Part shown: one piece after another, positions 1-64,000 of the stretch
Numbering within the stretch: the stretch's first letter is position 1
Layout of the letters: every line of letters starts with the position of its first letter
Source of the DNA: Oculina patagonica
Lineage: Eukaryota
DNA: 64,000 nt
Assembly (NCBI RefSeq): GCF_052425735.1
Contig: NC_135759.1
Span: 8,804,001 to 8,868,000, forward strand
Direction of reading: 5' to 3'
Translations under genes and position numbers: made by a program
The notes under the pieces: generated by a model
Databases searched by the model: none
What the model was told of the DNA's origin: nothing
The model's input: only the letters and a program-made list of their open reading frames with translations

Positions 1-974
1 AGACCCAGGGGAAGTTAGTGGGGGCGATGGGCAGCTTATCGGGACAACGGGATTTTCGGGCGAAAGTTTACAACATAGAGCGTAACAGCCCCTGGGCACT
101 TTGTCTTACCGAACCAGTTCCAGAAGCGTTTGAACTCCTTCCTCCTGATTGGCCACAAAAATATTTTTGTGGCCAATCAGCGACGAGGACCGGCCAGGAG
201 ACTCTGATGTCTTCTTACACGAAGTTGTTTTCCTCATAGACTCGTCGTGGATGCTCTGCCCATCAATCGGATGCTATTACATGGAGAGTCTCAGAAAAAA
301 ATAAGCCTTAGACGACTGCCAGTTCTACACTGTTAGTTGCGCGCTTTTTAATAGTTATTCAAGTAAACAACAATTCTTATTATTTTTCTCGGTCTTTGCC
401 CGACTTTTGGAACTTGCCACGGTCTGGGTACTTCACTGCACGGGCCACGCGTTAGCGAAGATATCGCTGTCGTCACCTATTGTTATTTTGTTGCCAGCTT
501 GACTGTTGAAACAAAGGGTTTTTGTTTAATTTGTTGGATATTTAAATAACAAAAACAAAACTTATAAACAAGAGGTGCTCGCGTATAGCTTTAAAAACTT
601 TTGGTTTCCTTGCGCTATGCTACATTTAACATATTCCCAGGCCTCGTTGTTTTGTTTTTGTTTTGCTTTTTTATCTAAGACCCACGTAGTGTCATCCGAT
701 GGACGGGCTTAACAACAACGACGAGTCAATGAGGAAAACAACTTCGTGTAAGAAGACGTCAGAGTCGCTCTTCTGGTCAACCTCGCTGATTGGCCACAAA
801 AATATTTTTGTGGCCAATCAAGGGGAAGGAGTTCAAACGCTTCTGGAACTGGTTCGGTAAGACAAAGTGCCCAGGGGCTGTTACGCTCTATGTTGTAAAC
901 TTTCGCCCGAAAATCCCGTTGTCCCGATAAGCTGCCCGTCGCCCCCACTAACTGCCCCTGGGTCTCCGAGGATG
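1..974. mobile_element. Foldback/MITE-like element with ~250-bp terminal inverted repeats; left end cut by the window edge
   Basis: 1-~248 is the near-perfect reverse complement of ~718-965, which is why the ORF track shows mirror ORFs 18..239(+) and 709..948(-). The right end reads GGGTCTCCGAGGATG (974). Each arm contains the palindrome (C)TGATTGGCCACAAAAATATTTTTGTGGCCAATCA(G). Confidence 0.85.
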
Positions 975-1347
975 GACAACGGACACTTTGAAATCATTAA
1001 CGGACACTTGAGAAGTGTTTTTTATCATGCTTTATTATTGAAAATACTTCCAAACCATAGGTCGTATCGACCTAAAACAAAGTTAGTCAGCGCCCTAAGG
1101 ATACGTGTCAGACCAAGCTTACTAACCAGAAACAATGACGCTTTAACGGATTACTTCTCTGCTTACGTGTATGGACACTAAAGAGGTCGTTTTCTACTTA
1201 CAGTATTATAGTTTGTAGCTCTTAATTTTTGCTTTAACAAGCAAATACGGCCTTTTATTATTTTAGTCTTGTTGCAGTTAGTAAAGGTTTGTTGCATTGT
1301 TTCAAGGTTTAGCTTCATTATCTCAGAATTACTGGTGTCACGTTACC

Positions 1348-1433
1348 TCGACTCTCTACAAGACGGACACCTCTCTAAGACGGACAGTTGCGGCCGGTCC
1401 CGAAGGTGTCCGTCTTAGAGAGAGTTGACTGTA
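1348..1433. mobile_element. Short Tc1/mariner-type MITE remnant (CAGTC..GACTG-TA family)
   Basis: CTCTCTAAGACGGACAC is inverted against GTGTCCGTCTTAGAGAGAG and the element ends AGAGTTGACTGTA. A related copy lies at ~60490-60581. Confidence 0.55.
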
Positions 1434-2066
1434 ACACGAAAACAGAAGATAGAGTAGCGTTTACAAAACAACGCTGAAGCATAGCGCTCCTCTTTGCATA
1501 AATTAAAATGTCATCCGAACGCGCGAGAAATTTGACACTGTACTATTTTCTGAACAGTACGATCCGTGTGAAATCGTGTCACGCATGTCACGCAACCTAA
1601 TTTTATCCGCAATGGATGCTTTACAAGGTAATCCGGTTTCATTTCATTATCATTCATATTTTATTTTTGAAATGCATATTGAGCAAAATACACTGACGAA
1701 TTTATTTTTCCTTTGGTACTGATCGCTTTAGCCCTTTCAAATGTAAGGCGTGAAGGTCAACTCTGCATGTGACCTGCATATCAGTATGCAAAGTAAACTA
1801 TGTACTGTATTCATAACATGCGCGTTCATATATCAGTCCGTTTAGACATGTACAGAACAAGCTAAGGTGAAAAAAGAAAGAAAATAAACAAATTATTTAT
1901 TTAATATCATTTAGGATAGCTGATAATATTAAGTAACAAATCATGACTCTGTAAATATATCTGTCAAAACACTGCAACGTTATGTTGGCCTTTTCAAACA
2001 AATTTATGCAAAAAGGAGCGCTATGCTTTAGCGTTTTTTTTTTTTGTAAACGCTACTCTACCTTCT

Positions 2067-2325
2067 GTTTTCGTTTTAGACCAGTGGGTCTTCGTTTTAG
2101 ACCGATGGGTCTTCGTTTTAGACCAGCGGGTCTTCGTCTAAGACCACTGGGTCTTCGTTTTATACCGATGGGTCTACGTTTTAGACCGATGGGTCTTCGT
2201 TTTAGACCGGTGGGTCTTCGTTTTAGACCGGTGGGTCTTCGTTTTAGACTATTGGGTCTTCGTTTTAGACCGCATAGTCTTTGGTCTTCGGTCTTCGTTT
2301 TTGGGTCTTCGTTTTCGACACATCC
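2067..2325. repeat. 21-bp minisatellite (~10 copies of GGTCTTCGTTTTAGACCNNTG)
   Basis: Tandem array is directly visible and produces the spurious LRFRPxG repeat in ORF 1982..2518. Confidence 0.9.
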
Positions 2326-2410
2326 GACAATTGCAATACTTTTCTCGTGTTTTCTTTTCTACGCCCTAATAAGAGATGATACTATCCCTGCAAGTTTTAT
2401 TTTCAGTCTT

Positions 2411-2758
2411 AATGAAGATGAAGTGTTCAACATGACTCGAGCATGGGACAAAGAAAAATTCTGTGTCCCCGACGGGAATCGAACCCATGGCCTCCCAGAT
2501 ACCGGTTGGGCGCTCTAACCAACTGAGGTACGAGAGACTCGTTGTGAGCTGGGCCATTTTACTAGGTTGATAAGTGACACGCGTCCTGCATACTGCTAGG
2601 ATCAGCAATGTCGAATTCATCAAGTTTGTAGCAAATAAAAAAGATGGTAAATTTTAAGCTCGGTAATAAATAATGAAGATGAAGTGTTCAACATGACTCG
2701 AGCATGAGACAAAGAAAAATTCTGAGTCCCCGACGGGAATCGAACCCATGCCCTCCCG
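2411..2758 (-). repeat. 261-bp tandem unit (1.3 copies) containing a tRNA-like cloverleaf (pseudo-tRNA at ~2465-2538)
   Basis: AATGAAGATGAAGTGTTCAACATGACTCGAGC starts at both 2411 and 2672. The minus strand reads GTCTCTCGTACCTCAGTTGGTTAGAGCGCCCAACCGGTATCTGGGAGGCCATGGGTTCGATTCCCGTCGGGGAC with A- and B-box motifs. The anticodon loop CCGGTAT lacks U33. Confidence 0.75.
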
Positions 2759-2908
2759 GTCTTCAGTCTTCTTTCACAGCCAAACACTTTCACGTTCTTT
2801 AATTATATTTGCCTGCTGAATATTTAATGCAACGATGGATACCTAAATACAAACTTAAGGTTATTCTTCCTGAATTGTAATGTTTTACACATAAGCGACT
2901 TTATTAGT

Positions 2909-3054
2909 AGCCTGAAGCAGGCTCCCGATCTGATCGACGAGCGAAGCGAGTCGAGAAGGGCCTGGGGGAGGAATAACTCACTTCCCCCTCCCCCTCCTTT
3001 CTCTTCCCGCTTTCTTTTTGCTCAATCCTTGCCCAATGAGCCTGTTCACAGTTA
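2909..3054. mobile_element. Small MITE-like element with TAGCCTG..AGGCT / AGCCTGTTCACAG ends
   Basis: Imperfect terminal inverted repeats; internal GGGGGAGG/CCCCCTCC arms. Confidence 0.4.
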
Positions 3055-3063
3055 GTTAGTTAT

Positions 3064-3139
<76 letters not shown>

Positions 3140-3337
3140 CTAGCTAGCTAGNNNNNNNNNNNNNNNNNNNNNNNNNNNNNNNNNNNNNNNNNNNNNNNNN
3201 NNNNNNNNNNNNNNNNNNNNNNNNNNNNNNNNNNNNNNNNNNNNNNNNNNNNNNNNNNNNNNNNNNNNNNNNNNNNNNNNNNNNNNNNNNNNNNNNNNNN
3301 NNNNNNNNNNNNNNNNNNNNNNNNNNNNNNNNNAGTA

Positions 3338-3399
<62 letters not shown>

Positions 3400-3415
3400 C
3401 TAGCTAGCTAGCTAG
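3051..3415. repeat. (TAGT)n/(TAGC)n microsatellite interrupted by an assembly gap
   Basis: Visible at 3051-3151 and 3334-3415 on either side of N-runs. Confidence 0.95.
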
Positions 3416-3898
3416 NNNNNNNNNNNNNNNNNNNNNNNNNNNNNNNNNNNNNNNNNNNNNNNNNNNNNNNNNNNNNNNNNNNNNNNNNNNNNNNNNNNNN
3501 NNNNNNNNNNNNNNNNNNNNNNNNNNNNNNNNNNNNNNNNNNNNNNNNNNNNNNNNNNNNNNNNNNNNNNNNNNNNNNNNNNNNNNNNNNNNNNNNNNNN
3601 NNNNNNNNNNNNNNNNNNNNNNNNNNNNNNNNNNNNNNNNNNNNNNNNNNNNNNNNNNNNNNNNNNNNNNNNNNNNNNNNNNNNNNNNNNNNNNNNNAGN
3701 NNNNNNNNNNNNNNNNNNNNNNNNNNNNNNNNNNNNNNNNNNNNNNNNNNNNNNNNNNNNNNNNNNNNNNNNNNNNNNNNNNNNNNNNNNNNNNNNNNNN
3801 NNNNNNNNNNNNNNNNNNNNNNNNNNNNNNNNNNNNNNNNNNNNNNNNNNNNNNNNNNNNNNNNNNNNNNNNNNNNNNNNNNNNNNNNNNNNNNNAAA

Positions 3899-4112
3899 AG
3901 GCGCGTTTACACGACTGAAAAATTTGGGTACGGACCCGTCAAAAAATTGGTCCGGACCTAACCACTTTTGTAGAGAAACAGTTAAATCAAAACGGGGCCA
4001 TAGGCGCCTATGGCCTCGTTTTGATTTAACTGTTTCTCTACAAAAGTGGTCAGGTCCGGACCAATTTTTTGACGGGTCCGTACCCAAATTTTTCAGTCGT
4101 GTAAACGCGCCT
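3899..4112. mobile_element. 214-bp near-perfect palindromic MITE with PIF/Harbinger-like GGCGCGTTTACAC ends
   Basis: Symmetric about 4005/4006 (ATAGGCGCCTAT) with only a couple of mismatches. It explains mirror ORFs 3924..4124 and 3404..4087. Superfamily assignment is inference. Confidence 0.85.
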
Positions 4113-6698
4113 CTAGATCGCTAGTACCTTCCCAATGATGTGACCTTGTGCCGCGTATCGTGCTCACTGCCCTGCGCTGTCTCTTCGAGTCTCTGTATAG
4201 TATTTGTTTCTTTTTCTATTTCTCCACGGGAAGTTAACACGGAAACCAGCTCGAGAAACTCAAACTAGAATTGAAACGTTTCCAATTCTATTATCTATAA
4301 CGGTACTAAACCCGAAAATTTACTTCAACAATTTGCCTTGCATGCCTTGTTCGTTTTCCAAGTCCCACATGAACGTCATCAGCAGGGCTTTAAACCATTC
4401 AGTGCTTGGCACTAACTATGGCACTAACTTTGGTTAAGAAGGAAAAAAACACCAGTATTCGATTCGGCGAAAGTATGTCACGCTACAGTTTAATTAAGTG
4501 TTCCGGTATTTTCGAGTATTTGATAGAGAAAAAACCGCCAATCTGTGACGTGCAAACATTAATCCTCTTTTCTTGCCCAAAGTAACTTTAGTTTTTTTAG
4601 GATTGATACTTAACATCCATGAATTGCAATAGGAAGATAACATATTTAGGCAATTTTGTAATCCTATTTTGGATCTTGATAATATTACGGGAAAAACGGG
4701 ACGAAACTAAACCCTCTTTCCGCGGTATTTCACTTGCTACTGACTCATCTAAGTGATCTGACACCTGTTAGTTCAAGTAACAATGTTTTACACATTGGAT
4801 GCTAGATGCAAATTTTACAAATACAAGGCTCGACAGATAGGATCGTTTCTTTTTTTTTTTTTTCGTACAAATCTTTTTTTCAAGTCTCAACTTCAATACT
4901 CTCACTTAACACCCTTTAGGTATCTGATTTAGTGCAACAGTAATGCGATCGTAACATTTTTAATTAATTATATGAAGCAGGCGGCGAACTGGCCGCCTGG
5001 CCATGTTATTTACTATTTTTAGCTAGAGTTTTCCCTGTGCCTTTTAACACGATTGCATGCAGACACAGTATCAGTTAGTTATGTCAGTTATATCGCGTCC
5101 ACATCTTCCAGCTTTGGCTTAGATTTAAATCAAAACCGGCAAATGGGTACTTATTCATTTAGTGATTTTAATCAGACAAAGCTGGATAAGATTCAGGATT
5201 GTCAGTTCCGATCTCTCTTTTGCACTGAGATGTTTTGCCAAAATCATCCTGACCCAGCTCCATTTTCTGTTCGTTTCTAAATCCCTTCTATTTGGACGGA
5301 AGCAAACATTTACAACAATTACTATATGTAATTAATCGTACAAGTATCGAAAGCCTGAAGTCTTGGCATGGTCCCACTTAAAACCGCTCCGTCTAGAATT
5401 GATGATCAGTCCCTGAGATTCCATAAAAAGTGTTGAATAGTGGCGTTTTGCCATCGAATTATTCATTCTTAATCTTTATGTCGAAATACGTTTCTGTATA
5501 TATTTGTCGTAATCTGTTTGATTCCAGCATAAAATACTTTTCATCCAATTCCGAACTACGAGTTTAGAAAGGTCGAAAAATGGTTGATCCTGCGTTAATC
5601 GGAACTTAGACACTGCTATTTATTGCCATTTCGAAGGCGGAAGGACAAACTAGATTCACAAAGACTATGAGTGGCAAACCCACATAAATTGTCAAATATT
5701 GTGATAATATTGACGACTCAAACCTTAATTTTTTGTCAGGCAATCCAGTTTGTTCACGGATGTGGAACGTTTATACAGGAGTCGATCCTCGTTAAAGTTG
5801 TTACGGAACGTTTTTCGGTAAAAAAAAAAAGGTAGATTTTGAAACAACACAATATTCTGTTATCGTAAAGCTAGTGTATAGGTGTTTTACACCTGCTCTT
5901 AGAACAAAGCCTTCGAATAAGTTATGAGCTCCAGGTTTTAAGGGCGTGAAAAGTAATATCCTTAGAATTTTCTATATTTGTAATAGCTTTCGTAAGTCAA
6001 ACTGAGTTGTCGAAACGCTATTGGCTACAACTGGTATATGACAATTGTCCTTTTTGTAATAACTTTGAGTTCTGCCTGTAAGCGAGTGAGTCAAGATCGC
6101 CATTAAACGCCATGTTCCTTGATGATGTTTTGGTCCACTTGATATAAAAGATCCCGGAAGGTGGCAGGGCACTTCCCGCTCAGCCATAGATTTAAATCCC
6201 CGAAAAAGCCCCTGCTACAAAGTACTGTACCCAAGAAGTTTTTTGGTATTATATTGTTCAGTCAACACAAATCGAAAACGCTTGTTGCCATTAGCATGAT
6301 TTCGAATTTTGGTTGTCTTTTTGTAAGCCGCTATGTCACAAAGTGATTAATAATTGTTGATAAAAAGTAAAGTTTTGATCAAGAAAAACAAATAGTTTTC
6401 AGTCGGCCGTAAAAATGTTTCTGGGTTTCTCTTAACTGGCGAGGAATGATATGAAAGGCGGGCGGCCCAAGAGGTTAGTTTCTGATATTAGAGGGGTTCG
6501 TTATATCCCAGTTCATTAAAACTCCGTGATGGTTGCACTATGTTACCTTCCCATAGGTGGCCCTTCCACTGAGCTATAAGGGAGACTCGGGAATTGGGCC
6601 ACTTTTAAAAACAAAACTGTAAGCACGACCTTCGTAAAAGCAAAATGAATCGCTCATATTCTATATCTCAAACCTTTCGTTCAATTTTTTTCTGTTAG

Positions 6699-9600
6699 GA
6701 AATCACGGAGACGTTAAGGCTTTTGACGGCCCAGGGAATGCTGTAGCTCACGCTTTCTACCCTGATAACGGAGGAGACATTCACTTTGATGATGACGAGA
6801 ATTGGACTATCGACTTTTTACTGCCGACTGCAGTACATGAGATAGGCCACAGCCTGGGACTGCGCCATTCTAATGTGCCAGGTTCTGTCATGACTTCATT
6901 TACAACCAACTTAAACAGCAAAGTCGTTCTATCTGATGACGATGTCAACGGTATCCGCTCAATTTATGGTATGTGACACTTCCGGTTGCAGCATTATGAA
7001 ACTAATAATAATAATAATAATTTATACATTTATATAGCGCTAAAACTATAAATATTCTAAAGCGCTGTTTACAATATGTAAAAATAATATAAAAATATAA
7101 AAATTAGAATGAACCTACATACAAATCAAACTAGAAAAAGTGTGATTGAAAAGTTAAAACGCTTAAACGCGAAATGCTTTCTTAAAAAGGAAAGTCTTCA
7201 ATTGACTTTTAAAAGTCTCCACTGATGACGCTTTGCGAATGTCAACAGGAAGCTCATTCCACAGGGAGGGGCCTTCCTTGGCAAAGGCTCTATCCCCCAA
7301 AGTTTTCAGCATTGTCTTAGGGACAACTAGCATATCATGGCCATCGGAACGCAGGTTGTACCGACCAACAGGCTTGGCCTTCAAAAGGCCAGAGATGTAA
7401 GGCGGAGCTTTCGCATGAAGGGCCTTTGTGTTGACTGAACAGACGTATGGTGAGATCTTCAGAATTGAACTCCTGAGAACTAATAAAATTAAAAAAGCTA
7501 CTTTCACATAAAGAAAGATAACACCCTCAATGACCCTTACCACTGACGGCTACAGGTCAACAAACACAGCCCCAGAATTAAAAGAAAATACAAGACGTAA
7601 ACGGTTATTTATTGTTAAATTAAAACACGAAAGAAGCACCGAGGAAATTAGAGAAATAAATTTATTGGGTACCTTTGTTGGATCATGAGCTACTGTAATA
7701 TATAAATTTAGGCAAGCCTAAAAGCGGAGCTCCCCATTTATTTAATTTTCACTGAAGCTAACAAGGTTGTCATTCTGGTGAATATTATAAAGCGGCCAAA
7801 GCACTAATGTAAACGGTGGTTTCATGGATGCACTGAAACACATTTTTAAAACTCGCTCACGGTTAAACTGAATATCTGCGGTGCGAGAAAAATAATAATC
7901 TTAAAGCAGAGCAAATGTAACTCATGGCACGAGAAATTACTTAAGAGTACAGTAAATTCTCTGCTTTCTAGCAATAGAAAATAGTTTAGCGATTCTGTTA
8001 TAGTTTTGCTTACAAAAGAGACGCGGAATTTTTTGTGGTTAAGTATCCCCGTCTCACTTTTCTGGCCTGTGGTTATTGAAATTAATTGACATCGCTGCAC
8101 TCAACTCGGTTGCTCACGTACGCACGTACGCATCAAAAACTTTAAACTTTTATCTCTTGCCTTTTACACAGTTTGAACAACTTTTACTGTTCACTAAATT
8201 ATCTCTACGAAATATTCAGTGTAAAAGTAAACTTAATTGAGGCAAATAAATTTGTTTGCAATTACTTAAAAAACTCTGAGTCAGTTGTAATCACAGCTCG
8301 CGCTCGAAATACATGTAGATGGGGTATTAAACATTATTTTCAGAGCAAGTTTATAGTTTAAATAAATTAATTTTGGTCGAGCTTTCTGCTTTGTCGTCGT
8401 TAAGCACTTTGGAAATTTTCACTTAAATATACTGTATGAATTTTTTCTGCGAGAAAATTTACGGCTTTAAGTCGGAATAAACTTACAACAATATGAATGA
8501 AACTCACACCTGTCAGGACATCACGACAAGGGATAAAAAAATCAAACTACGGCCAAAGAATATCAACTTACGGCAATAGACAATCAGTAAACCGATAGCA
8601 AAATAAAACCAACTCAGGGTAACAAAAAGAGTCAACTCGTGTAAGCGTAAATGTACCACAGAAGCGCCGACTAAATGAAGGCAAAAGCGGCAAAGTATTT
8701 ACGAAAAGATCCAAACCTAGCCGATACAAATCATCTTGAAACTGCGTTCAGAAAGTAAAAACATTTTTTGTCGTAAAATTAGGCTAAGTAATTCAGTAGA
8801 GTTTGTTACCTTACATCAGGGACTTGTTCTTAACTTCAGGGGACTTGATCCATGCATCAATGCATGCTTCGTTTCAACACAATCATTTTAGCTTAATTGT
8901 ATATTCTTGATGATGACAACCGCAGGCAGATTCAACCGTAGACAAGCAAACTGGACTTACACAGGGAATATATCTTTCAACAACGCAATTATTTGGAGTC
9001 CTCGTATTCTCGTTTGTTACAACGTCACGGAATATAGACGATTTCTCTGAGACTTCTGAGCACATCGTACAATAAATAGTTTGGGAAAAAGTCCTGTGTC
9101 GCTCCACTTACTCGCGATTCATTCAATCTCGGCACAGTTAACACCGCGCAACAAATTTTGCCGCGCTTTCATACCATCACTTCGTTTAGATCTAACTGAA
9201 ACGTCCACATCATCCAGTCGATAAAAAATTAGTCATTTGCTTGTTTTAGAGTTCCGAAAAATGCGACCAGAACCAATAAAATTAACCTGTTCAGCTGTCG
9301 AAAGAGAGCAACAGTTTTTTGCGTTAACACCAAATATACGCACTGAGATTTCGATACAATCACTTTGAGGGTAAACAAAATAGAGCAGTTGGATAATAAG
9401 TCTCTCAGACGTTTTGCTGTGTAGTGTCTCTGAGTAATCTTTCCCGTTGTCTGTATTTTGACTTACCCTGCAAGCTTTATTTGCAGTTTGTTATTTTCTT
9501 ACTTTCCTTTAACCACGGGCGACCTCGTTCCCAGGCCTAATCCGTGTGTAAGTACGGTCGGACGGTCGGTTCGGACGGTCACGTGACAGCCAAAATTTTT

Positions 9601-10506
9601 CGGCTCGATGGTTTACCAAAAATTCTAAGGTATGAGGGTACGCTCGCGCGCCTTCGGCACGCGCGGGAGCTCCGCTATAAAACATCTTTAAATGGGTATC
9701 TGTAGACGAGACTCTTATTGGCGACAATTAGACACGCCTAATATGATTTCCGAACCTTCGTTTTTTATCAAAACCCATTCTTGCAGCATTTAAAGATTGA
9801 CACCATTATATTTGTAACAAACCATTTTTTTCTCCAAAGAAATCCTACTATTTTGTCAGGCTATGTTTACTAAAAAGTAGTTTTCTATTCTCTCTTTGAA
9901 GGTTACTGTAGGCCTACAGTGACTGCCATTGAATACTGGATGGGCGATGGTAGAACTTACATTTTCAACGGGGGTAGTTTCTGGCGTCTCAACGACGCAA
10001 AAGACGAGAGCGAACGTGGCTACCCAAAGACAGTCAATCCGTCATGGGGAAATGTCCCAGATGACATCGATGAAGTTTTTCTCTGGGGTCACAACTGGAA
10101 TACCTATTTTTTCAAAGGACATATGTATTACAAGTATAACGATGACCAGAAAGTAGTGGAAACGAACTATCCTAGAAACATCTCGCAAGGATGGCCTGGA
10201 CTGCCGGCAGATGGAATTGATGCCGGGTTTACTTGGAGTAAAGACAGAAGCTACTTTTTTAAAGGTGACCAAGTGTACTTATATGATAACATCAATGACC
10301 AAGTCGCCTTTGGATACCCCAGACCGATTAGTGAGGTATGGCCCGGTCTCCCTAATAACATCGATAGTGTTTTTCTGTGGTATTATGACGGTGTCTCGTA
10401 CTTCTTCAAAGGCCATTATTATTATTGGTGGGATGATGTTACCCACGTTGCAAAGGGTCCCTTTTTTATCGGCAAAACCGAATGGAAGAACGTATGTAAA
10501 GTTTAG
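6699..10506 (+). CDS. Matrix metalloproteinase (M10A), last two coding exons: 6699-6968 (catalytic) and 9902-10506 (four hemopexin repeats); 5' exons not located
   Basis: Exon 6699-6968 (ttag|...g|gtatgt) encodes [36 protein letters not shown]...[12 protein letters not shown]...SVM (HExxHxxGxxH plus Met-turn). It joins in phase 1 to the exon at 9902, giving [12 protein letters not shown]...YFFKG repeats...WKNVCKV*, with both hemopexin cysteines present. Confidence 0.93.
7003..7430 (-). mobile_element. 5'-truncated L2/CR1-group LINE 3' end in the MMP intron
   Basis: ORF 7163..7543 encodes APPYISGLL...YNLRS...GDRAF...[11 protein letters not shown]...[10 protein letters not shown], the typical ORF2 C-terminus. 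It is followed by an AGCGCT..AGCGCT stem-loop and a (TTA)n tail. Confidence 0.85.
7699..9678 (-). mobile_element. Non-autonomous Helentron-type element (HINE/DINE-1-like), ~2 kb
   Basis: Subterminal inverted repeats AGCGGAGCTCCC (7723-7734) and GGGAGCTCCGCT (9665-9676); 3' hairpin TTTAGGCAAGCCTAAA (7707-7722); GC-rich hairpin and a (GGAC/GGTC)n microsatellite near the 5' end (9555-9580); T/A-run flanks. Confidence 0.7.
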
Positions 10507-10721
10507 GTGAGATTTAAACTCGTGATTAAACTCATTTCTAGCCTTTTTACAGTACACGTACCTAGACTTGCTCCAAGTCGCTCGTTAGATTCGCAGGAGA
10601 TTGCTGGATAGGGAAACCGAGGGCGCGGGCTTGAAAACCAAAATTTAGTGTCATTTAGTGTGCTTCGTGCATCACGCACGGACAAAAAATTCTGCGCGGT
10701 CACTCGCGCGCGATTTTTAAG

Positions 10722-11043
10722 CCCGGGGGACTGGGCATAGGATGTGCCGCCCGATAGGTGTGAGGTTCCAGTCCTTAAATAGGGTATCTCTTTTGCTCTT
10801 TTGCTGTGCGTGACAGAAGGACCAATCATCAGCAAACGCCCAGCAAACGAAAGGCATCCTTCAAGTGTTAGTAAAGCATTTTTTTTTTTTAAAGATTTTT
10901 TTTTTGGTGCCGGTGAGCCGTATTGCGTCGTCACGGAACGCCCCCGAAAGGGTGTTAGGGCCAAAGGGATCTTTTCGCATCCTAAAGGGCAGGGAAGAAC
11001 CCGGGCGGCACACACCACCGAATATGGAGCCCCCCCCCCCGGG
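10722..11043. mobile_element. MITE with CCCGGGGG...CCCCCGGG termini and possible 4-bp TSD (TAAG)
   Basis: Inverted ends, including TGTGCCGCCCG / CGGGCGGCACA; TAAG occurs on both flanks. Confidence 0.55.
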
Positions 11044-13639
11044 TAAGCAATACACAAGTAACTCTATCGGCAGGAAACGAGCGACTTGGGGCAAGTCTAA
11101 CACTGACGTACCCTCTCTAAATTACTAGCTATGTGGCGTGCTGATTGTAGCTCAAGAGAGTCGACAGAGCTCCCCTTGGCTGCTATTCAGTACTTTCACA
11201 ATGCTTCTCTCAACCCAGGGGTACAAATGGGTACCGGCAATTTCTTCCGGCATCCTGACAAAATGGCTAAACACCCTATCTTTTTCCTTTTTGATCATAG
11301 TTTTCCAGATCACCAACCAATCTCGCTTTAATTAACTTTTAGACTTTTTTGCACGATAGTCCTTGTAGGGGAATCCTTGTTTACAAATTACAAGATTTGC
11401 CTTATCATGCATGGCATAAGCGCTTCAGTTTCTGATCGAGCTACAAAAGTATCAATTCTGAACATTGAAAGAACATGGCACGATAAACATTCGCTATGAA
11501 TTTGAGCCCGATATACTGTATTTAATACTTTGTGATGCGGGTTTGAAAACTCAAAATTTTACAAAGAATATATGGGTTCATTGGCGCTTTTCCCACCCAA
11601 AAATTGTGAGGCTTTTGAACACTAGTATCTCCTGCAATATTACACGCAAAGAACTGAAACTTTCGCTAATAATTAAGTTTCACAAGCTCTACGCAAAGTC
11701 GTATGCTAAGGAGGCAAAATGTAAACAATGACGTTAGCAAAGATTCCCCTACACCAATATATTAGTTGACCCTCCATACTCTAGATATTATACAGCTGGC
11801 GATTAGGAGTAATTTAGTTACTTAGTGCAGGGAGGATGCAAATACGATTTTCCCCAGCCACCTTCGTTTCTTCAAGTTTTTGGCAAAAAAGTGACGCTCT
11901 TTGCTGGGCAACTTGAGGCTATTATCGAAGTATATTTTATGTCACAACCCCAAAAAAAATATCCTACATCGAAACTATTGTATCATAATATCCACGAAAG
12001 ATTGATCAAATGAACAAAGACGACGCAACAGTTTCGTTGTGAGTTGACGCCGTTTCTAAAAGTTACCGATTCACTTTTAGAAACACAGGTATTATGAAGC
12101 TAACATTGACTTCTAGGCATTCGAAGATATACAGCTTAATATTCAGGAAAAATGCCTCTCAGTCATTTAATTTAATATGCTGAATGCATTATTTATCTAT
12201 CTAAATAACCGACATTCGCACATTTTGCGAAAAAGTAAAAATTCAAACTTTCGGTATAATGGAATACTCAGGATAACGAATTTTCGTGTATTTGGAATAA
12301 CGAGCATGATCACTCAGGAATTGTGCGACGCAAATTATTGACATACCGTATGCAATTAAAGTTAAATTGTATCAGTAACAAAGTTCAAGGAAAACAAAAC
12401 TCTCGGGCAACGACTTTGGGTTTTATCTGTTCTTCAAAACGATTAATCCATTGAAATAATGACTCATTGCATTTAGGGTCACTATTGTATACTCCAAGAA
12501 CCAATTCTAAAAAATTGTCATTGATATGTGTTAATTGGAATATGCACACTTAAATGCAATTTCATTTTTTCTAGATTCTATCTTAGCTCTTTTAAACCAA
12601 GACTGATTTCTACAAACAGTTCAAACGTTTTTTTCAAGCAAAGTCTTAAAATAGCCTTAAAATGTTTACAAATAATATTGTAGGCTCGTATAGTCTTAAT
12701 TTGTAGGGAAAATGTCAAACTGTTCGTAGATCAGGAATATTAATGACAATTGGAGTACACGCCCTCTTTAGGAGGTCGTGTCTTCGGGCTATTTTATATA
12801 TATATATTATATACATATAACTGCTATTTAAACACGTTAAACATTTTGCTTTGGAAAATTAATTTTCATTTATTCCTGTAATTATTTGTAAAGTTTGACT
12901 GGACTTGTCTTGTACAGTTATGTTTTATAATTTAGCCATTTCTCGTGAACTATGAATACTATATTGTATATGAACTATGAATACTATATTGTATATCCGC
13001 CGCTAAAGAGGCGACTTCATCTTGAATTAAACTTTTTAAATATTGAGCATCTGAGCCATTGTTTTGGCATACTTATCTGTTTAGGTGTTAGGTGTGTGTT
13101 CCATGTATATAATAAAAATAAGTTTTTCCCGGGTCGTGATCTAGCATGAAAAAATTTGAAGATGAGCTTGTAGGACAGTTTTAAGAGAAAGGAACATCGA
13201 CTACGTTATTAGCTGAGCATAATGTATCATACTTGAACTGTAAATATGTAGTTTACCCACCGTGATAATTAAAAAGAAAAGTAGCCGAAATTTATAACAA
13301 AAGTGGAGCACATGTCTGCCAGTTGAAACAGCATTTCTTACTCGCGTTGCAAATCTGGAAGTGTAGTTGGCTATCATGTGAAAGGAAAAGTAGTTATGCA
13401 CGCATTTCCTGCCTATGTCGTGTACAAAACATTAAGGGTGCCTTCCATTTTCAAAGTGTGACTGGTCGGACCAACTGGAACTGACCGTTTAAAATGGAAC
13501 GACATTTTCCGCTTAATTTAACTGGGCAAACCGAGTGGAACGGTCCTTTCCATTTTGGCATTCCTTTCCCGAGTTCCCTGCATCTGTGAGAAGCTACTGG
13601 ACTAAAGTAAGACAACTGAACAGTTTCAAAATGGAACGG

Positions 13640-14155
13640 TTGACCGTCCTTTCCGCTTTCATTTTAAAAGTCTTTCATGAGAAATAACTTGCAGTGCTTG
13701 ATATTTAATGATGGATTATATTAAACAATAAAAAGTTTTCTTTGAAAGACGGTTAGAAGGAATATCACGGAGAAGAAGGTTATATAAGAATATATTATTT
13801 CTGTTTCTTCTCTTTTTCACGGTAAAGCTCGGTAAGTACTTATAAGAATAATTTAATATGCTACCTACAGTAAAGAAAAGAAGTAAAACTAAATAATACA
13901 GTCTAGTTTCCGTCTTTACCGTGTTGACCGTCCTTTCCGTTTTCATTTTAGAAGTCTTTTAGAGGAATAACTTGCAGTGCTTGATATTTAATGATGGATT
14001 ATATTAAACAACAAAAAGATTTTTTGAAAGACGGTACAAAGGAATATTACGGAGAAGACGGAAATAAGAATATATTATTTCTGTTCCTTCTCATTTTCAC
14101 TGTAAGTACTTATAAGGGAGAACTTGCAGTGCTTGATATCTAATGATGGATTATG
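13640..14155. repeat. Diverged ~284-bp tandem duplication (2+ copies)
   Basis: TTGACCGTCCTTTCCG...AACTTGCAGTGCTTGATATTTAATGATGGATTAT starts at ~13640 and ~13924, with a partial third copy at ~14120. Confidence 0.8.
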
Positions 14156-17139
14156 TGTCACAGGCAAAAGGTTTTAATTTGAACAGGAAACGATAAATAT
14201 TACGGAAAATTCGGAAACGAGCGATTTATGCTCTGTTTTGTTTTAAATTTGCATCTTTTTGTTATTACAAAAGATAAAAATAGTAAGGGAGACCTGAAGC
14301 AAGTATGACTGTTTAATAAGGCAGTGTAAAGTGAAGTTTTATCAACATCGTAGAATAATAAAATTGGCATGGAAATGTTTTCTTTCCAATCTAAGTATTG
14401 ATAATCCAGCTGCTAAAATGCCTTTTTTTAATCGCTGTCCTTTGCTTTTCTAAAATTGCAAAAGGAAATAGAAAATGTACATTTTGTATTCGGTCAGGAA
14501 ATTTTACATTTTGTATTCAGTAAGATATTTTTTTCGACACGTATTGAAGCCTGGTTTCGATGGCATTACATGGAATCTGTCTTAGAAGACGTATGTATGC
14601 CTCAGACATATTCTACTTCAACACGTATTCGTAAAAAAATAGTAGAATTTTTCTTGAAAAACGAAAATTAACTCTGTTGTATTTCATTTATTTATTATCT
14701 CCAAAAAGGGTATAATACGTCAGAGCAGGATAATAGACCAGGAAATTGAGGTAGCCATTCATTCAAAATCTTGAAAATCATTCATATATGACCAGTTCCA
14801 AAATAGAAAGCAACTTATCTCGGGTGAACTCGACCAATCAGAAAGTGTCAAATCAATTTAGGCCATATCTGAGTCTCCAAACTGATGCATGCAGCAAACC
14901 CTTTTGTGTGTCGCATCAATACGAGACAAATCAGTTTCACATGAAAGCAAACGTACCTCAAAATATTTGGAACAATAACATTAACTCATATCTGTAAAAT
15001 CACAAGTTTGTGCCACATCACAGTGTAAGATGCAATTCTCTGATATTTGGCGTGAGCAGTAAAGATGGTGAGTGATCGAGTTCAAAACACGTTCAGATTT
15101 AATAAGTGCTTAGATATATAAACTAAATATTTTTCCTCAGCTTCGCACCATTTATCGACAACAAAGAAACTCGATGCAGCCATCAGAAACCTGAACAACC
15201 TGACATTTCAAAATTCATCTGCAAGGTACGAAAAGAGTACTAGTACCTGATGCAGGTATTGATAAGAATTTTGTTTATTTTTGGTGTTGCAAAAATTACT
15301 GTTAATAGTAATAATTGAAAACGGTCCGGCCAGTTACAAAACCCACTAAAAAAAATAAACAATTTGGATATATCTAAGTGGGTTGAGCCTGAGAAAGGAA
15401 AAAGTTTCTCAAAATCCTTTCATAATTTCGTGAACACATTCAAGCGCATTTAGTCCAATGTTTTTAGTGTCAGCTCAAAATGGACTTTCTTCCACACAAA
15501 TTATTTTAAACCTCGTCAAACGACGATTTTCTACATAATCTTATCAGCTAATGGCATTCCGTATTACCTTTATATGCCATTAAATGCTATTAAATGTGCG
15601 CTAATTTCCTTAGTTTGGTAGAAAATCTGTGCATGTGGTTGTTCATGTTACATCTCGAAAAATTCGTGTTCAATTTTTTTTTATCTTACGAAGAAAACAG
15701 ACCGGAAAAAACATTTTCCACTGCTCTATAAGATTTTCGAGCAAATCTCCGAAAGGATTGATAGCTAGTCCATGGTTTACGCTTGTGGGAGGTTTTTTCC
15801 CCTAGTTAGAGATATCTTTTTTAGATTGCACTTTTTCATTTGTGCGTGAACGTCTTTTTTGCTTGAATTCCGTTCAATTCAAAAAATGTTTGGATTTATT
15901 TTTGTACTATTTCGATGATCTTTCAAATATTAAAGCTTTGTTTGGCTGTTAAATGTGTGCTAATTTCCTTGGTTTGTTGGTAGTCGACACATAAAACAAT
16001 TTTCAAAATATCAGTAATTCGAATACTTGATATCGATTATAGACCCATCCTTACCAGGACAATTGCGACACACACAAAAAAAAACGCGAGCGAAAACTTG
16101 ACTCGGCTTAGCCCGAGTAGCTAACCGAAGGAGCCCATCAGGGGGTCAAGGGGCACCAAAACAGATGCATTTCTGCGCTCATTACGAGTAGGAAACTGAC
16201 ATTCTGAGATTTTTACGCTATTCAGGGACACACTTTAAGCAGCTCTTTATGTCAAAAAATGACCCAAATTACCCTCGGAATGTATGCCAAGTGTTAAACG
16301 ATTTCGTGTCCAAGGTTTCAGCTAGAATAGCGGACCGATTTAAATGATCATATAACCTTGTGATAAATCATGACCACTTTTGTATCGTGACAGAAGAAAA
16401 TTCTCGATTTCAAAAATTACTTAGAATTATTGGCCGTTCTAAGAGAGTAAAAATGCGAAATCTTAACTTTGAAACATGCTATATTCTTATTTGAAAAGGA
16501 GTTCTCAAATTTGCTTCTTTCATGGTACAGGTTTAAGCTCATCGTGAATCAACTCCTGAAATATAATTCCTTACTATTTACAGACTTGAGTAGTGCACGT
16601 TGTTGCAAACATTATCAACTCGGAAGGTCTTTTGAGCCGGCAATGTGTCAAAGTCCAGCGTACGCGATTCTGCCTTAGTGCGCATGCCGCTATTTCATTT
16701 AAACGTCACATACGAGTAGCGCGTCTATTTGACTTTCTCCCAGAAGACAAGAAAGCGGTGATCAAAGGTATATGGTTCTTGTTCAAATGGCAGCAGTTAA
16801 TGGCAGCAGTGATGGCTTATATCTCCCCTATTAACGACGACGGTTATTTTTATTATTATTTTATTCTCCTTGCATTATTGGATCAACTCCTTACATCATG
16901 CTCTTCCAAGGCAGAATTTAAGCTTTTGACTATGGACACTAACGATCACGAACTCAGGAGAAAGCGTCCAAAGAAGACTGCTGAATGTCACGCTAGTTCT
17001 TCCATGAATGTTCATGAGATTTTCTTGGCAACTATTTTTCTTAAAATACACGTCTAACAGACCGCCATATCGATCGAGTGGAATTGCTGCAAATTTATTG
17101 AATGAAATTTCATAAGAAAAGAGTTGGTTCAGCACGACT

Positions 17140-17380
17140 AATCGTTTACACTACACATTATATTCGGGCCGGGTTAGATTTTCAGGAATGCGTACCAATT
17201 TTATCCGTGCTCGGACTACCTCGCGACTAGGTCCGTGCACGGGTAAAATTATGGTTCGGCACGGGTGAGGCAAAGTCGTTTACACGACAAAATTTATCCG
17301 TTCCGAACCATTCTTTTCGGTACGCGTACCATTTTTACCCGAGGCGTACCAAAAATTTTCTGTCGTGTAAATAGGGCTTA
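17140..17380. mobile_element. Harbinger-like MITE remnant (GTTTACAC..GTGTAAA ends)
   Basis: CGTTTACAC motifs and the terminus TCGTGTAAATAGGGC-TTA resemble the element at 3899-4112. Confidence 0.45.
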
Positions 17381-17450
17381 AATGGGGCTTTAGGCCTTAC
17401 AAGATCACACAATTTGAGTATTTACGCTTTAACAGTCTTTTTTTTTTCAG

Positions 17451-18508
17451 ATGGCCAACATGAAAGCAGTTGACCAACCTCTCTACCAACAATCAGACTG
17501 CTCTCATCAACACCACAGAAATAAGAAATCGAATTTACGTTTTCACACCAGCCACTTTTACCACTAAACTCGTTATAGTCTTACTTTTGGCAATAGTTGG
17601 ATTTGTTGGACTTGTCGGCAATTTTTTCATCTATTACTTTATCTCTTTGAAGAAACAAAGTGTCTCATATTTAAAGTACAATCCATTTCTACGAAATGTA
17701 AACGTTTACATTAAGAGCTTGGCTCTTTCAGATATATTTTCTAATATGATTTCACTTCCTTTGATTTGTATTCAGGTTATGTTTGATGTATTCCAACGTA
17801 GCTGGGCATGCAAAATTGTTAGATTCCTCAACATACTGTTTGCTTCTATCACAATGAATAATTTGATAGTAATAAGCATTAAGATGTACTTGACAACTAG
17901 AGCCGTTCCTTGCACGTTCAGTCACAGTCTCTACTGTTCGTAAACTAGTTTTTAGCGCATGGATTGTAGGTTTTTTCTTTGTTTTAGGTCCAACGGCAAC
18001 ATTCAAAGGGATGAGATACGATCTTAACGATACACATTATACAGTAAGTTATACCATAATACAACATCTTATACCTTGTGTTATTTTAAGTTATCTTAAT
18101 ATTCCCGTTGCAAAAACAATGTGGACAAAACATAAGAGAAGAGTAGATATTCAGAGCGACAACGCCATCAGGGTTATTCTGAGGACTGCCACACTCCGAA
18201 GGACATATCTCCTTGTCGCTTTAACGTTTGCTTTCATCATCCCATATTCAGCGACATTTTATTATGCAACCTATGTAATGTTGGCGAAACCTTCACTTGA
18301 TTTTCAAGCAGACTTTATAACAAGGTGTGCTGGCGCTGTGCTGTTGTTCTCAAACAGTGCCATTAACTTCTTCATATACGTTGCACAGATGAAAGATTTT
18401 CGCGAATTCCTTAAGAAGATAATTATTGGTAATGACAATGCTGTGAGTCCAAATCCACCCGGGGAAGGGATTCAGCTAAATGCTTTTGTAATCCAAGGCA
18501 ATCCTTGA
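17451..18508 (+). pseudogene. Disrupted rhodopsin-like (class A) GPCR
   Basis: TM1 VGLVGN, TM2 SLALSD, TM3 WACKIVRF and TM7 NSAINFFIY are present. Lesions: the ATGs at 17451/17460 are out of frame with TM1; a frameshift at ~17920-17930 precedes TM4 (RKLVFSAWIVG); an apparent deletion at THYTV|SYTII removes the ECL2 Cys. Confidence 0.8.
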
Positions 18509-18921
18509 CTCTAGTGGACCTAAGACACCACCTCCCACCCCCTCTAAGAACCCGAAGACCTCCCATGTAAATATCACGGGGTGATAGTTCTTCAAATATG
18601 GTATCAGAATCTCATTTTGTGAGCGTGGTTCAAATTTATTTTGTCTCTGAGAGGTACCAATCTCAAAGCAAAATATTAACTGAAAGTTTTACAATTCGAA
18701 ATGGCGATAGACGATAGTTGAGTCAGTTTTAAACTTAAATTTCAACCAAATTTTATTATAGCTAACCTGATTAATTCAAGTGCTCATTATCATTGTAAAA
18801 TGTAACAAAAAGTGAGCAAAATAGAACAACTAACTTGAAAATAAACAAGTGTTACAGACAGCACAAAATTCTGTTTTACGTGATAGTTTTCTTTGTTAGT
18901 TGTAGTTCTGCAAGTGTTTAA

Positions 18922-19541
18922 AGGGACTGTGTCACAGATTTTAGCCAAATGTAGTGATGGGAAATGACCATCAATTTCGGTGAGATATAAAACATAACCT
19001 CTAAAAACAGTGAAGAAACATTTCAATAAGGGACGGACCATTATTTTTTTGGAGGGGGGGGATGAAAAATATTGAAAAAAGTTGTTTGCAGGGCCTGGAA
19101 AGACAAAATAAATTGTTTGCAAACACGATATGTATAACAAAAAATAGTAAGAATTTCGAAAAAAAAAGTTTGCAGAGGTGCATAAACTAAAAAAAAAGTT
19201 TGCAGAGAAAAATTTTTCATCCCCCCCCTCCAAGAAAATAATGGTCCGTCCCTAAAACAGAAAATACAAAAGAAGGTACGGATAGCCAAAGTGACTAAGA
19301 TTGAAACAGATTTCGATATGGGTTTTTGAAATAGTTGGGCTGAACAGTTTTTAAAGTTTTCAAAGTTAGAGTAGTTTGCTTATAACGCCCGGGAGATCGA
19401 GACACATTTGTTTGAAGCTATGAAGCTGTGATTTTGTAATTTAGATCCATCGAATTAATTTATCTGCAAACATTAAGTTTCATAGCAAGAATTAGGCAAA
19501 ACTAAATAAAATAAACTTAACTCAGCAGTGACACAGTCCCT
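18922..19541. mobile_element. Kolobok-like MITE (TTAA TSD, AGGGACTGTGTCAC TIRs)
   Basis: TTAA|AGGGACTGTGTCAC ... GTGACACAGTCCCT|TTAA; contains a nested element. Confidence 0.8.
19030..19252. mobile_element. Nested MITE with TAA TSD (PIF/Harbinger- or Zator-like)
   Basis: TAA|GGGACGGACCATTATTTT ... AAAATAATGGTCCGTCCC|TAA. Confidence 0.8.
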
Positions 19542-20271
19542 TTAAGGCCCTGAATCCAAGATCAATCTCCTGTCACTACTAAAGAAAGTGGAGTAGTGCT
19601 TAATCTTCTTTTTCGATGAAGTCACTTGTTTCCAGCTGGTAGGGTGGTAGTTCCTTTCTTCCCCCCCCCCCCCCCGCCGCAAAAAAAGAGCCGATAAATA
19701 GCTTTATTTTTTTATTATTATTTCCTACTAACAACTAATCGACTCTTTTTTATACTAGCAATGTTATGAGGTTTGCAGATACATTGTTTTAGTTTCTTTT
19801 GTTTCCCTGAAAGAGTTTGCCTTAAAAGTACATGTTTTCGATGAAATGATTGCCGTCATTTTATATAGTCACATTTGACATATTTGGAAAAATATTTACA
19901 ATTGTCAATTTAAAAAAAAATAAATAAACTGTTTGAAATTCAGCGACATATTATTGTATTTGGTGAAATATACAAAATCATTTGACATACTAAACAAAAT
20001 ACTTACAATCACCAATTGAAAAATCGAGAAAAATCTTTGAATGACGTGATGCAGCTGCAGCATGGCGACATATTTTGCTACATATTTACAATCACTCAAG
20101 AAAAATAAATTCTCTAAACGTAAGTGGCGCTCTAACATATTGGCAAATTATTTAAAAAAAAGTTATCCGGCGTCAGTCACAACGGCACAAATAGTGGCGT
20201 ATTTTTGTTTAAATATAAAAAAAAATCAGTAGCATATCAACATAATAATAACATATCTACAATTTATTTAA

Positions 20272-20584
20272 GGAGGCTCACAACGGTTTCTAGCACTTTC
20301 AAGCTCTTATACTTTGATGGGTCAGTACTACAAATCTTTATCAGTTGCTACTACAAAAATGATACCAAACGTATGTCCAATCATTGCTGAACAAGTTGTG
20401 GTTATTTTCATGACGTCACTTGTATAACCTGTTAAAAACACCCTAAATTTTTCTTTAAGCGCTTATAACTCAAAAACGAGCCCTGTGACCCCCATTTTTT
20501 TATTATTGAATAATGATTAGCATATTAAGATACATCTTTTAGCAAAAATAAAAAAAAATTCTCCGGAGTGGTTTCAGAGCCACC
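20272..20584. mobile_element. TTAA-flanked MITE (Kolobok-like)
   Basis: TTAA|GGAGGCTC ... GAGCCACC|TTTAA; short, imperfect TIR. Confidence 0.45.
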
Positions 20585-21987
20585 TTTAATTTTCGAAAAT
20601 CAACGACGGCTCTGAAACCGCTCCAGAGTAACCCCTTCGATTTTTCTTTCATTTCTCTCCTCTACGGCACCCCCTAACTCCCACCCCCCCCCCCCACCCC
20701 CACACCGCACAGTTCGACACTAACACCATTACGACTGTAATCTATTGCTCATGTATCCATTTATCACTGTGCTAGCCTACAGCGTGAAAGCGCACAACTA
20801 TCGTGGAACCTAGTTGCTAAATCATTGCGTGCTCAAATGCTAGGTTTAAGACTTCAAGTAAAACTGGTCGATGAAAATATAGAACATGGTATAGATTGTT
20901 CTTGTGTTGTCTAAAATATTGGAAATCGGTACTGTTCTTGTAAATTGCTGGGAAATGGGATTTGGGCACAATTTTGGCTGGGAAAATGAGATTTATACCC
21001 CCCCATCCAGGATCCTCTTTAATAGTAGGGAATAATTATTTGAAGCTTTAATTTTATTAACGCATTACAACACATAAATAAATTAAGAGCATAAACTTAC
21101 CTTGCTTCATGCTACAAGGTTGTTCTTTTTCATCTGTACAAACCGTTGTTCCCTGTGCCCTCTTTATATTCGTTTATTTCTTAATTTATTTTAGGGTTTA
21201 CATGTAATTTACGTCATATTATACTGGGGTTTCTTTTGGACAAGAGGCTATTATGCACTGTCTTTTTCTGGAATATTCCACAGAGATTATTTTGTTTCTT
21301 GCAATTTTTCTGAGCCAGTGGAAACATTAAGTTTGCAAATTATGTCCACTGCACGTGAAGGGTGGAATGAAATCCACAATTTCACCCCGAATCGGAAAAA
21401 CTATTTCACAATGTTAATAAAAAATAAATATTCTTAAACATTATATTTAATTATTTTAAAATTTTTTTGGGAGGCTCAAGAGCAAGTATTTTTTAGGAAA
21501 AAAATCAATTATATTCCCATCCCCACCCAACAGGTCACTCGATATTCTAAGGAGGGGGGGGGGTTGTAGATTTCAAATGCAAGACTTTTTTATGAAAAAT
21601 ATGAAGCTAAACAAGGCTGGGTTGGGGGGGGGGGTCTCAAACCAAAAACGCCTTCTATAATCAAGACATAGTTTGATTTCCATTGAAAATCTCCGAAATC
21701 TTTAAAAAAATTATGTTCAGAAATGAATGATCAGGAATAAACAAATGAACTTGAGAAAATGATTTTTAAAACTCTAATTTGTAAAGTTGATGATAATCTT
21801 CAGAAAATGGCCAGAAATCTTTGGCCAATCCTTTTATTCTATTGCAAGTTACCCATACAATTAACACTGTAATGGGTAAAGTATGGGATAAAATAGTTTA
21901 TATACAATTTTTTCTTTTGATATACTATGAGGGTCCCACTTGTGACTTCCATTTTTCTTTGGGTGTTTTTAATAAAAAAAAGTTACA

Positions 21988-22600
21988 CAGGGACCGCGGA
22001 GAGGGAGGGGCTAGGGGGGCTTTCAGTTAGCCCTCCCACGTTCTTACAGTAACATGAAAAAATTATAATGAATTTAAAAAAAAAAAAAACTACTGAAAAT
22101 ATTTTGTTTCTGGATGCCATATTATTGATTCAGTTTGTAAAGGACGAAAGTGACAGCAATTACTATTACTAAAATAGACTCGGAAAATGTTAAACTACTA
22201 CAGGATCATGCCCTTTAATAAAAACTGGCTTTTTAAGAGGGAGTGCCCTTCTCAGGAAAAAGCTAGGCCTGTTTCATCATTGGTCAGTTTCGATCCGAAC
22301 AAATGGGTTAAGTTTATAAGACAACACAATTTGTTTTCGAGCTCATGCTAAAGGTAATTAATTTTGTAACAATGAAAGTGCAGTTGTCTTTTCTGTTTTC
22401 ATTCATTAAAGAGCTGAACGATTGAATTCTTAAATTTCAAATGCTTTTTTCAGAATCCAAGAGAAATTGAAATCCAAATTTTCCCGGGAGAGCATGCCCC
22501 CAGACCCCCCTCCCCCCTGTTCCAGCTGGCTCATGCTTCCGTGTTCGAGTTTAAGGCCCCCCCCCCCCCCCCACCTCAAATACTTCCTGCACAGTCCCTG
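21988..22600. mobile_element. CAGGG-terminated MITE with 5-bp TSD (hAT5-like)
   Basis: TTACA|CAGGGACCGCG ... CACAGTCCCTG|TTACA. Confidence 0.7.
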
Positions 22601-22904
22601 TTACAGTATTCCACTCGCGCTTGTTGGATATGAGGTAGTTATAGCTGGCTATCTACCATCTCATATCAACGCACCCTCATGGAATAATTGTTATATATCC
22701 CCTATGTGACGAAATTTTTCAGTATACACATGATCCTATAGTGATGAGCAGCGTGTGTGCAAACACAAAATTGCAATATTTGAGCTCCTCGGCTGTTCTC
22801 GTTGTTACGAATACCAACCATATTTGTGGTCAATGGTATATGAGCTCATATACATGTACCATTGCCTGTTTACCAATCAGAACTTAAGAAAAGTTATTGC
22901 AATA

Positions 22905-23212
22905 ACATAAAATTCCGGTTATAAGCCCTGGGCATACAACTTCGTAAGGAGTTTTGTGTGGGCTTATAAGCAGAGGGGCTTATATGTGGGAGGGCTTCTT
23001 AAAAGCGAAATTAAAAAAATGTTTCTAAGCGAGCCACGGGAGTGTTGATCGAAATATGTTTTTTAAGTTTAAAATGCATAATAAAGCAAAATTATTAGCC
23101 CTGTTCAGTACTGTCATCCGACAGAGGGAGGCTTATATCCGGTTTCCAGGTTTCCTGTTTCCAGGTACATGGGCCTATAACCGGGGGGGCTTATAACCGG
23201 AATGTTATGGTA
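22905..23212. mobile_element. Tc1/mariner(pogo)-like MITE
   Basis: CATAAAATTCCGGTTATAAGCCC ... GGGCTTATAACCGGAATGTTATGGTA inverted ends with internal GGCTTAT repeats. Confidence 0.65.
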
Positions 23213-23624
23213 TACCATGGCTAGTTTTTAATAATTTTTTCAAGGTATACTAACTGAAGGTATTGCATTACTAGTATGTATTTGGCAGTTGGAGAATGAT
23301 TATTTGAAGCAAGTGTTTATCTACCCATGCGCACCCACTCAAAATTACTAAATTATATTTTTCACCCAACTCTGCATATCACAAATCATTGATGAATCGC
23401 TTTCTCCCTAGGAATTTCCAATAATATTATATGTTCCTAAACATGGGAAACTATCAGCTATCCCAATGTCCAATTCGAGTTAAAATCAAAGCAGCAATGT
23501 CTCTTAGTTTTAACAAAATTTCTGTAAGTAAAATGTCAGACTTTTGCCTGTATGTCTGCTACAAACTACATGGCAGTTTAATGAAAGCTTCGCTGTTGCT
23601 TCACATACACTTCTTCACAAAAGC

Positions 23625-24230
23625 TCAGTTTATAATATCCCAGGAGTTTCCAGTGCCGTGATCAGAGAAACTACGATTAATAGTGTCCTCAAATTCGTCA
23701 TCATCTTGCCTCCGTGAACGTCTAAAAGTAAGCAATCCACTTGTGACCAAAGCCATCAACATTAAAATTAATCCAGCGATCACCGTAATGAAGTACACGC
23801 GACGTGGTCTCTCGAGAATTCCACCAGTGGACTTCTTGTTCGACTTAAAGCCAATGATAAGCCCAATAAACGTGATCAACAGAAAAGTCGTCAAAAGGTT
23901 GGTGAAGAAGGTGCCATAGCGAAGAATAACTCGACAAACTGGAATACGCTTCAAGGTACATTCTCTGCTTCCAAGAAGTCGCGCTAACAGGAAAGATGTT
24001 GTGAATAAAAGCAGCAATCCGTTCACGATCGCAGCCAAGAATAACGCGAAAAAAGGGCAGTTTACATTCTTGTTGGAGGAGCCAGACTCGAAATCTGACC
24101 AGCAAGAGTTGTTGGCGTTCTTTTTGCCTACTTCCGCCTCGAGGAAACAGACGCTCAAAAAACAGGCCTCTGCAGCCAAAGACGACACACAGGCGACGGC
24201 AAATAATGCTCGTGGATTACAGTTTCCCAT
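23625..24230 (-). CDS. Uncharacterised single-exon four-transmembrane protein (201 aa)
   Basis: ATG-to-stop ORF with four hydrophobic segments, a Cys pair in the first loop, basic residues after TM4 (RRSRR) and an acidic tail. The region is non-repetitive and richer in GC than its flanks. Confidence 0.7.
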   Translation of the reverse strand: MGNCNPRALFAVACVSSLAAEACFLSVCFLEAEVGKKNANNSCWSDFESGSSNKNVNCPFFALFLAAIVNGLLLLFTTSFLLARLLGSRECTLKRIPVCRVILRYGTFFTNLLTTFLLITFIGLIIGFKSNKKSTGGILERPRRVYFITVIAGLILMLMALVTSGLLTFRRSRRQDDDEFEDTINRSFSDHGTGNSWDIIN

Positions 24231-24779
24231 CAGAGAATGAGTAAAGCAGTTTCAACAACAAAGAGGACAGAAATCCAGCTATTTTAAGGACCCTGATTTC
24301 CAAAAGTAGCTGAAAGTGAAAGCCGTGGAGTCGTGTGTGACAGTTCGCGTGACGGCTTCCGCTGACCACTGGAAAGGCGCACCAAATCAAACCAGCTACA
24401 TGAAGTCCTACATGAACACCACACAAATGTGTTTCAAAAACATTCCAGTGAAGTACAAAAAGAATTCAATTTTTGTTTTCTCTTGTTGTTTTTTTTATTT
24501 GAAGTAATACAAGACGGCACTAAATCTTGGAGCTTTGGCGGTGGTTTGCTCGTGGCCCTCAAATGCACAACTTAGTACCTAAACAAAACCACATCGCCTC
24601 TTGGGCCTACCAGTACCCCGCCCAACCAAAAAAAAAGCCTGAAACGTGATGTGCTAAATTGCGTGGACAGTAATTAACCATAATATAAGAATAATAATTG
24701 ACCTTAATTTGTACACCGTGGTACATTCGTCACTTTTCTTTACCCTTGGATTTGAAGAGTAGTTTGTACCCTGTGTATA

Positions 24780-25123
24780 GCTAATATCTCCGAGCATTCC
24801 ACAGTAAGCACAGTACAACGGGCAAAGACCACACCACAACACCGATAAGTCCATGCCCTACTCTTTACGATGAGTGTGTGCGTTCTTTTAATTACGTCCC
24901 CTGCTGAACTTAACAATGAAGATACAGGAGACGGGGCCTGCGGTTTATCGTCCTTATCCGAGAAGACTAGAATATCAAACCATTTGCAGTTGTTATTGCA
25001 AAGGCAGCATATTCTTCTCACGTATTTTAAGACCTTGAGTGTTGGTCCGGTCTGCAGGGACTCGAACCCAAGACCTCCCGCATGGTATTCCGGCGCTCTA
25101 CCAACTGAGCTAACCGTCGGTGG
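24780..25123 (-). mobile_element. tRNA-derived SINE with Nin/Deu-type central domain
   Basis: The minus-strand head has TTAGCTCAGTTGGTAGAGCG (A box) and GGTTCGAGTCCC (B box). The core GGACGATAAACCGCAGGCCCCGTCTCC...GACGT..AAAGAAC..AAGAGTAGGG resembles the Nin/Deu conserved domain. Confidence 0.8.
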
Positions 25124-26376
25124 TGTAAAGTTAGAAGCTTGTAGGCCTGTGTATTTCCAAATTCATAAGGGTTGTTTTTTTTTTTTGTAAAGGTACGAAA
25201 ACGCGAGAACCCAGAGAAAAACATTTAAAGGAGATTCGAGTTTTGTTTTGGGCAGCTTGTTGCCCTTAACCGCCGGTAAATGATTGCATGAAAGATCTAT
25301 GTATTGGGAGAGTTTTGTACATTTTTGGGTGATCTTTGTGGATGTTTTGGAGGAAATTATTTTTATCGAAGCTAGGAGTTATTTAGATGAACCCTTAGTT
25401 AGATAGATAAGAAATAGTAAAGATTTAGTGTAGTTTTGAAATTTGAATTTGAAGTCAGAAATTAGTAGATGGACATCAAAACAGTCCCTGACAACTTGAG
25501 GTGCTCTTGCGTGGGGTCAACTGTCTGGTGGCTTTCTAAAAATAATTTTCTTTCTTCTTCCTGTCCTATTAAACCTCTTAAAGTTCATTCAAACTCAAAG
25601 TTACCCCCGCCTTGTATCTTGCAATTGGAGCCTGGGTAACTTGCCTTCGCTCGTGGCCATCAGACGCTAAACATCGTGACGTAACCACATCGCTCCTCGG
25701 GCCTCCCCCATATCCCTCCCTCCCCCCCCCCCTAAAAAAAATCCTTAGTTATAAATGTTACCCCAACACAGCTTACCCCTCCTCGTCTCCATAGAAAAGA
25801 AAATCGCATCCAGAATCGAAGAAGACAGCTGTAAGCCTTGTTGAAAATTATATTTTATTTTCAGAACGTTTTGTTCCTTGTTATTATTCAATATTTAGAC
25901 TAAGCAATTATTTTTTGTCGGATCGCGATTTTAAAGTCGTCTTGCTTGTCATTTGAGAAAGATGGCGGTAAACAATCGACATTTTTAATTCGTCAACGTC
26001 ATTTGATATCCTTTTAACGTGAAACGTGAGATGACTGTCTTTGTCTTATCCCGTGAAACGTGATGTGTTAAAAAGTGTGGGCCGTAATTTGCCATAATAT
26101 AAATTAAATTACGTTTGTTGTGTCAATAAAACATCACGCTATTGAGGCCATGTATTCCTAATCAAATTGAAATTTAGAAGGGTTTTTGTTTGTAAATGGA
26201 AGAAGGCCAGAGAACCCGCCGAAAAAAATTAAAAGAGAACCTATTTTTGTTTGCCGCTAAATGACCGTCCTAAATGGACCGTATTTCACTCAACCATGAA
26301 AGATCAAAAACTATTGTAGTTAAAATGTCAAATGTTCATTATACAGACAAAAACTTTGATAAAAAAGCATGAATGG

Positions 26377-27444
26377 TCAAGTCGATTTAAACTCTTTAAG
26401 TTCAATGCTCGATGAATCTGAAATATCAACTCTTCTATTACGCAAAAATCTTCCTTCATGTCCCCAAGCAGTTTTTTGTTGCGTTGAGAGTGAGACTGAT
26501 TCATGGCAAGGAAATTTCATTTTCCCTCTGAAAAACTGCCAACAGTCAATAAATGTTGCTCGATACTTTGGCAATCTCCAGGCATAGATAAAAGGATTGA
26601 GCGCTGAATTAATGAACAAAAACCTAGACAACGCGACATCAATCTTGTGGAAAGTTATCGAGTCTTGACAGGGTTGGCAAAAGTATAGCAAATGAAGCGT
26701 GATGTATTGAGGCATATATGTGATAAAGAACAGAGATAGAATTATGATAATCGTAACAGCCATATTTCGCTTCCTTTCCAAAGATTTACTTGCAATCGAG
26801 TCATACCCTCCAAGCTCAAGTTCTCGAGTTCGTCTCGCAAGAGCGCGAAACACGTTAACGTAGATTAACGTCAACAAGATGGCGGGCAGCGAGGCGTGGG
26901 TGTGCAGATAAATTAACGTGTATGTCTTCTCAGATATACTCGTCACAGGAAGAACGCATGTCGTTAAAGATATCACCCATAAGACAGAAATAAGAATCTT
27001 GATTCTTCTCTTCGTTATGATGGATTTATATTCCATTGGCTTGCTGATAGCGATATAACAAGTCATTGACAAAGCAATTATGGAATTACTGCTAACGAAA
27101 AGAGTTGTGCTTAGAACGGTGTACATAATTGCCTTAAACACCACAACGTAAGGCATATGAACAAGTCGAGATCGATACACATCCCTCAGAGCCACAAGAA
27201 AAACGTTGAACAGTCCCAGGAGTAAATCTGATGCGCTTAAATTCGTGATCAAAAAGGATGGCGGTGTACGAAGTGATCTTCGTGGATCTTTGTAAGTGGT
27301 GAAGAGCAGAAGTGAGTTTCCTACGATAATAACAGCAGTTAAAATGAATCCCACCACTGCTAAACTCAGCCAATATGCCTTGTCATCAATAATCGTCAAA
27401 TAAAAATCGTAGTTCGGATCAGTTGAGTTTGTTAAAGTCATCAT
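26377..27444 (-). CDS. Intronless rhodopsin-like (class A) GPCR, 355 aa, orphan
   Basis: Seven hydrophobic helices; GN in TM1, NLSASDLL in TM2, W in TM4, FFITYMP in TM6, NSALNPFIY in TM7, helix 8 YRATF; N-terminal NST sequon. Confidence 0.93.
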   Translation of the reverse strand: MMTLTNSTDPNYDFYLTIIDDKAYWLSLAVVGFILTAVIIVGNSLLLFTTYKDPRRSLRTPPSFLITNLSASDLLLGLFNVFLVALRDVYRSRLVHMPYVVVFKAIMYTVLSTTLFVSSNSIIALSMTCYIAISKPMEYKSIITKRRIKILISVLWVISLTTCVLPVTSISEKTYTLIYLHTHASLPAILLTLIYVNVFRALARRTRELELGGYDSIASKSLERKRNMAVTIIIILSLFFITYMPQYITLHLLYFCQPCQDSITFHKIDVALSRFLFINSALNPFIYAWRLPKYRATFIDCWQFFRGKMKFPCHESVSLSTQQKTAWGHEGRFLRNRRVDISDSSSIELKEFKST

Positions 27445-28435
27445 AAAGAAAGTGGATTTAAACTACAGAATTCGAAATGGATTGCTGTCCAAACTTCCAA
27501 GTCTTAGTTGAAACTCGGAAAAATAACTCCTGCCCTACCTCACAACAGAACTAAGAATAGCATTTCCACTCCTTGTTCATGTATTATTATTGATAATTAA
27601 AGTCACAGCATATCCAAAAGTCTTATTAGTTAATTGTCCATGGCAGCTGTCTTTCAGCTAAAGTAGATCTGTCTCTTCGACCAATCTGATTTTACTTCCT
27701 CTTGTCAGAATAAAAGAACAGATATATTGCGATTAATCTCATACTGGTAAAAATGCTAAAATAATTGCTACATCATCTAAAATCCAGTTCAATATTCACA
27801 GAGTTAAATCCCTCCTCAGTCATACAGTTTTGCAAGGTCTTTGGCAAAAATTTTGCCACAATTTTCCATATGCAATTTTTTTAATTCCAAATGACAGTTT
27901 GTCAAAAAATAACCAGAATAGTTTAATTATCCTGGTAGTCTTTTGAATTTGAATAATCAATTTAAAAAAAAAAAAAACGTTTTGACTAACATACACCATA
28001 CAGCTGAAAATGTTTGAAAATTTTGAATAATTTTGAAAATGGTTCTGTAAGGGTGTGTTTCAGGCAAAATGTAAAAAGAAATCATATTTACTCATATTCC
28101 TTAACAGCATGTACATCAGTGTATGCAAGAACAAGCGAAATATTATTATTTGCACTTTCGTCTTATTCACCAGCAACTGGTGAGCGAACAAAAAATGCCA
28201 AAGCTTCCTGTCATCGTTTTTTCTTCATTTTTTACACCCGCTTTTAGTAATACGTGCATAGCGACTATCTTCCGATATCCATCTTTCAAAATAACGTCAA
28301 ACAAGACAGATCGAAATCCGCCAATCACAGCCCACTAGCATAACCTTCGGAACTTGTGGGCTCATTTGCATGAATTAGAAACACCGGTATGCATCGGTTT
28401 TGATTGGCCCATCTCAAACAGCACGTCGCAAGACG

Positions 28436-29598
28436 GATGTAGAAAGAAACAGACAGAAGAATTATGATGAAACGATCAAAAAAATAGAAAGTGTAGTCGA
28501 ATCATGGCAATTTAGGAGGCTCAGTTTAATCAGAAAAATTACCATCATAAAAAAGTCTCCTGTTTTCCCAACTGACCTATATTTGAACGCCGCTAACCAC
28601 CTCCGTAAAGGCATTTCAAAATAAATTGTTCTTCGATTTTCTCTGGGATGGTAGAGGAGATAAGATTAAAAGGATTTTCATAACGAAAGATTTCAAGGAG
28701 GGCGGCTTGAAAATGATTGATATAAGCAAGATAAATCAATCTCTCAAAGTCTTCTGGATCCAAAAATACCTTGATCCGACAAATCATGGGAAATGGAAAT
28801 TTGTTTTCGAGGACAGTCTTAAAAAAACATGGAGGAAAGGGATATTTTCACCTGCAATCTTCACAAAGACGACATCCCCACGTTAGGGGTCTGTAACTCT
28901 TTCGTCCCGTGAGAGTACTGGAAGCCCAGTGGGCAGAGTTACATTTTACGGATGTCATTGACATCACTGATGTAAATGTTGGTGACCAGATCATCGATAT
29001 CTGGTCAAGTACAATTCTCTTATTCGAATAAACGATCGACCCGTTTTCCATAAACATTGGTTGAACCACGGAATTTGCAAAATTTCCCACTTATTGGACA
29101 AGAATGGCACCCTGCTTAGGTACGACGAGTTGAGGATTAAATTCCCCGAGCTAAAATGGTTGGAATCGTTTGCTGTTCTTTCAGCTATAAGGTCCTTTAT
29201 AAGGAAGCTACATAATTCTCAAACGCCAGGCAAGAACATTGTGAAAGGAGTATCTTGCTGAACTTACCTCTAAGAGTATAAGGTCAATCATTTTGTGTAT
29301 ACCTCTCTTCTAAAGAGAGAAAAAATCCCACCCATTGGAAGCCAGGTAAAATGGCTGAGAGACCTTCATGTTCAGAACGACTGTGATGTAGACTGGAAAG
29401 TAGCATACACAATTGCTTTTAATTGTACGGCGTCCACTAAATTAAGAACCTAGCTTCCATTTTAAATTCTTACATCGGAGGATTGCCACGAGTGATTTTC
29501 TGCAGAGAGTCAATCATCAAATGAATGTTGCTTCTGTGAACAAGAAACAGAGACAATCATCCATCTTTTCTTGACCTGTCCCATAACTGATTGGTCTA
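28436..29598 (+). mobile_element. Degenerate Tx1/L1-clade LINE ORF2 3' fragment
   Basis: Frameshifted pieces: W.FRRLSLI.KITIIK, FLWDGRGDKIKR...EGGLKMIDI...SLKVFWIQKYL, and a C-terminal zinc finger CCFCEQETETIIHLFLTCP. Confidence 0.85.
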
Positions 29599-29602
29599 TT
29601 AA

Positions 29603-30209
29603 CCCTCCGACGTACAAAAGGGTGAGGGGTGGATGCCACCCTCCCCCCCCCCAATAATGTTTCTTTCGAAATTTTGAAAAGAGGATTTACTCTAAAATGT
29701 TGAAATTTACAGTAGCTGTTCAATCATCCCCTACGGAAATTTTTATATGTCAAACATTGTGTCTATATCATTTGACGTTGCCATGGCAACGTCATAATTA
29801 CAAGCCGATCTTGCCAAAAATCGTCATTTGTAACCTTTTTTTTCTTTATTTTTCCAGACTTTTTTGAAACAAAATCGTACGATTTGTTTATTTTTACCGC
29901 ATTTCATAAGCATTATGTCTTGATTTTTGCATCAATTTACGTTATTTTCTGACTTTCTTAGAAAATGGTGAAATTCAAGGTAACGGATCCAGGATGGCGG
30001 CTCTAATGACGTCATGTGATGCAATGTGATAACACAGACAACAAAAAATTACGTCATCTTGTAGAGCAAGCTAGGGGCTTTTTATACAGTGTAAAATTAT
30101 TTTGCTATGCCTTAATAGAGCGAAAACCCTAGGGCTGAGGGGGGGGGGGGTCCATCCACTCCCCTTTTGTACGGAGGTGGGGGTATGAATTTTCTTGTAC
30201 GTCCGAGGG
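29603..30209. mobile_element. piggyBac-like MITE
   Basis: TTAA|CCCTCCGACGTACAA ... TTGTACGTCCGAGGG|TTAA. Confidence 0.85.
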
Positions 30210-30990
30210 TTAATACTTTGAAGAGTTTTCCAGTTTATTTCACGTACACTGGCTATTAGGCGTCCTTAATACATATCTTATCGAAGGTTTTCAGCTCGAT
30301 AGCATCTCCTGTCTTTAATTTGAATTTCGGAGTTTTTCGTCACACGACATCAAAATGGCCTCCTGAAGGCTGTCACGTATACGCGTATGCTTTACTGAAA
30401 ATGCATCATCCTGTTATTTTTAACAATCTAAACAGTTGAGGTTTTACGAGAAGTGTTTATGTAAATGTTTACGTGTTCATGAAGGTGAATTGATTGCTTT
30501 TTATAGCAGAAGTAAATGCCAGATGTTTTCATTGATTTCCAAAGGCTATGTTGGAGCCCCTTCACACGGACTCCAGCATGGTTTCTCCATACTGTGCTCT
30601 CTAAATTTGTGTGAAACATTTTGAAGGATAACTCAAGTACGGAATACCGCACATACCTGAGACTTTGACTATCTAGTAATTTTCTACAACCTGTAATATT
30701 CTTGATTTTAGCAGCGCGCGACAGTAGCGTTACTAGCGTGACTGTGAAAACCAGCAATTGTTTACGCAAATTTTCAAAATCCCAGTCCCAGACTTTCTAT
30801 TGTTTTACTCTCTGTGATTCCTACTCCCAGTGACCCGAATCCCACTTTCCCAATGAAAATTCCCAAATCCCAGTTCCATTTTGCCCCTACAGAGTAAATC
30901 GGAAATGATTAACGCAAATGGACTTTTCATACCACATACATGACAACATTTTCGTTTGCACGGCGCAGGGGCTGATGGGAGTAGTGTATT

Positions 30991-31028
30991 AACCAATCAC
31001 AAGCGGGCTGCATATATTCGCGCCAAAA
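30991..31028 (+). promoter_or_regulatory. Putative SMC3 promoter: CCAAT box plus E2F-type site
   Basis: CCAAT at 30993-30997 and TTCGCGCCAAA at 31017-31027, about 100-130 bp upstream of the SMC3 ATG. Confidence 0.45.
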
Positions 31029-31125
31029 TGTGTCCTTGTTGTGTTCCGCCATAGTTTTTCCTCAGCATTGCATGTAGTTTTTCATAATATTTTGCTTTTT
31101 GAAGCCTTGATACAAGAGAAGAGTT

Positions 31126-55802
<24,677 letters not shown>

Positions 55803-56309
55803 ATACACTTCAGTGGTGCTTACTTGACGACAGAAGTTGATATCAACATGCCTAAGAGTCTTCGCTTTGGTCTTTTGGCATAGTCAGACATTTTAACTTC
55901 GTGTATGTACACAACAAAAGTGCTTTTATCGCCGAGATTATCAGATTTGTGAACACATTATATACATGGTTATTCGAAAGTTCGGTGCCCTTAAACAGTA
56001 TTATTGAAAAGTGGCAATTGTTATATCAGAATTATACGTTTATAGTGCAATGTTACTATTCACCTTTGTCAATAAAACCGAGATTTGAAACTTATCTGTG
56101 TTTTAACATCAGTGGCATAAAGCAAAACATGCAGTCGGACGCTCGGGAATTGGCTTTGCGTACAGCGGTTGCATGCATACAACGGTACAAAATGCGCTGA
56201 GCAAGATAACAAGCTTTTTATTACTAACGTACTGGGACATACAAAACAGAGGGAAGTTAAATTAAAATCACTTTGTCATGAAGGCTGTTTAGTGTTCGCA
56301 GTACAATTA

Positions 56310-56490
56310 AGGCCCATCCTCACGTACCCGGGTATATTTGAAAACGTATCTTTTTTCCCCGGTTAGGCCAACCGTCCACACTTAAACGGCGTTTTCGGTC
56401 ACCGAAAACGGAGCTTTTCAAAAACGCTCACCAATGAAGCGCATCGTTTTCAAGTTTACCCGGGTTAATGTGGACGTGGACGGGGCCTTA
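56310..56490. mobile_element. Harbinger-like MITE
   Basis: TTAAGGCCCATCCTCACG ... CGTGGACGGGGCCTTA inverted ends with internal GAAAACG motifs. Confidence 0.55.
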
Positions 56491-57965
56491 TATTAGCAAC
56501 TGGGCGTCAAAAAACACGGAAAAGGTCGCGAACCGATTTCACAACTGGTTTTACTCTTACACCTGAGCATTAAACCAGTAAACAGCGCAGAAAACGCAAA
56601 CTTAAAAAATACAGGTTCCTCTCAGAAGTTAGCGGTAAACAGCAAAACCAAAGAATGCCAACTTTAAAAAAAAGTTATTGAGGCATTTGCAAAATACGAG
56701 AAAAACCAAGGGGACTTTGCTGCAAAATAGGTATAGTTATTCGGAACGCGGTGTTTTTATAAGCACAAAACGTTTTATGTTTTTGACAAGAAGAAAATTG
56801 ACTTTTTTATAGGCATTGTCATAGCTACACCGTGCATACGAGATCTAGGAAACAGCTTAACTGCGGCTGGTAGTTGTTAAAAGCCTCTCAATCAAAAGAA
56901 GGCTTGTGGATTACGCTAAGCTTGGAAACGCCACTTTGGTATTAACATCTACCGTACACGCTTCATTCGCGGATTTATGGGCTTATCCCAATAATGGCTC
57001 ACAATGTTTTTTGTCAGTTTGTCTTTGAAAGGGCCTTCGTTACTTTTATGTAGCAATGAAAACTCTTTGAAGATAGCCTAGACCAGAAGGTCTATAAAAT
57101 TCCCCAAACGAAAAGCGCGCTTTTATTGGTTAATTGGTTACGAGACGTTTCTTAGCACGGCTTTCATAGATTAAAATTTTCATCATATGCATATATTAAC
57201 AGAACTTTCTTCAGATTATGCGCGCAAAAAGCACAGAATGAACAAAGAAGGCCTATTTTTAATGAGTACAAATAAAACGTAAATCAAGCTTTTTAGTATT
57301 GGTGTTAACTTGCTAGATGTGAATTAATATAAGACGTCGAAAACTAACTAATGATTCACATTTTGGTGGAAGGATATTTTCCACACATTATCTCAATTTA
57401 ATGCGTGAATCAGCGAAGACTCAATCATATGCAAAAAAGATGGTTAGCAAAATTGGGAAGAGTGTCAAATTTTGTTAAATATTTTATATCTTTGGTTTTC
57501 TAGTTACAAAGACGCGAAAACCGAACGTTGTTTCTTAAATATAAACTATCGCTGAATATAAATTTTACCGGTAGAAAAAAAATATAAAAGAGAAATTCGT
57601 TTGGTGTTTATATTCGTGGTTTGAAAATAAAATAACTGCGTACATTTCAGCTGTCATTTTTATGCTAGCCCTTTGTGGCGAAATGTTGATTTATTCGAGG
57701 GCTAGCCATGAAATAATGATATGACGCTACTCAAGATATAGCCCTGGGAAGTATTTAATGCAACCTCAACCAATCAGGTGGCCCGCAAGCCACCTGCGTG
57801 GAGAAAAATTTGCACAAAATAAGATCGTTTTGCCAAACCATCATAACATTTGCAAAGCTATGCCGCATGGCCCAGCTGACCGAAAGCCATAAAAAATCCC
57901 AGCTCTGTGTCACGAATTTTGGATTTGTAACCGTCGGCGCTTTTCAAGAAAACGAGAAAAAAGAA

Positions 57966-58979
57966 ATGGCGGATATACTTCAGAAGATTGGCGAAGACAA
58001 AGAAAAATCGACCGCTTTAGAAGATGCTTTTAAATCTTGCAGACATCCTGATTCACTGAGCATGTCATTTCTCGCCGCCGACATCGGAGTAACACAAGAA
58101 GAAATTGAGGTAATTTCAAGCACAATCATGTCTTGTTTTCTTTTTCCCCTTTTAGAAAAATCAACAGCCATATTTTTGAAGTATTGAGTTGTGTTAAAGA
58201 AATTTCGCTCTCGAAATGTAAAACATTGCGTTTGAACTTTTAAAGAAAAATTTAATATCGAATCGTTTCTTTACAACCGGCTGAATTATGCCACAATTAA
58301 TTACACTAGATACGGAAGTCTGTTCAAGACTGATATGTACTTTTCGTGCAATACCAAATATCAAACTTATTTGAAAAATGTTTGAGGCGAAAATACTTTT
58401 AAATCTTTATTCTGAAATACATTCCATAGATCGGAAATAAGCTTTCAAACCGATTTACTTCGAACTATATTAGTGCCTTTTTGTAAACAAACTGCCTAAA
58501 GTAGGATTTTTTTGTTTGACAATGTTTTCCTGATATATTGAGTGAAAATGTTTTATTGCTGAATAAATTTTACTACGCCGGAAGCCGAAAGTTGAAATTG
58601 AATTTAGCTCACACAGTTTGTCAAATCGTCAATATTAAAAATATTTCGTGCTGTTTTAAGTTTCGATGTAAAACTGTATTTCGCAATAATTAGCCATTTT
58701 CTGAGCTTTATGTATTTGTCTGAACGCATTTTGTCAAACTGAATATTTAATCTCTTTTAATTACACAGCATAAGGTATAATAATGCGATGGGCGGAACTT
58801 TTTTCTTATTTTTCTCAGCCTTCTCTTATTAAAATGTTCGTATTGAATTTAATTTTATTGCACTTTTTTAGAACTGGTTTGCAGCAAGATTGACAAAATG
58901 GAGGAAGGAAGAAGGATTTGTACCCATTGCAGAACGGGCGGCAATTTTAGCTCAAAACATGAATAAAAATGCTAAGTAA
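57966..58979 (+). CDS. HOPX: Homeodomain-only protein (HOPX-like), two exons 57966-58109 and 58872-58979, 83 aa
   Basis: Spliced product MADILQKIGEDKEKSTALEDAFKSCRHPDSLSMSFLAADIGVTQEEIE|NWFAARLTKWRKEEGFVPIAERAAILAQNMNKNAK*. It aligns to human HOPX (LEYNFNKVDKHPDSTTLCLIAAEAGLSEEETQKWFKQRLAKWRRSEG, recalled). Phase-0 GT-AG intron one codon before WF; CCAAT at ~57770. Confidence 0.88.
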
Positions 58980-59239
58980 TAGACAAATTGGTGACGGCCC
59001 GGAGGCAAAGGTACTTTGTAAATGGAAAAAGGATTGTGCAACCCTGGAATACGTACTTAGCAGAATTAAATTAGCGACAATGCAATAATTCACTACAGTC
59101 GCAAAATAACATTAAAAGCCATATACTTTCCCCCTAAAACAAGATTGTAACTCAAATGTTTGAGAGTTCGACTGCTGTAACTATGCTATGCCACTTAACC
59201 AATGAAATCCAATCTCATATTGCAAAGCAGAATATATAC

Positions 59240-59556
59240 TAGTTATGCAACGCTTTCGAGTGGTATACTATGGAATATCCCACGAGTCACTTGTATTTTC
59301 TCGGTATACACACGAGCCTTTATAATTAGGCGAGTGTGTATACCAAGAAAATACAAGTGACAAGTGGGATATTCCATAGTATTCCACGAGAAAGTGTTGT
59401 GTAACTATTTTATACCATGCCATAGAAAATACGCTTACTAAATTTCGTCGAGAATACAATCGCAGCGCACGATGGGAAGGTTGGGTTGAATACCGTCGAA
59501 TATACAACGGCTTTCCTGTATTCTGATTGGCTGTATTTTCTATGGCATGGTATAAA
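59240..59556. repeat. Two abutting hairpin/inverted-repeat modules (59240-59407 and 59409-59556)
   Basis: The first has ~80-bp arms around TTTATAATT. The second has TTTATACCATGCCATAGAAAATAC / GTATTTTCTATGGCATGGTATAAA arms. Confidence 0.8.
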
Positions 59557-60164
59557 TCATTTTAACTCAATTCCAAGTTGAAAGGCGATGAGCCGAAACA
59601 ACTGAGGTCTGATTTTTTTTGTAATTTTGCAATGGTGATTTATTTTCTATTGTTCAAGTGGTCCTGGTTCTTATTGCAGTCGCATTGCAATAGATTATTA
59701 TTTAACAATTGTATTCTATATTGAATGTCGACTTATCCGAGTATATTGTTTACGGGAAATTGTATTGAAAATAGGAATTATATTCTTATTCAAAAGTAGA
59801 TTTCTATAAACAGTGCAAATATAAAATTGCCATGTAATTTTCAATGAAAATGTTTGGGGTTAGGGCGCTGGCGCCTCTAGCTATGGAGACCCCTTTGTAT
59901 TCAGTCGAACGACAAAGACATAACATGCCAATATTAGTTATTTCATAACTGTAAGATGTAATATTTTCATGGAATGCAGTCATCTTGTTAAAAATCATAA
60001 CTTAGCGTTAAAATAAGCGGACTGTGATAAAGTAAAATGATGAAGTATGGTGATAAATAAAATGGATTTAAATGCTATGGTTGGTTTTTGTTTTCTTTGC
60101 TATTTTTTTTGTGTGTTCGTTTTCTCTTTCGGATAAAAATCGACCGGATCATGTTAGCATCCAC

Positions 60165-60322
60165 AGAGAGCAGGGATGGCGCTGAGGTGAGATAGAACGC
60201 TCCCCTCCCCCCAATGTGGCCCGGGTTCAAATCCCGGACCGACGTCATATGTTGGTTGAGTTTGTTGGTTCTCGTCCTTGCTCCGAGGGGTTTCTCCGGT
60301 TTTCCTCCCTCTACAAAAACCA
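60165..60322 (+). mobile_element. tRNA-derived SINE
   Basis: GAGAGCAGGGATGGCGC head, B box GGTTCAAATCCC, body GGTTTCTCCGGTTTTCCTCCCTC. Confidence 0.75.
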
Positions 60323-60875
60323 TGCAACACTTTTTTTTAATATATACAACAGAGGCGCACTCATACTTACAAAATAAGAGCACTACTTACAACAAGAATG
60401 TGTGCACTTTATTTTATAAATGGACGTTACTTACAATACGGCACTAACACTAACGATGCGTATACAATACTTACGATCAGTCAAACGATCAGTCAAACCT
60501 CTTTCGCCGGGGATCTAGATTTTGTCCGTAAGAGCGAGTGTCCGCAATAGCAGGGTGTCCGCAAGGCGAGAGTTGACTGTAGATGTAACCTTTGCCGTGG
60601 AAGCTAAGATCTTTATTGAACCCATAAATTAGATCTTGTTCTGAATTCCAATTCGATCGAGAATCCACGGCCCTACAAGCTTCTGACTTTAAACACAACC
60701 ATGTATAAATAAAGGTTGTTTATTTACTTTTATTTTTTCGCATTTATAACAGCTTTCCATATTTTTTTAAACTACGTTTGAATGAAGGCAATTAATCATT
60801 GTTTACTGTGTTACACATAGGAGTAGAAACAATTATTTTTTAGAAGACTGATAAGCAGAACCGTTCAGCTAAACC

Positions 60876-63451
60876 TTAGAAAGAGAGCAAGTACGCGCTT
60901 AAGCAAGCCAAAACAACATAAGATACAAAATGTGGGACAATCCGACCAGCTGTATCCTTTGGAGCGGTTGTCACTGGCTGCATGGCCGCCATAGCCTTCT
61001 TGATCAGGTTATGTTTACCACTCAATATTCCAGTATTGCTGTGTTTAGACAGGCCAGAATTTGCATCCGAAGAGGTATGGGCAGCCCATACAACTGTTAC
61101 TTCGGTATCATCCTGAAAATCAAAACATTTGGATGTGACATTTTGCTGCCAATTACAATGTTAATAGTTCATTATCAAGCTCTCTGCACGCATTGCAGTC
61201 CTATAATCCTGTCATACGTATTGTTATAATCATGCCCTCTTCGTGCATTGTGAGCCTACAATTTTAGATAGTTTATTATCTGTCTGTTCGCATTTTAAGT
61301 CATCATCCCTGAACTTATAAATTCCAACACTGTTTTGCCTATTTCCACTTATTTAATAGGCCGATATATAGAGCTGTTTTCGCTTGAGTGTCGAAAGTTA
61401 TCCTTGTTTCCTTTTAATTGCACTACTACGCTTAGTAATTGATTTACCTTATTATAGGAAATTAACGTTTGTGTTAATTAAGGTAATTAACGCGACTTAA
61501 ATTAACGCGAATCGAAGGAAAAATTACTTCTCAATAAAGGAAATTAACGCGAAAGAGAGGGTAACATTTTAAAATGAAGGAAATTAACACGACGTTCACA
61601 AAGAAAATCACTTGTTGAGACAACAGGAAAAACTTTATTTCAACACTATGCGTATAATCCGAGACGGAAACAATTTCCGTGTTACTTCGAGTATTTTTCA
61701 GAACTTCAGTGATATCATAGAATTCCAACCTGATGAAATAATGCTTTATTCTAGGAGATTAGAATGTCTTGACTGTATCGAGAAGTTTGGGCCAAAAGAA
61801 CGAAAATTAAGGTCATGGAAATTAACGCTCCACTTAATTAACGGCACGGAAATAAACGTTACCAAAAATTAACCCGATTAAATTAACGTTAGTTTCCTAT
61901 AATAAGCCCTGATAATAAGGTAAAACACTAGCACCGTTTTTACAGCCAATCAGAAGTAAAACCAAAACCAATGGTATCTCGCTCGAGCACGTTTTCACGC
62001 CCTTAGTGCCGGCTACATGAATTTGCTTCGAGTTTTGATTGGTTCACTGAATTACCTGTGTCCTTTGTGATTAGCCAGAGGGATAACTTTGATTTTGGTT
62101 TTGCGACACTAAATTAAAAATTACTCTGACTTCAAATTTTACTTCATTGTCTCTCGTATTTGTAAACCCTTACCGTAAACTGCACATCATTGGCACTGTC
62201 TCCTGTATTAGCATCCCTGGAGAACTCCACAATGGTATTTCCACCATCTTCACTTGCCTTAATAAGGTTAAAGTTCTGCTTTGCATCTTTAGGTGGATTT
62301 CCTGTCGTGGTACTCCAGAAATCCTGCAAGAAAAAGCAAACTTTTTGCAGGCAACGATCAATGTAATTCCTGAGCAGTGAGTGATGAGAAAGGTAGTATT
62401 TTAAAGTTACTGCTCTTACAACACAATAGAGTGGTTCGGGTATTTGCATGGCACGTCTCGAATTTTAATTGAGAGAGAAATATTTATTAATCTATGTTGC
62501 TAAATCTTCCGTTTGCCCAGTTTTCAGGTCTTTTTTAATAAGCGCTCACCTTGATGTTAGGAAAAGTTAATAAGCGCCCAGCCTCGAATAAGCACCCCCT
62601 CCACACCAAAAAACCTAAATGCACAGGGAGGCATGCAGCAAAAAGAGTTCACTAATTGACCCTATTGACAAGATTTAAATGGACTAAGTATTATTAAGAG
62701 ACTTCCGCGAACCCCGAGTTTTCTTTGTATTTTACAGAAACTTTTAATAAACAGTTAAAATTCTGCTTTCGTTCATTTTTACGTTTTGTTATGATTATTG
62801 TTTTGTTGCAAATAAACTTACTTCTTGCAGAAAATGCTGAAGATTTGGTAAGCGCCCGTCACGAATAAGCGCCACTCTCAAGGTCCAAAAATTTAATAAG
62901 CGCATATACGGTATTTATACGTCAAATGATCAGACCATTCAAAAGGATTCGAACATTTTTTAAGCTTGTCACCTCGCTGCTAAGGAAAACATCCAAACAT
63001 AAAATAAACAACAATTTTATTTACTTACATCAATGTATCCCGCACCAGAAGCGTACCCAGCAACCGCTATATCGTAATTCACCATGCTCTTTCCATCAGC
63101 AGTCTTGGTAAATCCTACCGCACACCAGCCTGTTGTTTTACAAGTCATTTTGAACATCAACTTGCTGTTGCTGTAAGTCCATTGTAGCTTAAAGAAACCA
63201 TCAGGAGAGACGAGGCTTGCATAAGATGGCGGCTTAGCTGTGGAGCCTCCTGCATCCATTGATGAGGTAGGAAGCATGGCTGTTGCGGATGGTTGTATGC
63301 CCGAAGATGGCTGCATGGCCGACATTGCCATGGATATCAGGTTGTGTTTACCACTCAATATTGCCGTGCCGCCAGCACTGTGCTTTGTCAGGGCGTTATT
63401 TGCATCGCTGCTGGTATGGTAAGCATACACAACTATGACTTCAGTATCATT
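60876..63451 (-). CDS. Tandem DOMON-domain protein, last three coding exons (63451-63029, 62323-62174, 61112-60876); probable GPI-anchor signal; 5' part beyond the window
   Basis: All junctions are phase-0 GT-AG. Encodes FKLQWTY...GWCAVGF...SMVNYDIAV...YID|DFWS...PPKD...TIVEFSRDANTGD..D|DDTEVTVVWA...KH, which includes the DOMON Met and His positions. Ends in a hydrophobic tail VPHFVSYVVLACLSAYLLSF*. Confidence 0.9.
61370..62128. mobile_element. AGAG-terminated MITE with a nested TA-flanked element (~61447-61920) rich in AATTAACG motifs
   Basis: Outer ends AGAGCTGTTTTC..GAGTGTCG / CGACACTAAATTAAAAATTACTCT; inner ends CCTTATTATAGGAAATTAACG / CGTTAGTTTCCTATAATAAG. A truncated outer-family copy lies at ~46216-46375. 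Confidence 0.65.
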
Positions 63452-64000
63452 CTGCAAAAAAAAAAAAAAAAAAAAAAATAAGACGGATTCCGCTGAAAGT
63501 TCGAGCAATGAGTGCAAAAATTAAGTACCAAAAGCCTAGTCATGCATAGTACGGTAACATTTTATATACTATTTGAAACATCTCACTGAAATTCATTTGT
63601 CTTAGTGACCCTGTGATTATAAACTCTAAAGCATTCTCGAGAAAGTTTAAGTTAAATCTTTTAAAAGTGTTTAAAGCGCGCGCTGATTTATTTTATACGG
63701 GCGTGAAACTTCTGTTTTAACTGAAATGTAGATAATTTTTCAAATCCATTTTTCTCTAGAAGGTAAGCTTAAGAGCTAGAGTTTAGGTAGGGTTTTGTTA
63801 GCTTTACTCAAACTGTTACCATGCTATGAGATCTCTGAGGTACCTTTTTTGGCCTGTATTGTTCGAGTGTTCGGCAGAAACCATCTTAAACAAACTACAA
63901 AACCAATATCACAGCTTGAACAAATCAATTTTTTTTGGAAAAAGAGATAACCGTTCTATAGATATTAAATTAAACTGGATTCCAATTCTCGTTTCTTTCA

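What the first reader, a model, noticed from the sequence alone, without database searches (positions are those of the whole stretch)
57966..58979. Hidden two-exon HOPX-like (homeodomain-only) gene in an apparently cnidarian genome
Seen in sequence: a 144-bp exon spliced to a 108-bp exon encodes an 83-aa protein that is almost entirely one atypical homeodomain. It has the HOPX hallmarks HPDS, LAAxxG, EE and WFxxRLxKWRxxEG. Helix 3 reads WFAARL, so it lacks Asn51 and Arg53, and there is no basic N-terminal arm. Established: HOPX is a non-DNA-binding cofactor of SRF and HDAC2/3, and PRD-class genes carry an intron between homeodomain codons 46 and 47, which is where this intron sits. HOPX was long described as chordate-restricted and, as I recall, was later reported in some lophotrochozoans. 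Inference: if the host is a coral, the HOPX co-repressor module predates the cnidarian-bilaterian split. The gene is small enough for annotation pipelines to miss, and the ORF track captures only exon 1.
Basis: partly seen in the sequence, partly recalled or inferred. Interest (0 to 1): 0.85.

Follow-up and report, generated by a model that had tools for sequence, protein, structure and literature searches.

The report
Coral homeodomain-only (HOPX-like) gene, already annotated
This stony coral has a small, spliced, expressed gene for an 83-residue protein that is almost only a homeodomain and has lost its DNA-contact residues; it is most likely the cnidarian counterpart of vertebrate HOPX, but public coral and anemone annotations already call it "homeodomain-only protein".

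Summary
Exon 1 (57966-58109) and exon 2 (58872-58979) are joined at a GT..AG intron between homeodomain codons 46 and 47. RNA contigs carry exactly this joint. The 83-aa protein matches Pfam Homeodomain, and its best solved relative is mouse HOP.

Orthologues of 74-94% identity occur in Orbicella, Pocillopora and Acropora. More distant ones occur in the anemones Exaiptasia and Actinia. All are already named "homeodomain-only protein(-like)" in NCBI or UniProt, so the gene is not hidden.

ML trees put the cnidarian proteins next to bilaterian HOPX with support 100/97-99. They still do so (94/99) after the DNA-contact columns are removed. An HMM built only from bilaterian HOPX scores every cnidarian copy 10-17 bits above any canonical homeodomain. 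The intron position, two-exon structure, acidic charge and loss of Asn51 and Arg53 are shared.

Caveats: an AU test does not reject placement among canonical PRD-like homeodomains (p = 0.22). The conserved C-terminal tail differs from the bilaterian one. No shared neighbours were found within the 10 kb flanks examined.

I found no paper reporting Hopx in Cnidaria; the published origin is the base of Bilateria. Verdict: a real gene and a probable HOPX orthologue (about 0.75). This is a modest extension of a known family.

The parts
57880..57965 (+). 5' untranslated region (minimum extent)
   Evidence: RNA contigs start at 57880 (X1) and 57893 (X4) and run into the ATG at 57966.
57966..58109 (+). 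Coding exon 1: 48 codons, homeodomain positions about 1-46 (helices 1 and 2 and the start of helix 3)
   Evidence: Translation. The GT donor at 58110 is seen. Exon-1 read-through ORFs of many corals match at 85-100%.
58110..58871 (+). Intron, 762 nt, GT..AG, phase 0, between homeodomain codons 46 and 47
   Evidence: The joint 58109|58872 is present in RNA contigs of two runs, and intron depth is about 3 against 17-200 in the exons. The same position and phase are found in Exaiptasia, Actinia, Patella and Antedon HOPX genes.
58872..58979 (+). Coding exon 2: 35 codons plus TAA. It holds helix 3 (NWFAARLTKWRKEE) and the cnidarian-specific conserved tail GFVPIAERAAIL.
   Evidence: Translation. Residues K57-L74 are invariant in five scleractinians. 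The tail is retained in a divergent anthozoan-like contig and in anemones.
58980..59237 (+). 3' untranslated region (minimum extent)
   Evidence: RNA contigs continue at exon depth to 59237, where a high-copy repeat begins.
53576..55802 (+). Last coding exons of the upstream neighbour, an SMC-family (SMC3-like) gene. It is not part of the gene but is conserved linkage.
   Evidence: Pfam SMC_N matches at 2.4e-19 and 1.3e-5. An SMC gene also lies upstream on the same strand in Exaiptasia.

Best explanation
This is a functional two-coding-exon gene of a stony coral. It encodes an 83-aa homeodomain-only protein that is the cnidarian member, and probably the orthologue, of the HOPX family. The protein folds as a normal three-helix homeodomain, but it has no basic N-terminal arm (I2, L3, K5). 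It carries A50, A51 and L53 where DNA-binding homeodomains have Q/K50, N51 and R53, and it is acidic. It is therefore expected not to bind DNA specifically, and to act as HOPX does in mammals, as a small nuclear adaptor that binds other transcriptional regulators. An extra C-terminal helix (GFVPIAERAAIL), invariant across the five scleractinian copies aligned and nearly so in anemones, is a likely partner-binding surface specific to cnidarians.

Shown: gene structure, splicing, expression, conservation, purifying selection, homeodomain fold, and affinity to HOPX. Inferred: loss of DNA binding, the cofactor role, and the identity of the partners.
For: - Structure and splicing.
- Homeodomain: Pfam 8.2e-9. 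The AF2 model has pLDDT 77.6 with helices at 12-24, 30-40 and 44-61 plus 67-81. Foldseek hits homeodomains with TM up to 0.9 normalised by the target.
- Best PDB sequence hit is mouse HOP (2hi3/1uhs, 4.8e-9), ahead of aristaless at 6.5e-7.
- In a search of 1.84 billion representatives with a coral-only profile, the best single-domain hits outside corals are bilaterian HOPX at 50-46 bits. Canonical PRD-like domains start at 44.9 bits.
- ML trees: cnidarian plus bilaterian HOPX form one clade at 100/97 (172 rows), 100/99 with anemones added, and 94/99 after removing the N-arm, positions 50/51/53/54 and the three post-homeodomain columns.
- A bilaterian-only HOPX HMM scores the 10 cnidarian rows at 61-69 bits against at most 51.6 for any other homeodomain.
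- The same 46/47 phase-0 intron and two-coding-exon layout occur in anemone, limpet and crinoid HOPX.
- pI is 5.1-6.6, like HOPX at 4.8-6.3, against more than 10 for canonical homeodomains.
- The nearest ESM Atlas clusters by features and by structure are 'Homeodomain-only protein' of chordates and arthropods.
- dN/dS is 0.08 against Acropora.
Against: - AU test on 51 rows: a tree with the cnidarian clade inside canonical PRD-like homeodomains is only 10.7 lnL worse and is not rejected (p-AU 0.217).
- Under the cnidarian profile, HOPX and canonical PRD-like domains are interleaved within a few bits.
- The bilaterian tail GLPxxxxSVxD and the upstream LPR motif are absent. The cnidarian tail is unrelated.
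- No shared neighbours with Patella or Antedon HOPX within 10 kb.
- Outgroups were only the best 150 hits, not a curated set of all PRD families.
- No functional data exist for any invertebrate HOPX, so loss of DNA binding and the cofactor role are inferences from residues.
Confidence: 0.72

Rival explanations
1. Convergence: a hexacorallian PRD-like (Arx/Alx-type) homeobox gene was independently reduced to a homeodomain-only protein and lost its DNA-contact residues. On this reading the resemblance to HOPX is parallel evolution, not orthology.
For: The AU test does not reject the cnidarian clade nested in canonical PRD-like homeodomains (deltaL 10.7, p 0.217). Canonical PRD-like domains score nearly as high as HOPX under the cnidarian profile. 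The C-terminal tail is different. No microsynteny was found. The 46/47 intron is common to many PRD-class genes (PMC2211742).
Against: The best ML tree has high branch support even without the DNA-contact columns. There is a 10-17-bit preference under the bilaterian-only HOPX HMM. Shared non-contact states include AA at positions 35-36 and G after helix 3, and the whole-gene layout is the same.
Confidence: 0.2
2. The protein is an atypical but still DNA-binding small homeodomain transcription factor.
For: It keeps W48, F49, R52, K55, R57, K58 and K5 and has a normal homeodomain fold.
Against: It lacks N51 and R53 and the R2/R3/R5 arm. Its net charge is -2 and its pI 5.4, against more than 10 for DNA-binding homeodomains. 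Mammalian HOPX has the same losses and is reported not to bind DNA (PMC2211742, PMC9179269).
Confidence: 0.07
3. It is a decaying gene fragment or a transcribed pseudogene.
For: It is very short and lies next to repeats.
Against: The reading frame is intact and the splice sites are conserved from stony corals to anemones. dN/dS is 0.08, exon 2 is invariant in the five scleractinians aligned, and spliced RNA is present at good depth.
Confidence: 0.01

Closest known systems
Vertebrate HOPX (mouse HOP; PDB 2HI3, 1UHS)
   Same: Homeodomain-only architecture of 73-83 aa. PRD-type 46/47 intron. L53 in place of R53, no N51, no basic arm, acidic pI. Shared helix-2 motif (L/I)AA(E/D)xG and helix-3 motif WFxxRLxKWRxxEG. 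It is the best PDB sequence hit, at 33-35% identity.
   Different: The coral protein has no one-residue insertion between helices 1 and 2. It has A50/A51 where the vertebrate has K50/Q51. It lacks the tail GLPSECRSVTD and instead has a longer helical tail, FVPIAERAAILAQN.
Invertebrate bilaterian Hopx. Molluscs are reported in Paps et al. 2015 (PMC5322547). Annelid, arthropod and crinoid copies are named automatically in NCBI.
   Same: No helix 1/2 insertion. Same intron position and phase, and same two-coding-exon layout. Sister clade in the ML trees. The thrips copy also has A51.
   Different: Bilaterian copies share an N-terminal P..LP(R/K) motif and the tail GLP(A/S)NxxSVxD. Both are absent from cnidarians.
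Canonical PRD-like homeodomains (aristaless/Arx/Alx; PDB 3A02, 3A01)
   Same: Same fold. 37% identity. The K55-W56-R57-K58 run and the 46/47 intron are shared. They are the next-best hits.
   Different: They have the RRxR arm, Q50, N51, R53 and a pI above 10, and they sit in large multi-domain proteins that bind DNA.

Membership tests
HOPX (homeodomain-only protein) family | The protein consists of little more than one homeodomain (about 70-130 aa). | tested here: met
   83 aa. Pfam Homeodomain covers residues 13-60, and the homeodomain frame runs from residue 3 to 62.
HOPX (homeodomain-only protein) family | PRD-class affinity with an intron between homeodomain codons 46 and 47 (Holland et al. 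2007, PMC2211742). | tested here: met
   Phase-0 intron at E46|N47, confirmed by RNA. The same holds in Exaiptasia, Actinia, Patella and Antedon. The feature is shared with many PRD genes, so it is necessary but not specific.
HOPX (homeodomain-only protein) family | Loss of DNA-contact residues (N51, R53, basic N-terminal arm). | tested here: met
   I2, L3, K5, A50, A51, L53; net charge -2, pI 5.4. This shows residue states only; DNA binding itself was not tested.
HOPX (homeodomain-only protein) family | [quoted passage not shown] | tested here: not met
   Spacing is canonical in all cnidarian copies. The insertion is also absent from mollusc, annelid, crinoid and some fish HOPX in the same alignment. 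It therefore defines tetrapod and hymenopteran copies, not the family.
HOPX (homeodomain-only protein) family | Family motifs: (L/I)(I/L)AAExG in helix 2 and WFxxRLxxWRxx(E/Q)G(L/F) in helix 3. | tested here: met
   FLAADIG and WFAARLTKWRKEEGF. A37, A38, G41, W50, R54, W58, R59 and G63 (numbered on the window protein) are at least 90% conserved across 25 cnidarian and bilaterian sequences.
HOPX (homeodomain-only protein) family | Conserved C-terminal tail GLPxxxxSVxD. | tested here: not met
   Cnidarians have GF(V/I)PIAERAA(I/F)L instead.
HOPX (homeodomain-only protein) family | Phylogenetic grouping with HOPX to the exclusion of other homeobox families. | tested here: inconclusive
   The ML clade has support 100/97, 100/99 and 94/99. 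The AU test does not reject placement among canonical PRD-like domains (p 0.217), though it rejects HOPX plus PRD-like excluding cnidarians (p 0.024). Outgroups were limited to the best 150 database hits.
HOPX (homeodomain-only protein) family | Reciprocal best similarity. | tested here: met
   Coral to PDB: HOP comes first. Coral profile to 1.84 billion proteins: HOPX are the best single domains. Bilaterian-only HOPX HMM: all cnidarian rows rank first by 10-17 bits.
HOPX (homeodomain-only protein) family | Conserved gene neighbourhood with bilaterian HOPX. | tested here: not met
   SMC upstream (window, Exaiptasia) and LIM/VHP downstream (anemones) are conserved within Hexacorallia. Patella (cyclin) and Antedon (ankyrin, Fam20C) share nothing within 10 kb. 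Chromosome-scale linkage was not testable here.
HOPX (homeodomain-only protein) family | Binds SRF and recruits HDAC2 without binding DNA. | not testable with these tools
   Known for mouse HOPX only (reviews PMC9179269, PMC6997107). No data exist for any invertebrate.

The most novel reading that the evidence does not exclude
A DNA-binding-dead homeodomain cofactor (HOPX) already existed in the last common ancestor of cnidarians and bilaterians. The slowly evolving hexacorallian copy preserves an intermediate state between a PRD-like transcription factor and bilaterian HOPX. Its invariant extra C-terminal helix would be a lineage-specific docking site for an ancient partner such as the MADS-box factor SRF or a class I HDAC.
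Probability: 0.3. Interest if true: 0.55.

Novelty: new member of a known kind. Interest (0 to 1): 0.38.

Why it matters
HOPX is an unusual homeobox gene: a homeodomain that no longer binds DNA and works as a cofactor in the heart, lung, stem cells and tumour suppression. The last explicit statement on its origin that I found in the literature is the base of Bilateria (Paps et al. 2015). A genuine cnidarian orthologue moves that origin back to the cnidarian-bilaterian ancestor. It would also offer a short-branched, less derived form for working out how a DNA-binding domain became a protein-binding adaptor.

The practical gain is small. Databases already carry the gene under the HOPX name, and the orthology, though likely, is not statistically closed.

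Tried and rejected
- The treekit AU test on 115 rows was uninformative. The constrained search found a better likelihood than the free search, because tree space is too flat with 63 columns.
- A full LG+C20 search on 95 rows timed out. PMSF searches on 95 rows never converged in the time allowed. I therefore cut the set to 51 rows with one fixed site-frequency file.
- The many multi-homeodomain proteins at the top of the representative search are DUX-like or repeat arrays that rank high only by summed score. Per-domain ranking removed them.
- Foldseek against the PDB cannot tell HOPX from other homeodomains; HOP ranks 37th and 48th.
- Microsynteny with Patella and Antedon: none found.
- The contig of a further divergent copy (P0295) could not be fetched, so the organisms behind P0115, P0171 and P0295 remain unidentified.
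- Rfam found nothing in 57000-60500.
- One DNA search used a mistyped pattern and is meaningless.
- The dN/dS estimate against Exaiptasia failed because of saturation and a misaligned register.
- The pseudogene reading is rejected on conservation.

Full report
**1. What is in the sequence**

- On the + strand an ATG at 57966 opens a 144-nt exon that ends at 58109 before gtaatt. A 108-nt exon follows ttttag at 58872 and ends with TAA at 58977-58979.
- The two pieces translate to 48 and 35 residues, an 83-aa protein.
- Counting from W48/F49 of helix 3, the 762-nt phase-0 intron lies between homeodomain codons 46 (E) and 47 (N).

**2. Is it transcribed and spliced?**

- Contigs of public RNA runs of the same organism were laid on 57700-59400.
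- A 1024-nt contig in run X1 covers 57880-58107 and continues at 58870-59237. The tool places the cut at GT..AG two bases further right, which is 58109|58872. A contig in run X4 shows the same joint.
- Depth is 17-200 over the exons and about 3 over the intron.
- The transcript therefore starts no later than 57880 and runs at least to 59237, where a high-copy repeat begins.

**3. Family and conservation**

- Pfam gives Homeodomain at E 8.2e-9, 35.6 bits against a cut-off of 22.9.
- The best solved-structure sequences are the two mouse HOP entries (2hi3 at 4.8e-9, 1uhs at 7e-9), followed by aristaless at 6.5e-7.
- Full-length 83-84-aa relatives of 74-94% identity exist in Orbicella faveolata, Pocillopora meandrina, Acropora cervicornis and several unnamed transcriptome assemblies. 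The host is therefore a robust-clade stony coral, which agrees with earlier notes on this genome.
- K57 to L74 (KWRKEEGFVPIAERAAIL) is invariant in five scleractinians.
- dN/dS against the Acropora coding sequence is 0.08, with dS near saturation.
- A profile of cnidarian copies also found Exaiptasia diaphana (89 aa) and Actinia tenebrosa (85 aa) proteins.
- Divergent copies lie on unidentified metagenome contigs. One of them (L001-L003) carries exon 2 with the same 46/47 split and the same tail.
- The sources already name these proteins 'homeodomain-only protein' or 'homeodomain-only protein-like'. The claim that annotation pipelines miss the gene does not hold.

**4. Relation to HOPX**

- *Database search.* A coral-only profile searched against 1.84 billion representatives returned many long multi-homeodomain proteins. 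These are DUX-like arrays that rank high by summed score. Ranked by best single domain, the first non-coral hits are bilaterian HOPX: thrips at 50, a snail at 49, human-type at 46. Canonical PRD-like domains start at 44.9 bits.
- *Distribution in Bilateria.* The named HOPX-like proteins span molluscs, annelids, Hymenoptera, thrips, ticks, a horseshoe crab, a scorpion, a millipede, a barnacle and a crinoid.
- *Shared residues.* In a 25-sequence alignment the cnidarian and bilaterian proteins share L16, F20, the helix-2 motif (L/I)AA(E/D)xG, and W48, R52, W56, R57 and the G after helix 3. The tail differs: GLPxxxxSVxD in Bilateria and GFVPIAERAAIL in Cnidaria. The one-residue insertion described for human HOPX is absent from cnidarians, and also from most invertebrate and some fish HOPX.
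- *Trees (IQ-TREE, LG+C20+F+G4 by PMSF).*
  - With 172 homeodomains, cnidarian plus bilaterian HOPX form one clade at 100/97. Bilaterian HOPX are monophyletic at 99/94.
  - After removing the N-terminal arm, positions 50, 51, 53 and 54, and the three post-homeodomain columns, the clade remains at 94/99. This guards against convergence through shared loss of DNA contacts.
  - With the two anemones added, support is 100/99.
- *Topology tests.* The built-in test on 115 rows was uninformative. On 51 rows with one fixed site-frequency profile:
  - The free tree equals the tree constrained to cnidarian plus HOPX (lnL -5083.97).
  - Forcing cnidarians into the canonical PRD-like group costs 10.7 lnL and is not rejected (p-AU 0.217).
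  - Forcing HOPX with the PRD-like group to the exclusion of cnidarians costs 15.5 lnL and is rejected (p-AU 0.024).
- *Reverse profile.* An HMM built only from bilaterian HOPX scores all ten cnidarian rows at 61-69 bits and no other homeodomain above 51.6. The cnidarian HMM ranks HOPX first but interleaved with PRD-like domains. This is what a short-branched, less derived family member would give.
- *Gene structure.* Exaiptasia, Actinia, Patella and Antedon HOPX genes have the same phase-0 intron between codons 46 and 47 and the same two-coding-exon layout.
- *Language-model search.* The ESM Atlas puts chordate and arthropod 'Homeodomain-only protein' clusters first, both by features and by structure.
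- *Neighbours.* An SMC gene lies upstream on the same strand in the window and in Exaiptasia. The two anemones share a LIM/VHP gene downstream. Nothing is shared with Patella or Antedon within 10 kb.

**5. Likely mechanism**

- AlphaFold2 on the Orbicella orthologue (94% identical), using a 40-sequence alignment, gives mean pLDDT 77.6. The helices are at 3-9, 12-24, 30-40, 44-61 and 67-81, that is a homeodomain plus a lower-confidence fourth helix. Foldseek returns ordinary homeodomains.
- The DNA-contact positions read I2, L3, K5, A50, A51, L53. Net charge is -2 and pI 5.4. Bilaterian HOPX have pI 4.8-6.3 and canonical homeodomains more than 10.
- Mammalian HOPX has the same kind of losses and is reported not to bind DNA, acting through SRF, HDAC2 and other partners (PMC2211742, PMC9179269).
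- I therefore infer that the coral protein is a non-DNA-binding nuclear adaptor, and that its invariant tail helix is a probable interaction surface. None of this is shown experimentally for any invertebrate.

**6. Novelty**

- Holland et al. 2007 listed Hopx among families without invertebrate orthologues.
- Paps et al. 2015 found it in molluscs and dated it to the base of Bilateria.
- Eight full-text searches found no paper that reports Hopx in a cnidarian: seven paired Hopx or 'homeodomain-only protein' with cnidaria, Nematostella, coral, anemone or Placozoa, and one listed several cnidarian genera alongside Hopx. Recent cnidarian homeobox surveys listed show zero occurrences of the word.
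- The evolutionary inference therefore appears unpublished in the literature I could search, although the gene models and names are public.
- I rate it a new member of a known family, of moderate interest. I put orthology at about 0.75.

Noticed in passing
window 59233-59414: A hairpin-like palindromic element with 87-nt arms, 85% complementary and 8 nt apart, lies just after the 3' UTR. RNA-contig word depth jumps from about 40 to 4,000-10,000 here, so it is a very high-copy element present in many transcripts, probably a MITE. Rfam finds nothing.
   Followed up: partly
window 59409-59556: A second inverted repeat abuts the first element: perfect 24-nt arms 100 nt apart. It may mark the ends of another small transposon.
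   Followed up: no
window 53576-55802 (+): The last exons of an SMC-family gene end about 2.1 kb upstream of the HOPX-like gene. They carry the signature and Walker B motifs and a C-terminal SMC_N match. The SMC-HOPX linkage on the same strand is conserved in Exaiptasia. A run of N (about 55220-55590) interrupts the last SMC intron and was left untouched.
   Followed up: partly
window 62144-63517 (-): Two exons of a DOMON-domain gene lie on the minus strand downstream (Pfam DOMON at 3.3e-9 and 1.2e-7).
   Followed up: no
L001-L003 (P0115); L004-L006 (P0171); P0295: Divergent copies of the cnidarian HOPX-like gene sit on metagenome or ENA contigs of unidentified hosts. They share the FKECR(F/Y/H)PD and FVAAEIG motifs. 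L001 has a longer 107-aa product with the same tail helix. These could extend the family beyond stony corals and anemones.
   Followed up: partly
proteins P0138, P0223-P0265 (Hymenoptera HOPX-like): Hymenopteran HOPX-like proteins carry a one-residue insertion between helices 1 and 2 (FNRWPRAPH), like tetrapod HOPX. Molluscs, chelicerates, the crinoid and cnidarians do not. This may be a parallel insertion.
   Followed up: no
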